In this document: positions 1-64,000 of the stretch, one piece after another | Layout of the letters: every line of letters begins with the position of its first letter | Numbering within the stretch: position 1 is the first letter of the stretch | Assembly: GCA_964473485.1 (NCBI GenBank) | Contig: CAYYPH010000002.1 | Span: 59,143 to 123,142, forward strand | Source: an uncultured Prolixibacteraceae bacterium | Lineage (GTDB): Bacteria > Bacteroidota > Bacteroidia > Bacteroidales > FEN-979 | DNA length: 64,000 bases | Reading direction: 5' to 3' | Notes under the pieces: model-generated | What the model was told of the DNA's origin: nothing | The model's input: only the letters and a program-made list of their open reading frames with translations | Databases searched by the model: none | Position numbers and translations under genes: made by a program

Positions 1-121
1 CCGGTGAATGGCCGGTATGAGCCACTCCCAGCGAAAACCCGATAAGGGCAAAGGGCAGTGAAAATATGGTGTGACTGATCTTGACCAGTGAAAAATAGTT
101 GGCGATATTTTTTTTCAGCAT
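1..121 (-). CDS. UbiA-family polyprenyltransferase, first ~40 codons only (gene runs off left edge)
   Basis: Minus-strand ATG at 121 reads MLKKNIANYFSLVKISHTIFSLPFALIGFSLGVAHTGH. This is a typical N-terminus and first TM helix of UbiA-type prenyltransferases. It is absent from the ORF track because the window edge truncates it. Confidence 0.5.
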   Translation of the reverse strand, partial: MLKKNIANYFSLVKISHTIFSLPFALIGFSLGVAHTGHSP

Positions 122-236
122 CATCATCCGGGTTCAGGATGCTGCAAAAATAGCAATTTGTAACTATTTCAGGCCTGAAGCGTCAAAGTTGCCAATCCGG
201 GGATTTAAGCTAATTTTGCATCGATATTTTTCTCCG

Positions 237-1031
237 ATGAACAGAAAGGTTGAGGCCATTGTAGGGTATCTGAAACATTTGATGCACGCCCAATCGAAAT
301 ATAAGCTGCACTCTCCGTTTATCTTCGATTTCTACGCCAACGTCCTGATGAACAACCAGACATACAGCCAGTACAGGGTCGTGAACCGTTTGCGGAAAGA
401 GCTTGAATCGGTTCCGAGGTTCATCAAGCGGAAAGATCCCGGCATTCATTGCAGGGATTTTCCGGCCGATCAGCGCTTTGTGAGAGTGAGGGACATTGCA
501 GTGCGAAACTCGGTGAGCAGGAAAAAAGGGGAATTTCTTTTCCGTCTCATCAGGAGATACAAACCTGCCACCATCCTTGAGCTTGGCACGTCGCTGGGCA
601 TTTCAACGATTTACCTGGGCCTTGGAGCCCCCCAGAGCACCATTCTTTCCATCGAGGGCTGCATCGATTCGGCAAATCTTGCCCTTGAAAACTTCGAGAA
701 AACCGGCCTGAAACAGATCTCGGTGATCACCGGGACTTTTGAAGAGAAGCTTGAGGAGGCTTTCCAGCGGATGCCGTCGCCCGATATGATCTTTATCGAT
801 GGCAACCACCGCGGGGAGCCCACCCTCCGTTATTTCGACCAGTGTATGCAACATATTCATCCATCAACCGTTCTGGTAATTGATGACATCTGTTGGTCGG
901 CCGAGATGTTCGAAGCATGGAAGGTGATCAGCAACTACCCCAGGGTGAAGGTGACTATAGACCTTTACCAGATGGGCATTGTTTTTTTTAAAGAAGAATT
1001 GAGCAAAGAGAATTATATCCTTAATTTTTAA
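237..1031 (+). CDS. class I SAM-dependent (O-)methyltransferase
   Basis: SAM-binding motif [15 protein letters not shown] and FIDGNH/VIDDI motifs. I chose ATG 237 (MNRKVEAIV...) because the 99 start would overlap the divergent UbiA-like gene start at 121. Confidence 0.75.
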
Positions 1032-1042
1032 CAACCTGTGCC

Positions 1043-1777
1043 ATGGAATCTGAAGTGATCCGCCTCGATAGTATCGTGAAAAACTATAAAATCGGCACCA
1101 TTGTCGTCGAAGCCCTGAGATCCGTCTCTCTGGTGATCCGGAAAAATGAATTTGTCGCACTGATGGGACCTTCAGGATCCGGAAAATCCACCCTGATGAA
1201 TATCCTCGGCTGTCTCGATACACCGACCAGCGGAGCGTATTACCTCAACGGGGAGGATGTCAGCAAAATGGACGACAATGCACTGGCAGAGATCCGGAAC
1301 CGGCAGATTGGTTTTGTCTTTCAGACTTTTAACCTTCTTCCGCGGTCAACAGCCCTCGAGAATGTCATGCTCCCGCTGATCTATGCCGGTATCGGCAAAG
1401 CCAAAAGGATTGAACTGGCCAAAAAGACCCTGGAAGAGGTCAGGCTTTCTGACAGGATAACCCACAAGCCGAATGAACTCTCCGGGGGGCAAAGGCAGCG
1501 TGTTGCCATTGCCCGGGCGCTGGTCAACAATCCGGCTATTATCCTGGCCGATGAACCTACCGGAAACCTTGACTCCAAAACCTCCATCGAGATCCTTGGC
1601 CTGCTGGAGGAGATCCACAGGATGGGAAATACGGTGATCATCGTTACCCATGAAGAGGATATCGCCCAGCATGCGCACCGTATCATCCGTTTGATGGACG
1701 GCAGGATCAGCCATGACGAACCCAACCCGCACATTAAAACCATTGCCGATTACCACCTGAATGGTGTAGCCGTATAA
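1043..1777 (+). CDS. ABC transporter ATP-binding protein (MacB/LolD/FtsE-like)
   Basis: Walker [13 protein letters not shown] signature [15 protein letters not shown], Walker [12 protein letters not shown]. Confidence 0.9.
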
Positions 1778-1786
1778 CGCTTTTCA

Positions 1787-1794
1787 TATCTTTG
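1787..1794 (+). promoter_or_regulatory. Bacteroidetes-type -7 box TATCTTTG
   Basis: Matches the TAnnTTTG consensus, 27 nt upstream of ATG 1821. Confidence 0.4.
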
Positions 1795-1820
1795 CGGTAA
1801 ATTATTCCAAACCGCATTTC

Positions 1821-2834
1821 ATGCAGCCTGAAACCAGATACAGGAAGCTTTTCAGAAGTTTCAACGGTCTGAATATCATGATCATTGGCGATGTGATGGT
1901 CGATTCCTACCTTTGGGGGAAGGTCGAACGGATATCGCCCGAAGCCCCGATACCGATCGTGGCACTGAGAAAGAAAGAGAACCGGATGGGTGGCGCCGCC
2001 AACGTAGCCATGAATGTCAGGGCGCTGGGGGCAAATCCCATCCTGTGTTCGGTGATTGGCACTGATGAAAAGGGAGAACAGTTCCTCGACCTTCTGAAAA
2101 AGGAAAAGATCAGCAACGAAGGGATTATCAGGAGTGTCCGGCGGATTACCACCACCAAGTTCAGGATCTTCGGAAATGCATTCCAGATGCTCCGTGTGGA
2201 TGAGGAAATTGACCACGACCTGGTGGAACGTGATTACCTGACCATGATCAGGGTCATTGATAAAATCTTATCTTCTGTCAAAGTCGATTGTATTATTTTC
2301 CAGGATTACGATAAAGGGGTCATCACCCCGAACCTGATCCGTGAAGTGGTTGCACGCGCCGGTAAAAAAGGGATTCCCGTTACGGTCGACCCCAAAAAGA
2401 AGAATTTTCTGGAATATCACGATGTTACCCTGTTCAAACCCAACCTGAAAGAGTTAATGGAGGGATTAGGCCTCCATGGATCCGGCAATGAGGAGAAAGC
2501 CGTTATTGCTGCCGCCCATCAGCTGAGAGCGAAACTGAACAGCCGCTATGTGCTCGCCACCATGTCGGAGAAAGGTGTTTTACTATCCATGAAAAATCAG
2601 CAGGAGGAATCTGTGTTGGTTTTACCGGCCCACATGCGCATGATATCCGACGTTTCAGGAGCTGGCGACACGGTGATAAGCGTGGCTTCCATGTGCCTCG
2701 CTTGCGGCTGCACTCCTTACGAGATTGCCTACATCTCGAATCTCGCGGGCGGACTGGTCTGCGAAGAGGTAGGAGTGGTTCCTGTGGACAAAGAGAAACT
2801 TCTGCGCGAAGTGATCGCGCTTATCGATTCCTGA
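1821..2834 (+). CDS. PfkB-family sugar kinase, RfaE/HldE domain-I-like (D-glycero-beta-D-manno-heptose-7-phosphate kinase type)
   Basis: N-terminus IMIIGDVMVDSYLWGKVERISPEAPIPIV is typical of RfaE domain I. PfkB signature DVSGAGDT near the C-terminus. Confidence 0.75.
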   Translation: MQPETRYRKLFRSFNGLNIMIIGDVMVDSYLWGKVERISPEAPIPIVALRKKENRMGGAANVAMNVRALGANPILCSVIGTDEKGEQFLDLLKKEKISNEGIIRSVRRITTTKFRIFGNAFQMLRVDEEIDHDLVERDYLTMIRVIDKILSSVKVDCIIFQDYDKGVITPNLIREVVARAGKKGIPVTVDPKKKNFLEYHDVTLFKPNLKELMEGLGLHGSGNEEKAVIAAAHQLRAKLNSRYVLATMSEKGVLLSMKNQQEESVLVLPAHMRMISDVSGAGDTVISVASMCLACGCTPYEIAYISNLAGGLVCEEVGVVPVDKEKLLREVIALIDS

Positions 2835-2837
2835 TTC

Positions 2838-4118
2838 ATGCCGGGTGCCGTCAAGTTCCACGCGGATGTCATCGTGGCCGGTGCCGGACCGGCCGGAACA
2901 ATCGCCGCTTATCAGCTCGCCCGGCAGGGAGTTTCAGTGCTGATACTCGAGAAAGCGACTTTTCCCAGGTACAAGGTCTGCGGCGCGGGGCTGACCCACA
3001 AGATCATAAATGAGATCCCCTTCCCGGTTGACCCCGTGATACAAACTACCGTCGATACGTTCATTTTCTCCTGCGGTTTCAGCGAGATCTATTCAAGAAC
3101 GGCTGACGACCCGCTGATCTATTGCACCATGCGCGGGGAACTCGATGCCTTTTTGCTCAGCCGGGCAACCCAGGCCGGAGCCCGCGTGCTACATGGTGTT
3201 CATGTGATCTCGGCCAGTCAGGGCGGGGATTATGTGGATGTAATTGCCCGCGATGGCACTTACCGGTCAAGGCTTTTAATCGGCGCCGACGGCGCCTCCG
3301 GTAATGTCGCCCGTTCAGCAGGTCTAAGAGAGCATATTATGCCGGGACTTGCCTGGGAGGCTGAAGTGGAAACAGATCCGCTTTATTCAGCGCGTTATAA
3401 AAACACCGTCTTTCTTGACTGGGGCGCTTTTCCGGGAGGTTATGGGTGGGTTTTTCCCAAAACCGGTCATTTTTCGATCGGAGTAGGAGGACCCGCAACG
3501 CTGTCGCGGTGGATGATGCCATATTATCAAGGATATCTGAGGTTTCTCAAAAACTTTTTCCTGGGCGAAGGTCAATATGCCGGTGAGCATCGGTTTGATC
3601 CTTTGCATGCGTCAGGGCAAGAGCCGGGGCCCGATGGTTTTTTCCGGACCCATTCACTGAAGGCCTGGCCAATCCCGGTGAGGGTCCGGAAAAGCAGGTT
3701 TCACAATGGCCGGATCCTGGTTGCCGGGGATGCCGCAGGGTTGACCGATCCGTTAACCGGTGAAGGGATCTTTTATGCCGTGAAAAGCGGGAAACTGGCC
3801 GCTGAGGCCTGCCTGGATTTTATGGAGAGAGAGGAAGGCTCTCTGGAATCCTATACCGCATCGGTGAATGATGAACTGATGGATGAACTGACGGAGGCCA
3901 ACCGGATAAAATACATCTTTAACACTGTTCCGTTGAAGATCCATCATTTTGTCAGGGACAGCGGACGGGGCTGGCGGGCCTTCGGAAAGATCCTGCGCGG
4001 AGAGCGATGCTATGCCGATGTCAGAATGGGATTCGGGAAGTGGAGATTCCTGTGGAAAGCCGCCTGCAGGCTGGCAAAGCTCTTCTCTGACCATAAAGAA
4101 CGCCGGTTTGGAAAATAA
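2838..4118 (+). CDS. FAD-dependent oxidoreductase, geranylgeranyl reductase family
   Basis: Dinucleotide-binding motif DVIVAGAGPAGTIAAYQLARQG, GADG and GDAAG motifs. Confidence 0.75.
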   Translation: MPGAVKFHADVIVAGAGPAGTIAAYQLARQGVSVLILEKATFPRYKVCGAGLTHKIINEIPFPVDPVIQTTVDTFIFSCGFSEIYSRTADDPLIYCTMRGELDAFLLSRATQAGARVLHGVHVISASQGGDYVDVIARDGTYRSRLLIGADGASGNVARSAGLREHIMPGLAWEAEVETDPLYSARYKNTVFLDWGAFPGGYGWVFPKTGHFSIGVGGPATLSRWMMPYYQGYLRFLKNFFLGEGQYAGEHRFDPLHASGQEPGPDGFFRTHSLKAWPIPVRVRKSRFHNGRILVAGDAAGLTDPLTGEGIFYAVKSGKLAAEACLDFMEREEGSLESYTASVNDELMDELTEANRIKYIFNTVPLKIHHFVRDSGRGWRAFGKILRGERCYADVRMGFGKWRFLWKAACRLAKLFSDHKERRFGK

Positions 4119-4908
4119 GGTTGTATTGATAACAGGAGCCGCCGGGGGACTTGGAAAAGTCCTTGTCACTACCTTCGCCTCCACCGGATGGCAGGTGATT
4201 GCCACGGATATTGGGGCTTTCGACACCTCAACTCACGGTTCCGGAATCCTTTTTTACCCGATGGATGTTACCTCCGGTACTTCTGTTGAAATGGCTGCAA
4301 AGGAGCTGGGACAAAAATTTCCGGTCATCCACCTGATCATCAATAATGCAGGGATGGATAAGTATTTCCCACTCTCTGAAGCCCCGGCTGAGTTGCTCCG
4401 GCAGATATTCGAAGTGAATTTCTTCGGGGCCTGCAGGGTCAACCAGGTTTTTCTCCCGATGTTGAAAACACCCGGTGGCAGGATCATTCACATCACCAGC
4501 GAAGGCTACCACCTCACCGGCCCGTTCATGCCCTATCCGCTTACCAAGCGCCTGCTGGAGTCGTACTCGAGATCTTTAAGGATTGAATTGGGGTTCAGGG
4601 GTATTGATGTGATCGCCATCAGGCCGGGAGCCATCGAAACCCCTTTGCTCGGGGTAGTCAGGAACCTCGATACACCGGCGGGTAACTGGAAACTCGAAAA
4701 AGAATTCCGGCAATTCGCAACAATGGCATCCCGTGAAATCGGAAAAGTGCTGACCCCTGAAGCCGCAGCCGCTTTCGTACTAAGGGTGGCGGTTAAAAAA
4801 AAACCGCGGCATCTTTACCGGATCAACAACATGCTGAAACTGAGAATTGCCGCAATGATGCCGTTTTTCGTCATAGAAAAGGCATTGAAAGCAAAATTCG
4901 TGAAATGA
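4108..4908 (+). CDS. short-chain dehydrogenase/reductase (SDR)
   Basis: TGAAGGLG cofactor motif, NNAG, and a YPLTK (YxxxK) active site. The start is uncertain. I favour TTG 4108 just before KVVLITG, because the track's ATG 3949 would overlap 170 nt of the upstream gene. Confidence 0.7.
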   Translation: MENKVVLITGAAGGLGKVLVTTFASTGWQVIATDIGAFDTSTHGSGILFYPMDVTSGTSVEMAAKELGQKFPVIHLIINNAGMDKYFPLSEAPAELLRQIFEVNFFGACRVNQVFLPMLKTPGGRIIHITSEGYHLTGPFMPYPLTKRLLESYSRSLRIELGFRGIDVIAIRPGAIETPLLGVVRNLDTPAGNWKLEKEFRQFATMASREIGKVLTPEAAAAFVLRVAVKKKPRHLYRINNMLKLRIAAMMPFFVIEKALKAKFVK

Positions 4909-4956
4909 GATTGGCAGTTGTCTGAGCAGGACAAATCAGTTTTACAGACTTCCTGA

Positions 4957-5406
4957 TCAGCCAAGCAACTGTTTTACGATCTGTGAGATCATCTTGTTGT
5001 CGGCCTTGCCCGCCAGCTCTTTCGAAGCAAGCGCCATCACCTTTCCCATCTCTTTGATGGAGGATGCTCCCGACTTTGAGATCAGTTCACGGATGATTTC
5101 TGTAACTTCAGCTTCGGATAATTGTGAAGGAAGGTATTTTTCGATAACAGAAGCTTCGAAAAGCTCTTTTTCTGCAAGGTCGGCCCGGTTGGCATTGCCG
5201 TATATCTCGGCCGATTCACGGCGCTGCTTGACGAGTTTCTGAAGAATCTTCAGTTCCGTGGCCTCGTTGATGGCATCACCGCCTCCCTCTTTCGTCTTTT
5301 CAAGCAACAATGCCGCTTTGATTGCCCTGAGCGCCTCCAGTTTTTTGGCATCCCTGGCCAGCATCGCGGCCTTGATGTCATCGCCGATTTTCAGTTCGAG
5401 GCTCAT
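4957..5406 (-). CDS. yqeY: GatB/YqeY domain protein
   Basis: MSLELKIGDDIKAAMLARDAKKLEALRAIKAALLL is the characteristic YqeY N-terminus. The gene abuts the ftsZ stop. Confidence 0.85.
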   Translation of the reverse strand: MSLELKIGDDIKAAMLARDAKKLEALRAIKAALLLEKTKEGGGDAINEATELKILQKLVKQRRESAEIYGNANRADLAEKELFEASVIEKYLPSQLSEAEVTEIIRELISKSGASSIKEMGKVMALASKELAGKADNKMISQIVKQLLG

Positions 5407-7023
5407 TTAGTCAACATTTTTGTGCAGGAAGGAGTTCTCGCTGCGAAGTTCTAACGATTTATCGGGATTCTCCGAAAGCATGTATTTGGCAACCTGCGAT
5501 TCTGCAGATGGAGTAACATCGTTGAGTTCAACGTTCCGTCTTTTGTAGGCCGGCACCGATTCTATCTCGTACAGGTTGGTCTCGATGGGGGTGTGGGTCT
5601 TGAGTTTTTCGCTCAGTTGCCGCAGTTTCGAAACGCGCTCGATCGATTTTTTTGTCTGGATGCCGTCAGGATCGGGCTCTGAAGGTTGTGCCGGGGGCGC
5701 TGACGGTTGCGGTGAGAAATAGATTTCGGCCGATGGTTCCTCCTGCTTGATGTTCACCGGGTACATATCATGGATCATGGCACCGGAAAGTTCCTGGGTT
5801 GAATCGGGTTCGGGTTTTTCGATGATGAATTCGATCGGACGAACCGGTTCTGCAGCCGGTTCAGGAATCTCTTCCCTGGCTGTAACGACCGGTTCGGAGC
5901 GCAACGGCGGAGCCTTGATCTCTTCCTGGGTGTATAACGGTTTCGGCATTTCAGGTTCCGGATTTAGAATCCTTTTTTCCATAACCGGAGTTTCATTGTC
6001 GTATAATCCGCGTACAATAACATCAACAGGTTTGTTGGGATCCTTTTGCTTGTGGTCCTCATCAAACCCGGTGGCGATAATGGTCACGCTGATCTTGTCT
6101 GCGAGCGTTTCATCGAAACCGTTCCCCCAGATGATATCGCCGGTCGATTTGGTCTTTTCCTGGATATAGTCGGTGATCTCGGTCACTTCGTCCATCGTTA
6201 TCTCTTCCTTGCCTGAGGAGATATACAGCAACAGATTGCTTGCCCCGTTGATGTCGTTGTTGTCGAGAAGCGGAGAGTTCAGGGCATCTTCAACGGCGTT
6301 GCGGGCGCGGTCGGGACCACTGGCCACGCCGGTTCCCATGATGGCTACGCCGCTGTTTTTCATCACCGTCTTAACATCTTCGAAATCCACATTAATGTAC
6401 CCGGCAACAGTAATGATCTCGGCAATGCCCTTGGCTGCGGTTGTCAGCACATTGTCGGCACGTTTGAATGCCTCCGACAGCGGGAGATCGCCGCAAAGCA
6501 AGCGAAGCTTGTCATTGCTGATGATGAGCAGCGCATCAACATGCTGTTTCAACTGGCGGATACCGTCCTCGGCTGATTGTTTTCGCTTTCTGCCTTCAAA
6601 AGAGAACGGGATGGTGACGATACCGACTGTCAGAATATCAAGTTCCTTTGAAATCTGGGCAATGACCGGAGCCGCCCCGGTACCCGTTCCTCCGCCGAGA
6701 CCGGCTGTGATAAAAAGCATCTTGGTCCCTTTCTGGAGAACTTCCCTGATGTCTTCCGCATTTTCAAGGGCCGCGTTGCGACCAACCGACGGAGCAGCCC
6801 CTGCCCCCAGCCCGCTGGTCAGGTTGGCCCCGAGCTGGATCTTTGTCGGTACCATGCTCGATTCCATGGCCTGTGCATCGGTGTTGCAGATAATAAAATC
6901 AACACCTTTGATCCCCTGACGAAACATGTGGTTCACGGCATTGCTGCCGCCTCCGCCAACGCCGATTACTTTGATGATTGATGACTGATTCCTGGGTAAA
7001 TCGAATTTTAACATGTCGGCCAT
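5407..7023 (-). CDS. ftsZ: cell division GTPase FtsZ
   Basis: Tubulin signature GGGTGTGAAPVIA and NTDAQAL-type motif. It has a long P/E-rich C-terminal linker (538 aa total). Confidence 0.97.
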   Translation of the reverse strand: MADMLKFDLPRNQSSIIKVIGVGGGGSNAVNHMFRQGIKGVDFIICNTDAQAMESSMVPTKIQLGANLTSGLGAGAAPSVGRNAALENAEDIREVLQKGTKMLFITAGLGGGTGTGAAPVIAQISKELDILTVGIVTIPFSFEGRKRKQSAEDGIRQLKQHVDALLIISNDKLRLLCGDLPLSEAFKRADNVLTTAAKGIAEIITVAGYINVDFEDVKTVMKNSGVAIMGTGVASGPDRARNAVEDALNSPLLDNNDINGASNLLLYISSGKEEITMDEVTEITDYIQEKTKSTGDIIWGNGFDETLADKISVTIIATGFDEDHKQKDPNKPVDVIVRGLYDNETPVMEKRILNPEPEMPKPLYTQEEIKAPPLRSEPVVTAREEIPEPAAEPVRPIEFIIEKPEPDSTQELSGAMIHDMYPVNIKQEEPSAEIYFSPQPSAPPAQPSEPDPDGIQTKKSIERVSKLRQLSEKLKTHTPIETNLYEIESVPAYKRRNVELNDVTPSAESQVAKYMLSENPDKSLELRSENSFLHKNVD

Positions 7024-7118
7024 GATCGCTTTTTTTAACGGTTTAAAAATATTAAGAAAGAATTTTGGAATTTTTTGTTTTTCATTTTTTTATCAACCCC
7101 TGATTGTTAATAGTCCTC

Positions 7119-8468
7119 TTATTCAGTGTCATCTTCGAAGATGTGACGGATTTTATCGAGGAAAATATCGGGGAAACGTTTCGAGGAACCGGATACCTCC
7201 TTTACTTTTTTCACCTTTTTCTTTTTCTTATCTCCGGGCTCCTGAACCTCCTCAACAGGTTCTTCAACGGGTTTGATCTTTTCCATTTCACGCTGGTACC
7301 TGCCGATGCCTTCGATTACAAGACCGATTCCGGTGGCATACATCGGACTGGTCATTTCAGGCGGAACATCCGACGCCAGGTGTTCGTTCGGATAGCCGAT
7401 GCGGGTATCCAGCCCCGTCATGAATTCGGTGAGCTGGGCAATATGCTTGAGGTGAGCGCCCCCTCCCGTGAGAACAATGCCGCCGATCAGCTTTTTCTCG
7501 TATCCCGAATTCCTTATCTCATAGTAAATGTGTTCGATGATCTCTTCCATACGGGCCTGGATGATGGATGCCAGGTTTTTCAGGCTGATCTCTTTCGGAG
7601 GTCTTCCTCTGAGCCCGGGTATTGCCACGATCTCCTCCTCACGGTTTTCACGGGCCAGGGCCGACCCGAATTTTAACTTTAGCTCTTCCGCATGCTTTTT
7701 GATGATCGAACAACCCTCCTTGATGTCTTCGGTGATGATCTCTCCGCCCAGCGGGATGACGGCTGTATGCCTGATGATGCCGGCATGGAAAATGGCGATG
7801 TCGGAAGTTCCTCCCCCGATGTCGACAAGTACCACTCCCGCCTCTTTTTCTTCCTCGTTGAGCACCGCTTCGGCCGAAGCCATCGGCTCCAGGATGAGTT
7901 CCACCACCTCGAGACCGGCTTTCCGAACACATTTGTAGATGTTTTTCGCTGCCGCAGTCTGACCGATAATAATGTGAAAATTGGCCTCCAGCGAACTGCC
8001 GATCATCCCTTTGGGGGTGAGAATTCCGTGTTCGCCATCGATGCTGAACTCCTGAGGGATCACGTCGAGAATCTCCTCGCCGGGATTCATGTTCAGGTTG
8101 TACATGCTGTTGCACAGCTTGTTAATATCTTCCTGGCTGATCTCCATGTCGCTGTTTTCGCGGATCATGCTGCCGCGGTGCTGGAGACTTTTAATGTGCT
8201 GGCCGGCGATGCCGACGTTTACGTATTTAATGTCCACCTTCGACCGGGCCGCCGCTTCGGTCACCGCCTCCCTGATCGATTGAACCGTGTTGTCGATGTT
8301 GGCTACCACCCCGCGACGCACCCCGATCGACGGAACCTTGCCGTATCCGAGGATTTCGATCTTTCCGAATTCGTTTTTCTGGCCAACGATCACCGCAATT
8401 TTTGTTGTGCCGATATCTAATCCCACAATGATTCCTGAGTTTTTCATAGCTATTCTGTTTTTGAACAA
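7119..8468 (-). CDS. ftsA: cell division protein FtsA
   Basis: Actin-fold motifs VGLDIGTTKI and VDIGGGTSD; sits between ftsQ and ftsZ. The start may be the internal M at 8447. Confidence 0.95.
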   Translation of the reverse strand: MFKNRIAMKNSGIIVGLDIGTTKIAVIVGQKNEFGKIEILGYGKVPSIGVRRGVVANIDNTVQSIREAVTEAAARSKVDIKYVNVGIAGQHIKSLQHRGSMIRENSDMEISQEDINKLCNSMYNLNMNPGEEILDVIPQEFSIDGEHGILTPKGMIGSSLEANFHIIIGQTAAAKNIYKCVRKAGLEVVELILEPMASAEAVLNEEEKEAGVVLVDIGGGTSDIAIFHAGIIRHTAVIPLGGEIITEDIKEGCSIIKKHAEELKLKFGSALARENREEEIVAIPGLRGRPPKEISLKNLASIIQARMEEIIEHIYYEIRNSGYEKKLIGGIVLTGGGAHLKHIAQLTEFMTGLDTRIGYPNEHLASDVPPEMTSPMYATGIGLVIEGIGRYQREMEKIKPVEEPVEEVQEPGDKKKKKVKKVKEVSGSSKRFPDIFLDKIRHIFEDDTE

Positions 8469-9256
8469 ACTACCTGATTTCTGTATTTTATATTGATCAC
8501 GTTGTATTTATTCCAGCCAATCTTGTTCAGCCCGTATTTGTAAAATGCAAGAAGCTTCGCAAACTTTTCGTCGAGATTTTCGGCCGTGCCAAGAAGGATG
8601 ATATGGTTGCCGACTTTGGGCACGAGCTCGAATTCTTGAGTTTCGGTAACATAAATCTGGTCGATCTGGGCCTTGAGAAAAGGATCACGGCTGATAAACA
8701 CCGAGAGGCGGTAAAGATTCGTCAGCAGTGAGTCATAATAGATCGAATCCGACAACGCCATGATGTTGACCCGGTACGAGGGTTTTTTGATAAAGGAATC
8801 GCGGATGTGCCCGTTGGCCACAGGAACCCTGGCCGAAAAGCCCAGTTTTACCGGCAACAGGATCCCGGTCTGGTCCAGGTAAAAACTTTCGAATTGGTTA
8901 TTGATAACCCTGAGCAGTGGTTCGCGCTGACGGATATTCACCACCAACTCCCCTTTGCTGGTTTCGAACACCGCAACCCGGGCCACGTAAGGTTGTTTAC
9001 CGATCACCGACTCCAGCCGGTGTGTGTTGATATAACCGAGTGGCTTTCCTTTCAGATTGCCGGCGGTCTTCACAATCAGCGAATCGATATCTTTTTTGGT
9101 GAACAGGGCATCGGCGCTTCCGTAATCAATGTCGACACTCACCTTGCTGCAGGTGCGTTTGTAGTGTTCAGCTTCAACAAAACCGACCAGCACCCCGGCA
9201 GCCGCCACCAACAGGACCCAGCTTGTAATTTTCAATATGAAAAGAAAGCGTTTCAT
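8450..9256 (-). CDS. ftsQ: cell division protein FtsQ
   Basis: N-terminal TM helix plus a POTRA-like region. Its position between murC and ftsA is conserved. Confidence 0.8.
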   Translation of the reverse strand: MKRFLFILKITSWVLLVAAAGVLVGFVEAEHYKRTCSKVSVDIDYGSADALFTKKDIDSLIVKTAGNLKGKPLGYINTHRLESVIGKQPYVARVAVFETSKGELVVNIRQREPLLRVINNQFESFYLDQTGILLPVKLGFSARVPVANGHIRDSFIKKPSYRVNIMALSDSIYYDSLLTNLYRLSVFISRDPFLKAQIDQIYVTETQEFELVPKVGNHIILLGTAENLDEKFAKLLAFYKYGLNKIGWNKYNVINIKYRNQVVCSKTE

Positions 9257-12003
9257 TTTGTCAGAAATTTGCAGATTGGTTCAACCAACTGGTCAATGTC
9301 GCCAGCCCCCAGGGTCAGCAGTATCTCCGGCCTTGTTAATGCCAGTTCGTCGAGCAAAGCCTCCTTTGTGATCAGCTTCTTTTTCGTCGTTACCAGGTCA
9401 AGCAGCATGCGGGAGGTGACCCCGGGTATCGGTTTCTCCCTTGCCGGATAGATGTCGAGCAGCCATAATTCATCCAGCATCGAAAGGCTTTGGCCGAATT
9501 CCGTTGCAAAATCCCTGGTCCGTGAAAAAAGATGCGGCTGAAAGATCCCCGTGATCCTCCTGCCCGGATAAAATTCTTTTACGGCCGATATGCAGGCACG
9601 AAGCTCTTCGGGATGATGGGCATAGTCATCGATATACAGATGATCAGCGGTGTTGACCCGGATGTCGAATCTGCGCTGCACTCCATGGTAACTGGCCAGC
9701 GCCCGGCGAAGTGCTGATTCATCCAGTCCGGCCAGTAAACATGCTGCCAGGGCTGCCACGGCATTTTCTAGGTTGAACCGGCCCGGTACCCCCAGGGTGA
9801 GATCACGGATCAGTCCGCCCGGATGCACGAAATCGAAGTGAAAATTGTTGTCCTCGATCCTGATCCCGGAAGTATGAAAATCAGTAGCACCTTCGAGGGA
9901 ATAATGGTATGCTGAATATCCCGGCAAGGTTCCGCGATTTACCGCGGTGCCGAGTTTTGCAACCAGATATCCTCCCGGTCGGATCTTTCCTGCGAAGAGT
10001 GAAAAGTTTTCCTTCAGGTCCTCGTGGTTACCATAGATATCCAGATGATCGGCATCGGTGGAGGTGATGATGGCGATGGTCGGGTTCAGTTGCAGGAAAG
10101 ACCTGTCGAATTCATCGGCCTCCACGATGCATGCCGGGGCATCGGCAAGCGGGCCCGACGATAACCTTTGAGACGCGGCAGTATGCTTTTCCATTCCTTG
10201 ACCGGGAACCATGACTCCGCTTGGTTCCTGAAGTTTGCCCGGCGATTCAACGTGAATCCCCGCCAGAAAGTTGGTGCCGTAGTTTTTGGAAATGCCTCCT
10301 AGAAATGCGAGATGATCAATGCCTGCCGAGTGGAATATGTGTGCAATGAGGGTCGAGGTAGTGGTTTTGCCGTGAGTGCCCGCAACCGCGATGGTTGGAT
10401 ATTTTGAGGATATAAGGCCGAGGACCTCCGCACGTTTCATCATGGGGACATTCCTGCCGCGAAAATGCTGGTATGCCGGGTGATCGGCCGGAACGGCCGG
10501 CGTATAAACGGCCAGGTCGATATTGTTGGGAATGTCCTGTTTGTGCTCCTCATAAACAATGCGCATGCCTTCCGCTTCCAGTTGCCGTGTGAGCGGAGTC
10601 CGGGTGCGGTCGTAACCCGAAACGACAGATCCACGAATGGCAAAATAGCGGGCAAGCGCACTCATACCTATTCCGCCAATTCCCAGGAAATAGATGTTTC
10701 CGGGAAGTTTTTCGGGGAGACCTGAACCGTGGGATCCCGGTTTTGCTGTTTGATCCGTCGGTTCCTTTGGTTCCGGAATGTCTCGACCGATCAGGGCAAG
10801 CGATAATTTTGCTATTTTGCCGGCGGCCCCGCGCCTGGCCATCGAAGAAATATTCCTGCTCAGCGTGGAACACAGTGTGGTATCATTCATGATATTCATT
10901 ATCGCCGGCCCCAGACTTGCAACAGCTTCACCGTCCCTGACCAGTATCGCAGCTTCTGCCGATACGAGCGCCATTGCATTTTTCGTTTGATGGTCCTCGG
11001 CTACATTTGGCGAAGGGACCAGTATGGCCGGCTTTCCCACCAGGCATAATTCGGCGATCGCGATGGCGCCAGCCCTCGATATGATCAGGTCGGCCGCTGC
11101 AAAGGCCAGGTCCATTCGCTCGATGAAAGGCATCACGACGAACGGAAAGGGAATCAGGGGTTTATCAATAGTCACCGCATTGGCTCCGGCAGTCACTCCA
11201 TCTGGTTCATATCTCCTTGTCCATTTGCCTGAAACTGTTTCAGCGGCATGGTCAACAGGCATGGAGGTGATACCGGATGCCCGCAGATCTTCGATAATGC
11301 TTTCGAAAAAATATTTCCCGGTTTGCCAGATCAACTGGATCGAAGGGCCGCTTAAGGTATATTTAGCGATGAATTCAAGTATGGCTTTGTTGATGGTGCC
11401 TGCCCCGAGACTCCCGCCAATGACAAGGATGGTCCTCCGTTCAGGGTGCAGTTGGAAAAAATCCAGCGCTTCCGGTTTCAGGCCTGCACTGGCAGCCACC
11501 TCTTCCCTGACGGGATTTCCTGCCAGTACGGTCTTCTCTTTCGGGAAATAGCGTTCCATGCCTTCAAAGGCGACGAAGATCTTCTGCACTTTCGGTGCCA
11601 GTATCCGGTTGGTTACCCCGGGGTACGAGTTCTGCTCCTGTATGATGGATGGTATATGGAGGGAGGTAGCCACACGAAGCACCGGACCGCTGGCGTAGCC
11701 GCCGACACCGATCACAAGGTCGGGCCTGAAATTTCTGATCACTGAGAATGCCTGTCCCATGCTCAGAACGAGCTTAAACGGGAACATCAGGTTCTTCCAG
11801 GTCAGTTTTCGCTGAAAGCCACTGATGGTAAGACCTTTGATACGAAATCCGGCTGCCGGCACACGATCCATCTCCATCCTGCCCCTGGCTCCGACAAAAA
11901 GAATGTCAATATCCGGATCTGCCGCCCTTAATGCACGGGCTATGGCAATTGCAGGAAAGACATGGCCCCCGGTGCCGCCGCCGCTGATAATCACCTTCGT
12001 CAT
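9253..12003 (-). CDS. murG/murC: single ORF fusing MurG (N-terminal ~405 aa) to MurC (C-terminal ~480 aa)
   Basis: N-terminus GGGTGGHVFPAIAIA matches MurG. After a 30-aa P/E/G linker comes IYFLGIGGIGMSALA ... GTHGKTTT ... DYAHHP, which matches MurC. No stop codon at the junction (~10696-10790). Confidence 0.9.
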   Translation of the reverse strand: MTKVIISGGGTGGHVFPAIAIARALRAADPDIDILFVGARGRMEMDRVPAAGFRIKGLTISGFQRKLTWKNLMFPFKLVLSMGQAFSVIRNFRPDLVIGVGGYASGPVLRVATSLHIPSIIQEQNSYPGVTNRILAPKVQKIFVAFEGMERYFPKEKTVLAGNPVREEVAASAGLKPEALDFFQLHPERRTILVIGGSLGAGTINKAILEFIAKYTLSGPSIQLIWQTGKYFFESIIEDLRASGITSMPVDHAAETVSGKWTRRYEPDGVTAGANAVTIDKPLIPFPFVVMPFIERMDLAFAAADLIISRAGAIAIAELCLVGKPAILVPSPNVAEDHQTKNAMALVSAEAAILVRDGEAVASLGPAIMNIMNDTTLCSTLSRNISSMARRGAAGKIAKLSLALIGRDIPEPKEPTDQTAKPGSHGSGLPEKLPGNIYFLGIGGIGMSALARYFAIRGSVVSGYDRTRTPLTRQLEAEGMRIVYEEHKQDIPNNIDLAVYTPAVPADHPAYQHFRGRNVPMMKRAEVLGLISSKYPTIAVAGTHGKTTTSTLIAHIFHSAGIDHLAFLGGISKNYGTNFLAGIHVESPGKLQEPSGVMVPGQGMEKHTAASQRLSSGPLADAPACIVEADEFDRSFLQLNPTIAIITSTDADHLDIYGNHEDLKENFSLFAGKIRPGGYLVAKLGTAVNRGTLPGYSAYHYSLEGATDFHTSGIRIEDNNFHFDFVHPGGLIRDLTLGVPGRFNLENAVAALAACLLAGLDESALRRALASYHGVQRRFDIRVNTADHLYIDDYAHHPEELRACISAVKEFYPGRRITGIFQPHLFSRTRDFATEFGQSLSMLDELWLLDIYPAREKPIPGVTSRMLLDLVTTKKKLITKEALLDELALTRPEILLTLGAGDIDQLVEPICKFLTK

Positions 12004-13211
12004 GCCGCCGCCACGGTTTGAGGGTTCCCGGTAAGGGTGGGCTCCTGCAGCACATCCACCTCCGTACCGTTACGGGTGTCTATTTCACTTACTCTGCTCA
12101 CGCTGAGGATAATGCCAAGAGAGATGCTGGTGAACCAGATCGAGGTTCCGCCCATACTTACCAGCGGAAGGGGTTGCCCCGTTACCGGGAACAGATCGAC
12201 CGCGACTGCCATGTTGATGAAAGCCTGGAAGACCAGGCTGAATCCAATGCCAATACTGAGCAGGGTGCCGAAATTGCCCTGCGAATGGCTTGCAATCCTT
12301 ATGACCCGGTAGAACAGGATCAGATAAAGAAACATGACAAATGCCCCCCCGATCACGCCGTACTCTTCGATAATGATGGCGAAGATAAAATCGGAGTAGG
12401 GGTGAGGCAGAAAGTTCCGCTGCGTGCTCTTTCCCGGCGACTTCCCGATAAGCCCGCCCTGCACGATCGCGATCTTTGCCTGGTCGATCTGGTAAGTGGC
12501 ATCGGGATCCGCCTTCTCTTTGTTAAGAAAATGGTCGACCCTGGCGATCCAGGTGGTGCCGCGGGGAAAAAAGGAGGGAAATGCCTTGGCCAGGACGAAG
12601 ATCAGGATGATGCCGGCAATGCCGAGAACCATCAGCGATAACATATACTTCATGCTGATCCTGCCGATGAACATCAGCACCATGCAGGTGACGAAAAGAA
12701 TCGCTGCCGTTGAAAAGTTAGCCGGCAGGATGAGCACTGTCACCATGATCACGGGGATGATAACCGGAAGAAATCCCTTCCTGAAATCCTTCACCAGTTC
12801 CTGTTTCTTGCTGAGAACCCTGGCAAGATACATGATCAGGAAAAGCTTTGCCACATCCGAGCTCTGAAAGGTAAGGTTGACGATGGGCAGGGTTAACCAC
12901 CGGTTTGCTTCGTTGAGGTTGGTGCCCGAAATAAGTGTCAGGATCAGTAAAGGAAACGTAAGGTACATGCCTATTTGTGAGATCCTTGAATAATAGGTGT
13001 ATTTGACCAGGTGGGTGATGTACATCAGCCCCAGGCCGAACACGAGGATCATAAAATGCTTGAACAGGTAGTATTCGGTATTGCCATGCTGCTTTTTATA
13101 GGCCAGCGTCCCGGTGGAACTGTATACAGCCAGCAATGAAAAAATGCAAAGGATGATCACCACCATCCAGATCACTTTATCTCCCTTGATTTCCTTTACC
13201 GATTTGATCAT
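12000..13211 (-). CDS. ftsW: SEDS-family peptidoglycan polymerase FtsW
   Basis: Polytopic membrane protein with the conserved PLPLVSMGGTS motif; dcw position. Confidence 0.9.
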   Translation of the reverse strand: MIKSVKEIKGDKVIWMVVIILCIFSLLAVYSSTGTLAYKKQHGNTEYYLFKHFMILVFGLGLMYITHLVKYTYYSRISQIGMYLTFPLLILTLISGTNLNEANRWLTLPIVNLTFQSSDVAKLFLIMYLARVLSKKQELVKDFRKGFLPVIIPVIMVTVLILPANFSTAAILFVTCMVLMFIGRISMKYMLSLMVLGIAGIILIFVLAKAFPSFFPRGTTWIARVDHFLNKEKADPDATYQIDQAKIAIVQGGLIGKSPGKSTQRNFLPHPYSDFIFAIIIEEYGVIGGAFVMFLYLILFYRVIRIASHSQGNFGTLLSIGIGFSLVFQAFINMAVAVDLFPVTGQPLPLVSMGGTSIWFTSISLGIILSVSRVSEIDTRNGTEVDVLQEPTLTGNPQTVAAA

Positions 13212-13222
13212 CCTGCCGGGTT

Positions 13223-13771
13223 TTAAAGGTTTTTCACGGCCTTCCGGAATGCTTTTCCGCGTTCCTCATAATTTTCAAACAGGTCGAAAGAGGCACATGC
13301 GGGTGAAAGGAGGATGATATCACCGACCTCACCCATATAATAAGCCGACTGAACCGCTCCTTCCATCGAGATCTCATCCGTCATCGGGAGCCCAAGCTCA
13401 TCAAAAGCGTCGTGGATGCGCTCGTTGTTAAGACCGAGACAGACAATCCCCTTGACCTTTCTTCTGACCAGGTTCCGGATTATGCCGTAATCGTTGCCGG
13501 CTTCCACTCCGCCCACGATCCACACTACCGGGCGGTGTGCGTTTTCAAGCGCAAACCAGGTGGAATTGATGTTCGATGATTTCGAATCGTTGATAAACTC
13601 CATACCATGAATAACTGCAACGGTTTCAAGCCGGTGTTCAACCGATTGAAAACCCGAAAAGCACTCCTGGATGAATTCTTTCCTGATTTCCCGGATCTTT
13701 GGTCCGATGGAAGCTGCCAGGGAATCGTAAAGGGTGGCGTGACCCTGTTTGGCCAGTGATTCTAATGTCAT
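13223..13771 (-). CDS. murD: MurD C-terminal fragment only (182 aa; the N-terminal Rossmann and central ATP-binding domains are absent)
   Basis: HRLE...FINDSKSSNINS...LLSPACASFDLFENYEERG is the MurD C-terminal domain. There is no GTNGKT P-loop. The ORF starts 5 nt after the mraY stop, leaving no room for the missing ~260 aa. Confidence 0.8.
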   Translation of the reverse strand: MTLESLAKQGHATLYDSLAASIGPKIREIRKEFIQECFSGFQSVEHRLETVAVIHGMEFINDSKSSNINSTWFALENAHRPVVWIVGGVEAGNDYGIIRNLVRRKVKGIVCLGLNNERIHDAFDELGLPMTDEISMEGAVQSAYYMGEVGDIILLSPACASFDLFENYEERGKAFRKAVKNL

Positions 13772-13776
13772 CGTTT

Positions 13777-15030
13777 TTACCTGAGTTTGAGTGTAACAAT
13801 ACTGAGGACTGCAAGCATGATTCCCACGATCAGAAACCGCATGACGATCTTTGATTCGTGGTAACCGAGTTTCTGGAAATGATGGTGTAGGGGCGACATC
13901 AGGAAGATTCTCCTGCCTTCGCCGTATTTTCGCTTCGTATATTTAAACCAGCTTACCTGCATTACGACCGAAAGATTTTCCACCAGGAAGATCCCGCAGA
14001 AGATCGGGATCATGATCTCTTTCCTGATCATAATGGCAAATACGGCGATGATCCCACCCAGGGCAAGACTGCCTGTATCGCCCATGAAAACCTGGGCAGG
14101 GTAACTGTTGTACCAGAGAAAACCGATACAGGCGCCCACAAAAGCCGATATATAAATGGTAAGTTCGCCCGTGTTTGGTATATACATTATATTCAGATAA
14201 TTAGCAAAGACAATGTTGCCTGAGACATAGGCCAGGACCCCTAGTGTCAATCCGATGATGGCTGATGTGCCGGTAGCAAGTCCGTCGAGCCCGTCGGTAA
14301 GATTGGCGCCATTAGAAACGGAAGTGATGATAAAGATGACGATGGGGATGAATACGAGCCAGGTCCACTTTTTGGCGCCTTCACCCATCCACGAAATCAG
14401 GGAACTGTAATCGAATTCGTTATTCTTGACAAACGGTATGGTGGTCTTGGTTGATTGAACGGGTGTCTTGGAATAAATCCTGGTCTTATCGGCGCCCGAT
14501 TCCATGTTGAATACATCCGAAGCCGGAACGAAAGCGGTTTGCCTGATCCTTTCGCGGATCACCACACTGTCGCTGAAATACATCGTGAACCCGATGATCA
14601 GCCCGATGCCTATCTGCCCCATGATCTTCACCTTGCCGGGAAGCCCTTTTTTGTCTCTTTTGAAAACCTTGATATAGTCATCGAGAAACCCGATCATCCC
14701 CAGCCAGACCGTGGCCACCAAGACCATGATGACATATATGTTGTGCAGTTTGGCGAACAGCAAAGCGGGTATAAGTATGGCCGCCAGGATGATAAGCCCA
14801 CCCATGGTCGGGGTTCCCTGTTTGTTGTCCTGTCCCTTAAGCCCCAGGTCTCTGACTGTTTCACCGACCTGCTTAGCACGGAGAAAATCGATGATCCTGC
14901 GCCCGATAATCATCGAGATGAACAACGAGGTGATCAAAGCCGCTGCCGCCCTGAACGAAATGTACTGGAACACCCCCGTTCCGGGAATGTTGAAGTTGTC
15001 GTGCAACCAGATAAACAAATAGTACAGCAT
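13777..15030 (-). CDS. mraY: phospho-N-acetylmuramoyl-pentapeptide transferase MraY
   Basis: Polytopic; [10 protein letters not shown] and [11 protein letters not shown] motifs. Confidence 0.95.
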
Positions 15031-15040
15031 GGCGGCGGTG

Positions 15041-16525
15041 TTATGAATTGTCTGACATTAGGATTTCGCTGAGTATCTCCCTGTCGTCAAAGTGGTGCCT
15101 GACCCCTTTGATCTCCTGGTATGTTTCATGTCCCTTGCCGGCGACCAGGATAATATCACCGGTGCGGGCAATGGCACAGGCGGTTTTTATGGCCTCGCGG
15201 CGGTCGGTTATGACCAGCACCTTGTGTTTTTGCTCCGGTCCGACTCCCGCCATCATTTCCGCCAGGATCGATCCGGGCTCCTCGTTGCGCGGATTATCGG
15301 AAGTAAGGATCACACGGTTGCTCAAATGGCAGGCAATTTTCGCCATGACAGGCCGTTTGGCTGTGTCACGGTTGCCCCCGGCCCCCACTACCGTGATAAG
15401 ATTTTCCTGGTAAGTCCTCAGGCCATTGATGGTTTCCAGCACATTTTTCAGGGCATCGGGAGTGTGGGCGTAATCAACGATCGCCGTTATATTTTCCTTC
15501 GAGCGTATCGCGTTGAATCTCCCGTTCACCGGATCCAGGCTGCTTAAAACGGTTAAAACCCCGGTCGCTTCCTGGCCCAGGAGCACGGCGGTGCCGTAAA
15601 CAGCCAGCAGGTTGTAAGCGTTGAACTCGCCCACCAGGCGGAACCATACTTCACGGTTTTCGATGTTCAGCAGCAACCCCTGAAACTGGTTCTCCACGAT
15701 CCTGCATTTGAAATCGCCGGCCGATCTTACGCTGTAGATGTACCTGGAGGCCTGACAGTTCTGAACCATCACCAACCCGTTACGATCGTCCTTATTGACA
15801 AGAGCAAAGGATTGGGCCGGCAGCCGGTCGAAGAATTTCTTTTTTGCCTGCAGATAGGCATCGAATGTCTTGTGATAGTCGAGATGGTCGTGGGTAAGGT
15901 TGGTGAAAACCCCGCCAGTGAAATGCAGTCCTGCAATGCGTTCCTGATCGACCGCATGCGATGAGACCTCCATGAAGCAGAATTCACACCCTTCATCGAC
16001 CATCTGCGCAAGCAGGTTGTTGAGTTGAACCGGATCAGGGGTCGTATGGGTGGCGGTCAACTCCCTTCCATTGATCACGTTCTTAATGGTGGAGATCAGG
16101 CCGGCCGTATATCCGAGCCTGAGGAAAAGCTGGTGGAGCAGGGTAACGGTCGTCGTCTTCCCGTTGGTGCCGGTAACACCTACCAAACGTAGTTTTTGGC
16201 TTGGATTGCCGTAAAATGCCGATGCCAATACCCCCAATGCATAATGGGTGTTGACGGCCCTCAACAGCACTATGCCGGCGGGTAACCTCTCAGGCAGCCG
16301 CTCGCAAACCACTGCCACAGCTCCCTTGCCAATGGCCGTTTCAATATAATCATGACCGTCGGAAGCGGTACCCGTGACCGCCACAAACAAATCTCCCGGT
16401 TCAACGGTCCGTGAGTCGAAGCGGATGCCGTTCACCAGCGTATCAGGATCTCCCTGGATGAGGGTGATACCGGAATCGGCGATCAGTTCATGCAGCAACC
16501 TCATATCGCTTTGTTTTGTTTCCAA
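15041..16525 (-). CDS. murE: UDP-MurNAc-tripeptide synthetase MurE
   Basis: [11 protein letters not shown]-loop, DYAHTPDAL, and a DNPR motif near the C-terminus. Confidence 0.95.
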
Positions 16526-18675
16526 GCATGCATCTCGAGTTCAATGACGACGGGTATCCCTTTCCTGACCTGTGTTCCCGGAGGAAGCGATTGCCTTACC
16601 ACCGTGCCCTTGCCTTTGACCAGTACGTTGAGTCCCATGCCTTCCAGGAGAAAAACTGCATCCTTCAGTCCCATCCCGCTTACATCGGGCATCGACCGCT
16701 TGTCGAAGGATGTCTGGCTGAGGATAATGCCATCGCCGTTCTGTTTTGGAAGGCTCCAGCCTGCTCCGCTGTTTTCAGGCGTTGCCCGCAGGCCGATCGC
16801 GGCAAAAGCCGAAACGAGATCGTCCATTTGCCCGGTGTGTGCATAGGGAAGGTGCTGCCGTGCAGTGTCTTTTGGCAGGTCGATGATGATGTCGGGCCGG
16901 ATGGCAAAAAGTTTATCCGATATCTCTCTGAAAACCGGTGCAGCTACTGCACCGCCATAATATTTGCCCTTCTTGGGATTGACGATCATGACGATGCAGG
17001 AGTATTTCGGATCGTTGGCAGGAAAATATCCTACGAATGAACCTTTGTACTGAACCTGCCTGGTCCCCTGGCGGTACCCTTTTTTGCCGGCCGCAATCTG
17101 TGCAGTACCGGTCTTCCCGGCTATTTTGTAAAATGGCGATTGTATGGATTTACCGGTTCCTTGTTCCACCACCCCTTCGAGCATGGTTCGCGCTTGCTGC
17201 AAAGCCTGCGGGGAGACGATGCGTGGGTTGATCACCACGGGATCGAACTGTTTGATGGTTTTTCCATTTCGTCGTATCTCTCTGACGAAGAGTGGTTTGA
17301 CCATCACACCGTTATTCGCAACAGCATTATATAAGGTGAGCAGATGGATCGGGGCAAGATAAAGTTCATACCCGATCGACATCCAGGGTAGCGACAATGC
17401 TGACCAGTACTTACTCCTGGTATTCTTGATGTAGGGATTGCCCTCGCCGGGAATCTGCAGGCCAAGCGGACGGTTGATACCGATCCTGTAAAGGCCGTCG
17501 ATAAATTGCTGTGGATTCGACGAATACGCCTGGTAGATCATCCTGGATGTTCCTACATTGGAGGAGTGTTCAAATACCTCATGAGCCGGGATAATGCCGA
17601 GCCCGTGATGTGAATCCTCCATTTTCCGGCCCGAATAGGTGGTGATGCCCCCGGTGCAGTTGATGGGCGTGTTCAGGTTGATCTTACCGTCATCCAGCGC
17701 AACAAGGAATGAGGCCAGCTTGAACGTTGATCCGGTTTCCTGGCTTTCGCCGATGGCATAGTTGAAGATCTCCTCGTAGGTGCCTTTTTTGGTCCGGCCC
17801 AGGTTGGCCATGGCGCGCAGGTAACCGGTCTTGACTTCCATCACCACCACACAGCCATGGTCGGCGCTGTCGGCAATCAATTCGTTGCGCAAGGCCCGCT
17901 CCGCAAGATCCTGCAGGTTTACATCCAGCGTGGTGACAATGTCATCGCCATTCCTTGGTTCCACCTGGTTTTCAGCGTCGAGCGGCATCCAGGCCTGTCC
18001 GCTGATCCTCCGCATAAGCCGCTGACCGTTTTGTCCCTGGAGGTTTTCGCTGAATGAGCCTTCGAGTCCGACGTAAACCTTCTTTTCCCCTTCGCCGCTC
18101 TCATATCCGATGATTCGCCTGGCCAGCGACCGGTAGGGGAGTTCACGCTCCCATTGGGCCACCACGATCAGCCCCCCTTTGAACTTGCCCCGGTTGAAGA
18201 TCGGGAAGGTCCGCAGCTTGTTGAGTTCCGGATAGGTTACATCACGATGGATCAGCAGGTAGCGGACACCGTTGCGCCGTCCGTCCCAAAGCATATCCTT
18301 CCACTCATGCACTGAACGGTCGCTGAACAAACCGGCAAGGCAGCGCGACAGGGAATCAACATTGTTTTTAAAGATCGCATCTGTCAATGAATCGGTAAGC
18401 ATGTCCATCCTGACTTCGAAAATCGGCACCGAAACAGCCAGCAGGCTTCCGTCATCGGCCAGGATGTTCCCCCTGATGGCTTCCATCTCGAACATCCTGA
18501 TTTCCTGCTCTTTCGACATTGTAAGATACTCCGGGCCCTCAAACTGCTGGATCATTACTGCGCGTCCGATAATGAGCAGTCCGAAAATGAGAACCCCCAG
18601 GTATACCAGGTAAACCCTGACAAGAATGTCTTTTTTAACGTCCTTTGTCATGCTGTGCCCCCGATAATTTGTCAC
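16501..18675 (-). CDS. ftsI: penicillin-binding protein 3 / FtsI with C-terminal PASTA domain
   Basis: Transpeptidase motifs STFK, SSN and KTGT. The C-terminal MPDVSGMGLKDAVFLLEGMGLNV... is PASTA-like. The start is probably the internal M at 18651. Confidence 0.9.
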   Translation of the reverse strand: MTNYRGHSMTKDVKKDILVRVYLVYLGVLIFGLLIIGRAVMIQQFEGPEYLTMSKEQEIRMFEMEAIRGNILADDGSLLAVSVPIFEVRMDMLTDSLTDAIFKNNVDSLSRCLAGLFSDRSVHEWKDMLWDGRRNGVRYLLIHRDVTYPELNKLRTFPIFNRGKFKGGLIVVAQWERELPYRSLARRIIGYESGEGEKKVYVGLEGSFSENLQGQNGQRLMRRISGQAWMPLDAENQVEPRNGDDIVTTLDVNLQDLAERALRNELIADSADHGCVVVMEVKTGYLRAMANLGRTKKGTYEEIFNYAIGESQETGSTFKLASFLVALDDGKINLNTPINCTGGITTYSGRKMEDSHHGLGIIPAHEVFEHSSNVGTSRMIYQAYSSNPQQFIDGLYRIGINRPLGLQIPGEGNPYIKNTRSKYWSALSLPWMSIGYELYLAPIHLLTLYNAVANNGVMVKPLFVREIRRNGKTIKQFDPVVINPRIVSPQALQQARTMLEGVVEQGTGKSIQSPFYKIAGKTGTAQIAAGKKGYRQGTRQVQYKGSFVGYFPANDPKYSCIVMIVNPKKGKYYGGAVAAPVFREISDKLFAIRPDIIIDLPKDTARQHLPYAHTGQMDDLVSAFAAIGLRATPENSGAGWSLPKQNGDGIILSQTSFDKRSMPDVSGMGLKDAVFLLEGMGLNVLVKGKGTVVRQSLPPGTQVRKGIPVVIELEMHAWKQNKAI

Positions 18676-19135
18676 CCGAATACATGATTTTAAATGGCGG
18701 ATGCATCGATTCCTTCAGACCAATCTCGGTGGCTCTTTTTGAGATCTCCGATTGCCTGCCGAGAAACATGAGTTCCGCTTTGGCAGTGATATAGTGATAG
18801 CGTAATTCTTTCAACTGTACCTTGGTTCGTTCGATATCCTTGAATTTCCGTTCGGTGCTGTATGTGTTGCTGATATAGATCATCGCAAGAAACGCCAGGT
18901 ACAGGAAGAAAGGAATATTGCCGGTAACCCGCTCCTTCGAAAGGTATTCGCCGCCCAGGAACTCCTGGACCGCCTTGCGCCCTTTCCGGTTTTTCTTCAC
19001 CGCGGCAACCTGGCCGTTCCCCATGGTATCTTCAACCGTTCCTGTTGCCTCCGACCTGTCTGTCTGCGCGTTTTCACCGGTCGCGGCGGCCAGGTCCGGT
19101 TGTTCTTCGAACTTAATGTTTTCCCTGAGCCTCAT
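18635..19135 (-). CDS. ftsL: FtsL-like cell division protein (Bacteroidetes type)
   Basis: Single TM helix (IPFFLYLAFLAMIYI) followed by a coiled coil (KVQLKELRYHYITAKAELM). Lies between rsmH and ftsI. Confidence 0.6.
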   Translation of the reverse strand: MRLRENIKFEEQPDLAAATGENAQTDRSEATGTVEDTMGNGQVAAVKKNRKGRKAVQEFLGGEYLSKERVTGNIPFFLYLAFLAMIYISNTYSTERKFKDIERTKVQLKELRYHYITAKAELMFLGRQSEISKRATEIGLKESMHPPFKIMYSGDKLSGAQHDKGR

Positions 19136-20028
19136 ATTTTTTCCGCAATTCTCATCCTGGCGCTACGGGCCCGGTTGTTAATTTCAATTTCGCCGTCGGC
19201 CGGCACGATCGCTTTACGGTTGATCACATTCAACGGAACCTTTTCATTTCCGTAAAAGTCCTTTTCTATGATCCCGTCAAAGTTTCCGGATCTGAAATAG
19301 TTTTTGACAATTCTGTCTTCGATGGAATGATAGGAGATCACTACCAGCCTTCCGCCGCTTTTCAACGACCGTGTGGCATTGATCAGAAATTCCGTCAGTG
19401 ACTCCTCTTCCTGGTTCACTTCCATCCTCAATGCCTGGAATACCTGTGCCAGGTATTTGTTTTCCTTGCCCTTTTCGGCAAAGGGACGGATGACTTCAAC
19501 AAGCCTCGCTGTGGACTCGATCTGCTCTCTCTTTCGTGTTGAGACAATGGCGGCGGCAAGCCTCCGGGAATTCCAGATTTCTCCTTTCTGAAAAAAAAGA
19601 TCGGCCAGTTGGACTTCCGTATAATGGTTGATGATCGCCGAAGCCTTGCTCCCTTTGCGGCGGTCCATTCGCATATCGAGATCACCGTCGTATCGTGTTG
19701 AAAATCCGCGCGAAGGCTGGTCTATCTGGTGCGAAGAAATGCCAAGATCGGCCAGGATGCCATCCACCGAAAAGGCCTTGTGCAATCGCAGGAAGTTCCT
19801 GATAAAGCGGAAATTGCTGTTGACAATGGTCAGCCTTGGATCGTCAGGCCTGTTTTGCAATGCATCCTCATCCTGATCGAAAGCGATGACACGGCCCCCC
19901 TCTAACCGGTTCAGGATCTCACGGGTGTGGCCTCCGCCCCCGAATGTGGCATCAACATAAATTCCTCCCGGAACGATGGCGAGGGCATCAATACTTTCGG
20001 TGAGCAGAACACTTTTATGATAGGTCAT
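19132..20028 (-). CDS. rsmH: 16S rRNA (cytosine1402-N4)-methyltransferase RsmH
   Basis: HKSVLL...DATFGGGGH...DLGISS motifs. Confidence 0.95.
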   Translation of the reverse strand: MTYHKSVLLTESIDALAIVPGGIYVDATFGGGGHTREILNRLEGGRVIAFDQDEDALQNRPDDPRLTIVNSNFRFIRNFLRLHKAFSVDGILADLGISSHQIDQPSRGFSTRYDGDLDMRMDRRKGSKASAIINHYTEVQLADLFFQKGEIWNSRRLAAAIVSTRKREQIESTARLVEVIRPFAEKGKENKYLAQVFQALRMEVNQEEESLTEFLINATRSLKSGGRLVVISYHSIEDRIVKNYFRSGNFDGIIEKDFYGNEKVPLNVINRKAIVPADGEIEINNRARSARMRIAEKI

Positions 20029-20497
20029 CGCCGGTAACGGTTCGTTCCTGGTTTCCCATTACTTTCTCGGCCAGAAGGGCAAAATCCTCAGGCTCTTTGG
20101 ATAACAATTCCTGGTAGGTGGCTTTGTTCCACACTTCAATCCGGTCGGAATAAGCAAACAGGATGACCTCCCTGTCAATTCCGGCAAACCCCAGCAGCGA
20201 TTTCGGCAACAACAGCCGGTTCTGACTGTCGAGCGTCAGCTCAGTGGCTCCGTTGTAAAAAAATCGGACAAACCGGCGGTTGTCCCTGACAAAAAGGTTC
20301 AGCTTGTTGATGTTCTCGGAGGTCTTTTTCCACACATCTTGCGGGTACAGCACAAGGCAACCTTCAAAACCACGGTTTATGACAAACCGGTCCTGGGCCT
20401 CCTGGCTTATCTGCTTCTTCAGCGCCGAAGGAAGAATGATGCGGCTTTTATCGTCAAGCCTGCATTCGTATTCACCAATGAGATTTGTGGTCGCCAA
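20015..20497 (-). CDS. mraZ: transcriptional regulator MraZ
   Basis: Two DxxxR-type repeats (LDDKSRIILP, LDSQNRLLLP). I call the TTG start at 20497 (M-ATTNLIGEYECRLD). The track's ATG 20548 lies inside the operator repeats and upstream of the -7 box. Confidence 0.88.
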   Translation of the reverse strand: MATTNLIGEYECRLDDKSRIILPSALKKQISQEAQDRFVINRGFEGCLVLYPQDVWKKTSENINKLNLFVRDNRRFVRFFYNGATELTLDSQNRLLLPKSLLGFAGIDREVILFAYSDRIEVWNKATYQELLSKEPEDFALLAEKVMGNQERTVTGDDLS

Positions 20498-20515
20498 CCC
20501 GTTTTTTTTCGAGTG

Positions 20516-20523
20516 TAAATATA
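20516..20523 (-). promoter_or_regulatory. -7-like box TATATTTA for the dcw operon
   Basis: Near-consensus TAnnTTTG, 19 nt upstream of TTG 20497 and immediately downstream of the MraZ boxes. Confidence 0.35.
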
Positions 20524-20532
20524 GACAAAAAA

Positions 20533-20562
20533 CTCCACTTTCCTCCACTTTCCTCCACTTGT
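20533..20562 (-). promoter_or_regulatory. MraZ operator: three direct 10-bp repeats GAAAGTGGAG / GAAAGTGGAG / CAAGTGGAG
   Basis: The plus strand reads ctccactttc ctccactttc ctccacttg. The 10-bp periodicity and the (A)AAGTGG core match the known MraZ box architecture. Confidence 0.65.
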
Positions 20563-20827
20563 TGAAAACTTTTTCACAAAAAGTCCTTCATGGATGAGGA
20601 TGAGCCGGGATTTTCGAATGGCTGACGAACCTTCAGGCCAACGCATGTGAGGATGGTTTATGATCGTAACAGGTTTGTAATGATTGTTTTGCTGTTCCCT
20701 GTGGCATAACTGTATCTCAATGGAAAATGGTTCGCATTTTCATGTTGATACAGTTAAAATGATGGAGGAGATGATTAAGGAAGAGTGTTCCGGGGGATGT
20801 TCAACCCCATGCATTCATTATGTGTCG

Positions 20828-23371
20828 TCAGGGGTGCCGGATGATGAGTTTCACTGAATGGTGACCGGCCCTCACCATGTAAATCCCGTCAGGGAGGTGA
20901 GTGGTTGAAATAATCAGCGGATCCTGGCAGCTGAATTCCCCGACCTGCTGCCCAAGGAAATTGGTGATGCGGATGGGTTCATTACCAGGCATAGATTTGC
21001 AAAAGGTTTCTTTGTTTTTCGTTTCAGTTCTGGCCTGGGTAATGGTAATATGGTCGTCGGCGGGATTTGGGTATGCTGAAATGCCTGGTCCGGGGGTAGC
21101 TGAACGGACTGCCAGGCCGGGAATGATCTCTGCAGATTGCCTTTTGCTGACATAATTCAGACCGCCCGAAAAATTACCTGTAATCATGTCGAAAGAATCC
21201 GGCGAGGAGATAAATGCGATGGCCGGTGAGGTTTGCCACCCGAAAAGCGTGTCGGCAGGATTGGCGCTAATCAGATTAAAGAGATCTGTCCGTTCGTTGA
21301 AACCTTCATCGAGGTGGTTGTCAATCTGATCGTAAAAATGGATCCTGCCCTCATCCGAACCGCACACCAGCAGGGTGGTGCCATCGGGCTGTCTGAAAAA
21401 ACAGGGTGTGCTGTTACCATCGTAAGAGACCTGGTAATTCGTAACATTCACCCTGCCGAGTGAATCGCTCACTTTGGTGAATACCGGCTGACTCTGAACA
21501 CCAATATCTTTATAGCAGAGGATGTTGCCTGACCGGTTGCCGATGATCAGTTCGGGCCTGCCGTCTTTGTCAAGGTCGAACAATTGAGGGGTGCTGTTCT
21601 CTCCGGCGTCAATACCCTGGTACTTCTTTACGGGCGGATTGAACTCCGGAACGGGTCCTTGTCCGCCGTTGTTCAGGTACAGGATCAGCGTGCCATCCGA
21701 ATTTCCGCACAGCAGATCGGTGGCTCCATCGCCGTTCAGATCACCGAAGGCCGGGTACAGCCCGGTGATATTTAACCGGCCGGCGTCTGCCAGGTTGTCA
21801 GTGATAAAGGTAAAAAAGGGATGGTCAATGGTTCCGGTATTCCTGTAATAGGATATCCTTGATGAATATCCTGAATGAAGGATGCCCTGATGGTACCATG
21901 AAGAATCATAGTAACCATAGTTTCCCACAAACAGGTCATCAAGACCATCCCTGTCGAAATCATAGAGAACCGGGTGAGATGCGGAGCCGAAATCGAGCAT
22001 TTCATCCCTGAAAAAACGGTCGGTGACAAAGCTGAAGTCAGGCTGCTGCTGTGTGCCGGTGTTTTTGTAGAACCACACACTGCGGTAGTTGTCGGCCGTA
22101 AACAGGGCAGGATCGAACGGAGAGCAGATGAGATCCTTAATTCCGTCGTTGTCGGGATCAGCCAGTGTGGCATTGGGAAATGAAAAGAGATACAGTGTCT
22201 TTGAACCCGAGGGAAACAAGGTGTCCTGCGCAACCATCAGCGCGTTATCACGGGTCCCTCCGTTGATAAGACCGATCAGGCCAGGGAAGTCAAAGTCCCC
22301 AAGCACAAGGTCCTGCAAACCATCTCCGTTCAGATCAGTCACCAACAGCGTCGAACCCGTATGCCGTAACCCAACGCATCCCCCTTCTTCCATCCCCTTT
22401 CTCCCTTCTCCCTTCTCCCTTCCCCCTTCTAACCCCAACCCCGTCCTTTTGCCCACCGTCCACGGTCCACGGTCCACGTTCCCACTGCCCACGTTTCCAC
22501 GGTCCACGTTCCCACGGTCCACGTTCCCACTGTCCACGGCCCACGGTCCACGGTCCACGTTCCCACGTTCCACGGTCAATAGTCCGGCTTCAAACGGGCA
22601 ATCCGCATTCAGCGTGATCCTGTTCCCCGACTCACTCTCTTTAAACCTGCCCCAGCATGGATCCGTCAGACGGAAATCCAGACTGTCGCAGTGGCCGTAT
22701 TTCTCCATCGAGAGATTTTTGTGGTATTCAAGGAAGGATCCCAACCCGAAGAAAGTCAGAAGATCGAGATCGCCATCGCCGTCGATATCGGCAATGCCAG
22801 GATAATCGACACTGGTCACGAGAATTCCGACTTTTCCGGTATAATAGAACGACTCGAGTAGATCTGTCACCAGGTTGAATGCCAGGGTTTTATCCGAAAC
22901 ATTCCGGTAAACCATTACTCCGCCGTTGTTGTATGTAAACAGATCCATTCTCCCGTCACGGTCATAATCAGCCGTTATGACCCAGTCGGTCATGGCCGGC
23001 AGGAGCCGGGCAAAGGAGGGTTCAAAGCGATAATCGATAACTCCCGGTGTGCCGGTATTGATGAAAGTGAGTTTACGGTTCCCGTGCCGGTCAAAGATCA
23101 ACAGGTCCTGTATGCCATCGAGGTCCAGATCGAGGGTAACAAACTGGCAGGAATTCAGGCCGCCCGTCCAGGGGTACCGGAGGTTCCCGGTCATGCCGTG
23201 CTGACTCTGACCGGCGGCCGGAAAGAAAAACAGCAGTGCCAGTAAACAGGCTAACAACCCTTGATAAATCCAATGGTTCAGGTTTGGGCCACACTCAATT
23301 GCTGGCCTCGAAAGGCTTGCTGGAACCTTTTTGAGTATTTTTGAACGGGATGAAGAACCGTTTAACATCAT
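20828..23371 (-). CDS. FG-GAP/VCBS-repeat protein with T9SS type-A C-terminal sorting domain
   Basis: Many DxDGDGxxD(L/I) FG-GAP-like repeats, an N-terminal signal-like helix, and a C-terminus AYPNPADDHITI...LPDGIYMVRAGHHSVKLIIRHP. Confidence 0.8.
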   Translation of the reverse strand: MMLNGSSSRSKILKKVPASLSRPAIECGPNLNHWIYQGLLACLLALLFFFPAAGQSQHGMTGNLRYPWTGGLNSCQFVTLDLDLDGIQDLLIFDRHGNRKLTFINTGTPGVIDYRFEPSFARLLPAMTDWVITADYDRDGRMDLFTYNNGGVMVYRNVSDKTLAFNLVTDLLESFYYTGKVGILVTSVDYPGIADIDGDGDLDLLTFFGLGSFLEYHKNLSMEKYGHCDSLDFRLTDPCWGRFKESESGNRITLNADCPFEAGLLTVERGNVDRGPWAVDSGNVDRGNVDRGNVGSGNVDRGPWTVGKRTGLGLEGGREKGEGRKGMEEGGCVGLRHTGSTLLVTDLNGDGLQDLVLGDFDFPGLIGLINGGTRDNALMVAQDTLFPSGSKTLYLFSFPNATLADPDNDGIKDLICSPFDPALFTADNYRSVWFYKNTGTQQQPDFSFVTDRFFRDEMLDFGSASHPVLYDFDRDGLDDLFVGNYGYYDSSWYHQGILHSGYSSRISYYRNTGTIDHPFFTFITDNLADAGRLNITGLYPAFGDLNGDGATDLLCGNSDGTLILYLNNGGQGPVPEFNPPVKKYQGIDAGENSTPQLFDLDKDGRPELIIGNRSGNILCYKDIGVQSQPVFTKVSDSLGRVNVTNYQVSYDGNSTPCFFRQPDGTTLLVCGSDEGRIHFYDQIDNHLDEGFNERTDLFNLISANPADTLFGWQTSPAIAFISSPDSFDMITGNFSGGLNYVSKRQSAEIIPGLAVRSATPGPGISAYPNPADDHITITQARTETKNKETFCKSMPGNEPIRITNFLGQQVGEFSCQDPLIISTTHLPDGIYMVRAGHHSVKLIIRHP
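22381..22577. repeat. simple tandem repeat block inside the FG-GAP gene
   Basis: 22381-22440 is a C/T-rich ctccctt-type tract. 22451-22577 is ~15-nt-period ccacggtccacgttc units, encoding (GNVDR)n/GPW on the minus strand. The block is open in several frames on both strands. Confidence 0.8.
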
Positions 23372-23452
23372 TGCTTCTTGTAATGCTGAGGTTGACTTAA
23401 GGTACCAAAGTTACCGAAACTTTGTCTATTTTTGTATTTTATGATCACGATT

Positions 23453-24604
23453 ATGCCCCGGATCCTGGTAATTGACGACGAAAGAAGCATCCGCAACACC
23501 CTGCGGGAGATACTTGAATATGAGAAATTTGAAGTGGATGATGCTGCCGACGGTACGGCAGGCCTCAACCTTGTAAAGGCAAACCGGTACGATGCCATTT
23601 TATGCGACATCAAAATGCCTGGGATGGACGGCATCGAAGTATTGACAAAGATCACTGAGCTTACCGATACCCCGGTAATCATGATATCGGGTCATGGCAC
23701 CATCGATACGGCCGTGGAGGCAATCAAGCGGGGAGCCTATGATTACATTGCCAAGCCGTTGGATCTCAATAGGTTGTTGGTCACCTTGCGAAATGCGCGC
23801 GACAAGGTCAGCCTGATCGACGAAGCCCGTATGCTGAGGCGCAGGATCGGCGCCAGCTATGAAATGATTGGTGAATCGGAGGCCATGGAACATATCAGGT
23901 CGATGATCGCCAGGGTAGCCCCGACCGAAGCAAGGGTGCTGATAACCGGAGAGAACGGCACTGGTAAAGAACTGGTGGCGCGGCACCTGCATGGTTTGAG
24001 CAACCGGTCATCAGGACCATTTATCGAGGTGAACTGTGCGGCCATTCCTGCCGAGTTGATCGAGAGCAACCTGTTTGGTCATGAGAAGGGCTCGTTTACA
24101 TCAGCCATCAAGCAGCACAAAGGCGATTTTGAGCAGGCCCATGGTGGAACGTTGTTCCTGGATGAGGTGGGTGATATGAGTTTGTCGGCCCAGTCGAAGG
24201 TGCTCCGCGCCCTTCAGGAGAACAAGATCACCAGGGTGGGAGGGGAGAAGGAGATCCCGGTGGATGTGAGGGTGATCGCCGCAACCAACAAGAACATACG
24301 CGATGAGATAAAGAATAAGACGTTCCGCGAGGACCTTTATCACCGGCTCAGCGTGATCGTGATAGAGGTGCCGCCGCTACGCAAAAGGAAAGAGGATATT
24401 CCGCTGCTTGTCGAACATTTTATCACGGAGTTCACCGGAAGTATGGGTCGCTCCAGGCCGGAGATCATGCAGGAGGCGCTGGATTTGCTGCAGGACATGC
24501 CATGGACGGGGAATATCAGGGAACTGAGAAATGTGGTTGAGCGGTTTTGCATTCTGTGCGACGATACCATCAGGCCCGAAGATGTGCAGCGGTTCGTGGT
24601 CTGA
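23453..24604 (+). CDS. sigma-54-dependent response regulator (REC + AAA+), no C-terminal HTH
   Basis: REC domain ILVIDDE...D...MPGMDG. AAA+ domain [14 protein letters not shown]-like [10 protein letters not shown], and NIRELRN near the end. The protein stops ~25 aa later, without a Fis-type HTH. Start taken at ATG 23453. Confidence 0.88.
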
Positions 24605-24605
24605 T

Positions 24606-27600
24606 TCACCGTAGCAATGTCACCGATCCGTGGGCATGATGGGATTCGTCGGACGAGTCGGCCATTACGAATTTTGCAATGAAAAAATACACACCGTCAG
24701 CGCATCTGGAACCATTGAACCGCCCGTCCCAGAAAAGGTCGAAATTATCGGTTTCGAAAACCCGTTCACCCCAGCGGTTGTATATCTCCATGCTGAACTG
24801 AAGCACGCCCGAGCCAACCGGGCGATACTTATCGTTGATCCCGTCATCGTTGGGGGTAAATGCATTCGGAAAGAAAATCGGCGACAGACATCCGCGTAGG
24901 TTGATTGTGTCGGAATTATGGCAACCCTGTTTGGCTACCTCCACCCAGTATTTACCTGTCTCCGTTGCAAGTAAGGTGGAGTCGGTGGAGCCGTTCTGCC
25001 ACAGGTATTGCGCTAACGGCACTCCGGTTTTCAGCAACAGTGTCTTCCCGGAGCATAAGGTCGTGTCGGGTCCCAGGTTAACCCGGATTGAGTCAACCAC
25101 CCCAAGTTGGGTGATGATCACGCTGTCGCAGCTGTTGAAAAATGGAATAGTGTCGTAAAAGGTTCCGGAAACGTGCTGGTATTTTCCACCGGCCCAGATC
25201 GAGTCGCCGGAACATAAGGTTGTGTCGATATATTTGTTTAAGGGCTGAGAAACTACGGTTATGTTCTTGCAAATGGAACGCTGTTCCGGCATCCCTTCAT
25301 TAACGGTCAGTTGAACATTGTAGTTGCCGGTCTGGTTATAACTGACAGGAGGAGGGTCGTAGCGTGTTGATGACGGGATGGATGCATTGGTGCATGGAGG
25401 AAAGATCAACCGGGTGAGGGAATGATCATCACGGTTGGTGTTATAGAGGATGATGGTATCTCTGATACGGTACATTTCGGAAAAGTGAACAGGTCGGTTC
25501 ATGTTACCTATGTTCCCGAGCGATTTACCATAAACACTACCAGTTATTCCTGTTGGGAAATCCATACGCCATAAGAGATCACCAGCGTTTGATGTATAAT
25601 TCAGCTGGAATCCGGTCATGGATCCACAATCCCGGAACAGGCTGATTCCGCCAGGATTAATTCCCTGACAGACCACACCAAGATTTTCCCCGGCAGGATT
25701 GTTTAAAAGTGAGTTGCCAAATGCCAGGCGGGTGAGGGTATTGTCGCCGGCATTGGACACAATCCCATACCAGTTATTATTTTCCCTGACCAATCTAAAT
25801 GACAGGGGCATATTCATAGAACCCGGCGTTCCAAGGTCAGTCAGAACAGGATCGTTCAATAAACTGTTACCGAAGTAAAGCCTCACGAATTTGTTGCCCC
25901 AGGTGCATGAAAGGTATCCTGTCCAGGTATTGTCCTGGTTCTGAATGTCAATGCAATGTGCAGTGTAGAGCATCGCATAAGGACCAAATTGTCTGGCCAC
26001 AGGGGTGTTACGAAGGGAGTTTCCGAAGTTCAAACGGATGATCCGGTTGTTATTGCAAACGAAACCGACCCAGTTCCCCTGGTCTTTACAAATTTTTATT
26101 CCAAGCACGCTGTCGTTAATCATTCCGAACGATCCGAGATCGCTCCAGCTTAAAGGATCATTCATGAAACTGCTGCCATGGTTGTACTTGATGACAGATT
26201 GGGTTCCGCGGTTGGTAATGAATGAATAACACACTCCATTGTCAGTCAATTGGGTCATATAAATAGGTAAATCCAGCATTCCCCCCGGATTTCCGATATT
26301 CATGCCGACTGGATTGGCAAGACTGTTACCCGAGCAGAAGTTCCAGTAATAAGTACTGCCGCCTTTTGTAAGGTTCCGGATGCTGACCGGGGTATTGATG
26401 CAAACAGTGTCGGGCATTTCGAAATCTGCTACGATCACAGGAGTTTTGGGTATCACCACGATATTTTTGCAGATTGATGACTGATCTGGCAGGCCCTCGT
26501 TGACAAGGAGCCTGATATTGTAAGTTCCCGGCTGGTTGTAACTGAAGGGTGGGGGAGTGAAGAGGGTGGAGGAAGGGGGGGAGGCCTGGTCGCATGGAGG
26601 GAAAACCAGTCTTGATAGAGTATGGTTTTCCCTGTTTGTAATATATGCATACACCGTATCATTCTGCCTGAATAATTCGGAGAAGCTGTGAGGTTTTGAT
26701 AATGAACCAATATTGCCAAGTACATTGCCGATTACCGGCCCGTTTATTCCATCTGGGAATGATAGTTTTCCCAGCATACCAATCGATTGATAATTAACCC
26801 AGAAACCGGTGGTTTTTTCGCAGTCGCGACAAATGGTCAATCCCACTGCAAAGTCAAAACCTCCCGGATTTCCTAGTTCATGGACTGTTGGATAATTTTG
26901 CAGGGAGGTGCCAAAATCAAGTCTGGTTAGGGTGAAATATCCAGAGATTAATATGGCAAACCAGGAGTTTTTTTCATACAAAAGGCAAATGGCTCCGGGG
27001 CCCTGAAAATTGGCAATATTGCCAAAGTCTGTGTATACCGGATTGTTAAGGAGACTAGTCCCAAAATCGAGCCGGATAAGCTTATTGCCCAGAGAACAGG
27101 TCGCAAAGGCGACCCAGTTACCATTGTCAGAAACAATATCGAGTCCGTGTAACATATTCTGTTGTGGAACATTTGTTAAAGCCGTGGCAGTGGGCGTATT
27201 CCACAGCGACTGGCCAAAATCAATCCTAACAATTCTATTATCGGAACAGACAAGACCGATCCAGTTGCCATTTTGATTGATTATCTTAATGCCTTCCTGG
27301 TTGAAGCTGATTATCCCAAGTTTACCAAGTACATCGACTTGCAAGGGAGTATTCCGGAAACTAGATCCATGGTAACATCTGATTATTCCTGAACCCTGAC
27401 AGGAGATGAACGTGAAACAATCAATTCCTTGCTTTAGTAAAGTGATGTATGTTGGAACATCCAATGCACCTGAAGGATTCCCAATATTGTATCCGGTTGG
27501 ATCATGGTTAACGTCGCCTGTGCAAAAGTTCCATAAAAAAGAAGTTCCCCCCGTCGTTAAGTTTGTAATTTCTACAGGTTCATTAACAAATACTGTATCA

Positions 27601-27692
27601 GGCAATAAAAAGTCAGGAACAGGTTGTCCAACTGAGATTTTTATCGTCAACGAAAGAATCAGCAGAGCGCCGGATAGCGCGATTGGTTTCAT
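24606..27692 (-). CDS. 1028-aa secreted protein with an internal ~390-aa duplication and a T9SS type-B (gliding-motility/CHU_C) C-terminal domain
   Basis: Signal peptide. Two homologous halves, each with three R(I/L)xFGxSLxNxP repeats and a PKD-like YNQxGxYN module. C-terminus FPNAFTPNDDGINDKY...WDG...DGVYF. Confidence 0.85.
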   Translation of the reverse strand: MKPIALSGALLILSLTIKISVGQPVPDFLLPDTVFVNEPVEITNLTTGGTSFLWNFCTGDVNHDPTGYNIGNPSGALDVPTYITLLKQGIDCFTFISCQGSGIIRCYHGSSFRNTPLQVDVLGKLGIISFNQEGIKIINQNGNWIGLVCSDNRIVRIDFGQSLWNTPTATALTNVPQQNMLHGLDIVSDNGNWVAFATCSLGNKLIRLDFGTSLLNNPVYTDFGNIANFQGPGAICLLYEKNSWFAILISGYFTLTRLDFGTSLQNYPTVHELGNPGGFDFAVGLTICRDCEKTTGFWVNYQSIGMLGKLSFPDGINGPVIGNVLGNIGSLSKPHSFSELFRQNDTVYAYITNRENHTLSRLVFPPCDQASPPSSTLFTPPPFSYNQPGTYNIRLLVNEGLPDQSSICKNIVVIPKTPVIVADFEMPDTVCINTPVSIRNLTKGGSTYYWNFCSGNSLANPVGMNIGNPGGMLDLPIYMTQLTDNGVCYSFITNRGTQSVIKYNHGSSFMNDPLSWSDLGSFGMINDSVLGIKICKDQGNWVGFVCNNNRIIRLNFGNSLRNTPVARQFGPYAMLYTAHCIDIQNQDNTWTGYLSCTWGNKFVRLYFGNSLLNDPVLTDLGTPGSMNMPLSFRLVRENNNWYGIVSNAGDNTLTRLAFGNSLLNNPAGENLGVVCQGINPGGISLFRDCGSMTGFQLNYTSNAGDLLWRMDFPTGITGSVYGKSLGNIGNMNRPVHFSEMYRIRDTIILYNTNRDDHSLTRLIFPPCTNASIPSSTRYDPPPVSYNQTGNYNVQLTVNEGMPEQRSICKNITVVSQPLNKYIDTTLCSGDSIWAGGKYQHVSGTFYDTIPFFNSCDSVIITQLGVVDSIRVNLGPDTTLCSGKTLLLKTGVPLAQYLWQNGSTDSTLLATETGKYWVEVAKQGCHNSDTINLRGCLSPIFFPNAFTPNDDGINDKYRPVGSGVLQFSMEIYNRWGERVFETDNFDLFWDGRFNGSRCADGVYFFIAKFVMADSSDESHHAHGSVTLLR

Positions 27693-27757
27693 GGCTATAT
27701 GGAAAGTTGCCTAAAGGGTCTTAAGGATGTAAATGTAATAATATTCCAATCGTAAAT

Positions 27758-28528
27758 ATGTTGGAGCGCGAATTATTAATACGTATTTTAGCCGATAAAA
27801 TTAAAACAACAGAGATGACTCATTCTAGAGAAAGGATTTCCGGTTATTATGACGGTTTTTCAGAGCACCTAAAACAGGTTGGTGTAAATATTCGTCATCG
27901 GACGATATATTACAACCTGAGAAAGAACGGTTTAAAAAGTAATCACCGTGTCCTTGAGATTGGTTGTGGAATTGGACAGGTAACCGGCTTGATAGCAAAA
28001 TTTTTGACGAATGGGACAATAAGGGCGGTTGACATCAGCCCGACAAATATTGAGAACGCAAAACGCAGATTGAGAATATTTTCAAACATTACCTTTACTG
28101 TCTCAGATATGGCTGATTTCGAATCAGATGAAACATATGACCTGGTCGTTTTGCCTGATGTTCTCGAACATATCCCGGTTGAGCAACACATGAATCTATT
28201 TGCTGTAATTGCCGCGCATACGCATCAGGGCAGTATTGTTTTTATTAATATTCCTTCGCCTCACTTTCAGGATTATCTGTCTAAAAATAAGCCAGAGTTG
28301 CAACAGATTGTCGATCTGGCACTTTATGGAGATATTTTGTTTCCTGCCATTTTTCAGAATGGATTTGTTATTCATTCATTATTTAATTACGGATTAGCCG
28401 TAGAACAATTAGATTATCAGCAAATTATACTTAAAAAGAAACAGGGTCTTGAAAAAGTTCGATATTATTCCAAAATGGAACTGATGAAACTTGAACTGAT
28501 TTCCCGTCTAAGAATGATAATTATTTGA
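27758..28528 (+). CDS. class I SAM-dependent methyltransferase
   Basis: VLEIGCGIGQVTG motif I and VLPDVLEHI motif; lies in an AT-rich stretch. Confidence 0.7.
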   Translation: MLERELLIRILADKIKTTEMTHSRERISGYYDGFSEHLKQVGVNIRHRTIYYNLRKNGLKSNHRVLEIGCGIGQVTGLIAKFLTNGTIRAVDISPTNIENAKRRLRIFSNITFTVSDMADFESDETYDLVVLPDVLEHIPVEQHMNLFAVIAAHTHQGSIVFINIPSPHFQDYLSKNKPELQQIVDLALYGDILFPAIFQNGFVIHSLFNYGLAVEQLDYQQIILKKKQGLEKVRYYSKMELMKLELISRLRMIII

Positions 28529-28958
28529 TTGATTGTGACTAAACAGTGGTAAAAAATAAGGTTTATTAACCGATTTGTGTGTAATCAGTTGATTGACAGT
28601 AAGGGCTAAAACCTAACAATAGGATTGGAATTATGAATATGATAAATTTAAGTCAAAAATCTAAAATTAAACAATCCTCACAACAAATTCATAAAATTTA
28701 TATTCAGACCAAATAAAGTTATTTCTTGGACATTATTGGACGTTAATGTAAAAACCATCCAGCAATCGAGGTTTCGTTATTGATGTTTGCGGATTTTTCA
28801 GCTTGCCGGCTGTAGCCCAATTGTAACAAAATGGGTTTCTTCCGAAAGCAAATTAAGCATAATTCCTGTTCATTGCTGTTTTGAATTTTGGAATTTTGCA
28901 TGCAAACGATTGTTATTTTACTTTCAGCATTAAAAGTAAAATAAGAGATTTTTTATTT

Positions 28959-28966
28959 TATCTTTG
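28959..28966 (+). promoter_or_regulatory. -7 box TATCTTTG
   Basis: TAnnTTTG consensus, 17 nt upstream of ATG 28983. Confidence 0.4.
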
Positions 28967-28982
28967 GAAAAAATCTTTACAT

Positions 28983-30125
28983 ATGATCAACCTTGATACA
29001 TTCAATCCCGGACATTTTGAAATGGGATACGAATATAAATATTTCCTGCCTGAAAAGGTTAATACCGACTGGCAATGGAGTGACCCAACCATTAATGTAC
29101 TATTGGAAAAAGCAGCCGTAAGTCTTGGAGCGCTCAACTCCTATGCGTTATTGGTCCCAGATATCGATCTGTTCATCCAGCTGCATGTAATAAAAGAAGC
29201 CGTACAGTCAAGCAGGATCGAAGGAACCCGCACCAATATCAATGAAGTGGTTATGCCGGAGGACGAAGTAAAGCCGGACAGAAGAAAAGATTGGCGTGAA
29301 GTTAATAACTATATCCGGGCACTAAATGAAGCCGTTAAAGAACTAGGTGTTTTGCCTATTTCAACCCGCTTGATCAAAAAAACACACAGTATTCTACTGG
29401 AGAGCGTCAGGGGTGAACATAAGCATCCGGGAGAATACAGGACAAGCCAGAATTGGATTGGCGGCAACAGCCTTCATGACGCAGCATTTATACCGCCTCA
29501 CGAGCGATATGTTAATGAGCTGATGGGGGACCTTGAAAATTTTATCCACAATGACCAGATCAGAATACCGGCCTTGATCCGTGCAGGCATCATTCATTAC
29601 CAGTTCGAAACGATACACCCGTTTCTTGATGGAAATGGAAGGATAGGAAGGCTCTTAATAACTCTTTACCTGGTTAATCAAAAGATCCTGGACAAGCCCT
29701 TGTTATACCTGTCATCCTATTTTGAAAAGAACAAGGGTCTTTATTATGATAACCTGATGATGGTACGAATGAAAGCTGACATGGCACAATGGCTGAAATA
29801 TTTTCTTGTCGGCATTGAACAGACTTCTGCTCAAGCAATAACAACACTGACGGCAATTCTTGAATTGAAGGCGCATATTGACCGTGAGGTACAGGTCAAT
29901 TTCAAGCGTAGGGGATACGCAGCACTTAAGTTATTCAATACACTTTATAAAAATCCGGTTGTTAATGTCGAATCTGCAGCCAGGATATGTGGTTTGAGTT
30001 ATAAGGCAGCAAATGATTTAATCCTTTTAATGCAGAAAACCGGTTATTTGACTGAAACCACTGGTCAAAGCCGAAACCGACTTTTTATTTTCCAGCCATA
30101 TCTTGATATTTTCGAAAGAAGATAG
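28983..30125 (+). CDS. Fic-family protein (AMPylase type) with N-terminal inhibitory helix
   Basis: Fic motif HPFLDGNGRIGRLL. An upstream SSRIEG fits the (S/T)xxxE(G/N) auto-inhibition motif. The C-terminal region is winged-helix-like. Start taken at ATG 28983. Confidence 0.9.
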   Translation: MINLDTFNPGHFEMGYEYKYFLPEKVNTDWQWSDPTINVLLEKAAVSLGALNSYALLVPDIDLFIQLHVIKEAVQSSRIEGTRTNINEVVMPEDEVKPDRRKDWREVNNYIRALNEAVKELGVLPISTRLIKKTHSILLESVRGEHKHPGEYRTSQNWIGGNSLHDAAFIPPHERYVNELMGDLENFIHNDQIRIPALIRAGIIHYQFETIHPFLDGNGRIGRLLITLYLVNQKILDKPLLYLSSYFEKNKGLYYDNLMMVRMKADMAQWLKYFLVGIEQTSAQAITTLTAILELKAHIDREVQVNFKRRGYAALKLFNTLYKNPVVNVESAARICGLSYKAANDLILLMQKTGYLTETTGQSRNRLFIFQPYLDIFERR

Positions 30126-30175
30126 CAGGAATAAAATCCGGATTCATGAGCAGTGAAAATGAGCGACTTGGAAGG

Positions 30176-30211
30176 AATAAAAAAGGACCCTAAGTGGTTG
30201 ATTTAGAGTCC
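30176..30211 (-). terminator. rho-independent terminator of ssrA
   Basis: 10-bp stem (30183-30192 / 30202-30211). Its single irregular pair is G-U only on the minus strand. The stem is followed on the minus strand by UUUUUAUU. Confidence 0.55.
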
Positions 30212-30213
30212 TT

Positions 30214-30585
30214 GTGGAGCTGGAGGGATTCGAACCCTCGTCCAAACAGGTAGCAAAAGTGCTTTCTACATGCTTAGCTTCCGGTTGGTTGTCGGGATCC
30301 GGATGGTCAGAAGCGGTCCTGCCGAATCCTTAGTTCTTTTTATTTCACCGCAACTGCAGAACAAAGCCGCGATTATCCCGACTTTTGCGATGCCTCGTCC
30401 GGAACACCGTCAGGAGGGGTTTTCCGGGAGACAAGACGCGCCTAATTTCTAAAATTAAGCAGCCAGTCTGTAAGAATAATTGTCGCCATTTATTGGCTGT
30501 GTGAACTGACTTTTTACGAGATCTGCTCACGAACCCTCGGCATGCTTACAATCCCACTTCCCTGCTGTCAAAACCGGTCAGCCCC
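30214..30585 (-). ncRNA. ssrA: tmRNA (SsrA)
   Basis: 5' GGGGCTGACCGGTTTTGACAGC. 3' GGACGAGGGTTCGAATCCCTCCAGCTCCA, with a G3-U acceptor pair. Internal tag reading frame GGC GAC AAT TAT TCT TAC AGA CTG GCT GCT TAA (30454-30486) gives GDNYSYRLAA. Confidence 0.92.
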
Positions 30586-30596
30586 GGAAGTTTCTG

Positions 30597-30604
30597 CAAA
30601 GATA
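30597..30604 (-). promoter_or_regulatory. -7 box TATCTTTG upstream of ssrA
   Basis: TAnnTTTG consensus, 11 nt upstream of the tmRNA 5' G. Confidence 0.45.
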
Positions 30605-30633
30605 CGAAAAAAAAGCGGGATGGCACCAGAATA

Positions 30634-31647
30634 TCAATATTCCTTGAGTTTCAGGATGCGGTCGACAAACTCTGAGATGTCATAGTTGTCGTTGAAAATT
30701 TTATGAAGTTCTGCCATCAGCGGAAACTTTTCCCCGATGTCGGCTTGTGCGGAAATTTCCCGGTGAAAAATATTGACGGCGGTTTTTCCTTCCAGCACCA
30801 GTTCATGCGACACGTGTTCAGTGAAAAAACCCTTGCCAATCAGCAGTCCGAGGGTTCTGTTACGGCTCAGGTCATTCAACGCCGTTAGTGTAAAATCACC
30901 AAATCCGCAATAGTTGAACAAGGTCTCTTCCCTTCCTCCGTACCAGAGCAAAACGTTGCGCATTTCGCGAAATGCCTTGGTCAGGATCATGAACCGGAGG
31001 TTCGGGGAATTGAAATGGGCATCAACAATGCCCAGGACGACGGCGTAAATATTTTTCAAAATACTGAGTATTTCCACCCCCCGTATATCGGTGGAATAAT
31101 CGAGATACAGGTTGGTGCCTGCAATCAAATCACTGACTAACTCACGAATCTCAACTCCTTGCGTGATTGTTTCCGGGTACCCGAGCGTGAAACCGGTCGG
31201 CATCCGGTTAATGATCTCCCGGGCAAAACTGGGACCCTTAAGGGTACAAACGGGATTGGCGAAATTGTTTTTAAGGCAGTCGGCAATGGTCCGACCGGTA
31301 TTGCCAAATCCCTTTGCCAGGTTTATCAGCAGTGCATCTTCACGAATATCCTGCGACAGTGTCCTGAGATAATCGATCATGACCACCGAAGGGATCGCCA
31401 GAAATATAACCCGGCAGTTTCGGAGGTCACTGTTGTTGGTTGTTGCGCTCAGCTTTTCAGCAAGTCTCAGAGCCGGGAAATACCTGGTATTGATCCTGGT
31501 GCTGTTAATATCCGCTGCGATTTGCGGCTCAATGGTGTGCAGCAATACCGGGTGCCTGCCCGCTTCGGCAATGACATTGCCAAGAGCAGTGCCGATGGCC
31601 CCGGCGCCTATGATCGCAATTCCTGATCTCTTTATTTTCATAATCAA
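30634..31647 (-). CDS. gpsA: NAD(P)H-dependent glycerol-3-phosphate dehydrogenase-like protein
   Basis: IAIIGAGAIGTALG Rossmann motif and LKGPSFAREI (GpsA signature region). Its start overlaps the kinase stop by 4 nt. Confidence 0.7.
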   Translation of the reverse strand: MIMKIKRSGIAIIGAGAIGTALGNVIAEAGRHPVLLHTIEPQIAADINSTRINTRYFPALRLAEKLSATTNNSDLRNCRVIFLAIPSVVMIDYLRTLSQDIREDALLINLAKGFGNTGRTIADCLKNNFANPVCTLKGPSFAREIINRMPTGFTLGYPETITQGVEIRELVSDLIAGTNLYLDYSTDIRGVEILSILKNIYAVVLGIVDAHFNSPNLRFMILTKAFREMRNVLLWYGGREETLFNYCGFGDFTLTALNDLSRNRTLGLLIGKGFFTEHVSHELVLEGKTAVNIFHREISAQADIGEKFPLMAELHKIFNDNYDISEFVDRILKLKEY

Positions 31648-33992
31648 TTGTTTCGTTCAGTCGAAAAGGTGATGTTGAAGGAGGTTTCTTCATCCGATTT
31701 AATCTCCAGTCTTGCTTCAATCTGTTCCACCAGCAAAGAGATGATCTGGCTGCCCATGGTGGCGGCATCATTCAGGGTAAAGCCGTCAGGCAGACCAATG
31801 CCATCATCGCTAACTGTAAGACAAAATTGCTGGCTGCCCGCCGGAGCCAGCCTGATTTTAACCAATCCCGACCGGTCGCCGGGAAACGCATACTTATATG
31901 CATTGGTCATCAGTTCATTGACGATAAGGCCCAGCGGCAATGCCATCTCAATAGGGACCACGCAATGATGGATGCTTGTTTTTAACCTGATCCTGTCGTT
32001 ATTATAAGAACCGGAAATCACGAACGCCAGCCTCAGCAGATAATCATCAAACGATACCTCGCTGATCTGTTGAGTGTTGAATAGGTGTTCGTGAACAAGA
32101 GACATCGTTCTTATTCGCAGTTGCAGATCGGCCAGTGAATTATTCAATACGCTGTCTTCAGAAGTTTCGCGCTGCATGCTCATCAGGCTGACCAGTATCG
32201 AAAAATTGTTCTTAACCCGGTTGTGTATCTCATGCAGCAACTGCTCCTTTTTTTTCGCATTTTGCGCAATCTCCTCTTCATGGACCTTCAGGTCGGAAAT
32301 GTCCCTGATCACAGTAATGATCTCTGATATCTCGCCAGTTCGGTCATCAATAACCGGATTCACTGATTTTTCTGCCCAGAAGAAGGATCCGTCTTTCCTG
32401 ATGGCCTTATAGGAATAACTTATCGCTTTTTTTTGCTCTAACATCCCAACCAGAGATTGGTTGACCAGGTGCCGGTCGTTTGGATGGACCAGTTGCAAAG
32501 GTGTTTCGAAACCGCACATCTCCCCGGCAGTGTATCCGAAAAGCTTTACGCACAATGGACTAACATATATCCTCCGGAGATTCTTATCGAGCATCGATAT
32601 GACGTCGATGGTGTTTTCGGCAAGAAACCGGTGAAGTTCTTCGCTCTGGTGCAGACGGTCGGCAACCTCTTTGCGCTCCCTGATCTCATTCATCAAACGG
32701 TAATTGATATTGCTCAGCTTTTGTTTTTTTCTCCGCTGACGGCGGATGAATACCAGAACGCCAAGCGACATAAATACCATCGATATGAAAATGACCTCAA
32801 AAACGACTATTTTTATCAACCGGTTTGTAAATTGTAATTGCTGAATTTCAATTTCTTTGTTAATCAATTCGTTTCTTTCCAGTTCTTTTTTAATGGCACG
32901 GTTGGCTTCTTTTAAACTGACCTCCTTTGTTGCTTTTTCAAGAATTAACTGCCTTTTAGCTTCATTCGCTTTTCTTGCAAAAAAAAATGCATTGCGGTAA
33001 TTGGCGTCATCATATGAAACTTGTGAAAGATTTTTGTAAACCGATGCCAGCAGATAATAGTATTTCTGCGATTCAGCAAACATTAATGATTTGTCGAAGA
33101 ATACCTTTGCCGAATCTCTGTTTTGCAAAAGCCAGTATGACATACCGACATTAAACAACGAAGAGGCGATAAAGTCTCGCTGTCCCACCTCAACTCTGTA
33201 TTTCAAAGCAATGAAATTATGGGCCAGGGATTCGTGCAGCTTCCCCATTTGCTGGTATACATGAGCGATTCTTGTCTCAACGATAGCCTGTTCTGACAGA
33301 TCATCGACTGATACGTAATTTTTCAATGATTGTTGATAAAAATAAACTGCTTTCGAGAATTCATTTAACTCAACATACGAATCCCCAAGTAGTTTATAAA
33401 CTCTGGCAACCTTGATATAATCATTGGTTTTATTAAAAAAGTAAAGTGAAAGGTACAGACGCTGAATAGTCATTTCATACTGGCCTTTCTTTAATAAAAG
33501 CCCTGCTTCGCCTAATAGAACGCGTGCCTCCATGTTGGAATTCTTGAAATGTTGAGCAACTTCGTATGCCTGGTGAAGATAATTCTCCGCAACAGGAAAT
33601 TCATCGATTTCAACAAAGAATTCTGCAATCCAAATGTAGGTATCTATTATTTTAACTGTGTCTTTAAGACTGAGGTTGAACTCTGCAATCCTTGACAGAC
33701 ATGTGAAGGCGCTGTCATACTGATGGTAAAAGAAATAAACATTCAGCAAGTTTTTCAACGCTTTAATTTCACCATTGGCATAGCTGATTTCCCTGGACAG
33801 TTGAAGTGCTTTAATTGAAAGGAGCTTGAACTTTTGTGGGTGGGTATGCCGATAGATCTGCGTTAGGTTGTCCAACGAATCGATTAGCCGGATAGTTGGT
33901 TTTTGATCGCTTTGATCGGCCGGATAGAGAGAGGATGGCGCAATAATCAGATAGAGTAAGATTACCCGGATCAGAAAATGTTTCATATTCAT
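31644..33992 (-). CDS. TPR-repeat / TM / PAS sensor histidine kinase (HisKA_2-type H-box)
   Basis: Signal peptide, ~350 aa of TPR-like repeats, a TM helix (IVVFEVIFISMVFMSLGVLVFI), a PAS domain, the H-box HEIHNRVKNNFSIL, and an HATPase region. Confidence 0.85.
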   Translation of the reverse strand: MNMKHFLIRVILLYLIIAPSSLYPADQSDQKPTIRLIDSLDNLTQIYRHTHPQKFKLLSIKALQLSREISYANGEIKALKNLLNVYFFYHQYDSAFTCLSRIAEFNLSLKDTVKIIDTYIWIAEFFVEIDEFPVAENYLHQAYEVAQHFKNSNMEARVLLGEAGLLLKKGQYEMTIQRLYLSLYFFNKTNDYIKVARVYKLLGDSYVELNEFSKAVYFYQQSLKNYVSVDDLSEQAIVETRIAHVYQQMGKLHESLAHNFIALKYRVEVGQRDFIASSLFNVGMSYWLLQNRDSAKVFFDKSLMFAESQKYYYLLASVYKNLSQVSYDDANYRNAFFFARKANEAKRQLILEKATKEVSLKEANRAIKKELERNELINKEIEIQQLQFTNRLIKIVVFEVIFISMVFMSLGVLVFIRRQRRKKQKLSNINYRLMNEIRERKEVADRLHQSEELHRFLAENTIDVISMLDKNLRRIYVSPLCVKLFGYTAGEMCGFETPLQLVHPNDRHLVNQSLVGMLEQKKAISYSYKAIRKDGSFFWAEKSVNPVIDDRTGEISEIITVIRDISDLKVHEEEIAQNAKKKEQLLHEIHNRVKNNFSILVSLMSMQRETSEDSVLNNSLADLQLRIRTMSLVHEHLFNTQQISEVSFDDYLLRLAFVISGSYNNDRIRLKTSIHHCVVPIEMALPLGLIVNELMTNAYKYAFPGDRSGLVKIRLAPAGSQQFCLTVSDDGIGLPDGFTLNDAATMGSQIISLLVEQIEARLEIKSDEETSFNITFSTERNN

Positions 33993-34105
33993 GCTATCTG
34001 AAAATAGTTGAATACGTTGCCGCAGCGTTTTGGTAATTCCATAATTCTGATCGGATGGGATACGGCCATTCTACCTGATTTCATAGCAAAAATATAAAAT
34101 AATCT

Positions 34106-34113
34106 TAACTTTG
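34106..34113 (+). promoter_or_regulatory. -7 box TAACTTTG
   Basis: TAnnTTTG consensus, 18 nt upstream of ATG 34131. Confidence 0.4.
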
Positions 34114-34130
34114 CGGTTTGACACAAAACA

Positions 34131-35129
34131 ATGGAACTTAACAACAGAAAAGTACTGGTAACGGGGGCAGGTGGCTTCATCGGCAGTCATCTTGTTGAAC
34201 AGCTCATCAGGCAAAACTGTGAAGTGAAAGCCTTCGTTCATTATAACTCATTCGGACGATGGGGTTGGCTTGATTCTCTGCCCAAAGACCTGATATCGGG
34301 TATCGAGATTTTCAGCGGTGATATACGCGACCCGAACGGGGTGAATGCAGCCATGAAGGGCACCTCTGCTGTTTTTCACCTGGCAGCGTTGATAGGAATT
34401 CCCTATAGCTATCACTCCCCGGACGTTTATGTCGATACCAATGTCAAAGGTACCTTGAACATTTTACAGGCAGCAAGGAACCAGGGAGTGGAGAAGGTGA
34501 TCCATACCTCGACCTCTGAGGTTTACGGAACCGCTCAGTTTGTACCCATTACCGAAACGCATCCGGTCAATCCCCAATCACCATACGCCGCTACCAAAGC
34601 CGGCGCCGATTTTCTGGCACTTACTTTTTTCCGTTCATTCGATACCCCGGTGGTGGTAGTAAGGCCATTCAACACTTATGGTCCCCGGCAATCTGCCCGC
34701 GCCGTCATTCCAACCATTATCACCCAGATCCTGTCAGGAAAAAGAACACTTCGGCTGGGTGCGCTCTCTCCCACACGCGATCTCAATTACGTTACCGATA
34801 CCGCCATGGGATTTATCCGGGCTGCCATGAGTGACGGAGTGAACGGCGAGATTGTAAACCTGGGAAACAATACCGAAATCACGATCGGCGACCTGGCAGA
34901 AAAGATCGCCGGTATCCTGGAGACTACAATACAAATTGAATCAACCGATGAGCGGAAACGGCCGGAGCAGAGTGAAGTTGAACGCCTCTGGGCCGATAAT
35001 AAGAAGGCCGGCGATCTGTTTGCATGGAAGCCGGCGGTCTCTCTCGATGAGGGACTGCGAAAAACCATTGACTGGTTTCGTGATCCGGAGCATATGAGTT
35101 TCTACAGACCTGAAATTTACGTCATCTGA
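34131..35129 (+). CDS. NAD-dependent sugar-nucleotide epimerase/dehydratase
   Basis: VLVTGAGGFIGSHL, STSEVYG and YAATK (YxxxK). Confidence 0.85.
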   Translation: MELNNRKVLVTGAGGFIGSHLVEQLIRQNCEVKAFVHYNSFGRWGWLDSLPKDLISGIEIFSGDIRDPNGVNAAMKGTSAVFHLAALIGIPYSYHSPDVYVDTNVKGTLNILQAARNQGVEKVIHTSTSEVYGTAQFVPITETHPVNPQSPYAATKAGADFLALTFFRSFDTPVVVVRPFNTYGPRQSARAVIPTIITQILSGKRTLRLGALSPTRDLNYVTDTAMGFIRAAMSDGVNGEIVNLGNNTEITIGDLAEKIAGILETTIQIESTDERKRPEQSEVERLWADNKKAGDLFAWKPAVSLDEGLRKTIDWFRDPEHMSFYRPEIYVI

Positions 35130-35130
35130 T

Positions 35131-35832
35131 ATGAAAGCCGTCATCCTGGCCGGCGGAAAAGGAACGCGGCTGAAACCTTACACCACGGTGATCCCAAAAC
35201 CACTGGTGCCTGTTGGCGAAAGGGCGATCCTTGAAATCCTGATCTCACGCCTGAAGAAACAGGGAGTCGATGAAATTTTTATCTGCCTCAACCATTTTGC
35301 CGAGATAATTATGGCCTTTTTCGGCGATGGAAGCCGTTTTGGACTAAAGATTCATTATTCACTTGAAAATGAGCCCCTCGGAACCGTTGCCCCGATAAAA
35401 CTGATCAGGGATCTGCCGGAACAGTTTCTGGTGATGAACGGCGATTTGCTCACAGATCTGAATTTCAGCAATCTGTTCACTTATCATCTGCAGCGGCAGT
35501 CGATGCTCACGGTTTCCACATTCACAAGAAAGACGAAGATCGACTTTGGCGTCATTGACGTCGATCCGCTGAAATCGGTGGCTACAGGATTTCGTGAAAA
35601 ACCTGAATACACCTTCGAGGTAAGCATGGGGGTCTATGTGATGAATCGTTCAGTGCTTGAGTATGTTCCTTCAGGCCAGCCATTTGGATTTGATAACCTG
35701 ATGCTGACACTCCTGGGATCGAATCAGGCCGTAAACATTTTTCATTACGATGGCTATTGGCTCGATATCGGCCGTCCCGATGATTATGAAAAGGCCAATG
35801 AGGACATTGATGAGTTAACAGGAATACTATGA
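35131..35832 (+). CDS. sugar-phosphate nucleotidyltransferase
   Basis: MKAVILAGGKGTRLKPYT N-terminal motif. Confidence 0.85.
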   Translation: MKAVILAGGKGTRLKPYTTVIPKPLVPVGERAILEILISRLKKQGVDEIFICLNHFAEIIMAFFGDGSRFGLKIHYSLENEPLGTVAPIKLIRDLPEQFLVMNGDLLTDLNFSNLFTYHLQRQSMLTVSTFTRKTKIDFGVIDVDPLKSVATGFREKPEYTFEVSMGVYVMNRSVLEYVPSGQPFGFDNLMLTLLGSNQAVNIFHYDGYWLDIGRPDDYEKANEDIDELTGIL

Positions 35833-36692
35833 GCAACATCCTGGTTACCGGATCTGCTGGTTTCATAGGCCGGGCCCTGGTCAGCAGGTTTCGCGGTGAA
35901 GGTCACCGGGTGTTTGCTTTTGACACAGAACAGGGGGATATCACTGTTGAACATTCCCTTGATATTTTCTACAATGATGGAATTGAACATGTGTTCCATC
36001 TTGCTGGCAAGACATTCGTACCGGAAAGCTGGTCGGACCCGTTCGCCTTTTTCAACGTTAACCTGATGGGTACGGTCAATGTGCTTGAATTCTGCCGTAC
36101 AACAGGTGCAGGGCTCACCTATGTCAGTTCTTATCTTTATGGCGAACCGTCCTATCTTCCCATCGATGAAGATCACCCGCTGAAATCCTATAATCCTTAT
36201 AGCCAGAGCAAAATAATTGCCGACCAGACCTGCCGGTTCTATGCACTCAACTACCATATCCCGGTTTGCATTTTCCGTCCATTCAATGCTTACGGCCCCG
36301 GACAATCCAACCGGTTTCTGATCCCGGAGATCATTTCGAAAGTCATGGACCCCTCTGTTGCGGTTGTGGAAGTAATGGACCTTAAGCCACGACGAGACTA
36401 TATTTATATCGACGACCTGGTCGATGCGCTCGATCTCTCCATTGGCAAACCACACGGTATTTACAATATTGGGAGCGGAACTTCTTATAGCGTTGAGGAT
36501 ATTATCAAAATCGTCATGCAGTTTTCCGGTATTACAAAGCCTTACCATGCAAAGGCAATGACCAGGCCAAACGAGATTTATGATCTTTTTGCCGACACAA
36601 CAAATGCCAAGGAACACCTGCAATGGCTCCCCAAAACCAGTTTCGCAGACGGTATCAGGAACTGTTTGACTGCTTATATTATTGAGAAATGA
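35829..36692 (+). CDS. NAD-dependent epimerase/dehydratase family protein
   Basis: ILVTGSAGFIGRAL and YSQSK (YxxxK). Translationally coupled to both neighbours. Confidence 0.8.
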   Translation: MSNILVTGSAGFIGRALVSRFRGEGHRVFAFDTEQGDITVEHSLDIFYNDGIEHVFHLAGKTFVPESWSDPFAFFNVNLMGTVNVLEFCRTTGAGLTYVSSYLYGEPSYLPIDEDHPLKSYNPYSQSKIIADQTCRFYALNYHIPVCIFRPFNAYGPGQSNRFLIPEIISKVMDPSVAVVEVMDLKPRRDYIYIDDLVDALDLSIGKPHGIYNIGSGTSYSVEDIIKIVMQFSGITKPYHAKAMTRPNEIYDLFADTTNAKEHLQWLPKTSFADGIRNCLTAYIIEK

Positions 36693-37771
36693 TGCAACCA
36701 GGCCATGCGAAGTTGCTTTTCATCAAGCCGGCAGATTCCTCGTTTGTTCTGGTAGATGAGGCTATCCTGAAAAAGACATATACGGTTATCTCTTTCCTGA
36801 TCAATCAAAAGAAATCACGGCTTCATTTTATCAGGAGGATGTTAAACCTGGTCATATTTTTAATCATGAATGCCCGAAATAGTGTTGCATGGGTTTGCTG
36901 GTTCGGTGATTATCATGCGGCCGTGATGGTACTTATGGGAAAATTTTTTGGAAAAAAAGTGATTGTATTTGCTGGTGGACAGGATGCAATATGTTATCCG
37001 GATTTAAAGAAAGGGGTCTTTTGCAACCGACTGCGCGCTGCATGTGTCAGGTATGCCTTCAGGAATGCCTGGTATATACTGCCGAATCACAAATCACTGT
37101 TATATCATGAAAATTTCTATTATTCTGAAGATGGCAAAAAGGACGGAATCTTTTTTTATGTTAATGGCCTTAAAACACCATTTACTGTCATCCCTAATGG
37201 CATAGCACCAGGAAATTATTACCGTGATATTTCTATCCGGAAAGAGGACAACAGGGTGATGACAGCCGGAACAATGAGCAGTGCCAATGATTTCATCAAC
37301 AAGGGATTTGATCTTTTTGTTACCATGGCATCACTTTGTGAAGATATTGAATTTACGCTCGTTGGTGTCAGTGAACTCTTCATCCCATGGATTGAGAAAT
37401 CTTTTCATGTTCAGGATATACCTAATTTGAAAATTATATGTTTTTCAAAGAGTAATATTTTATTTCAGGAATATAACCGCGCCAAGGTTTTCGTACAGGC
37501 TTCCATTACCGAGGGAATGCCCAACACTTTAAGCGAAGCCATGCTGTGCGGATGCATACCGGTTGGGTCGAATGTCAATGGAATTCCCGATGCCATCGGC
37601 GAGACAGGAGTTATTGTTTACAGGCGCGATGTGAACGAACTGGTTGCCGCAGTTCGCAAAGCTTTGACTTTGAATACAGGGGAACTCGCCCGCCGGCATG
37701 TACTCGAAAACTTCACCCTGCAACACCGCGAAGCTAAGATTTTGACGTTGTTTTCTGAAATATTGAGGTAA
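36689..37771 (+). CDS. glycosyltransferase (GT4-like)
   Basis: EGMPNTLSEAMLCGCIPVGS matches the E-x7-E region of GT-B retaining glycosyltransferases. Confidence 0.72.
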   Translation: MMQPGHAKLLFIKPADSSFVLVDEAILKKTYTVISFLINQKKSRLHFIRRMLNLVIFLIMNARNSVAWVCWFGDYHAAVMVLMGKFFGKKVIVFAGGQDAICYPDLKKGVFCNRLRAACVRYAFRNAWYILPNHKSLLYHENFYYSEDGKKDGIFFYVNGLKTPFTVIPNGIAPGNYYRDISIRKEDNRVMTAGTMSSANDFINKGFDLFVTMASLCEDIEFTLVGVSELFIPWIEKSFHVQDIPNLKIICFSKSNILFQEYNRAKVFVQASITEGMPNTLSEAMLCGCIPVGSNVNGIPDAIGETGVIVYRRDVNELVAAVRKALTLNTGELARRHVLENFTLQHREAKILTLFSEILR

Positions 37772-37805
37772 AAACCAAGTTATTCCTTTTGCCAATCGCA
37801 GAACA

Positions 37806-39266
37806 TTGATTTCACGGGGTTTCTTCAAATCATCGGTCATATACTCGGTCGTCGGAGCCCTTCCCTACGCATCGGGTTTCTTGCTGCTCCCCTGGTTCAC
37901 CGCCTTACTTACCCCTGAACAGTTCGGTATCAATGCCCTGTATATCGCACTGATGTATTTCATCCAGATCCTCACCTCGTTTGGGATGGACATGTCGGTT
38001 GGGGTTCTCTATTTCGATTACCGCGACCAGAAAGAGAAGCTGAAGGAGTTCCTGGGTACCGCGTTTATCTCCATTGCCATGCTTGGAACCGCCACCCTAC
38101 TGCTGTTCACCATGGGCGGCATGAGCCTTTTCAACCTGGTTTTCAAATCCTCCGACTTTCTTGAACTTATCCCTTTCGGGATGTTCACCATTCTTTCAGG
38201 GGTTATGAACAGCATCTTCAAGGTCTATTCCAACCTTTTGATCAACCAGCAACGGCCGGGCCGGTTTCTGTGGATCAACCTGGTGAACTTTGCACTCACC
38301 ATCTCGCTTTCGTTGCTGATCCTTTACCAATTTCCATATACCCTTTACGGACCGATTCTTGGCCGCCTTTTGCCGGCCATTGTCTCGGCAACCTTATCAC
38401 TGGCGCTCATCGGTAGCGAGTACGGTCTCAACTGGAACCGGACCTATCTGAAAAAATTGTTCGAATACAGCACCCCCATCATGATCTATGCCCTGCTCAC
38501 TTGGGTGATCAGCTACATCGACAGGTTCCTGATCCTCCGGTTCATGGGTGATGCAACAAAAGTGGGCATTTACGATATCGCGGTGAAGATAGTTATCGGC
38601 CTCGACCTGATCATGGCCGGGCTTGTCAACACGGTGAATCCAAAGGCCTACAGCATATGGAAAGCACGAGGTATCAGCGAAACCACCCCTGAGATCAACC
38701 GTTACTACAACGGGATAACCGCATTTTTCCTGCTCCTGATCCCGCTGTTCGTGCTGCTTACCCCGGTCCTGATCCCGCTGGTCATTTTCAAACCCCTGTA
38801 TTACGAGGCGTTCGTTTTCCTGCCAATACTTGCAGCAGGTTACCTGACCAGGGTTTGGTTCTATATGTACATGGCCCCGATCCTTTTTTTCAGGAAGACC
38901 AGCGCGCTGCCCCGCGTATTTCTCATCAGCGCGGTGTTCAATATATTACTTGCAGCCCTCATGATCCATTTCTTCGGACTGATGGGAGCGGTGGTGACAA
39001 ATTTCCTGGTCAAACCGGTTCAGGCCCTGCTGATGTACCTTGAGTGCCGGAAAATCTATACGTTCAGGGTTAACAGATTTAAAATCTATCTCGCACCTGC
39101 CATCTATATAGTAATAGCGATCCTCTGTCAGCTCTTTATCCCGGGCCACCTGTGGATTTACACTGGTTTAGGTCAGCTCGCTGTTGCATTCATTCTGGTG
39201 TTCGTGGCTTTCAGAAATGAGATCAAGCCATTCCTCTTGATGCTCCGGGCAGGCAAAACAGGCTGA
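37806..39266 (+). CDS. polysaccharide/oligosaccharide flippase (Wzx-like, MOP superfamily)
   Basis: About 12-14 predicted TM helices; last gene of the sugar-nucleotide/GT cluster. Confidence 0.75.
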   Translation: MISRGFFKSSVIYSVVGALPYASGFLLLPWFTALLTPEQFGINALYIALMYFIQILTSFGMDMSVGVLYFDYRDQKEKLKEFLGTAFISIAMLGTATLLLFTMGGMSLFNLVFKSSDFLELIPFGMFTILSGVMNSIFKVYSNLLINQQRPGRFLWINLVNFALTISLSLLILYQFPYTLYGPILGRLLPAIVSATLSLALIGSEYGLNWNRTYLKKLFEYSTPIMIYALLTWVISYIDRFLILRFMGDATKVGIYDIAVKIVIGLDLIMAGLVNTVNPKAYSIWKARGISETTPEINRYYNGITAFFLLLIPLFVLLTPVLIPLVIFKPLYYEAFVFLPILAAGYLTRVWFYMYMAPILFFRKTSALPRVFLISAVFNILLAALMIHFFGLMGAVVTNFLVKPVQALLMYLECRKIYTFRVNRFKIYLAPAIYIVIAILCQLFIPGHLWIYTGLGQLAVAFILVFVAFRNEIKPFLLMLRAGKTG

Positions 39267-39286
39267 ATGGCTATGACCGGACAGGC

Positions 39287-40228
39287 TCAGGTTTTCCGGG
39301 CCGTCATGATCGATGCATTCAGTTCAAATCCCACAAGCAGGCTGATGGCATTGATGTATATCCAGATGAGAACGATCATCAGGGTGCCGAGTGATCCGTA
39401 AAAGGCATTGTAAGTGGAAAAGTTATCGACATAAAAGTTGAACCCAAGGGTCGTAATGACGATCAGAATGGTAGCGAGCATTGATCCTGCCGAGATGAAC
39501 CGGAAATGTTTCCGGCGAACCGGAGCCAGATAGAAGAGTGAAGAAACAGCCATCAGCAACAAACCGATCACGATCAGCCACCGCAGGATCTCCAGGATGA
39601 TCAGAATAAACAAGCTGTTTTCAAGCGAAGCCGGCAGTAACCATATCAGCAGGGTAGGACCTAAGGTGATAAGCACCACGGTAAGGATAAGCAGGAAGCT
39701 GATAATGAAAACGATGAACAACGATATCAGGTATTGCCTGAACATCGACCGGGTCTCTAAAGTGTGATAGGTATTATTGAAGGCTTCGATCAGGCTGTTG
39801 GCCCCGCTGGTTGAAAAATAGAGCGTAAGTATCAGGTTGAAGATCAAAAGGCTGCTCCTGGGCCGTGTAATAATATCTACGATGGTCTCCTTAACCGATT
39901 CATAGGCGAGTGAAGGCATGAATTCACGGATGATTTCGAGGAGAGATTGCTGAAAATTACTGATGGGAATAAACGGGATAATAGTAAAGAGGAAGATAAG
40001 AAAAGGAAAGATGGCAAGGAACATCGAATAGGATATCGCTGCAGCCCTGGTGGTGATGTACCCTTCCATCAGTCCCCTGATGAAGAAAACCCCCACATCA
40101 TAAAGCGGTATTCCCTGAAATCCGGGCAGTACGACTTTCCGCGTACCTTTGATCAGCATGGCCAGGGGCCACCATGCCAGGATTCGATCTAAAAACTCGT
40201 TGTCTTTCCCTTTGTCCATGGTGGGCAA
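39287..40228 (-). CDS. YihY/BrkB-family membrane protein
   Basis: Polytopic protein with the AAAISYSMFLAIFPFLIFL motif typical of YihY. Confidence 0.8.
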   Translation of the reverse strand: MPTMDKGKDNEFLDRILAWWPLAMLIKGTRKVVLPGFQGIPLYDVGVFFIRGLMEGYITTRAAAISYSMFLAIFPFLIFLFTIIPFIPISNFQQSLLEIIREFMPSLAYESVKETIVDIITRPRSSLLIFNLILTLYFSTSGANSLIEAFNNTYHTLETRSMFRQYLISLFIVFIISFLLILTVVLITLGPTLLIWLLPASLENSLFILIILEILRWLIVIGLLLMAVSSLFYLAPVRRKHFRFISAGSMLATILIVITTLGFNFYVDNFSTYNAFYGSLGTLMIVLIWIYINAISLLVGFELNASIMTARKT

Positions 40229-40301
40229 TTTCGTCGTGGTTTAAATCCGGTTTCCTGTTGCGTTGTCTGGCGATGGTGGCTTGTCGGTCAAACGCCATGT
40301 G

Positions 40302-41135
40302 TCACATGGCTTTGAGACTGAGGTCGAGGCTTTTGATCTGATGGGTCAGCGCCCCGATGGATATGTAGTCGACCCCGGTTTCGGCGTACTCCCTCACATT
40401 GAGCTCAGTGATCTTCCCGCTGGCTTCCGTTTCAAACCGGTGATCGATCATACCGATGGCGGTTCGCAGGTCATTCACGGAGAAATTATCCAGCATGATC
40501 CTGTTAATCCCGCCATGGTTGAGAACCATCTGAAGCTCGTTGAAATTCCTTACTTCTATCTCAATGTTCAGCGTCATGTTTTTCGATTCAAGATAGCGGT
40601 GTGTTGCATCAATGGCTTTTTCTATGCCTCCCGCATAATCGATGTGATTGTCCTTTATCATGATCATGTCGTAAAGGCCCATCCGGTGGTTTTCGCCTCC
40701 TCCCGTCCGCACGGCGTATTTCTCCAGTTCCCTGAGCAGCGGGGTGGTTTTGCGGGTATCCAGAACACGGGTGTGCAAACCTTCCAGTTTTCTGACAATC
40801 CGATGGGTGGCCGTGGCGATCCCGCTTAGCCGTTGCATAAAATTCAACACCAGGCGTTCGCATTTGAGAATGGAGATCTTGCGCCCGGTTACGGTAAATA
40901 TCACCTCTCCCTTGTGCACAAGGGCGCCGTCTTCAATAAAACTGCTCATCTGGAGATCAGGATCAACCGTGTGAAAGATCCGTTCGGCAAGGTCGCAACC
41001 GCAGATGATCCCCTCCTCTTTTACGAGCAGCTTGGCCCTCCCAGGCGAATTCGCCGGTATCGTAGCCAATGAGGTGTGGTCTCCGTTACCAAGGTCTTCA
41101 GACAGGGCTTTGGTGATGATCTCTTCCAGATTCAT
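40302..41135 (-). CDS. nadC: nicotinate-nucleotide pyrophosphorylase (carboxylating)
   Basis: DTRKTTP, MIKDNH and MLDNF motifs. Confidence 0.93.
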   Translation of the reverse strand: MNLEEIITKALSEDLGNGDHTSLATIPANSPGRAKLLVKEEGIICGCDLAERIFHTVDPDLQMSSFIEDGALVHKGEVIFTVTGRKISILKCERLVLNFMQRLSGIATATHRIVRKLEGLHTRVLDTRKTTPLLRELEKYAVRTGGGENHRMGLYDMIMIKDNHIDYAGGIEKAIDATHRYLESKNMTLNIEIEVRNFNELQMVLNHGGINRIMLDNFSVNDLRTAIGMIDHRFETEASGKITELNVREYAETGVDYISIGALTHQIKSLDLSLKAM

Positions 41136-41167
41136 AAGTGATTGGTTTTGATTATTCCGACAGCTGA

Positions 41168-41566
41168 TTATTCAACGATTCTGAACTGATAAATCAGATT
41201 TTTATCACCTCTTGCCCGGTAACGCACCGAAAGGGTGAACCGTTTCTTCGATGTGTCCAGTGTCCCTGCAAAATATTCTGATCCGTCATCTGCCGTTCCG
41301 TTCCGTTCGATCCTGAAATTCTTCACCGTGTTTTGTTCGAAAAATGACTGTAATATCCTTGTTGCCTGGGCTTTGCTGCAGGTCGCTGAATTTCCCGGTA
41401 TCGCAAGGTCAACCATTACATCGAAATCGCCCGCTATACCTTTTACATCGGCCGATTTTATCATACTTGCCAGTTTCTCCCGGAATCCATCCGGCTGGTT
41501 ATTTGAACCGGCCGCGATCGCCTGGAGTGTTAGCACAAGGAGCAGAAAACTAAACTTCCGGATCAT
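41168..41566 (-). CDS. secreted small protein, DUF4783-like
   Basis: Signal peptide plus the SKAQATRILQSFF pattern. Recalled from memory as a Bacteroidetes family that often neighbours nadC/rlmH. Confidence 0.5.
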   Translation of the reverse strand: MIRKFSFLLLVLTLQAIAAGSNNQPDGFREKLASMIKSADVKGIAGDFDVMVDLAIPGNSATCSKAQATRILQSFFEQNTVKNFRIERNGTADDGSEYFAGTLDTSKKRFTLSVRYRARGDKNLIYQFRIVE

Positions 41567-41690
41567 ATTTTGTTCATGGTTTTAGCAGCAGGATACCCGG
41601 ATTCTGAGTGGTCTTTCGTCGCCAGGTTGCATGCGGCAATTTACAAACATACTACTTTTCCCCGGTTTTTTTTCATCTTTGCAACGAATT

Positions 41691-42164
41691 ATGAAGATCA
41701 GGCTCATTGTCGTCGGTAAAACCGAGGAGGAGTTCCTCAGGACCGGAATCCGTGAATATACCGGTCGTGTCAACCGGTATGTGCCATTCGTGATTACCGA
41801 AATACCTGCCTTACGCGGTGCCAGTGCCTTGTCGCAGCCCGAACAGGTGAAGAAAGAGGGTGAGTTACTGGCCAGGCAGCTGCAGCCCGGCGATATTGTG
41901 GTGGTGCTCGACGAACGAGGGCGCGAAATGCGATCCTCCGAATTTGCCGGATTTCTGAACCGCCAGTTCCTTTCCGGATCAAAGCAACTGGTTTTCATTA
42001 TTGGTGGTCCGTTCGGTTTCGATGAAGAGATAAAAAAGAAAGCCTCCGTTATACTTTCCCTGTCACGCATGACATTTTCCCATCAAATGGTCAGGCTCTT
42101 TTTTACCGAGCAGCTATACCGGGCCCTGACTATCCTCCGCGGAGAGTCCTATCATCATGAATGA
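41691..42164 (+). CDS. rlmH: 23S rRNA (pseudouridine1915-N3)-methyltransferase RlmH
   Basis: MKIRLIVVGKT...IIGGPFGF SPOUT motifs. ATG 41691 is preferred over the track start 41631. Confidence 0.93.
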   Translation: MKIRLIVVGKTEEEFLRTGIREYTGRVNRYVPFVITEIPALRGASALSQPEQVKKEGELLARQLQPGDIVVVLDERGREMRSSEFAGFLNRQFLSGSKQLVFIIGGPFGFDEEIKKKASVILSLSRMTFSHQMVRLFFTEQLYRALTILRGESYHHE

Positions 42165-42250
42165 CCCGCCCTTTTTACCGTTAACACTTTTTTAACGCAA
42201 AGGTTAACAAATATTAACAGGCAGGCGTTTACGGTGTTTTTTTCATTTTA

Positions 42251-42258
42251 TAAATTTG
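42251..42258 (+). promoter_or_regulatory. -7 box TAAATTTG for the Bat operon
   Basis: TAnnTTTG, 23 nt upstream of ATG 42281. A TTTA lies ~19 nt further upstream. Confidence 0.4.
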
Positions 42259-42280
42259 CAAACTCAAAAATTGAATTGAT

Positions 42281-43273
42281 ATGGTTGAAACCGATATTAA
42301 AGAATTAAACGAACGGATACAGAAAGAGAGTGCGTTCGTTGACCTTGTCACGATGGAGATGCACAAGGTGATCATTGGCCAGAAACAGATGATCGAAAGG
42401 CTGCTGATCGGATTGCTGGCCGATGGCCACATCCTCCTCGAGGGCGTTCCCGGCCTGGCGAAAACACTGGCCATAAAATCGCTGGCAAGCTGTATCGACG
42501 CCCGTTTCAGCAGGATCCAGTTCACCCCCGATCTCCTCCCGGCCGACCTTATTGGCACGTTGATCTACAGCCAGAAAAAAGAGGAATTTTCTGTCAGAAA
42601 AGGCCCCATTTTTGCCAACTTCATCCTGGCCGACGAAATAAACAGAAGCCCGGCTAAAGTGCAGAGCGCATTGCTCGAAGCCATGCAGGAACGTCAGGTC
42701 ACTATCGGTGATGAAACCTTTGCCCTGCCTGACCCTTTCCTCGTGCTGGCAACTGAGAACCCGATCGAACAGGAAGGGACCTATCCGTTGCCCGAAGCGC
42801 AGGTCGACCGATTCATGCTCAAAGTGGTTATCAGTTATCCGGAGAAAAAGGAAGAAAAGCTGATCATCAGGCAGAACATGGGAAATGAATCCCGTAAAAC
42901 GAATACCGTCATCCGGCCCGAAGATATTCTCAGGGCCAGATCCGTGGTAAGAGAGGTTTACCTGGATGAGAAAATCGAAAACTATATCACCGACATTGTC
43001 TTTGCCAGCCGTTTCCCCGGCGAATACCGGTTGAAAAAATTCGAAGGACTGATCAGCTATGGCGGTTCGCCCCGCGCCAGCATCTACCTTGCCCTTGCTG
43101 CCAAAGCCTATGCATTTATTAAACGTCGCGGTTATGTGATTCCCGAGGATATCAGGGCTGTGGCTCATGATGTGCTGCGTCACCGCATCGGGCTTACCTA
43201 CGAAGCCGAAGCCGAGAATATTACCAGCGAAGACATTATCAACGAGATCCTTAACACTGTTGAAGTACCGTAA
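42281..43273 (+). CDS. moxR: MoxR-family AAA+ ATPase
   Basis: Walker A GVPGLAKT, Walker B ILADEINR, and the C-terminal MoxR lid region. Confidence 0.93.
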   Translation: MVETDIKELNERIQKESAFVDLVTMEMHKVIIGQKQMIERLLIGLLADGHILLEGVPGLAKTLAIKSLASCIDARFSRIQFTPDLLPADLIGTLIYSQKKEEFSVRKGPIFANFILADEINRSPAKVQSALLEAMQERQVTIGDETFALPDPFLVLATENPIEQEGTYPLPEAQVDRFMLKVVISYPEKKEEKLIIRQNMGNESRKTNTVIRPEDILRARSVVREVYLDEKIENYITDIVFASRFPGEYRLKKFEGLISYGGSPRASIYLALAAKAYAFIKRRGYVIPEDIRAVAHDVLRHRIGLTYEAEAENITSEDIINEILNTVEVP

Positions 43274-44148
43274 TGGAGAGTACCGAACTGTTCAAAAAGG
43301 TCAGAAAGATCGAGATCAAAACCCGGGGTTTGAGCAATCAAATCTTCTCGGGCCAGTACCATTCCGTTTTTAAGGGAAAGGGAATGGCCTTCTCAGAGGT
43401 CAGGGAGTATCTGCCAGGTGATGATATCCGCAACATCGACTGGAATGTAACAGCCCGGTTCAACCATCCCTATGTAAAGGTTTTTGACGAGGAGCGTGAA
43501 CTTACCGTGATGCTGCTGATCGATGTCAGCGCGTCGAACCAGTTCGGAACCAACAAAGCACTTAAACAGGAACTGATCACCGAGATAGCGGCGGTGCTGG
43601 CTTTCAGCGCCATTCAGAACAATGACAAGGTGGGGGTGATATTTTTCAGCCGGCATGTAGAAAAGTTCATCCCCCCCAAGAAGGGAACCTCGCATATTCT
43701 CAGAATCATCCGCGAGCTGATAGAATTCCGGCCTGCCGAGCAGGGAACCAACCTTACCGAACCGTTACGCTATCTAACCAATGCCATCAAGAAGCGTTGC
43801 ACGGCATTTCTGCTCAGCGATTTTATCGACCGTGATTTCGAGGATGCCATCAAGATTGCCAACAAAAAACACGACCTCATTGCTGTCAGGGTGTTTGATA
43901 AGCGAGAAACGGAGCTGCCATCGGTGGGACTCATCAGGGCAACCGATGCAGAAACGGGCAGGCAACTGTGGATCGACTCATCCGATGCAGGAGTGCGCAG
44001 GCATTATCAGTTCTGGTACAACAGGCACCAGGATTACCTTTCCGACACCTTCCTGCGAAGCGGGGTTGATGCGGTAGCCGTGGCCACCGGTGAGGATTAC
44101 ATCAAGCCTATGATGAAACTGTTCAAAAAACGGGGAGCAAGGAGATAA
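43273..44148 (+). CDS. DUF58 protein (MoxR partner)
   Basis: REYxPGDDIRxIDW motif (REYLPGDDIRNIDWN). Confidence 0.9.
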   Translation: MESTELFKKVRKIEIKTRGLSNQIFSGQYHSVFKGKGMAFSEVREYLPGDDIRNIDWNVTARFNHPYVKVFDEERELTVMLLIDVSASNQFGTNKALKQELITEIAAVLAFSAIQNNDKVGVIFFSRHVEKFIPPKKGTSHILRIIRELIEFRPAEQGTNLTEPLRYLTNAIKKRCTAFLLSDFIDRDFEDAIKIANKKHDLIAVRVFDKRETELPSVGLIRATDAETGRQLWIDSSDAGVRRHYQFWYNRHQDYLSDTFLRSGVDAVAVATGEDYIKPMMKLFKKRGARR

Positions 44149-44162
44149 ATTTTATTGATTTC

Positions 44163-45200
44163 ATGATTTGCCACGCATCAATATCAGCTAACTTGAAAAG
44201 AACGAAAGGTTCAGGGTTCCGTAACACCGGTTCACCGCTGCACAGTATTTTTGCTATCCGGGTGGTGGTGATCACACTTTTTATCCTTGCAACCGGTTTC
44301 CGGATCCTGAACGCTCAGCAGGTCACGGTTTCGGCACGGCTCGATACCAATGCCATGCTGATCGGCGACCATGTCGGGTTCCGCCTCCAGTTTTCAGGTC
44401 CGCCCCAGGCCCGAGTTATCTGGCCTTTTATGCCCGATACCATACTTGGAAACATCAATGTGATCGGCAGGGGTAAACTCGATACCACCTGGACTGCCGA
44501 TAAGAAGGGGATGACACTTTCGCAGGAATTCACCATCACCAGCTTCGATTCAGGATTTTATACCATTCCCCCGATCACTTTTGGCTACCGCATTGCGCCC
44601 GATACCAGTCTTCTTGAATCCACCAGCCAGTTGCTGACCCTGATGGTTCACACCATAAAGGTAGACACCACCCAGGCTATCAAACCGATCGCCGGGCCGC
44701 TCAGGGTTCCCATCACCTTCAGGGAGATCCTACCGTGGATCCTGCTCGCAGCCGGAGCCATCGCATTGGTCATTGCCGGGGTGTGGTTTTACCTGCGCCG
44801 CAAAAAGAACAAGCCAGTCTTCCAGCTTAAGCCCGCTGTGGTTTTGCTGCCCCATGAGATCGCACTGAGAGAGATGGAACAACTACGGGTTAAAAAGCTG
44901 TGGCAATCAGGAAAGATCAAGGAGTATTATTCTGAACTTACGGAGATCATCCGCCGCTATATCGAGAACAGGTTCGGGGTGCAGGCCCTTGAACAAACGA
45001 GCACAGAGATACTGGATAGTCTCCGTGAGTTGGAGAACTGCCCGCGACCGGTCACTGAAAAACTGGCCCCCATGCTGATATTGGCCGACATGGTGAAATT
45101 TGCCAAGGCCCAGCCACTGCCGGTTGACAATGAACAAAGCCTGAACACCGGGATCGAATTTGTTTATGAAACCACCGGCAGTTCATCATCAACGACATAG
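44163..45200 (+). CDS. Bat-operon membrane protein (BatD-like N-terminal region, one TM helix, DUF4381-like C-terminus)
   Basis: Position between DUF58 and batA. TM helix ILPWILLAAGAIALVIAGVWFYL. The start is uncertain. Confidence 0.55.
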   Translation: MICHASISANLKRTKGSGFRNTGSPLHSIFAIRVVVITLFILATGFRILNAQQVTVSARLDTNAMLIGDHVGFRLQFSGPPQARVIWPFMPDTILGNINVIGRGKLDTTWTADKKGMTLSQEFTITSFDSGFYTIPPITFGYRIAPDTSLLESTSQLLTLMVHTIKVDTTQAIKPIAGPLRVPITFREILPWILLAAGAIALVIAGVWFYLRRKKNKPVFQLKPAVVLLPHEIALREMEQLRVKKLWQSGKIKEYYSELTEIIRRYIENRFGVQALEQTSTEILDSLRELENCPRPVTEKLAPMLILADMVKFAKAQPLPVDNEQSLNTGIEFVYETTGSSSSTT

Positions 45201-45251
45201 CTTATCTGAACATTGTTTTTAACTTTTGAATTTGAATTTTGACGGTCCATC

Positions 45252-46247
45252 ATGTTTAAGTCCCTGACATTCGCAAATCCCGAGTTTCTGTTTCTACTGG
45301 TCATCATACCCGGCCTTGTGGCATGGTATTTCTACCGGCGTACCAGGAACCATGCCAGCCTTCAGCTCAGCAGCCTGCAGGGATTTGCCAACCTGGGAAA
45401 AAACCTGAAGGTCGTCGTTTATCACTCACTGTATGTACTGAGGCTGCTGGCCATCATCCTGCTGATCATAGCCCTTGCACGTCCGCAGACCAGCCTCAGC
45501 CGGCAGGACATTACCGTTGAGGGGATCGACCTCATGATCGCCCTCGACGTCAGCGGTTCCATGCTGGCGATGGATTTTAAGCCCGACCGGCTGGAGGCAG
45601 CCAAGGACGTGGCGATTGAGTTCATCGACGGCCGGCCCGACGACCGTATCGGATTGGTCATTTTCAGCGGAGAGACATTTACACAGTGCCCTTTGACAAC
45701 CGACCACGCTGTATTGAAAAATCTCTTCAGGGATATTAAGAGCGGCATGATCGACGACGGAACAGCACTCGGAGATGGACTGGCCACCGCCGTTAACCGG
45801 CTCAGGGACAGCAAGGCGGTCAGCAAAGTGATCATCCTCCTTACCGACGGGGTGAATAACATGGGTTCGCTGGATCCGAGATCGGCTGCCGAGATAGCGA
45901 AATTGTACGGGATCAGAATCTACACCATCGGTATCGGTACCATGGGACAGGCTCCTTACCCCGTGCAAACGCCCTTCGGTATGCAGACCCAGATGATGGA
46001 AGTCAAGATCGATGAACCGCTGATGCGCGAAATTGCGGCGATGACCGATGGAAAGTATTTTCGTGCCACGAATAAAGATAAACTGCGGGCGATCTACCAG
46101 GAAATCGATAAAATGGAAAAATCAAAGATCGATGTAACCGAGTTCAGGAAGAAAAAAGATGAATTTCTTCCCCTCGTGCTGTTTGCGTTCATTCTTATCG
46201 CCCTCGAAGGTTTACTCCGCTATGTATACCTAAAAAATATCCCATAG
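45252..46247 (+). CDS. batA: BatA (TM + von Willebrand A domain)
   Basis: FANPEFLFLLVIIP N-terminus and VWA MIDAS motif DVSGSM. Confidence 0.88.
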   Translation: MFKSLTFANPEFLFLLVIIPGLVAWYFYRRTRNHASLQLSSLQGFANLGKNLKVVVYHSLYVLRLLAIILLIIALARPQTSLSRQDITVEGIDLMIALDVSGSMLAMDFKPDRLEAAKDVAIEFIDGRPDDRIGLVIFSGETFTQCPLTTDHAVLKNLFRDIKSGMIDDGTALGDGLATAVNRLRDSKAVSKVIILLTDGVNNMGSLDPRSAAEIAKLYGIRIYTIGIGTMGQAPYPVQTPFGMQTQMMEVKIDEPLMREIAAMTDGKYFRATNKDKLRAIYQEIDKMEKSKIDVTEFRKKKDEFLPLVLFAFILIALEGLLRYVYLKNIP

Positions 46248-46302
46248 ACGTAAATATTGTATTTGAAAAACTAAATTAAACCACCATTAAAATCAATTTG
46301 CT

Positions 46303-47997
46303 TTGTTCAGGTTCGCACATACCTATTATTTTTACCTGTTCGCGCTGATTCCTTTATTCACCCTGCTTTTCTTCTATTTCATGATATGGAGGAAGCGGGC
46401 TGCGATGCGGTTTGGCGACTGGAATATAACCAGGCAGCTTGTTCCGGACTACTCATTCCGGAAACCGGTCGTTAAGTTTGTCGGATTGATGATGGTCATG
46501 GCCTTGCTTATCCTCTCGCTGGCCAACCCGCAAACAGGATCCAGGCTCGAAAAAGTCAAGCGCAAGGGCATCGACCTGATGATCTGCCTGGATGTTTCAA
46601 ATTCCATGATGGCTCAGGATATCAAACCAGACCGCCTCGAAAGAGCCAAGCAGGCTATCACCCGCCTCATCGACAACCTGGATGGCGACCGCATCGGTAT
46701 TATCGTCTTTGCCGGAAAAGCTTACACCCAGCTTCCCATAACCACCGATTACGCGGCCGCGAAAATGTTCATTTCCACCATAAGTCCCGGCATTGTTCCG
46801 GTGCAGGGAACAGCCATTGCCCAGGCCATCGAAACGGCCTCCGGATCATTTGGCGAATCGAAGCACAACAAGGCTATCATCGTAATCACCGATGGCGAAG
46901 ATCATGAGGGAAGTGTGCTGGAGCAGACCGAAGCAGCGGTGCAGAAAGGGATCGTGATCTATACCATCGGTATGGGATTGCCCGAAGGTGTCCCGATACC
47001 CGTGTACAATGGAAATGTGCAGATCGGTTATAAGAAAGATGAAAATGGTCAGACAGTGATGAGCAAACTCGATGAAACACTCCTGCAGCGTGTTGCAAGC
47101 GTAGGCAAAGGAATGTACGTCAGGGCCACGACTTCCGAAACGGGATTGAACAAGGTCTTCGACGACATTGCCAGGATCCAGAAAAGTGAGATTGAAGAAA
47201 AACAATTCAGCGATTATGAGAGCAGGTTCCAGTACTTTACAGGTCTGGCCTTACTGATCCTTTTGCTGGATCTGTTTATTTTTGAACGGAAGACCAGGTG
47301 GCTGAGACGATTCCGCCCTTTCGAGAAGACTTTGGTTGTCCTTCTCCTGCTCATCATATCTCCGCAGGTATTTGCTCAGAAGGAAAACACCCTGCTCCGG
47401 AAAGGGAATGCACGATTTGAGAAAGGAGATTATAAAGAAGCCGAAAAGGATTACCGCAAAGCACTGGAAATTAACAAGGAAAGCCTTCCGGGTCAGTTTA
47501 ATCTCGGTACGGCAGTATACAGAAACAATAACTTTGACGAATCCATCAAATTATACGGCAATCTTGCCGACCGTAAAACCAGCAAGGATGTCCAGGCAAA
47601 GATCTATCACAACCTGGGTAATTCGCTGCTGCAGTCAAAGGAGTATGAAAAAAGTATTGCAGCTTACAAGAACTCCCTGATCAACGATCCTTCGAACCGC
47701 GATACAAAATATAACCTGGAATATGCCAGAATGATGCTGAAGCAGCAACAGCAGCAACAGCAAAACAAGGACAACCAGGACAAGAAAGATGATAAAAAGG
47801 ATCAGAAGCAGGATCAGAAACAGGACCAGCAGGATAACAAGAATCAGCAACAACCGCCGCAGGATCAGAAAAAGATCAGTAAGGACGATGCAGAACGGAT
47901 GCTGGAAGCATTGAAAAATGATGAAAAGAAAACAATGGACAAAGTGAAAAAGCAGAAGGCGAAAGTCCAGGTGGTTGGTGTGGAAAAAGATTGGTGA
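46303..47997 (+). CDS. batB/batC: BatB-BatC fusion (VWA + TPR + Q/K/D-rich tail)
   Basis: TTG start. VWA motif DVSNSM, a TM helix, a second signal-like helix (LVVLLLLIISPQVFAQ), TPR repeats, then a QQQQQQQNKDNQDKKDDKKDQ... tail. Confidence 0.85.
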   Translation: MFRFAHTYYFYLFALIPLFTLLFFYFMIWRKRAAMRFGDWNITRQLVPDYSFRKPVVKFVGLMMVMALLILSLANPQTGSRLEKVKRKGIDLMICLDVSNSMMAQDIKPDRLERAKQAITRLIDNLDGDRIGIIVFAGKAYTQLPITTDYAAAKMFISTISPGIVPVQGTAIAQAIETASGSFGESKHNKAIIVITDGEDHEGSVLEQTEAAVQKGIVIYTIGMGLPEGVPIPVYNGNVQIGYKKDENGQTVMSKLDETLLQRVASVGKGMYVRATTSETGLNKVFDDIARIQKSEIEEKQFSDYESRFQYFTGLALLILLLDLFIFERKTRWLRRFRPFEKTLVVLLLLIISPQVFAQKENTLLRKGNARFEKGDYKEAEKDYRKALEINKESLPGQFNLGTAVYRNNNFDESIKLYGNLADRKTSKDVQAKIYHNLGNSLLQSKEYEKSIAAYKNSLINDPSNRDTKYNLEYARMMLKQQQQQQQNKDNQDKKDDKKDQKQDQKQDQQDNKNQQQPPQDQKKISKDDAERMLEALKNDEKKTMDKVKKQKAKVQVVGVEKDW

Positions 47998-49871
47998 TGA
48001 ATGTGTCTAAAATATTTTATATGAGGTACTTAATCACGATGGCAATCCTGCTGGGATGGTTTTCAGCCCTGGCCCAGGAGGTACAGTTCACTGCATCTGC
48101 CAAGCAGACGGTTGCCGTCGGCGAAACTTTCACGCTGAGCTATAGTGTGAACAAAGAAGCCAGCGGGTTCAGGGGACCTAACATACGGGGCCTCGAGATG
48201 CTGAGCGGCCCCAATACCAGTACCAGTTCAAGCATCCGGTCGGTCAACGGAAAAACAACCATGACCATCACTTATTCGTTTACCTACCTCCTGCAGGCAA
48301 CCCGTGAAGGTTCCTTTGAGATACCGGCAGCGTCGGTGAACGTCGGTGGACAGCAATACACTTCCAACACGTTGACCATCAATGTTGTTAAAAATCCAAA
48401 CGTGCCTTCAGGCCAGGCCTACTCATCGGGAAGGAGCCAGCAGCAAGGGACAGGCGGCGCCACCGGAAGCAGTAACGATGTGTATGTCAAGGCATTTGCT
48501 TCAAGTTCGAATCCACTCCAGGGCGAAGGGATTGTCGTGACATATAAAATATTTACCAAGGTTCCGATAGCCCAGATCAACATCAGCAAACTATCCTCCT
48601 TTTCCGGATTCTGGTCGCAAAATCTCATGAAGGAGAACGATAAGCTACAGCAAACCACGCAGATGATTGACGGGGAGCAATATGTAGTGGCCGATATCAG
48701 GAAAATAGCGCTTTTCCCTCTCAAGAGCGGAAAACTGGTGGTCGACCCGCTCGAACTTTCCTGTGTGGCCCAGGTCCGGCGTCAAACACGGACCCGTACC
48801 GGGGATCCTTTCTTTGATGATTTCTTCAATGACTCGTTTTTCAATACAGGGATCGCCAATGTTGAGAAGAATCTCAAATCGAACCCGCTTGTTATCAACG
48901 TCAGACCCCTGCCCGACGAAGGAAAGCCGGGCGATTTCAGCGGTGCAGTGGGTTCTTTCACATTCCGGACCGAGCTTGACAAAACGAGGCTGAAAACCAA
49001 CGAAGCAGTCACCCTGAAGTGTACCGTGAGCGGAAAAGGCAATATCCAGCTGATCGACAAACTGAATGTAACGTTCCCACCCGATTTTGAAAGTTACGAC
49101 CCCAAAGTGACGAGCGACATCCAGACAACTTCGGCCGGTGTGTCGGGCAACCAGATCTTTGAATACCTGCTCATCCCCCGGAAACCGGGAAAATTTACCA
49201 TTAAACCCATCAGTTTTACCTATTTTGATCTTATCAAAAACCGCTATGTAAACCACACCAGTCCTGAGTTTACACTTGAGGTGGAAAAGGGAAGCGGAGA
49301 TGCACAGACAATGATGACCTATTCGGGTGCAAACAAGGAGGAGATCAAATATATCGGGAGCGATATCAGGCATATTAAAGATAAATCGCTGGAAGTCCGC
49401 CCTGCAGGCAGTCACTTCTTTGGATCGTTACTTTTTTGGTTGCTCCTTCTGCTCCCGTTCATGTTCTTCCTGGTCTTCTTTGTCCTGTGGCGCAAGTTCG
49501 TCAGGAGACGCAGCGACACGGTACTGATGAAGAACCTGAAAGCCACCAAAATAGCCCGGAAACGCTTGGTTACCGCCGACAAGTTCAGGTCGTCGGGGCA
49601 GCAGGAAGAATTTTATGTTGCCATATCACAGGCTTTATGGGGGTATCTCAGCGATAAGTTCGGGATCCCGCTTGCTGAACTTAGCATCGATTCGGTCAGG
49701 GATGCTCTTGCAAATAAAAATGTCAGCGAACAGATCGTCACACAGTTCATTGAAACACTAAACAATACCGAGTTTGCAAGGTTCGCACCAGGCGAAAAAT
49801 CAGTCAATATGAACAGGATCTATGATGAAGCCCTTGATATCATCACCAAAATTGAACGGGAGTTAAGGTAA
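47991..49871 (+). CDS. batD: BatD (oxygen-tolerance protein)
   Basis: Signal peptide, BatD N-terminal fold, and a late TM helix (LLFWLLLLLPFMFFLVFFVLW). The start is probably ATG 48021. Confidence 0.85.
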   Translation: MVMNVSKIFYMRYLITMAILLGWFSALAQEVQFTASAKQTVAVGETFTLSYSVNKEASGFRGPNIRGLEMLSGPNTSTSSSIRSVNGKTTMTITYSFTYLLQATREGSFEIPAASVNVGGQQYTSNTLTINVVKNPNVPSGQAYSSGRSQQQGTGGATGSSNDVYVKAFASSSNPLQGEGIVVTYKIFTKVPIAQINISKLSSFSGFWSQNLMKENDKLQQTTQMIDGEQYVVADIRKIALFPLKSGKLVVDPLELSCVAQVRRQTRTRTGDPFFDDFFNDSFFNTGIANVEKNLKSNPLVINVRPLPDEGKPGDFSGAVGSFTFRTELDKTRLKTNEAVTLKCTVSGKGNIQLIDKLNVTFPPDFESYDPKVTSDIQTTSAGVSGNQIFEYLLIPRKPGKFTIKPISFTYFDLIKNRYVNHTSPEFTLEVEKGSGDAQTMMTYSGANKEEIKYIGSDIRHIKDKSLEVRPAGSHFFGSLLFWLLLLLPFMFFLVFFVLWRKFVRRRSDTVLMKNLKATKIARKRLVTADKFRSSGQQEEFYVAISQALWGYLSDKFGIPLAELSIDSVRDALANKNVSEQIVTQFIETLNNTEFARFAPGEKSVNMNRIYDEALDIITKIERELR

Positions 49872-49882
49872 CAAGCAAAGCC

Positions 49883-50638
49883 ATGAAGAAGATCATTCTG
49901 ATAGTTTTTTCCATTCTATGCACGGCAGCTGTTTTTGCCGGTCCGGAGCAGGAGCTTCTCATTAAGGCTTCAAAAGCTTACAACAGCGGCAATTTTGCCA
50001 AAGCTTCCTTACATTATCGGAAAGTGGCCGATGACGGATTCGCATCCCCTGAACTGTTCTACAATCTCGGTAATTGCTATTTCAAGCTGAATGATTATCC
50101 AAACGCGATACTTTGGTATGAAAGGGCCAAACGCCTTGATCCTGGTAATGAGGACATCGATTTTAATCTGAACGTGGCCAATACAAAGATCTCCGACAAG
50201 ATTGAACCCCTGCCCGAAATGTTTTATAAACGCTGGTTCAATGGGCTGGTCAATCTTACTTCGGCAGATGGCTGGGCGGTTTATGCGCTGGTCTTTTTTA
50301 TCCTTTCACTTGCGGGAGGGGTGTTGTACCTGGTGTCAAGGGTGTTGATAATAAGGAAGATAGGCTTTTGGTCGGGGTCCGCGCTTTTATTGTTGGGGTT
50401 GATTGCCTTTATGCTGGCCTGGAGCGGCGACCGCGCCAGGAAAGTCAATACGGAGGCAGTTATCTTCGCCCCGACCATCACTGTAAAAAGCTCACCCAAC
50501 GAGAACAGCACCGATCTTTTTGTCCTGCACGAAGGAACCAAGGTAAAGCTGCTCGACAATATAGGTGGCTGGTACGAAATCAGGATTGCCAATGGCAGTG
50601 TGGGCTGGTTACCGGTAACCGCCCTCGAACGGATATAG
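49883..50638 (+). CDS. batE: BatE (TPR + TM + SH3-like C-terminus)
   Basis: TPR repeats, two TM helices, and a C-terminal GWYEIRIANGSVGWLP SH3b-like motif. Confidence 0.8.
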   Translation: MKKIILIVFSILCTAAVFAGPEQELLIKASKAYNSGNFAKASLHYRKVADDGFASPELFYNLGNCYFKLNDYPNAILWYERAKRLDPGNEDIDFNLNVANTKISDKIEPLPEMFYKRWFNGLVNLTSADGWAVYALVFFILSLAGGVLYLVSRVLIIRKIGFWSGSALLLLGLIAFMLAWSGDRARKVNTEAVIFAPTITVKSSPNENSTDLFVLHEGTKVKLLDNIGGWYEIRIANGSVGWLPVTALERI

Positions 50639-50726
50639 TCCACCCATCGCCTTACCGATCTTTGTTGCCATTTGGGCGTATTCTACCAGCCTGTAGCCGA
50701 TCATGCAGGCCCTTTCATATTTTTTT

Positions 50727-50757
50727 TTTGGAGAATAAAGTTTTTCCTGTATATTTG
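50727..50757 (+). promoter_or_regulatory. Bacteroidetes promoter TTTG-N19-TATATTTG
   Basis: Both the -33 (50727-50730) and -7 (50750-50757) elements are present at consensus spacing, ~100 nt upstream of ATG 50857. Confidence 0.5.
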
Positions 50758-50856
50758 TTCGTTTAAAGGATGGGTCTATTTCGTCAGGTTACTTATTGAT
50801 TCATTGATCGTTAGAAAACTATCATACCAAACAATACAACTTTTAAAACGAACAAT

Positions 50857-53682
50857 ATGAAAGAAAGATTTTTACACTTTGGCGTGGTTAAAGCCTCCAT
50901 CGGACTCCTAATGCTTTTTTTACCGGCGCTTTTGATGGCCGGACAACCCGTAAAAACGGATAACAAGAAAGTGGATGGATCACGTTATGAAAGTGTCCGC
51001 GCAAACCAGGTTACCGGCGAAGTTAATCCGCTGGATGTTCAGAAGGCATTCCAGCAGGCCGAAACCATGCGCACCAAATCGGCTACCGGCGCTATGAATC
51101 TTAACTGGATGCCAGCCGGACCGGATAATTTTTCAGGTATGATCTGGAGCGTGATCTATGATAACACCGATCCCACCGGAGTTACCCTGATAGCGGGAGC
51201 CGGCGCCGGAGGAATATGGAGATCGATCAACCATGGCTTGACCTGGACACAGATGGCCGTTGCAAACAATGAAGTTCCCAAAATTTCTTCCCTTGTACAG
51301 ACCTCATCAGGAGTGATTTATGCTGCTTCGGGACTGACCAGCTGCAAAACCGCCCGCTTCATCGGAACCGGCGTATACCGCTCCGATGCAACCGGACAGT
51401 TCACGGTGATCCCCTCGACTGTGACTAATCCCGACTTTTCCACCGTCGCAAAGCTTGCCATCAACAAACAAACCGGCAGAATCTTCGCTGCCACCAACGG
51501 CGGGATCTACTATTCCGACAACGGCGATAACTGGACAAAAGTAAAATCGGGTTACAGCATGGATGTTTGTGTGAGCCCGGATGGCAGGGTGCTTGCCGCT
51601 GTCGGTGACTCCGCCTATATGTCCGACGGTCAGAACCTCAACGTCTGGGCCAACCTTACCACCGGCGAAACCGGAAAACTACCCAAATCAAATGTCGGTT
51701 GGATTAATTTTGCCGCTGCCCCTTCTGATGCAAATATTTTTTATGCCAGCATTGCTGCCACCGACGGTAAACTCAACGGAATTTACACCTCCATCGATGC
51801 CGGGGCTACCTGGGCGCTTGTTTTTCCATCGAATCCATTGTTTGAACCGTTCAACGGGTATGGCTGTTATTCAAATACTATGATCGTTTTCCCTAACGAT
51901 CCTTTTAAACTCTATCTTGGCGGAGTGAACATGTGGTATGGACAACGTATCCAGTCGACCGGCTTTTTTAACTGGGAACAGGTTAGTTTTGGCAATATCT
52001 CCACAGCAAGTCCGTTTTTTGCACCAAATTACCACCACTGTTACGCATTCAGGCCCACCACCGGCGCCCATCTGGCCATGGCTTCTGACGGCGGTGTTAC
52101 CGTTGGAACTCAGGATGGAGAATCCCTGCTCTATCAAACCAGCAACAAAGATCTTCAGACCACCCAGTTCAATGCATTAACGGTTTCATCGAAGAGTTCA
52201 TACGTAATGGGAGGAGGCGACCGGATCGGCACCCTGGCCATGGGCTATTTTTATCCCTCGCAGGTCAACTACCCGTCAGACGGCTACCAGATGTACCGTA
52301 CCGATGCTTCCTTCCAGCCGGCGAATTTCGGCGGCAATGGTAGTACCTGTGCCTGGTCGAAGCTTGACCCCAGGATCGCTGTTTTCACGAAATTTAAAGG
52401 GGCTCCTGCCATCCGGAGAGCCGACCTCAATGATATTAATTATATCAACGACTTCATGAACGGAGTCGATACCATCAACTCCACCTACGTTCCGATGGAT
52501 CTCTGGGAAAGCTTTACTTTTGCCCAGACCCGCGACAGCGTTAAAGTGTATGCCAGGGTCAATACAATCCCTGCCGACACTGTGCTCTCGGTCGAAAGCG
52601 CCAACAATAAATTGCTTTTCCCATACCGTACCACCGCCCCGATCCTTAAGGGCGACAGCCTTATGGTGGCTGATCCCATTGCCAGCAGATTTTTCTACTA
52701 TGGCAACGGAAGTACGGTTATATATCCAGGATACGGAAAAGGCATCTATATGACCAAGGATATGCTGAAGTTCAACGTCGATCCAGAATACTTCTTGATA
52801 TATAAGGATGCTTCGGCCGACCAGATCAGTGTTATCAGGGTTTCGGACGATCTTAATGTGCTGTGGGCCGGAACAAAGGGAGGCCGCCTCATCAGGATCA
52901 CGGGACTCATCAATGCCTGGGATTCAGCCACTGCGAATATTTTAAGCTCACAGTGTGTCCTCGCCGATTCGGTATTCACCAATCTGCCCTTTGCCGGACG
53001 TACCGTAACATCTATTTCTATCAATCCGAAGAATACAAACCAGGTGCTAGTAACCCTTGGTAACTACGGTAACCAGGATTACGTGTATTATTCAGGTAAC
53101 GCCAATGACCCGGTGCCGACCTTCGTCTCCGTGCAGTCTAACCTGCCTAAGGCACCTGTGTTCAGCAGCCTGATCGAACTTCAGGGCAACAGCGCGATCG
53201 TAGGTACCGACGTCGGAGTTTACAGCACCACCGGGCTTAACACCGGTAACCCGCAATGGGCGGCCGACATGAACAATATCGGTAATGTGCCCGTTACTGA
53301 TATCAAACAGCAAACCATGTACGATTTTCATATTCTGAATTATGGCATGATCTATATTGCAACTTATGGCCGGGGAATCTGGATGGATACCACCTATTAT
53401 TCACCGGTGGGAATCGACCCGGTTGCTGTTGAATCAAAGGCCGGAACTATTAATCTGACTCCTAACCCTGCACGGCAGCAGGTAACTGTTACAACCCAAC
53501 TTACCGTAAGCACCCAGGTTCAGGTTACTGTATTTGACCTGACCGGCCGTACAGTGTTAAGTAAAGATTTTGGCACCCAGCAGAAGGGTTCATTCTCCGC
53601 GAAACTTGACATCTCTTCGTTGCCTTCGGGAAGCTATATTGTCAGGTCAGGCAGCGCCTCAGCCAAGTTGATAAAGTATTAA
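50857..53682 (+). CDS. 941-aa secreted beta-propeller-like protein (BNR/Asp-box-like GGIxxSxDxGxTW repeats) with T9SS type-A C-terminal domain
   Basis: Signal peptide, GGIWRSINHGLTW / GGIYYSDNGDNW motifs, and a C-terminus LTPNPARQQVTV...LPSGSYIVRSGSASAKLIKY. Confidence 0.8.
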   Translation: MKERFLHFGVVKASIGLLMLFLPALLMAGQPVKTDNKKVDGSRYESVRANQVTGEVNPLDVQKAFQQAETMRTKSATGAMNLNWMPAGPDNFSGMIWSVIYDNTDPTGVTLIAGAGAGGIWRSINHGLTWTQMAVANNEVPKISSLVQTSSGVIYAASGLTSCKTARFIGTGVYRSDATGQFTVIPSTVTNPDFSTVAKLAINKQTGRIFAATNGGIYYSDNGDNWTKVKSGYSMDVCVSPDGRVLAAVGDSAYMSDGQNLNVWANLTTGETGKLPKSNVGWINFAAAPSDANIFYASIAATDGKLNGIYTSIDAGATWALVFPSNPLFEPFNGYGCYSNTMIVFPNDPFKLYLGGVNMWYGQRIQSTGFFNWEQVSFGNISTASPFFAPNYHHCYAFRPTTGAHLAMASDGGVTVGTQDGESLLYQTSNKDLQTTQFNALTVSSKSSYVMGGGDRIGTLAMGYFYPSQVNYPSDGYQMYRTDASFQPANFGGNGSTCAWSKLDPRIAVFTKFKGAPAIRRADLNDINYINDFMNGVDTINSTYVPMDLWESFTFAQTRDSVKVYARVNTIPADTVLSVESANNKLLFPYRTTAPILKGDSLMVADPIASRFFYYGNGSTVIYPGYGKGIYMTKDMLKFNVDPEYFLIYKDASADQISVIRVSDDLNVLWAGTKGGRLIRITGLINAWDSATANILSSQCVLADSVFTNLPFAGRTVTSISINPKNTNQVLVTLGNYGNQDYVYYSGNANDPVPTFVSVQSNLPKAPVFSSLIELQGNSAIVGTDVGVYSTTGLNTGNPQWAADMNNIGNVPVTDIKQQTMYDFHILNYGMIYIATYGRGIWMDTTYYSPVGIDPVAVESKAGTINLTPNPARQQVTVTTQLTVSTQVQVTVFDLTGRTVLSKDFGTQQKGSFSAKLDISSLPSGSYIVRSGSASAKLIKY

Positions 53683-53695
53683 TCAGGCATACCTG

Positions 53696-53738
53696 AAAAA
53701 AAAGATGGCCATCCCTCGGGGTGGCCATCTTTTTTTTT
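53696..53738. terminator. bidirectional rho-independent terminator
   Basis: An A8 run, then the stem gatggcca(53704-53711)/tggccatc(53722-53729) with extra inner C-G pairs, then a T9 run. Sits between convergent genes. Confidence 0.75.
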
Positions 53739-53753
53739 ACCGGACCGGATTGG

Positions 53754-54383
53754 TTAGCTCAATGATAATTTGAATTCTTGCAGGATCTTCACATCCGCTT
53801 CCTTGATATAACCAATTTCAGCCGCCTTTTGTACCAGGTGATCGTAATCGGTCAGGGTGATAAGCATGCAATCGGCCTCCTTGAACGCTTTTTCCGCTTT
53901 CGGCAGATTGTAGGTGAAGATCGCTACCATCCCTTTCACATTGCATCCGGCCTCGCGTAACGCCGTCACTGCTCCAAGGCTTGAGCCGCCGGTTGAAATA
54001 AGATCCTCGACCACCACGATACGCTGGCCGTGACGTACTTCGCCTTCAATCTGGTTGGATAACCCATGGTCTTTTTTACCAGATCTGACATAGGCAAAGG
54101 GAAGTCCCAGTTCCTGGGCGATCAGTGCACCCTGGGCGATTCCGCCTGTAGCAACCCCGGCAATGGCTTCTGGTTCAAAAGAACTTTCCTCGATGGATTT
54201 TACAAAATGCTGCCGGATGAATGTTCTTATTTCAGGATATGAAAGCGTTATCCGGTTATCGCAGTAAATAGGCGATTTAATCCCGGAGGCCCAGGTGAAC
54301 AAATCGTTGGGGCTAAGTTTCACTGCCTTTATCTTTAAAAGCAATTCAGCGGTCCTGTAAGCAATGTCTTTGTTATAGATCAT
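53754..54383 (-). CDS. pyrE: orotate phosphoribosyltransferase
   Basis: PRPP-binding motif VVVEDLISTGGSS. Confidence 0.95.
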   Translation of the reverse strand: MIYNKDIAYRTAELLLKIKAVKLSPNDLFTWASGIKSPIYCDNRITLSYPEIRTFIRQHFVKSIEESSFEPEAIAGVATGGIAQGALIAQELGLPFAYVRSGKKDHGLSNQIEGEVRHGQRIVVVEDLISTGGSSLGAVTALREAGCNVKGMVAIFTYNLPKAEKAFKEADCMLITLTDYDHLVQKAAEIGYIKEADVKILQEFKLSLS

Positions 54384-54510
54384 TATTATTGATTATAATT
54401 TGTGCAAAGATACGATAATTTTCGATGCGCATGTTCCGTGGCAATTGACCGGAGATATTAGAGCCAGAAGAGCAAAAAAACGTAGTTTTGTGTCTCAAAA
54501 TTATTGCATC

Positions 54511-55260
54511 ATGAAAATTTTTCTTAACGAACGGGTGATACATTTTACGGAGGCGCTTCCGGAAGCCTTGTCTGATACCGACCTGGTGTACTATGATGGA
54601 AATGGCGAATTTTCGGCTGTTTGGAATACTTTTAAACGTTATGAAAAACATAAGAATCTATACGTAATCACAGGAGATTCCAGATCAGGCCTTGCAGACC
54701 TGAACCCGGCCAATGCCCCTTCAGGAGCCGTATTCGAAGATTTCTGCTCCCTTTTTACCTTTATACCGGCCGCGGGGGGTCTGGTTAAAAATGAAGCAGA
54801 CGAGTGTCTCTTCATTCACCGGTACGGTCACTGGGACCTCCCTAAAGGAAAAATCGGGTCAAAAGACGGGCTGATCCGCGAAAAGCCCCGTAAGATGCAT
54901 ATGGCGGACCAACAGGAACAACGAAACTCATACCTTGATTTCTTTTATGCAAACAAGGAGTTGATCAAAACAGTCTCTGCCCGCGCCGCTGTGCGTGAGG
55001 TGAAGGAAGAAACAGGTCTCCGCGAAGTTGCAGTTACCCGCGAGTTGCCCTCTACCTGGCATATTTTTGAAAAGGACGGACAGGATTATCTTAAACAGAC
55101 CTTCTGGTTCGAAATGCAGGCTGATGGTTCGCAACCCCTGACGCCACAGGTGAGTGAAGGGATTTTCCTGGTTAAATGGACCTCCATGAAAGGAATCCAC
55201 TGTATACTCTCGCACACTTATGCATCCATAAGGGAAATGCTTATAGAAGTGCTGTTCTGA
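54511..55260 (+). CDS. NUDIX-family hydrolase with an interrupted Nudix box
   Basis: WDLPKGK ... AAVREVKEETGL. About 35 extra residues sit between the G and the REVxEETG halves. ATG 54511 is preferred over the track start 54400. Confidence 0.7.
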   Translation: MKIFLNERVIHFTEALPEALSDTDLVYYDGNGEFSAVWNTFKRYEKHKNLYVITGDSRSGLADLNPANAPSGAVFEDFCSLFTFIPAAGGLVKNEADECLFIHRYGHWDLPKGKIGSKDGLIREKPRKMHMADQQEQRNSYLDFFYANKELIKTVSARAAVREVKEETGLREVAVTRELPSTWHIFEKDGQDYLKQTFWFEMQADGSQPLTPQVSEGIFLVKWTSMKGIHCILSHTYASIREMLIEVLF

Positions 55261-55340
55261 TGTGTTAATGACAAGGCCTCCGTTGTTTACCGGCATGGGT
55301 TCCCATCCCCCGGTCAGGCATCGCGGCAAAGCAGATGCTG

Positions 55341-56045
55341 CTACATTTCATCGGCCTGGAATCTGAATCCCAGCCGCTTGCCGGTGGTCAGTTTCATGGC
55401 ATCGAGGGTGGTCTGCATCTCCGAAACAGTAACCTCCTTGATATTGTCGTATGGCGGAGTCAGCAGGTCAAAGTTTATGGTGTATTCAATTGCTGAGAAA
55501 AGAATGTTTTTCATCGATCCTTCATCCATCTTATTCTCTGGAAAGTTATTAAAAAGCAGGCCGATCTCGCGTTTGCCTTCGGTGAAATAATGTTTCTCCC
55601 GGTTCACGAAGATCCTCCCGATGCAGTACCCGATATCGTTTATCCGATTGAATTTAAAGGAGTCGGCAAGAAAATTGAAGATGTGGATAATGCCGCAGTA
55701 GGACCGCGATTTATCTTCGCGTATATAGCTGCTTTTCATGACCACGTGATCGCGGGGAATTTCGAAAATATTGGAGTGCATGAAGAAAATCAGGACATCG
55801 GATCCGAATTTCAGCTGGAATTCAAAAGTTCCACGGTCCTGGTATTCAAACAGTAACGGATAAGGCGCTTTTTTTACTGCCGATTTATTTGTACCGACAA
55901 AGTTTTCGGTAACATTTTTAAACTGGTTGAACACTTCGAGGGTTTTCTGGTAAACCTCCTGTTTGAGGCTGCCTTTTTCAATGATCTGCCGGATGACCGG
56001 AGCCGGTTTGCTTTGAGTCATTTTCATGGAATCGACTTTATACAA
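55341..56045 (-). CDS. hypothetical protein
   Basis: Clean 234-aa ORF with normal composition; I recognise no motif. Confidence 0.5.
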   Translation of the reverse strand: MYKVDSMKMTQSKPAPVIRQIIEKGSLKQEVYQKTLEVFNQFKNVTENFVGTNKSAVKKAPYPLLFEYQDRGTFEFQLKFGSDVLIFFMHSNIFEIPRDHVVMKSSYIREDKSRSYCGIIHIFNFLADSFKFNRINDIGYCIGRIFVNREKHYFTEGKREIGLLFNNFPENKMDEGSMKNILFSAIEYTINFDLLTPPYDNIKEVTVSEMQTTLDAMKLTTGKRLGFRFQADEM

Positions 56046-56111
56046 AGATAGAAATATCCCGGATCGTATTGACGCGCTTCGTTGATTATCGGGAAGGCTT
56101 CAGGGTAACCA

Positions 56112-56147
56112 TAAAAAAAGACTGACAATCGGAAGATTATCAGTCTT
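56112..56147 (-). terminator. rho-independent terminator directly following the tRNA 3'-end fragment
   Basis: 13-bp stem 56118-56130 / 56135-56147 with a GGAA loop. Its only irregular pair is G-U on the minus strand (C-A on plus). A U-run follows on the minus strand. Confidence 0.55.
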
Positions 56148-56150
56148 TTA

Positions 56151-56172
56151 GGTAGCCCGTAGGGGAATCGAA
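56151..56172 (-). other. tRNA 3'-end fragment (T-loop to acceptor end): putative att core / left junction of the integrative element
   Basis: The minus strand reads TTCGATTCCCCTACGGGCTACC, that is T-loop + 3' T-stem + acceptor 3' strand + discriminator + CC. The 5' T-stem partner (AGGGG) and the rest of a tRNA are absent upstream. Confidence 0.45.
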
Positions 56173-56340
56173 TAGCTGCTTTCGTTTACTTTCATTTTCA
56201 GTTAATGTGCTTTTAGTCTGATCATTACATTTTTTGACGAAGCAAAGAAAAGCAGAAAAAAGCAGAGAAAAGAACAAAATGTTTTACCAATTGTTTTACC
56301 AAGTTTTTTTTGTATTACCTTTATAGCAAAGGTTTTCGAG

Positions 56341-57657
56341 ATGGCAACAACAAAGTTACTTTTAAAAACTGAAAAAGAAAATAAAAACGGAAAAATTCCA
56401 CTTTTTCTCAGAATCATCCAGGACCGGAAGCCGACCTACATTTCGCTGGGGGTCTATCTGAAACAAAATGAATGGAATGATGATGAGAAGAAGGTAAAGA
56501 AAACACACCCGAATTCAACCCGGTTGAATGCATACATCGCAAAAAAAGTTGCGGAGGCTGAGGCGAAAATGGTCGAACTTCAAACCAAACAGAAACGACC
56601 CAGCGGGAAAAGAATCAAAGCCGAAATCATGGGTGGCGCTGCTGTGAACTTTTTTGAATTTACCAAGGCTCACCAGGAGGCGATAGAAAAGGCCGGGCAT
56701 ATCAATATGGCCAAAAGGATAAAATCCATTCAGGAAAAACTAAAGACGTACCTGGGTCATGAAAACCTGTTTCTCACGGATATTGATGTGGAGTTCCTGG
56801 TTAAGTTCAATGATTACCTGGCTGGCACTCTTCAAAATAAAACAAACACCATCACCAGCAACATGAAATTGATCAGAAGAATGCTGAATGATGCCATCCG
56901 CCAGGGGAAGATGAACCGGAATGATTATCCGTTTTACTCTTACCGGTTGAAAAATGAGCCCACAAAAAGAGATTACCTGGCAGAGGACGAGTTGCTGGCT
57001 ATTGAAAAACTAGCGCTTGAGCCTGGTTCAAGGTTGGAAGAGGTCCGGGATATGTATGTCTTTTCGGCCTATGCCGGAGGAATCAGGGTGTCGGACCTGC
57101 TTATGCTTCGATGGAGAAATTTTGATGGAGAGCGGCAGCATTTCAAGGTGCTTAAGACCGGGAAGGAGCTACACATCAAACTGCCGGAAAAGGCACTTGA
57201 AATTCTTAAAAAATATCAGACAGCGGAAAGCAAACCCGACTCCCTGATCTTCTCCATACTCCGGTCAAATATTGATTTTGACAATCCAAAACAGGTCACC
57301 GGGGCCATTTCATCGGCCACCGCCCAGATCAATGAACGGCTAAAGATAATTGCAGATAAGGCCGAAGTAGAAAAAAGGATAAGTTTCCACACCGCCCGAC
57401 ACACTTTTGCCACACGCGCTCTAAGAAAAGGGATCAGGATCGAATATGTATCCAAATTGCTTGGCCATGCCACCATCAAAGAAACACAGGTTTATGCCAA
57501 GATTGTTGATGAGGAGTTGGATAATGCCATGGATGTTTTTAACGAGAAAAAGGAGGTGACGAAGAAAAGGGTTGCTAAAAAGACTGGAACTTCAAACAAA
57601 CCAATTGCAAAACTAAAAAAATATATATTTAAAGGAATAACTTTAATAGTATTTTAA
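56341..57657 (+). CDS. int: tyrosine recombinase / phage-type integrase (Bacteroidetes N-terminal arm-binding type)
   Basis: Catalytic region RVSDLL...HTARHTFATRAL...LLGHATIKETQVYAKI (R..HxxR..Y). Confidence 0.93.
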   Translation: MATTKLLLKTEKENKNGKIPLFLRIIQDRKPTYISLGVYLKQNEWNDDEKKVKKTHPNSTRLNAYIAKKVAEAEAKMVELQTKQKRPSGKRIKAEIMGGAAVNFFEFTKAHQEAIEKAGHINMAKRIKSIQEKLKTYLGHENLFLTDIDVEFLVKFNDYLAGTLQNKTNTITSNMKLIRRMLNDAIRQGKMNRNDYPFYSYRLKNEPTKRDYLAEDELLAIEKLALEPGSRLEEVRDMYVFSAYAGGIRVSDLLMLRWRNFDGERQHFKVLKTGKELHIKLPEKALEILKKYQTAESKPDSLIFSILRSNIDFDNPKQVTGAISSATAQINERLKIIADKAEVEKRISFHTARHTFATRALRKGIRIEYVSKLLGHATIKETQVYAKIVDEELDNAMDVFNEKKEVTKKRVAKKTGTSNKPIAKLKKYIFKGITLIVF

Positions 57658-57661
57658 ATAT

Positions 57662-57712
57662 TTAAAGTAATAGCTTTATATTTGCATCGATAAATTAAAG
57701 TAATAGCTTTAT
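57662..57712 (+). promoter_or_regulatory. two perfect 18-bp direct repeats TTAAAGTAATAGCTTTAT bracketing a -7 box TATATTTG
   Basis: Repeat 1 is 57662-57679; repeat 2 is 57695-57712 and overlaps the ATG of the HTH gene. The -7 box is 57677-57684. Likely an autoregulatory operator. Confidence 0.5.
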
Positions 57713-58166
57713 GAAGACACAAGAGTTGATCTTAATCCAAACCGATAAAAGGATAAGGAAGATAGCCCGAATAAAGGATGATAATCCGCCAAATGGTTGG
57801 ATTTACGCAATTCGGATGGCCCTGGGAATGTCGATGCGTCAGCTTGGGAAATTGGCTGAAATTACGCCACAAGGAGTTAAAGATATAGAAACCCGGGAGA
57901 AAAATGGGAATATCACCCTCGCATCCTTAGAACAAATAGGCAATAAGCTAAACATGAAGCTGGTTTATGGTTTTGTACCTTTAGATGGATCTTTGCAAAA
58001 AATGATCGATAAGCGCGCGATTGACTTAGCAACAAAAATTGTAGCAAGAACGGCAAATACCATGAAATTGGAAGATCAGGCAGTGAGTCAAGCCATGCTG
58101 AAAAAATCAATAAAGGCCAAAGCCCAGGAAATCAAGCAAAAAAATCTAAAGGCACTATGGGAATAA
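57711..58166 (+). CDS. 'mobile mystery protein A' (XRE-type HTH)
   Basis: PPNGWIYAIRMALGMSMRQLGKLAEITPQGVKDIETREKNGNITLASL matches my memory of the TIGRFAM mob_myst_A family. Confidence 0.8.
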   Translation: MKTQELILIQTDKRIRKIARIKDDNPPNGWIYAIRMALGMSMRQLGKLAEITPQGVKDIETREKNGNITLASLEQIGNKLNMKLVYGFVPLDGSLQKMIDKRAIDLATKIVARTANTMKLEDQAVSQAMLKKSIKAKAQEIKQKNLKALWE

Positions 58167-58756
58167 AATTGGATTATATAGGAGGTCAGACCCCTCTGGA
58201 TGAAATAGAGATTTCTGGTCTAAAGATCAAGACTATTACAACTGTCGGGGAGCTCAACGAACATGAACAGAACAATATTGAAGAGGCTTTTCATTGGGCG
58301 CTTAACCGGAAAATTCCCATAGAGACCCTATTAACCAGAGAATGGATTTACAACATGCATTACAGGATGTTTAATAATGTTTGGGATTGGGCCGGAGAAA
58401 AACGCACGTCAAATAAAAATATCGGAGTTGATAAATATGCTATTGAACCGGCATTAATCCACATGCTCGATGATATAAAGTATTGGATTGAAAATAGAAC
58501 TTTTGATCCTGTCGAAATTGCAATTCGATTTAAGCATAGATTGGTGTCAATCCATTGCTTCCCAAATGGCAATGGACGACATGCGAGGTTATGTGCTGAC
58601 ATACTGATAAAACAATTGACAGGGAGGGATGGCTTTACGTGGGGAAGTCATCACAGTCTATATCAGGAAAGCGAGTTACGGAGTGCTTACATCGATGCTT
58701 TAAAGAAAGCAGATACTGGTGATTACCAGCCATTAATTGAGTTTGCTTGTTCTTAA
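58157..58756 (+). CDS. 'mobile mystery protein B' (Fic-domain protein)
   Basis: Fic motif HCFPNGNGRHARL. Overlaps the upstream HTH gene by 10 nt. Confidence 0.85.
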   Translation: MGIKLDYIGGQTPLDEIEISGLKIKTITTVGELNEHEQNNIEEAFHWALNRKIPIETLLTREWIYNMHYRMFNNVWDWAGEKRTSNKNIGVDKYAIEPALIHMLDDIKYWIENRTFDPVEIAIRFKHRLVSIHCFPNGNGRHARLCADILIKQLTGRDGFTWGSHHSLYQESELRSAYIDALKKADTGDYQPLIEFACS

Positions 58757-58786
58757 GAATTCTCAATCGATTATAATGTATATTTT

Positions 58787-58809
58787 GGCAGTAAAGACAT
58801 TTTACTGCC
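58787..58809. terminator. hairpin between convergent genes
   Basis: ggcagtaaa / tttactgcc 9-bp stem flanked by T/A-rich runs. Confidence 0.5.
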
Positions 58810-58830
58810 GTTTAATAGAAATTGTTTTAA

Positions 58831-59259
58831 TTACCTCCGGTTTCTCAGGAAAAAAATTCCAAAGGCCAGTAATGCAATTAACCCGGAAATGAGCCAGGGG
58901 ATGGCTGATATAAGGTTGTCAAGTTTGTCGGAGCGGACAATCTTAATCTTTTCGACCGGGAATCGGCGATCGATATAGATGGTATCAGCCTTGCATTTTC
59001 CGCGAACGAATAAAGTATCATGAAGGCGATGAATGGCCACTTCAAGCCGGTCTTTGTGAATATAAACGGTGTCATGAATGCTGTCGATATTCAGGATTGT
59101 GTCAGCTTCAGCCTGGGGGATGGGTATTGAGTCCTTGATATACAGGGTATCGGGGATCTTTAATTCCGGGTGAAGAGCCAGAAGGCGGTGGAGGCGTTCG
59201 GTAGGGGAGCAAGATGTTGAAAGCAGGATGAGGATCAGGATTGAGAGGATGGTTTTCAT
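58831..59259 (-). CDS. lipoprotein with a C-terminal TM anchor (unimolecular-spanin-like)
   Basis: MKTILSILILILLSTSC lipoprotein-type signal and a C-terminal helix AIPWLISGLIALLAFGIFFL + RNRR. Last gene of the lysis-type cassette. Confidence 0.5.
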   Translation of the reverse strand: MKTILSILILILLSTSCSPTERLHRLLALHPELKIPDTLYIKDSIPIPQAEADTILNIDSIHDTVYIHKDRLEVAIHRLHDTLFVRGKCKADTIYIDRRFPVEKIKIVRSDKLDNLISAIPWLISGLIALLAFGIFFLRNRR

Positions 59260-59357
59260 GGGAGGGATTTTTGAATATCGAATATTGATCAACGAAATAC
59301 GAAGTATTCACGAACACCCGAAATAAATAAACATGATCGTGAGTAATTTTAAAATAC

Positions 59358-59918
59358 CTATAAATAAGCGTTCAGTCGGTTATACCAGCCGCGTTCAAAT
59401 CGACTTTGAGACGGATCCTTTTTGATGATGTTTACAATGAAGGCAACCCTGGCATTGTATACCTGGATCAGGAATTGATATGGATTCGCACGATTAACCG
59501 CTTTCAGGGTGGCTGGACCGACAATGCCATCGGCAGCAACTCCGAGGATCCTTTGGGGGATGATGATGCCCCATTTGCCGCTGCACCAAAGCCAGTCGAC
59601 CAGAATATCGGCCACCTTTTGACTCCGGATCTCATCGGCATGCCAGCGATCCCAGTAATATTTTCTGAGTACCATCAGGGAATCGTCTGCTGTGAGCAGA
59701 CGGATATCGTCGATATCGATATCGGAATCACCGTCTTTGTCATACCCTACTTTTTGCCAGGTGGAAAGGGTAACTCCCCTGTTGGTTGGACCTCCGTTAT
59801 CAATGGGGTCATTGCTGAACAACCCTTCACTCTGATAGAGTTTAATTGCGAGATGCTTGAAATCGGCCATCGTTTTGAATTTTAAGGATGATGGGTAATC
59901 AGGTTTAAAAGGATTCAA
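59358..59918 (-). CDS. GH108-family muramidase with peptidoglycan-binding C-terminal domain (endolysin-like)
   Basis: YQSEGLFSNDPIDNGGPTNRGVT (EGGxxxDPxDxGGxTxxGIT-type motif), and ...DGIVGPATLKAV in the PG_binding_3-like part. An alternative start is ATG 59870. Confidence 0.85.
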   Translation of the reverse strand: MNPFKPDYPSSLKFKTMADFKHLAIKLYQSEGLFSNDPIDNGGPTNRGVTLSTWQKVGYDKDGDSDIDIDDIRLLTADDSLMVLRKYYWDRWHADEIRSQKVADILVDWLWCSGKWGIIIPQRILGVAADGIVGPATLKAVNRANPYQFLIQVYNARVAFIVNIIKKDPSQSRFERGWYNRLNAYL

Positions 59919-60097
59919 CCCTTCGATGTTATTGTCAGGATGGTGTCCCGGACGTAAATGAGGCCGAGGATGGTGGGTAAAAAGGCTGTGAATTCACCCA
60001 GGGTGATAATTCTCATAAAAAGCAGAACTACCGCCAGGATCAACAATATGATGCCAAGGACGGTAGTTTTCCAGTTGTTAAAAATTCGCTCTTTCAT
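59915..60097 (-). CDS. 60-aa two-TM protein (holin-like)
   Basis: Two hydrophobic helices. Its stop abuts the muramidase start. Confidence 0.5.
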   Translation of the reverse strand: MKERIFNNWKTTVLGIILLILAVVLLFMRIITLGEFTAFLPTILGLIYVRDTILTITSKG

Positions 60098-60099
60098 GG

Positions 60100-60372
60100 T
60101 TATTTTGTATTTCTGAGGTAAATCTGAATTTCATCGATGCGCTTGAGGATCTCTTTGGTGTCGGCTTTGATGTCGGACCTGATGATGTCGAAGTTCCTGG
60201 TGTTGTCTGTCTTGTGCAGCAAAAGATCCTGTTTAAGGTTGGTAATTTCTACATTCAACTCTGCCAGACGGATTTCCATATGAACCCAAATAGAGACGAT
60301 TGCCAGCAGGAAGGTAAACAGACTAATTGCCTGCGCGAGTGGCATCCCCAGTATGTTCGATTTCATGGTCAT
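60100..60372 (-). CDS. 90-aa N-terminal-TM + coiled-coil protein (holin/antiholin-like)
   Basis: TM helix AISLFTFLLAIVSIWV followed by a charged helical tail. Lies 2 nt upstream of the 60-aa gene. Confidence 0.45.
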   Translation of the reverse strand: MTMKSNILGMPLAQAISLFTFLLAIVSIWVHMEIRLAELNVEITNLKQDLLLHKTDNTRNFDIIRSDIKADTKEILKRIDEIQIYLRNTK

Positions 60373-60449
60373 GGCATTTGAGTTTTTGTAAGTTTTGGAT
60401 TAAAAAAGTGCCCCTTTTCTTTGGAGCAGGGGCACTTTTATGGCACATA

Positions 60450-61106
60450 TTACTGGACGACACTGGCAGCATCCGCGCCAGCTTTGAACTGAATGATACC
60501 CTTCGGAGCTCCTGCAATGGTTTGCGAATAATCAAGGGTCATTACATGAAGGGCGGTTTGAGCGTCTACCCAATCGGCAGGGAGGTTAATCTCGGCAGAT
60601 CCGGCAGAACGGAGTTCAACATCGGGGAACAGGATCACCTTGTTGGTGGTGCAGTTGATCATGATGAAGGTCAGCGCCGAAGCCAGTTCATCGGGATTCA
60701 CCGTGTTCGGATTCCAGCTGAAATCAATCACCTGGTTGGGCAGTGAAGTCATCACGACGTTTGAAATCGTACTCCCTTCAAAATCACATAAAATGATCTT
60801 GGTGTGGTCGAGCACCGGTGGATCGCCGATAAAGGCGTTCTTTACATTGATGCTCACAATTTTGTTGAATGGGGACATTTTCTTCATCGTTCCGGCATAT
60901 ACCGAATTGATGAGGGGTAGAACCTGACGGATCAGGTACACAATGGTCGAAAACTTAGTCCGCTGGGTGGACTGAGCGATTGTGTTAGGATTCTTCACTC
61001 CTGCGGGTTTGGTGCGCATGGTATTCACACCAAACTGTTTGGAGAACACGGCAGTTCCGAACATTTTGCGGGTTCTGCCTGTGATGGGGTTTTGAACAAT
61101 TGCCAT
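60450..61106 (-). CDS. 218-aa protein of unknown function (possibly the Bacteroidota DUF6266-type family, from memory)
   Basis: Clean ORF. The N-terminal pattern ...G.T.KMFGTAV....G.N.MR.KP..V.NP.T..Q..QR.KF resembles that family. No enzymatic motif seen. Confidence 0.5.
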   Translation of the reverse strand: MAIVQNPITGRTRKMFGTAVFSKQFGVNTMRTKPAGVKNPNTIAQSTQRTKFSTIVYLIRQVLPLINSVYAGTMKKMSPFNKIVSINVKNAFIGDPPVLDHTKIILCDFEGSTISNVVMTSLPNQVIDFSWNPNTVNPDELASALTFIMINCTTNKVILFPDVELRSAGSAEINLPADWVDAQTALHVMTLDYSQTIAGAPKGIIQFKAGADAASVVQ

Positions 61107-61166
61107 GGTAGTTAGTTTTAAGGGTTAATACTGAATTAGTGGACTTGACACGGACTTGATACGGGT

Positions 61167-61319
61167 TTAATGCGGTCCGGGTCTTTTCCTTTTGTGCCTG
61201 ACGGCAAGCCTGTCAGTTTCCTTCACCGTGGTTGAAGGGTTTCTTTCGGCAAATTTCCTGGTGGTGTACTCACCATTGTCGGCACGACGGTACCGGCTTT
61301 TCTTTCTAATTGTTGACAT
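61167..61319 (-). CDS. 50-aa highly basic peptide
   Basis: MSTIRKKSRYRRADNGEYTTRKFAERNPSTTVKETDRLAVRHKRKRPGPH. The ATG is 39 nt downstream of a consensus -7 box and is the first gene of the minus-strand cassette. Confidence 0.4.
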   Translation of the reverse strand: MSTIRKKSRYRRADNGEYTTRKFAERNPSTTVKETDRLAVRHKRKRPGPH

Positions 61320-61357
61320 GACGTTGGGTTTTATGGTGAATGAATAATCAAGTATGA

Positions 61358-61365
61358 CAAATATA
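61358..61365 (-). promoter_or_regulatory. -7 box TATATTTG for the minus-strand cassette
   Basis: Exact TAnnTTTG on the minus strand upstream of ATG 61319. Confidence 0.4.
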
Positions 61366-61636
61366 CAGGCGTTCAAGTCAGATCCCATTAAATCATCTGA
61401 TTGATAGATATTTATGCATTAAATTGCATTGAAATGTTTCGAGGTAATCACGGGTAAACTGGCAGGATGTAATTATCGATGGTTCTAATTTTTTGGGGGA
61501 AATAGAAACCTGCAAAAAATCAAAATCTTAGGCGCCTTTGACCGTAGTAAAATTTGACGCGCAAGGCTGCCGGTCATTTTTTTACCCCTAAAAAAATAAA
61601 AATTTAAAAAAATGAAGGCACCCAAAGGGCACCGGC

Positions 61637-61669
61637 CTTGTGCGGCAATATTTTACGCAGGTATCTTTG
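61637..61669 (+). promoter_or_regulatory. candidate promoter CTTG-N21-TATCTTTG facing the structured block
   Basis: Exact -7 consensus at 61662-61669 and a -33-like CTTG at 61637-61640, ~55 nt upstream of module 1. Confidence 0.35.
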
Positions 61670-61725
61670 AATAAGATTTGGATTTTTAACGCTTCCGACA
61701 TGGCGAATGAATGACGGCATACTGC

Positions 61726-61841
61726 CCCCACTGCATGAACGCGAAGGATGAGCGTGAAATGCGGTGGGGACAATTGCCAGAGAACAAAGAATCACAACCC
61801 ACCAACCGGCGTTTTTTAAACGTGGGTTGGTGGTGGAGGTA
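61726..61841 (+). repeat. structured module copy 1
   Basis: Hairpin 61726-61769 with loop GAAGGATGA, hairpin 61799-61833, then TGGAGGTA at 61834-61841. Confidence 0.7.
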
Positions 61842-61855
61842 GCCAGCTGACCAAC

Positions 61856-61978
61856 TGCCACTTTATAAGCCCGAAGGATGAGGGCGAAATAATGTGGCAG
61901 GAACTGGCCGGAATTCCGAAAACCAACTGACATTAACCGGCCACGCACTTTAGTGGCGGGTTAATGGTGATGGAGGTA
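61856..61978 (+). repeat. structured module copy 2
   Basis: Hairpin 61856-61899 with the identical loop GAAGGATGA, hairpin 61931-61966, then TGGAGGTA at 61971-61978. Confidence 0.7.
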
Positions 61979-63125
61979 TACGTTGCTGCTCAAACTTCAT
62001 AAAGGCAATGCATTTACCGGTGCCGGAAAAAGGAAAATGGATAGCCAGTAACGCATTAAAGTAACTTTTATGGAGGGTGAGCGGAGCTCTCCTGACATGC
62101 GCCACTGGTTTTCAGCAATAAAATAGTACAAGGGAAATTGGTGCATGGCAAGGGTGCGTAGTGAAGCCCGGAATAACAAGTTATCCTTAATGGGTTACAG
62201 ATCGAGGTAAAAATGCTTTGCCATTACTCGTGGTCCTGAATAACCCCAACAGTTGGATTAACAGACAAGGGCAACTTGCTGTACCCGATTGGAGGTGGAT
62301 TCCGCTTTTCCGGCATCCGCCGGAATGAGTGGTGCAGTATGTTGCCCAATCAGGATTTACGCCCGGAATACGAAAGCTGATGGCTGCCGCCGTTTTTTCT
62401 TCAACGGGGGCTGGCAGCGACGAATGCTGGCGGACCTATGCTGCCGGTAAATTCAGGCCCGGGGCAATGAGCGGCGAGGATTGGGCTGGTGGAATAATTT
62501 ATTGAAAAGCCTGAGCCATCGCCAGCCCAAGACTGTGCAAGCCGCGAATGATATAGACTGATAATGCAGGCAGCAAACCCAAAAAACTCGTTTTACTTGT
62601 ACCGGAAAATGATGGCAAAGCACTTACTCAAACCTCTCGTACTACTAACGGGGATATTTAACATAATTTGGTTATAGGACAAGGCACACCCGGAAAAATA
62701 GATATGCAGTGCCTTGTACTATAACTACATGTTATGTTAATATAGCCCTATCTCGACCTACAAAGGGACATAGAATGCTGACTACCAGGGATGTTCCCAG
62801 TACGAAGGATGTTGCAACATCTTATGTGACAAGCTTTGGCAAATTCAAAATAAGGCTGTTTGGTAATACAATTCCGGGTAGTTGATACACCAAATAAACC
62901 TCCCAGCTGCAGAGCCGCGGGGTATCCTCGGGAATAACTTGCAGTAACCGGAAGCGGTGGGGAACTAACCCCAAATGCGATTAGAAAAAATACAATAACC
63001 AAAGTTAACAACCCCAAGCTGAAAATGTTAGAATATAATGAAGGAAACCGTACAACCCGGTGTAGGATTATTATGACAACATAAGCCATAAGAATCAACC
63101 AGAGGTATTAATTCGGAAAAAGCAA

Positions 63126-63572
63126 TCATTTCATATTTTTATTTATCCTCATCAACACTTGCAGAGTCCTCTTGTCTTTATCACCAAAAAAGAATTTACG
63201 GAGTACCTGGTTAAACAGTGACTTTTCATCTTTATCAATCACGCTAAACAAAGTCATTGAAGATTTCAGCTTTATATCGTCGGGACTACCGAAAATGTCA
63301 AAAGCCGATTTCCCTTCAATTTTCAATAATGCAGAGGTTAATTCTGCTAAACGACTTCCTAAAATGGGATGGGCGAGATATTGCCTTGTTTCTTCAAGGT
63401 CTCTTAATCCATAATATTGGGCTTCCCGGCTTAAACCTAACCCTTGAATCTGTGGAAAGATAAACCACATCCATCCGCTTTGTTTTTGACCATTTTTAAT
63501 CTCCTCAAGCACATTTCCGTAAGTATATTCTTGAGCCCTTAGAAAACGGTTTAAGTTATATGATACCTGCAT
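63126..63572 (-). CDS. DUF1810-family protein
   Basis: NLNRFLRAQEYTYGNVLEEIKNGQKQSGWMWFIFPQIQGLGLS...AHPILGSRL is the characteristic DUF1810 pattern. Confidence 0.85.
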   Translation of the reverse strand: MQVSYNLNRFLRAQEYTYGNVLEEIKNGQKQSGWMWFIFPQIQGLGLSREAQYYGLRDLEETRQYLAHPILGSRLAELTSALLKIEGKSAFDIFGSPDDIKLKSSMTLFSVIDKDEKSLFNQVLRKFFFGDKDKRTLQVLMRINKNMK

Positions 63573-64000
63573 GAATCTTTATACAAATAGGAACTGTTCA
63601 TTATGATCTCAGAAGATTTTTAATGGTCATATGGACTAAGATAAAAACATCCTTATGCCAATCTTGTACGCCAAAAATAAAAAAACATTAGCAACATCAT
63701 CGACAGAATCGATGCATTTTAAAAGAAATATTATTCTGAAAAAATATTTATCTTCCAATCTTGGATTCAATCTGTTTTTTATTACTACATTTAACATGCT
63801 CATTATTAGGAGTGAAGAGTTATGGTGAAACCAATACATTTTTTTTGCTGCATTATTGAATATCAGGATGATTTGATTATGATAAAATTCGCAGGAACTT
63901 ATGTGGTCTAGTTATGGTTACTATGGGACATGAGCCTCACGAACAAAAAGAATCTCAAAATAGCATCAAAATCTAACAAAAAGTATTTTGGTCAAACTTG

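Follow-up and report, generated by a model that had tools for sequence, protein, structure and literature searches.

NBU1 is an element of the Bacteroidota with an arm-binding tyrosine integrase that targets a tRNA-Leu gene at its 3' end. Elements of the NBU type span about 10 kb, carry a relaxase and an oriT, and are mobilised by conjugative transposons. At the argU tRNA of Escherichia coli resides DLP12, a defective prophage that keeps its integrase and a working lysis cassette. Holin/endolysin/spanin cassettes located outside prophages are known as type 10 secretion systems, which release signal-less proteins, Serratia ChiWXYZ being an example. Here, we describe a locus of an uncultured Bacteroidales bacterium, found at the end of a 64,000-nt stretch of contig C2 (the window, to which unprefixed coordinates refer). 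The integrase gene near the window end opens an integrative genomic island of 40.5 kb, for which the 3' end of a tRNA-Glu(TTC) served as the insertion site; only the first fifth of the island is visible in the window. The element is probably a phage-derived integrative island with a conserved backbone and a swappable low-GC cargo, and not a virus. The kind of element is known; the backbone is unusual.

The attL core is a 22-nt copy of the tRNA-Glu(TTC) 3' end, from the T-loop to CC, on the minus strand at 56152–56173 (plus strand GGTAGCCCGTAGGGGAATCGAA). Exactly two copies of this core were present in the 5.03-Mb assembly. The second, 40.5 kb downstream, forms the 3' end of an intact tRNA-Glu(TTC) gene (C2:155817–155893, equivalent to window positions 96675–96751), and no degenerate third copy was detected between both ends at up to five mismatches. 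Paired GTTTTACC arm-type repeats were found inside both island ends: ATGTTTTACCAATTGTTTTACCAAGT at 56279–56304 (plus strand), candidate binding sites for the arm-binding domain of the integrase, and the matching pair ATGTTTTACCTATGTTTTACCAAGT just inside the opposite end (window-equivalent 96601–96625). The metagenome relative L122 keeps the repeat pair. The identical 22-bp cores and the paired repeats at both ends demonstrate that the island is one recombination unit. The hairpin that terminated the original tRNA-Glu gene (56112–56147, minus strand) remains in the chromosomal flank, now 3' of the orphan fragment only; the tRNA was rebuilt by the island, which supplied a new terminator hairpin.

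An empty site was identified in G010, a sister species of the same genus, with the arrangement R2-R1-tRNA-Glu-L1-L2 and no insert. The hairpin lies there directly 3' of the intact tRNA-Glu gene, with 84.7% identity over the 150 nt spanning the junction, and joining the island flanks in silico resulted in a contiguous alignment with G010 across the junction. Low GC content covered exactly the island interval (36.6% vs. 47.8% and 48.9% in the 40-kb flanks). Within the island, it reached 42.2% in 56151–64000, 46.8% in the RNA-like block, and 46.0% in the lysis/DUF6266 stretch. The initial annotation, made from the letters of the window, had proposed an inserted, integrase-bounded element that is richer in AT than the chromosome except in the RNA-like block, and had found no right att site in the window. 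Insertion is established by the exact direct repeats in the tRNA gene and the empty site in the relative, the right att site was located 32.7 kb past the window end, and the lysis/DUF6266 stretch proved to be less AT-rich as well. Two checks suggested at the time, a search for an intact tRNA past the window end and a comparison with genomes lacking the insertion, yielded the intact tRNA-Glu(TTC) with the same 22-nt end and the uninterrupted site of G010, so the region is inserted and not ancestral.

The genes first reported for this end of the window were all recovered where they had been placed: the integrase, the HTH/Fic pair, a lysis-type cassette on the minus strand, a DUF1810 gene, and two unknown ORFs, which are the DUF6266 protein and the basic peptide described below. 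The tyrosine integrase (56341–57657, plus strand, 438 aa) has an arm-binding N-terminal domain and matched Arm-DNA-bind_5 (5.5e-20), Phage_int_SAM_5 (3.6e-18), and Phage_integrase (3.8e-24) in Pfam and a PHROG integrase family (3.8e-39). No excisionase was recognised in the island. Copies of the integrase with 93% identity in G014 and 96.7% identity in L122 both adjoin the same lysis genes. An XRE-type HTH gene (57711–58166, plus strand, 151 aa) and a Fic gene (58157–58756, plus strand, 199 aa) overlap by 10 nt; Pfam supports their assignment to HTH_3 and Fic, and PADLOC matched the pair to PDC-S04 (1.5e-19) and SoFic. A paralogous pair is present on contig C8, and the 1.9 kb between the integrase and lysis genes of G014 contained no match to the HTH or Fic protein. 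The pair appears to be variable accessory cargo of the toxin-antitoxin or defence type.

The phage-type lysis cassette comprises four minus-strand genes (58831–60372). In transcription order, they encode a 90-aa TM/coiled-coil protein (60100–60372) and a 60-aa protein with two TM segments (59915–60097), both holin-like, a muramidase with GH108 and PG_binding_3 domains (59358–59918; PHROG endolysin, 4.7e-31), and a lipoprotein (58831–59292) whose lipobox and C-terminal TM helix, seen in the sequence, give it a u-spanin architecture. A prophage on contig C1 of the same genome has a first lysis-cassette gene whose product shares 54% identity with the 90-aa protein, and the late operon of that prophage ends in the same order (TM90-like, holin-like, endolysin, spanin-like). 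In distant relatives, a Peptidase_M15_4 enzyme replaces the muramidase at the same position.

The first gene of the operon containing this cassette encodes a very basic peptide (61167–61388, minus strand; about 50 aa from the ATG at 61319), which is conserved (70–80% at the aa level) upstream of DUF6266 in G010, the C1 copy, and eight metagenome loci. The DUF6266 protein follows (60450–61106, minus strand, 218 aa; Pfam PF19781, 3.1e-21). It possesses a conserved, basic, disordered stretch of 40 N-terminal residues, two helices, and an FN3/Ig-like sandwich, for which an AlphaFold2 model (pLDDT 82) had Foldseek matches to FN3 domains only, and it has no signal peptide. A total of 308 homologues were found, and the 120 listed were 58–94% identical and almost all 215–219 aa long. 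No integrase of the island's type was found within 7 kb at 20 loci of more distant DUF6266 genes (23–40% identity). DUF6266 has no PHROG family and no relative in IMG/VR; as it is also absent from the phage contigs seen, it is island-specific, not phage-specific.

A second copy of the lysis-DUF6266-block module lies at C1:85–91 kb in the same genome without a nearby integrase, as does the module in G010 and probably in L093, and the module may therefore be cargo picked up by the island rather than backbone. This bears on a possible but doubtful reading, in which the operon would be a host-useful device similar to type 10 secretion that releases signal-less DUF6266, and mere cargo of the island. 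Besides the integrase-free copies, the distribution of DUF6266 within the order (26 of 151 genomes, 1–12 copies each) is consistent with such a device, as are the absent signal peptide and the predicted FN3-like fold. However, in most contexts examined the close DUF6266 subfamily sits at the extreme end of tRNA-integrated islands beside the integrase, and the non-coding block upstream is common to phage packaging regions; neither would be expected of an ordinary cargo operon.

This conserved, structured block spans about 1.3 kb of the plus strand (61498–62798) in two units (~61498–61836 and ~61824–62798) that can be separated by inserted genes. It lies in an ORF-free stretch (~61400–63100), in which none of the six frames opens under TGA=W, TAG=Q, or TAA=Q. 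DNA identity was about 80% in other species and only 75–80% to the copy of the resident prophage, and no family among the Rfam 15 models matched. In the hairpin at 61541–61667, compensatory changes were observed at 10 of 42 pairs and 97.4% of cells were paired, which none of 500 shuffles reached. The consensus fold was stronger on the plus strand (−196 vs. −152 kcal/mol), with 161 vs. 58 G-U cells. The covarying helices make the block a candidate for a large plus-strand non-coding RNA. The initial annotation had recognised an ORF-free structured block here, in agreement with the lack of an open frame, the conserved DNA, and the compensatory pairs. Its suggestion of a small integrative element with the RNA at its centre was not supported: the element measures 40.5 kb, not about 8 kb, and the block is portable, being found equally often beside the terminase genes of real phages. 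Its other two suggestions, a decayed prophage and a phage satellite, may still apply to the origin and lifestyle of the element.

Across 42 metagenome contigs, the block adjoined either DUF6266-lysis genes or phage TerS-TerL. It was located downstream of TerS-TerL in the C1 prophage, in the IMG/VR contig L055, in contigs of G013 and G010, and in about nine metagenome contigs, and beside the basic peptide-DUF6266-lysis genes in about 8–10 others. The block marks the border between the conserved backbone and the exchangeable cargo.

Sharing of the block with phages could also point to a true phage satellite, dormant at tRNA-Glu, induced by a helper of the TerS/TerL family, packaged via a signal in the block, and equipped with its own lysis cassette, with DUF6266 acting as a particle or interference protein. 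We judge this unlikely. The block does stand directly beside terminase genes of co-resident and co-occurring phages, but it is RNA-like in its G-U pairs and strand asymmetry, unlike a DNA packaging site, and the sole IMG/VR contig carrying it shows a phage context. The island has an integrase and att sites without virion genes, a hotspot with defence-like cargo as in P4 and PICI satellites, and a DUF6266 gene that neither IMG/VR nor the phage contigs seen contain; yet its 40.5 kb is two to four times the known satellite size, and no primase/Rep, small-terminase-like gene, or AlpA-type HTH_17 match was found in it. Moreover, a temperate helper would make lysis genes of its own needless.

In the relative L122, the integrase, HTH, Fic, DUF6266, att core, and arm repeats were 94–97% identical, but the genes past the block were unrelated. 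G010 carries the lysis-to-FHA block at another locus, with full-length genes 63–95% identical and without the integrase, HTH/Fic, and PP2C-kinase-AAA segment. A family survey of homologues 59–70% identical to the island DUF6266 yielded eight distinct contexts outside the genus. In seven of them, a tRNA gene, an Arm-DNA-bind_5 integrase, or both lay no more than 4 kb away (tRNA-Ser twice, tRNA-Glu, tRNA-Lys, and tRNA-Arg). The order in five contexts was DUF6266, small TM protein(s), endolysin, a protein of about 190 aa, and integrase. An ORF-free gap of 1.5–1.9 kb preceded DUF6266 in four of the eight contexts, followed by other cargo (AAA_13/PycTM, WYL/PIF1, and a LytTR two-component system).

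These contexts make it very unlikely that the island is a decaying cryptic prophage similar to DLP12, which would have lost its virion, terminase, and replication genes and gained unrelated ones later, with nothing maintained. The same arrangement without virion genes is found again with integrases that share only 23% identity, with other tRNA targets, and with non-homologous endolysins, which argues for a maintained lineage and not repeated accidents. The backbone ORFs are all intact, the backbone stays 94–97% identical while the cargo differs, and DUF6266 and the basic peptide, in the place of the virion genes, are strongly conserved. On the other side, the gene order fits a phage late region minus the virion genes, the island is a GC mosaic, and TerL remnants beside the block in the metagenome contig L106 indicate that such decay occurs.

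The cargo past the block begins with the accessory DUF1810 gene (63126–63572, minus strand; Pfam 3.3e-54), which is reduced to a 33-aa remnant in G010 and intact in L129. A sigma-70-family gene, identified among the ORFs, starts at 63988–64000 (plus strand) and heads 32 kb of cargo reaching the intact tRNA-Glu gene outside the window. Annotation with Pfam, PHROGs, NCBIfam, and PADLOC yielded, in order, the sigma-70-family gene, a weak anti-sigma-like protein, secreted proteins, a caspase with a CARDB domain, two FN3/Lcl_C proteins, two CFI-box-CTERM proteins, a PqqD/radical-SAM/SPASM enzyme, an amidohydrolase, a PP2C phosphatase, a 1189-aa Ser/Thr kinase, a ClpB-like AAA+ protein, a radical-SAM activase, and an FHA protein, as well as about 12 unknowns. 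Judged by these domains, the low-GC cargo falls into an envelope operon that is led by sigma and anti-sigma genes and includes a caspase, a cluster for radical-SAM peptide modification, and a set of kinase, PP2C, FHA, and AAA+ genes, the last resembling candidate defence genes.

No terminase, portal, capsid, tail, replication, relaxase, or conjugation/T4SS gene was detected among the 42 island ORFs scanned (PHROGs and Pfam for 40 of them, Pfam alone for two small ones), and the same libraries detected the TerL of a related phage. In the absence of any virion, replication, or conjugation gene, the island is therefore not a prophage; the early remark that the layout is not that of a normal prophage stands, as the downstream 32 kb contain no phage structural or replication module. 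About 15 island ORFs had no annotation and may include a cryptic replication or packaging function. That these ORFs belong to an ordinary prophage with structural genes too divergent to recognise is scarcely credible, as a large terminase is usually detectable and that of the local phage was detected, the large ORFs are of non-phage types (kinase, caspase, AAA+, radical SAM, sigma factor), several unknowns have signal-peptide- or lipoprotein-like N-termini, and the cargo-type genes form a single long plus-strand run without phage modules.

In the preferred reading of a phage-derived integrative island, the backbone consists of the integrase, the operon of basic peptide, DUF6266, two holin-like, endolysin, and u-spanin genes, and the structured non-coding block. 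We infer that this backbone matches both ends of the late region of the local temperate phage family. In the local phages, TerS-TerL and the late operon (virion genes first, lysis genes after) are divergent, and TerL has the same non-coding block on its 3' side; the island is without virion and terminase genes, and the basic peptide and DUF6266 occupy that place. The integrase would drive excision and integration at tRNA-Glu, and recombination would exchange the cargo at the right-hand border of the non-coding block. With no transfer genes encoded on it, the island would most likely depend on related helper phages or other passive routes for movement between cells; spread by helper phages is plausible, if somewhat less likely than not. 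The DUF6266-lysis operon would be a maintained functional unit that, once switched on, leads to lysis or to a lysis-type release of DUF6266.

The island can be compared with several known systems. With NBU1-type elements it shares the arm-binding, SAM-like, and catalytic integrase domains, the tRNA 3'-end target with a rebuilt tRNA, a short core present in identical copies at both ends, and arm-type repeats inside the ends; unlike them, it is 40.5 kb long and has a phage lysis cassette instead of any Mob, oriT-associated, or T4SS gene. Like DLP12, it is tRNA-integrated and mosaic, with an integrase, a complete holin/endolysin/spanin set, and no virion genes, whereas its architecture forms a lineage that recurs in different genera with swapped integrases and endolysins, and it has the conserved, island-specific DUF6266, the structured non-coding block, and a large exchangeable cargo region. 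P4-like and PICI satellites are similarly integrase-bounded, without virion genes and with variable defence-type cargo beside a conserved core, and the island has a non-coding region in common with co-resident phages at their packaging genes; it differs from satellites in its much larger size, its full lysis cassette, and the lack of recognised replication, AlpA-type, or packaging-redirection genes. As in type 10 secretion, the cassette forms one transcription unit with the gene of a conserved signal-less protein and occurs outside complete prophages, several times per genome, but here its place is next to the integrase at the end of an integrative island and downstream of a phage-shared structured block, and release of DUF6266 is putative. 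Finally, the block resembles GOLLD and ROOL RNAs as a long, ORF-free, hairpin-rich region with covarying helices in phages and phage-derived elements; in contrast to them, it matches no Rfam 15 model, belongs to Bacteroidales, measures about 1.3 kb in two units, and holds a fixed position, either after TerL or before the DUF6266 operon.

The integrase-bounded region at the right of the window (56151-64000) is the left part of a 40.5-kb integrative island at a tRNA-Glu gene; the element is neither a prophage nor a small RNA-centred element. At its left edge, positions 56152-56173 of the plus strand read GGTAGCCCGTAGGGGAATCGAA, which is a tRNA 3′ end in reverse complement. A T-run hairpin precedes this fragment on the chromosomal side, and no complete tRNA was detected there by ARAGORN. 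As an exact 22-bp direct repeat, the sequence occurs in only two copies in the whole assembly (5.03 Mb, 100 contigs), one at the left edge and the other at C2:155819-155840, on the same contig as the window (C2:59143-123142). An intact minus-strand tRNA-Glu(TTC) gene (C2:155817-155893) has the second copy at its 3′ end, as the initial annotation had predicted for the sequence beyond the window. Because this copy is 40.5 kb away, the element spans 40.5 kb, of which the window shows just the first 7.8 kb. No degenerate third copy (≤5 mismatches) was found between the two ends. Paired direct repeats were present just within both ends of the island, ATGTTTTACCAATTGTTTTACCAAGT near the left orphan fragment (attL) and ATGTTTTACCTATGTTTTACCAAGT near the right end (attR), and we read them as candidate arm-type sites for the arm-binding domain of the integrase. 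The rebuilt tRNA-Glu gene gets a new terminator hairpin from the island, and the original hairpin remains beside the orphan fragment. The GC content of the 40.5-kb interval was 36.6%, lower than in the 40 kb on either side (47.8% and 48.9%) and in the genome as a whole (50%).

Both island junctions in the assembly, the only two found, represented the integrated form. The flank genes are conserved within the genus, with the two flanks located on separate contigs in most other relatives. In G010, a genome of the same genus, two right-flank genes, tRNA-Glu and two left-flank genes (R2-R1-tRNA-Glu-L1-L2) are contiguous on one contig, with the target site uninterrupted. The flanks of the island, joined in silico, aligned with this site at 84.7% identity over 150 nt, and the alignment crossed the junction. 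The G010 site is empty, so the region was inserted, as initially supposed, and is not ancestral. Another genome, G005, was rejected as a carrier of the same island: the ~39 kb between its orthologues of both flank genes (G005:C30:1-44000, L015-L017) consisted of DNA unrelated to the island and held no integrase of the island's type, so the neighbourhood is variable.

All features that had been named from the left end of the island were present. The integrase (56341-57657) is an uninterrupted 438-aa ORF with arm-binding, SAM-like and catalytic domains according to Pfam (Phage_integrase, 3.8e-24). It is followed by HTH_3 and Fic proteins (57711-58756, Pfam), whose genes overlap by 10 nt; this HTH protein is the only one of the island. 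A paralogous HTH/Fic pair, 51% and 56% identical at the amino acid level, is located elsewhere in the genome (C8:30000-31042). Next comes a muramidase (59358-59918) in which Pfam identified GH108 and PG_binding_3 domains and which corresponds to an endolysin in PHROGs. Its three small neighbours are membrane proteins by sequence, the last with a lipobox and a C-terminal anchor. Pfam also identified DUF6266 (60450-61106) and DUF1810 (63126-63572) proteins. No virion gene was recognized by PHROGs among the left-end proteins.

A scan of 42 ORFs of the island revealed no gene for a terminase, portal, capsid or tail, for replication, or for a relaxase or conjugation; the TerL of the related phage was detected with the same Pfam library. 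The combination of an integrase and att sites with an absence of virion genes agrees with a phage satellite. A tailed prophage would account for the lysis cassette and the integrase, and the 42 ORFs include no large terminase, portal or major capsid gene. Ordinary phage modules further downstream, which would have made the region a plain prophage, were likewise absent from the remaining 32 kb, so the initial view that the layout is not that of a normal prophage was borne out. With regard to mobilizable and conjugative elements (IME/ICE), no island ORF had a Pfam match to a relaxase, coupling protein or T4SS. The proposal of a small element built around the RNA fails on an island of 40.5 kb with defined ends.

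The structured block of the island (~61498-62798) appears to be non-coding. No open frames were found between 61400 and 63100 in the standard code, or in the block with TGA read as W, TAG as Q, TAA as Q, or both; as no frame opens under reassigned stops, recoded phage genes were rejected as an explanation of the block. Searching Rfam 15 (cmscan, E ≤ 1) returned only two chance microRNA-like hairpins, far below gathering scores. In the hairpin at 61541-61667, 97.4% of cells were paired across nine sequences and compensatory changes affected 10 of the 42 pairs, a level of support attained by none of 500 shuffles and approached by no slid register. The consensus fold of the core of unit 2 (12 distinct sequences) reached -196 kcal/mol on the plus strand vs. 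-152 kcal/mol on the minus strand, with 161 vs. 58 G-U cells and 14 vs. 22 A-C cells, respectively. Because of this asymmetry in fold energy and in G-U and A-C cells, we favour a putative RNA read from the plus strand; in phages, TerL is encoded on this strand. Conservation within the block is widest for a 30-nt stretch (62652-62681) at the start of the long hairpin at 62653-62746: in L059, L062 and L069, whose DUF6266 genes are only 61-67% identical, this stretch is found 1.1-1.5 kb upstream of those genes with 87-90% identity.

The block connects the island to phages. Taken as 61390-63120, it is conserved across several congeneric species (~80% DNA identity), and partial copies exist elsewhere in the same genome. 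A second complete block in the genome (C1:85417-90627, L043) is accompanied by a basic peptide, DUF6266, two TM proteins, GH108 and a u-spanin-like protein, 57-82% identical at the amino acid level, with no integrase or terminase nearby; this copy contains a 1-kb insertion with a 173-aa ORF within the block. A further copy (C1:704.9-708.1 kb) directly follows a large terminase gene in a prophage-like region (C1:704931-719400, within L044, C1:700000-719999) that includes TerS-like and TerL genes as well as late genes, some of portal size. This region also has a lysis cassette, whose leading gene is 54% identical to the 90-aa protein of the island. HerA-like and HTH genes lie past the block of this prophage. 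The island block was 75-79% identical to the post-TerL region of this co-resident prophage and ~80% identical to that of other phages, and the order TerS-TerL-block was also observed in an IMG/VR contig (L055) and in the genomes G013 and G010. An exact 25-mer from the most conserved hairpin of the block retrieved 42 metagenome contigs. Where their left side was readable, the block followed the basic peptide-DUF6266-lysis genes in 8-10 contigs and TerS-TerL in ~9. When the two are compared, the minus-strand operon of the island is a phage late operon minus the virion genes; the terminase genes are absent too, and the basic peptide and DUF6266 are found instead. Among GenBank phages, a blastn search with 58800-63200 in distant mode yielded just a 140-nt endolysin match to Porphyromonas phages.

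The genes next to the block differ between copies. A JGI metagenome contig (L122, Ga0247844_1006876) shares the 22-bp core and the arm repeats with the island, followed by an integrase, HTH, Fic and DUF6266 proteins 96.7%, 96.0%, 94.5% and 93.6% identical to those of the island, respectively, and then by the block. After the block, it encodes proteins of 129, 1063, 232 and 282 aa unrelated to the island cargo; exchange of cargo takes place at the right edge of the block. In genome G014, 1.9 kb separate the same lysis genes from a 93% identical integrase, and nothing there matches the HTH/Fic pair. In G010, the stretch from the lysis cassette to an FHA gene is present at a different locus, 63-95% identical over full-length genes and without the integrase, HTH/Fic pair and PP2C-kinase-AAA segment. 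A 433-aa ORF beside the lysis cassette in G010 was rejected as an integrase, the matches being fragmentary and due to chance (best E 0.26); it looks like a membrane protein. The public record of this copy (SACF01000047.1, L057) is titled "Alphaproteobacteria bacterium isolate INTA.CYC.164", an organism label at NCBI that appears to be wrong given genes 63-95% identical to those of this Bacteroidales genome and placement in the same genus. Insertions also occur inside the block, at ~61830: the C1 prophage has a 367-aa ClpP-like SDH-protease ORF between two block modules, and the inserts of two other contigs (L093 and L112) reach 3.7 kb. As differing genes are found both past and inside it, the block is a junction for content exchange. 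A mosaic of a phage-derived backbone (integrase, DUF6266-lysis operon and block) and exchangeable cargo is a well-supported description of the island.

We detected 308 homologues of DUF6266; the 120 listed were 58-94% identical and almost all 215-219 aa in length. Of 151 genomes of the order, 26 encode the family, with 1-12 copies each. Eight distinct contexts outside the genus, with homologues 59-70% identical to the DUF6266 of the window, were compared. DUF6266 followed by small TM proteins and an endolysin was seen in six of them and in all same-genus copies. Five contexts shared DUF6266, one or two small proteins, an endolysin with Peptidase_M15_4 replacing GH108 and a ~190-aa protein, after which the other strand encodes an Arm-DNA-bind_5 integrase. 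In three of these five, the integrase has a tRNA gene beside it (tRNA-Ser twice, tRNA-Glu once), and two further contexts directly adjoin tRNA-Lys or tRNA-Arg. In four of the eight contexts, DUF6266 is preceded by 1.5-1.9 kb without ORFs. The cargo that comes after this gap differs: AAA_13 and a Pycsar-type TM effector, WYL and a PIF1 helicase, or a LytTR two-component system. The tRNA-Glu case is a distant DUF6266-M15 endolysin-integrase island in ENA ERZ24794671 NODE_16 (L070, 10001-15116). It is inserted at a tRNA-Glu(TTC) gene beside an orthologue of the left-flank gene of the window (53% aa identity), and its integrase is just 23% identical to that of the window; the tRNA-Glu neighbourhood is a recurrent landing site. 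L071, also distantly related, encodes HTH_17 and a D5 primase on the far side of its integrase. Linkage to an integrase was rejected for the DUF6266 family as a whole: no integrase of this type lay within 7 kb of any of 20 loci encoding DUF6266 at 23-40% identity, and the link is therefore confined to the close subfamily.

DUF6266 was absent from PHROGs, from the phage contigs seen and, in the search used, from IMG/VR, and profile comparison revealed no similarity to the phage proteins at its position. Its AlphaFold2 model (pLDDT 82) consists of a disordered N-terminal stretch of 40 residues, which is basic and nearly invariant, two helices and a seven-stranded sandwich. Foldseek matches were FN3 domains only, so DUF6266 has no capsid fold.

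Beyond the window, the island continues as one long plus-strand gene run (annotated with Pfam, PHROGs, NCBIfam and PADLOC). This cargo encodes a sigma-70-family protein with a weak anti-sigma-like protein, four proteins with signal-peptide-like N-termini read from the sequence, a caspase with a CARDB domain and two FN3/Lcl_C proteins. Two CFI-box-CTERM proteins (NCBIfam NF041770), a PqqD-radical SAM-SPASM enzyme and an amidohydrolase make up a peptide-modification cluster (L001:12195-18065 and L002:9848-10756, cargo loci outside the window), whose small ORFs may be precursors. The island ORF o226 was rejected as a backbone gene: in two other contigs (L064 and L067) its homologue lies between the radical-SAM enzyme and the amidohydrolase, and it is therefore cargo. 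A PP2C phosphatase, a 1189-aa Ser/Thr kinase, a 517-aa unknown protein, a ClpB-like AAA+ protein, a radical-SAM activase and an FHA protein constitute another run (L001:18370-19101 and L002:1108-9475), which is a candidate conflict or defence system. PADLOC matches in this run were PDC-M21C, mad6/PD-T4-6 and, for the ClpB-like protein, PDC-M37B/DolB; the part from PP2C to the activase is missing from the otherwise collinear G010 copy. About 15 island ORFs were without annotation. For five such cargo ORFs, a sequence search of the PDB gave nothing at E ≤ 1, and a cluster look-up of unannotated ORFs produced no informative source names.

The integrase, lysis cassette, DUF6266, block and exchangeable cargo are a recurrent, undescribed architecture in uncultured Bacteroidales. 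Many such hosts originate in engineered or anoxic environments, and little is known about the mobile elements they carry. The block adjoins phage terminase genes as often as it adjoins the island operon, which provides a concrete, testable island-phage link, and a candidate new large RNA sits at the junction of cargo exchange. The tie of the backbone to terminase-adjacent phage regions is thus worth pursuing.

Packaging by a helper phage is the route between cells that we tentatively prefer. We consider it rather improbable that these islands make up a new, large class of Bacteroidales phage satellites. If they did, the block (the RNA or its gene) would be a means of island-helper communication or of packaging. 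Two island products, the polybasic peptide and DUF6266 with its basic N-terminal arm, would bind nucleic acids or form part of particles. The timing of release would fall to the lysis cassette that the island carries, and the zone past the block would be a hotspot ferrying defence, peptide-modification and signalling gene sets between species. With helper-dependent islands of this type, the satellite concept would come to cover this phylum and elements of far greater size.

Known satellites differ from the island in two respects. P4-like and PICI satellites have their own replication module (primase or Rep) and an AlpA-type or repressor switch, whereas scans of the island detected neither a primase or Rep nor an HTH_17 protein. 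Satellites are also ~7-20 kb long, well below the helper genome, whereas the island measures 40.5 kb. Type 10 secretion-like systems, in which holin, endolysin and spanin genes lie outside a complete prophage together with a signal-less cargo gene, may be another parallel. The kind of element is already known, and its backbone is an unusual, recurrent variant.

Follow-up and report, generated by a model that had tools for sequence, protein, structure and literature searches.

Does a stretch of bacterial DNA that holds no gene and is dense in hairpins encode a structured RNA, or do the hairpins serve the DNA itself? This question is raised by a block near the right end of a 64,000-nt window, the whole stretch of DNA analyzed here, from an uncultured Prolixibacteraceae bacterium. 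The block is conserved, noncoding, and heavily folded, and it probably yields a modular structured RNA of roughly 1 kb. It is the control region of small islands that adjoin tRNA or tmRNA genes and form an undescribed island family. The block has four plus-strand parts. It opens with a promoter hairpin, continues with between one and four modules of two hairpins each and then a core, and closes with a dif-like hairpin (Table 1).

Table 1. Features of the island and of its noncoding block, in window coordinates
Feature	Position	Strand	Details and basis
tRNA 3'-end fragment TTCGATTCCCCTACGGGCTACC	56151-56172	-	Left island end, just upstream of integrase gene
Island tyrosine integrase	56341-57657	+	Pfam Phage_integrase, Arm-DNA-bind_5, Phage_int_SAM_5
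Basic-peptide/DUF6266/lysis operon	58831-61319	-	Pfam and PHROGs matches, translations, synteny in 30-40 loci
p153 lipoprotein, last operon gene	58831-59292	-	C-terminal TM segment
GH108 endolysin, fourth operon gene	59358-59918	-	
p90, third operon gene	60100-60372	-	TM helix and coiled coil
DUF6266, second operon gene	60450-61106	-	
50-aa basic peptide, first operon gene	61167-61319	-	
Promoter hairpin	61515-61687	+	~170-nt imperfect palindrome; 24-sequence covariation
Module A	61722-61853	+	H1 61726-61769, H2 61799-61833, linker; covariance model R1, 126 bits
Module C	61852-61984	+	H1 61856-61899, H2 61931-61966
Conserved core	61985-62652	+	~650 nt; 9-sequence alignment, 86% mean column identity
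Terminal hairpin	62653-62746	+	94 nt, two inverted dif-like Xer sites; 39 loci, 32 distinct sequences
Terminal hairpin, left arm	62656-62680	+	ATTTAACATAA 62656-62666, centre TTTGG 62667-62671, TTATAGGAC 62672-62680
Terminal hairpin, right arm	62719-62742	+	CTATAA 62719-62724, centre CTACATG 62725-62731, TTATGTTAATA 62732-62742
Tail, outside conserved unit	62750-63111		nhmmer match in L077 only

Extent and Noncoding Status

Window positions 61,500-62,795 are common to about 13 metagenomic relatives. The conserved unit begins at ~61,505, and conservation ends at ~62,750-62,800. The interval originally proposed, 61637-63100, therefore has to be moved to the left, as its right quarter (62.8-63.1 kb) is unrelated DNA. 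This tail is missing in L128, where 62793 joins 63112, and its 116-aa ORF (62748-63098) matches no family. The block was also described as richer in GC than its surroundings, which holds against the right flank but not otherwise.

No ORF is conserved across nine homologues, and the variable columns of the same homologues are spread over the three codon phases (120/106/113), with no codon periodicity. The minus-strand ORFs match no PHROGs family. Together, these results rule out a degraded protein gene and bear out the lack of coding signal on which the original prediction was built.

Searched against Rfam 15, the whole window contains only the tmRNA at the gathering score, and positions 61300-63200 give only sub-threshold matches to miRNA-type hairpins at E <= 10. 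No Rfam 15 family matches the noncoding block in 11 related loci, and the block has no Rfam match to GOLLD, ROOL, HEARO, OLE, raiA, introns, or riboswitches. Since no family reaches threshold, an undescribed structured RNA stays the leading reading for 61,675-62,750. One of the related loci, L083, carries a piece of a group II intron outside the noncoding block.

GOLLD, ROOL, and other large ornate RNAs resemble the block in being long, ORF-free, and rich in helices, in lying on mobile or prophage-like DNA, and in combining variable with conserved domains. The block differs from GOLLD and ROOL in that it has no covariance-model match even at E <= 10, contains tandem paralogous modules of varying number, tolerates inserts, and is flanked by hairpins at the DNA level. 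The plus strand is the folding strand, as had been predicted, with a consensus fold of -210.6 versus -161.6 kcal/mol and 158 versus 47 G.U cells.

Promoter Hairpin

The outer stem of the promoter hairpin pairs 61515-61530 with 61672-61687. Its right arm contains a Bacteroidota-type promoter, GGCCTTG-N21-TAnCTTTG, which is kept on the plus strand in 24/24 sequences and points into the modules, in agreement with the direction first assigned to the -7 box. The -33 element GGCCTTG (61634-61640) is paired with CAAGGCT (61562-61568), while the -7 box TATCTTTG (61662-61669) sits in a conserved internal loop. Compensatory change occurs at 20/49 pairs among the 24 sequences, and 96.7% of cells are paired, compared with 88.1% in shuffled and 37-50% in slid alignments. 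Folded as DNA, the plus strand reaches -38.3 kcal/mol (z = -5.3) and the minus strand -32.4 kcal/mol (z = -3.2). The plus strand has approximately 43 T.G wobble cells versus 2 A.C cells.

A similar palindrome with a -7 box is present in the L012 family, where the downstream sequence is unrelated. Copies of the promoter hairpin also stand ahead of other cargo in L128, L083, and L087. A circular permutation considered for L128 and L111 was rejected, as these loci instead carry an extra promoter-hairpin copy and a short local promoter.

The left arm of the hairpin lies upstream of the transcription start, so RNA from this promoter cannot account for the structure. Compensatory change had been taken as the signature of RNA; the strongest new covariation is found instead in this hairpin that encloses the promoter. 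The most parsimonious extension is that the modules and core, too, could be single-stranded DNA (ssDNA) structures. The geometry of the fold also indicates that the minus-strand operon to the left of the hairpin uses the folded plus strand as its template.

This layout, in which a duplex promoter is rebuilt and its downstream element is mismatched, is of the Frpo/ssi type. Single-stranded DNA promoters of this type were reportedly described by Masai and Arai in 1997. Frpo and ssi are ssDNA promoters of conjugative plasmids (PMC11541004). The island hairpin shares with them and with M13 ori(-) a long imperfect hairpin that rebuilds a duplex promoter, paired upstream and mismatched downstream, as well as the use of the folded strand as template by neighbouring genes. 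Unlike them, the island carries Bacteroidota -33/-7 motifs rather than sigma-70 -35/-10 motifs, its promoter as a duplex also points into a 1-kb noncoding region, and no oriT, relaxase, or SSB was found in it.

The main rival to an RNA is that the whole block is folded plus-strand ssDNA, a possible but rather unlikely reading. On this view, the island would be single-stranded at one stage, during transfer, in packaging, or on uptake after lysis. The promoter hairpin would then serve as an ssDNA promoter or for priming, in the manner of Frpo or M13 ori(-). The hairpins of the modules and core would function in priming, coating, or packaging, and the terminal hairpin would correspond to an attP(+) like that of CTXphi. 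The covarying pairs, the paired -33 element, the -7 box in a bubble, and the left arm outside the RNA all argue for this reading, as does the role of the plus strand as operon template, which recalls the T-strand genes behind Frpo (PMC11541004). All of the structures, moreover, favour the same strand. However, an ordinary double-stranded promoter points into the block.

Terminal dif-like Hairpin

The last strong hairpin is a DNA feature, namely a pair of inverted dif-like recombinase sites. The XerD arm of E. coli dif is TTATGTTAAAT (PMC3025954), and the left arm of the hairpin is its exact reverse complement at 11/11 positions. The right arm TTATGTTAATA matches TTATGTTAAAT at 9/11 positions in the window, and the match is exact in 10 distinct homologues. 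A second dif-like class bears TTATGTAAAT or TTATGTAACT, similar in sequence to the B. subtilis arm TTATGTAAACT. The arms are conserved, while the centres are variable, mostly non-complementary, and 5 nt versus 6-7 nt long. In all 39 loci, the hairpin keeps a constant orientation relative to DUF6266, and its DNA fold scores z = -6.1.

The layout agrees with the table of CTXphi attP1/attP2 sites (PMC3089051). As in CTXphi attP(+) and IMEX, an inverted dif-like pair folds into a hairpin with unequal, unpaired centres and a conserved XerD-type arm (TTATGTTAAAT or TTATGTAAAT). In contrast to these elements, the island has its own integrase and adjoins tRNA or tmRNA genes, its sites are 31-63 nt of self-complementary DNA apart rather than ~90 nt, and its XerC-side arm TTATAGGAC / GTACTATAA is putative. 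The inverted sites of the 39 loci, whose arms are conserved around a centre that does not pair, as in CTXphi (PMC3089051), are consistent with folded ssDNA throughout the block, and use of dif-like sites has been proposed for Bacteroidetes microvirus proviruses (PMC3091885). The island's own integrase and its position beside tRNA genes, not at dif, speak against that reading.

The Xer-type site also allows a comparison with ColE1. By this analogy, the RNA would be a pre-primer with which the excised circle replicates independently of Rep, and the dif-like hairpin a cer-like site for multimer resolution. Such a role is very improbable, although it would suit an island that has a strong promoter, no replication gene, a structured transcript region that is long and purine-rich, and a terminator-like minus-strand hairpin at 61633-61617. 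Against it, cer is a single site with accessory sequences rather than an inverted pair, and the tolerance of inserts and the variable module number fit RNA II-like folding poorly. No clear terminator follows the terminal hairpin in the window.

Two-Hairpin Modules

Each module contains two hairpins. In module A, H1 is composed of P1, a 1x1 mismatch, P2, a GA/GAA internal loop, P3, and the 9-nt loop GAAGGAUGA, and H2 has two stems separated by a G.G mismatch. The H1 and H2 hairpins originally read in both modules are present, and positions 61700-61985 fold better than shuffled sequences on the plus (z = -8.5) and minus (z = -7.9) strands. Among 25 copies from 14 loci, 97.5% of module cells are paired, compared with 77.8% in shuffled and 33-41% in slid alignments. 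The covariation first noticed between the two copies is upheld by changes on both sides in 15/26 pairs of these copies, though many of the changes separate one paralogue type (A, B, or C) from another and thus represent few independent events.

The unpaired GA/GAA purines are invariant, which confirms one half of an earlier observation; the 9-nt H1 loop, also thought to be identical between copies, varies among homologues as GARRNAYGA. The G.G mismatch seen in both H2 hairpins is retained across homologues, while module sequence is poorly conserved. U61732/G61763 had been read as a wobble pair and is instead a conserved mismatch position (T/G, G/G, T/T). A K-turn or sarcin-ricin motif was rejected for the GA/GAA loop because, by eye, its strand lengths do not fit the consensus. 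A scan of viral contigs with the loop motif returned 8 chance matches, mostly in coding sequence.

Modules fall into types A, B, and C, with 1 to 4 per locus, and the window has A-C. Type C modules score 100-118 bits with covariance model R1 in L009, L077, L081, L086, L111, and L128. Chimeric A/B modules and truncated modules exist. This variation in number, together with the chimeric and truncated copies, is as expected of independent binding units.

Repeated hairpins, a conserved purine-rich loop, and a varying repeat number are also typical of the sponge RNAs CsrB and RsmZ, and the window loops contain ARGGAUG. The island unit differs in being 130 nt long with two hairpins. A CsrA-type sponge was rejected because GGA is not conserved; homologue loops include GAAGCAUGA and GAGGAACGA. 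Type III toxin-antitoxin repeats were likewise rejected, as their units measure ~36 nt rather than 130 nt and no toxin family was found with Pfam or PADLOC.

Some relatives carry gene inserts of 1.5-3.5 kb between modules. L084 and L086 have genes for a Lys-rich protein and a NUDIX protein between modules B and B', and L078 has a DDE transposase and others at the same place, in each case in the direction of the promoter. The inserts differ between loci and therefore appear secondary. The original prediction of a large structured RNA on a mobile element stands insofar as the block is noncoding, structured, and conserved, but with 1-4 modules and inserts it is not one compact RNA.

The shared direction of these genes and the promoter-hairpin copies that precede cargo in L128, L083, and L087 could mean that the modules act in cis on the processing, stabilisation, or antitermination of a long leader or polycistronic transcript, to the benefit of cargo genes downstream of the island promoter, with the window as an empty version. 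This is improbable: most relatives and the window have no downstream gene, the next gene (DUF1810) lies on the opposite strand, the ~650-nt core is conserved like coding DNA without an ORF, and the inserts seem secondary and locus-specific.

Alternatively, the modules might be structure-specific recombination sites that capture cassettes, like integron attC sites or pdif modules. In keeping with such a function, unrelated inserts occupy the same module boundary with B-type modules on their flanks, module number varies and A/B chimeras occur, structure and the G.G mismatch are kept despite poor sequence conservation, and the island encodes a tyrosine recombinase. Integron attC arrays and Acinetobacter pdif modules resemble the island in having structured or Xer-type sites at the borders of gene modules, which vary from one relative to another. 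The island nevertheless has no IntI-type integrase, no RYYYAAC/GTTRRRY core sites of the attC kind, and a single dif-like hairpin that does not flank cargo, and purine loops and a promoter are foreign to attC sites. An integron attC array was rejected because the integrase is of the Arm-DNA-bind_5/SAM_5 type and the H2 arms (ACCAACC / GGTTGGT) depart from the core motifs. As there are only two insert types and the diverged linker is kept, ordinary insertion and homologous recombination between repeats explain the arrangement equally well, and cassette capture by the modules is quite improbable.

Conserved Core

The core is ORF-free yet as conserved as coding DNA. It contains a 23-bp long-range helix, the helix at 62481-62530, and an H2-like hairpin at 62381-62416 with the same G.G mismatch as the modules. 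Weak R1 covariance-model matches occur at the same place in the core in 11 loci. Both sides have changed in 13/207 core pairs, compared with 6.5 +/- 1.7 in shuffled alignments and above every shuffle, although this covariation is thin and most helices never vary.

The further hairpins proposed to the right of the modules have fared unevenly. Those at 62481-62530 and at the 62679-62717 tip are conserved and covary, whereas only the window has the hairpin at 62308-62325; what is conserved in that region is a helix that pairs 62293-62302 with 62311-62321. G.U pairs make up 8.5% of core cells, a better fit to RNA than to folded ssDNA. In L083, the core is split or duplicated. Given this split and the 1.5-3.5 kb inserts, the region need not be one contiguous RNA.

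Island Genes

The island gene set comprises a tyrosine integrase, the 50-aa basic peptide, DUF6266, and a GH108 lysis cassette. The operon genes are transcribed in order of falling coordinates, beginning with the basic peptide, and in 30 loci an integrase is found past the DUF6266 operon. The island family counts more than 300 DUF6266 homologues. In its structure model, DUF6266 begins with a basic, disordered N-terminus and further comprises helices and an FN3-like sandwich. A full-text literature search found no paper that mentions DUF6266. A role as capsid protein is not supported: its PDB and BFVD matches are generic FN3-like only, it has none in PHROGs, and the viral contigs of IMG/VR lack it.

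Scans of the island proteins with Pfam, PHROGs, and PADLOC and the synteny of 148 loci revealed no Rep, relaxase, oriT, or capsid gene, and no similarity to phage or plasmid DNA was found. The sole match to known defence systems in PADLOC is HTH-Fic cargo. The lack of these genes and the absence of DUF6266 from viral contigs argue against an island that is folded ssDNA throughout the block, and expression of a lysis cassette upon entry into a new host makes little sense.

Proposed Function

The best explanation, put at slightly under an even chance, is a modular RNA of ~1.05 kb flanked by DNA-level hairpins. On duplex DNA, the promoter would drive a structured modular RNA from ~61,675 to ~62,750, with the long terminal hairpin as its 3' end. 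The purine loops carried on covarying stems (GA/GAA, GARRNAYGA) are putative repeated binding sites for a basic island protein, for which the 50-aa peptide and the basic N-terminus of DUF6266 are candidates. The RNA may serve as a scaffold or sponge linked to the DUF6266-lysis operon, whose transcription diverges from its own.

The promoter hairpin and the dif-like hairpin would be DNA-level devices, from which it is proposed that the plus strand is also single-stranded at some stage. From the folded promoter, RNA synthesis would run leftwards, in the operon-sense direction, and Xer-type recombinases would act on the dif-like site in its folded form.

Several observations count for the RNA: the promoter is kept in 24 copies and in a second family with unrelated downstream sequence, the plus strand folds better, modules and core covary without an ORF or periodicity, and inter-module cargo shares the promoter direction. 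The DNA-level devices are suggested by the covariation of the promoter hairpin and by the presence of the dif-like hairpin in 39 loci. The thin core covariation and the lack of a clear terminator count against the RNA, and the lack of any Rep, relaxase, or oriT that could make ssDNA counts against the DNA-level part. Inverted-repeat symmetry can also persist by gene conversion without selection for folding, which counts against the explanation as a whole.

Because the promoter hairpin lies outside its own RNA, at least the first and last parts of the block point to folded plus-strand DNA. These two hairpins resemble ssDNA devices, and the covarying helices here are accordingly no proof of RNA. 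Helices that covary beyond the reach of any plausible transcript mean that, in mobile elements, covariation by itself cannot tell RNA apart from folded ssDNA.

A broader and unlikely reading is that the islands are a new Bacteroidota mobile element that is active as ssDNA and whose same region, as a duplex, encodes the ~1-kb RNA. Such an element would exit the cell through its own lysis cassette and would express or prime from ssDNA by its -33/-7 hairpin promoter. Its module array would be coated or packaged by the basic peptide or DUF6266, its dif site would fold as in CTX, and selection would act on the folding of one sequence in both its DNA and its RNA form.

The analysis defines an undescribed island family with >300 DUF6266 homologues and adds a large modular structured noncoding region that has no Rfam relative. 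To our knowledge, no earlier ssDNA promoter has a Bacteroidota -33/-7 code. Should the promoter hairpin prove active on ssDNA, this code would gain its first such promoter, and one located outside conjugative plasmids. A folded dif-like pair beside an element's own integrase would, if true, widen the known exploitation of Xer recombination by mobile elements.

Island Ends

No att direct repeat that would mark the right island end was found in the window. In 10 other loci, the gene immediately past the integrase is that of a tRNA or tmRNA, and a tRNA 3'-end repeat of at least 12 nt is absent in 8/10 of the loci that carry one. The 12-nt match in L120 and the 17-nt match in L145 are implausible as island ends. 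At the left end of the window island, the tmRNA 3' end was rejected as the origin of the fragment at 56151 because the sequences differ. Homology to the window begins at 56143-56163 in L077, L083, and L087, and the 22-mer of the tRNA fragment is identical in L077 though the flanks differ.

The composite non-coding block

The block is a composite, plus-strand-structured, non-coding region with a conserved promoter, and it belongs to no known RNA family. From left to right, it contains a promoter hairpin, an array of two-hairpin modules, a core of ~650 nt, and a terminal dif-like hairpin. The individual parts are all akin to known devices, but they occur in a new combination and in a phylum new for them. 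The hairpins named in the original prediction of a large structured RNA are present in the 61.3-63.3 kb sequence. An inverted-repeat scan recovers the second hairpin (H2) of both modules and the first (H1) of module 2 (I7, I9, I17), and a direct-repeat scan recovers the 130-nt H1-to-H1 distance (D1). Positions 61700-61985 fold strongly, with z = -8.5 and -7.9 on the two strands versus shuffles. Across the window, Rfam gives no match at threshold except the tmRNA, and a permissive scan of 61300-63200 returns sub-threshold miRNA-type hairpin matches only. Phage and plasmid collections hold no DNA similar to the block.

Close homologues (~80-90% identity) of 61,500-62,750/62,800 were recovered by blastn and nhmmer in the related loci L009, L010, L011, L077, L078, L080, L081, L083, L084, L086, L088, L111, and L128. 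They move both limits of the predicted region (61637-63100): the conserved unit already begins at ~61,505, and 62.8-63.1 kb is not conserved, L128 joining 62793 straight to 63112. Mean column identity is 86% in a 9-sequence alignment of 61,960-62,800. The claimed lack of coding signal is borne out, as variable columns fall 120/106/113 by codon phase, with no periodicity and no conserved ORF. The neighboring DUF1810 gene is a local insertion. L128:4737-4826 retains only its 3' end and downstream flank, and in L009:5555-5752 the 5' end alone remains, with an IS1595-like transposase ORF after it. Immediately past the end of the block in L083, Rfam identifies a D1-D4-7 piece of a group II intron (75 bits) at L083:1629-1764 on the - strand.

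The predicted folding strand agrees with the core alignment, for which RNAalifold gives -210.6 kcal/mol (+) versus -161.6 kcal/mol (-); G.U cells number 158 (+) versus 47 (-). Module energies are -47.7 and -42.5 kcal/mol on the + and - strands. Core covariation is modest, with 13 both-sided pairs versus 6.5 +/- 1.7 in shuffles (0/500 shuffles match the observed value), and the majority of core helices are invariant.

Positions and strands of features on the island and elsewhere in the window
Feature	Position	Strand	Remarks
Fic_N/Fic gene	28881-30125		just past 3' end of tmRNA gene
tmRNA gene	30212-30585	-	tag peptide GDNYSYRLAA
Start of homology to L077, L083, L087	56143-56163
tRNA 3'-end fragment	56151-56172		22 nt
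Tyrosine integrase	56341-57657	+
Direct repeats	57629-57712		three, ~18 nt (TTAAAGTAATAGCTTTAT), 33-nt spacing; between integrase and HTH gene
HTH-Fic pair	57711-58756	+	inside island
p153		-	lipoprotein
GH108 endolysin		-
p90		-	TM helix and coiled coil
DUF6266		-
Basic peptide		-	50 aa, very basic
Promoter hairpin	61,515-61,687
Terminator-like hairpin with T-run	61617-61633	-	conserved in relatives
Terminal dif-like hairpin	62,653-62,746
DUF1810 gene	63126-63572

The promoter hairpin

The motif GGCCTTG-N21-TAnCTTTG is kept on the + strand in 24/24 distinct copies and agrees with the Bacteroidota -33/-7 promoter consensus. It lies within a single long hairpin of 49 pairs, 20/49 of which show compensatory changes in the 24-copy alignment; 96.7% of cells are paired, a share that drops to 88.1% in shuffles and to 37-50% once partners are slid. 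The -33 element is paired, and the -7 box occupies a conserved internal loop. Conservation begins at the hairpin's left arm, and because this arm is upstream of the implied transcription start, the promoter's own RNA cannot hold the hairpin. Folding energies as DNA are -38.3 kcal/mol for the + strand (z = -5.3) and -32.4 kcal/mol for the - strand (z = -3.2). Gene conversion between inverted repeats can keep such arm symmetry; the wobbles, ~43 T.G cells on the + strand versus 2 A.C cells, speak against it, though few independent events lie behind this asymmetry.

If started on the folded + strand DNA, transcription would proceed leftward, which is sense for the basic-peptide/DUF6266/lysis operon. 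The main alternative, that the entire block works as folded + strand ssDNA, is less likely, and the lack of Rep, relaxase, and capsid genes speaks against it. The most likely reading, which we hold tentatively, is that the promoter would act in duplex DNA and produce a modular RNA of ~1.05 kb, whose repeated modules would bind a basic protein encoded by the island, with both flanking hairpins serving as DNA-level devices.

On the + strand, the terminator-like sequence folds as a small branch off the side of the promoter hairpin. Extra promoter-hairpin copies occur within one island (L083:4162-4331, 4834-5002; L087:3629-3802, 4320-4483; L128:8281-8467), and one copy in L128 precedes a DUF6088 (AbiEi-like) gene pair.

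Modules and their cargo

The modules comprise three paralogous types, A, B, and C. In H1, helix P1 (6 bp) and helix P2 (4 bp) are separated by a 1x1 mismatch; an internal loop with GA facing GAA leads on to P3 (4 bp) and the 9-nt loop GARRNAYGA. H2 has two stems, the second of 5 bp, with a G.G or U.U mismatch between them and a U-rich loop at the end, and a linker ends the module. The array is A-C in the window, A-B-C in L010, L077, and L081, and an A/B chimera followed by C in L088; L083 carries a truncated H1 and a duplicated fourth module type that surrounds part of the core. Pairing at 26 consensus pairs in 25 module copies reaches 97.5%, compared with 77.8% in shuffles and 33-41% with slid partners. 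The compensatory changes originally proposed appear as both-sided changes in 15/26 pairs, which amount to few independent events because many separate paralogue types. A covariance model finds further copies in L090-L100, L093, L094, L096, L112-L115, L122, L123, and L132, always on the strand opposite to DUF6266. In 11 loci, it also matches weakly at one shared place inside the core, where an H2-like hairpin has the same G.G mismatch.

Modules B and B' are separated by 1.45 kb in L084 and L086, and L078 carries 3.5 kb at the same boundary, with a DDE transposase among its genes. The two inserts are mutually unrelated, and each starts past a diverged copy of the usual linker. The modules are therefore separable units, and one contiguous fold is not needed. 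All cargo genes of L084, L086, and L078 are oriented like the promoter. A leader or processing array for these genes is a lesser alternative to protein-binding modules, as is an array of recombination sites. The L084 insert (L084:3576-4816; the same in L086) encodes a Lys/Ala/Pro-rich, histone-H1-like protein of 232 aa and a NUDIX hydrolase.

The terminal dif-like hairpin

No other part of the block is as widely conserved as the terminal hairpin (39 loci, 32 distinct sequences), whose orientation relative to DUF6266 is constant across the 39 loci. Its left arm consists of ATTTAACATAA, a variable 5-nt center, and TTATAGGAC; its right arm consists of GTACTATAA, a variable 6-7-nt center, and TTATGTTAA(A/T)(T/A). 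In E. coli dif, GGTGCGCATAA-TGTATA-TTATGTTAAAT (PMC3025954), the XerD arm is identical to the left arm read in reverse complement. A second hairpin class carries ATTTTACATAA with TTATGTAAAT or TTATGTAACT, near the B. subtilis arm TTATGTAAACT. The centers are mostly non-complementary, so that folding leaves a bubble flanked by paired arms; at the tip, the sequence varies and pairing is retained.

This layout is shared with CTXphi attP(+), in which two oppositely oriented dif-like sites with unequal centers form a forked hairpin in ssDNA (PMC3089051). Use of dif-like sites has also been proposed for Bacteroidetes microvirus proviruses (PMC3091885). Unlike CTXphi and these proviruses, the island encodes an integrase of its own and lies next to tRNA or tmRNA genes, so membership in the CTXphi-type class fails on two defining features; the likeness to attP(+) lies in how the site may work. 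The left arm at 62650-62680 (GATATTTAACATAA...TTATAGGAC) is also loosely like the phiX174 origin core (GATATTAATAAC...CTATAGAC). Another lesser alternative to the modular RNA is a primer RNA of the ColE1 type, accompanied by a cer-like site.

Island genes and setting

The island family is without literature. DUF6266 has >300 homologues, nearly all of 218 aa; a full-text literature search found no mention of it, and the viral contigs of IMG/VR lack it. Its AlphaFold model (pLDDT 85) combines helices and an FN3-like sandwich with an N-terminus that is basic and disordered, and structure searches give generic matches only. Through DUF6266, 68 loci from genomes and 80 from metagenomes were collected, and operon synteny is kept in 30-40 of them. 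Beyond the operon, a tyrosine integrase (22-97% identity to that of the window) lies on the opposite strand in 30 loci, with a tRNA or tmRNA gene directly beyond it in 10. The tRNA fragment sits at the start of homology to L077, L083, and L087 and is identical in L077 despite different flanking DNA. Together, this adjacency and the shared fragment define small islands beside tRNA or tmRNA genes. Repeat searches in the window and in the tRNA/tmRNA-bearing loci did not locate the right end.

PADLOC matches for the HTH-Fic pair are PDC-S04 and SoFic, both candidate defence families, and capH-like HTH. L112, L114, and L115 carry this cargo too (85% identical), alongside a more distant DUF6266 (69% identical). 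The direct repeats look like an operator or iteron array. Elsewhere in the window, the Fic_N/Fic gene by the tmRNA gene may mark a second island, at ssrA.

At ~750-1907 nt upstream of DUF6266, a second island family (L012 group, ~30 loci) carries an unrelated G-rich, ORF-poor non-coding region of ~1.15 kb. An analogous promoter palindrome, including the -7 box, is kept in this family. The dif-like hairpin is kept as well, followed by a U-run and a further conserved stretch of ~270 nt.
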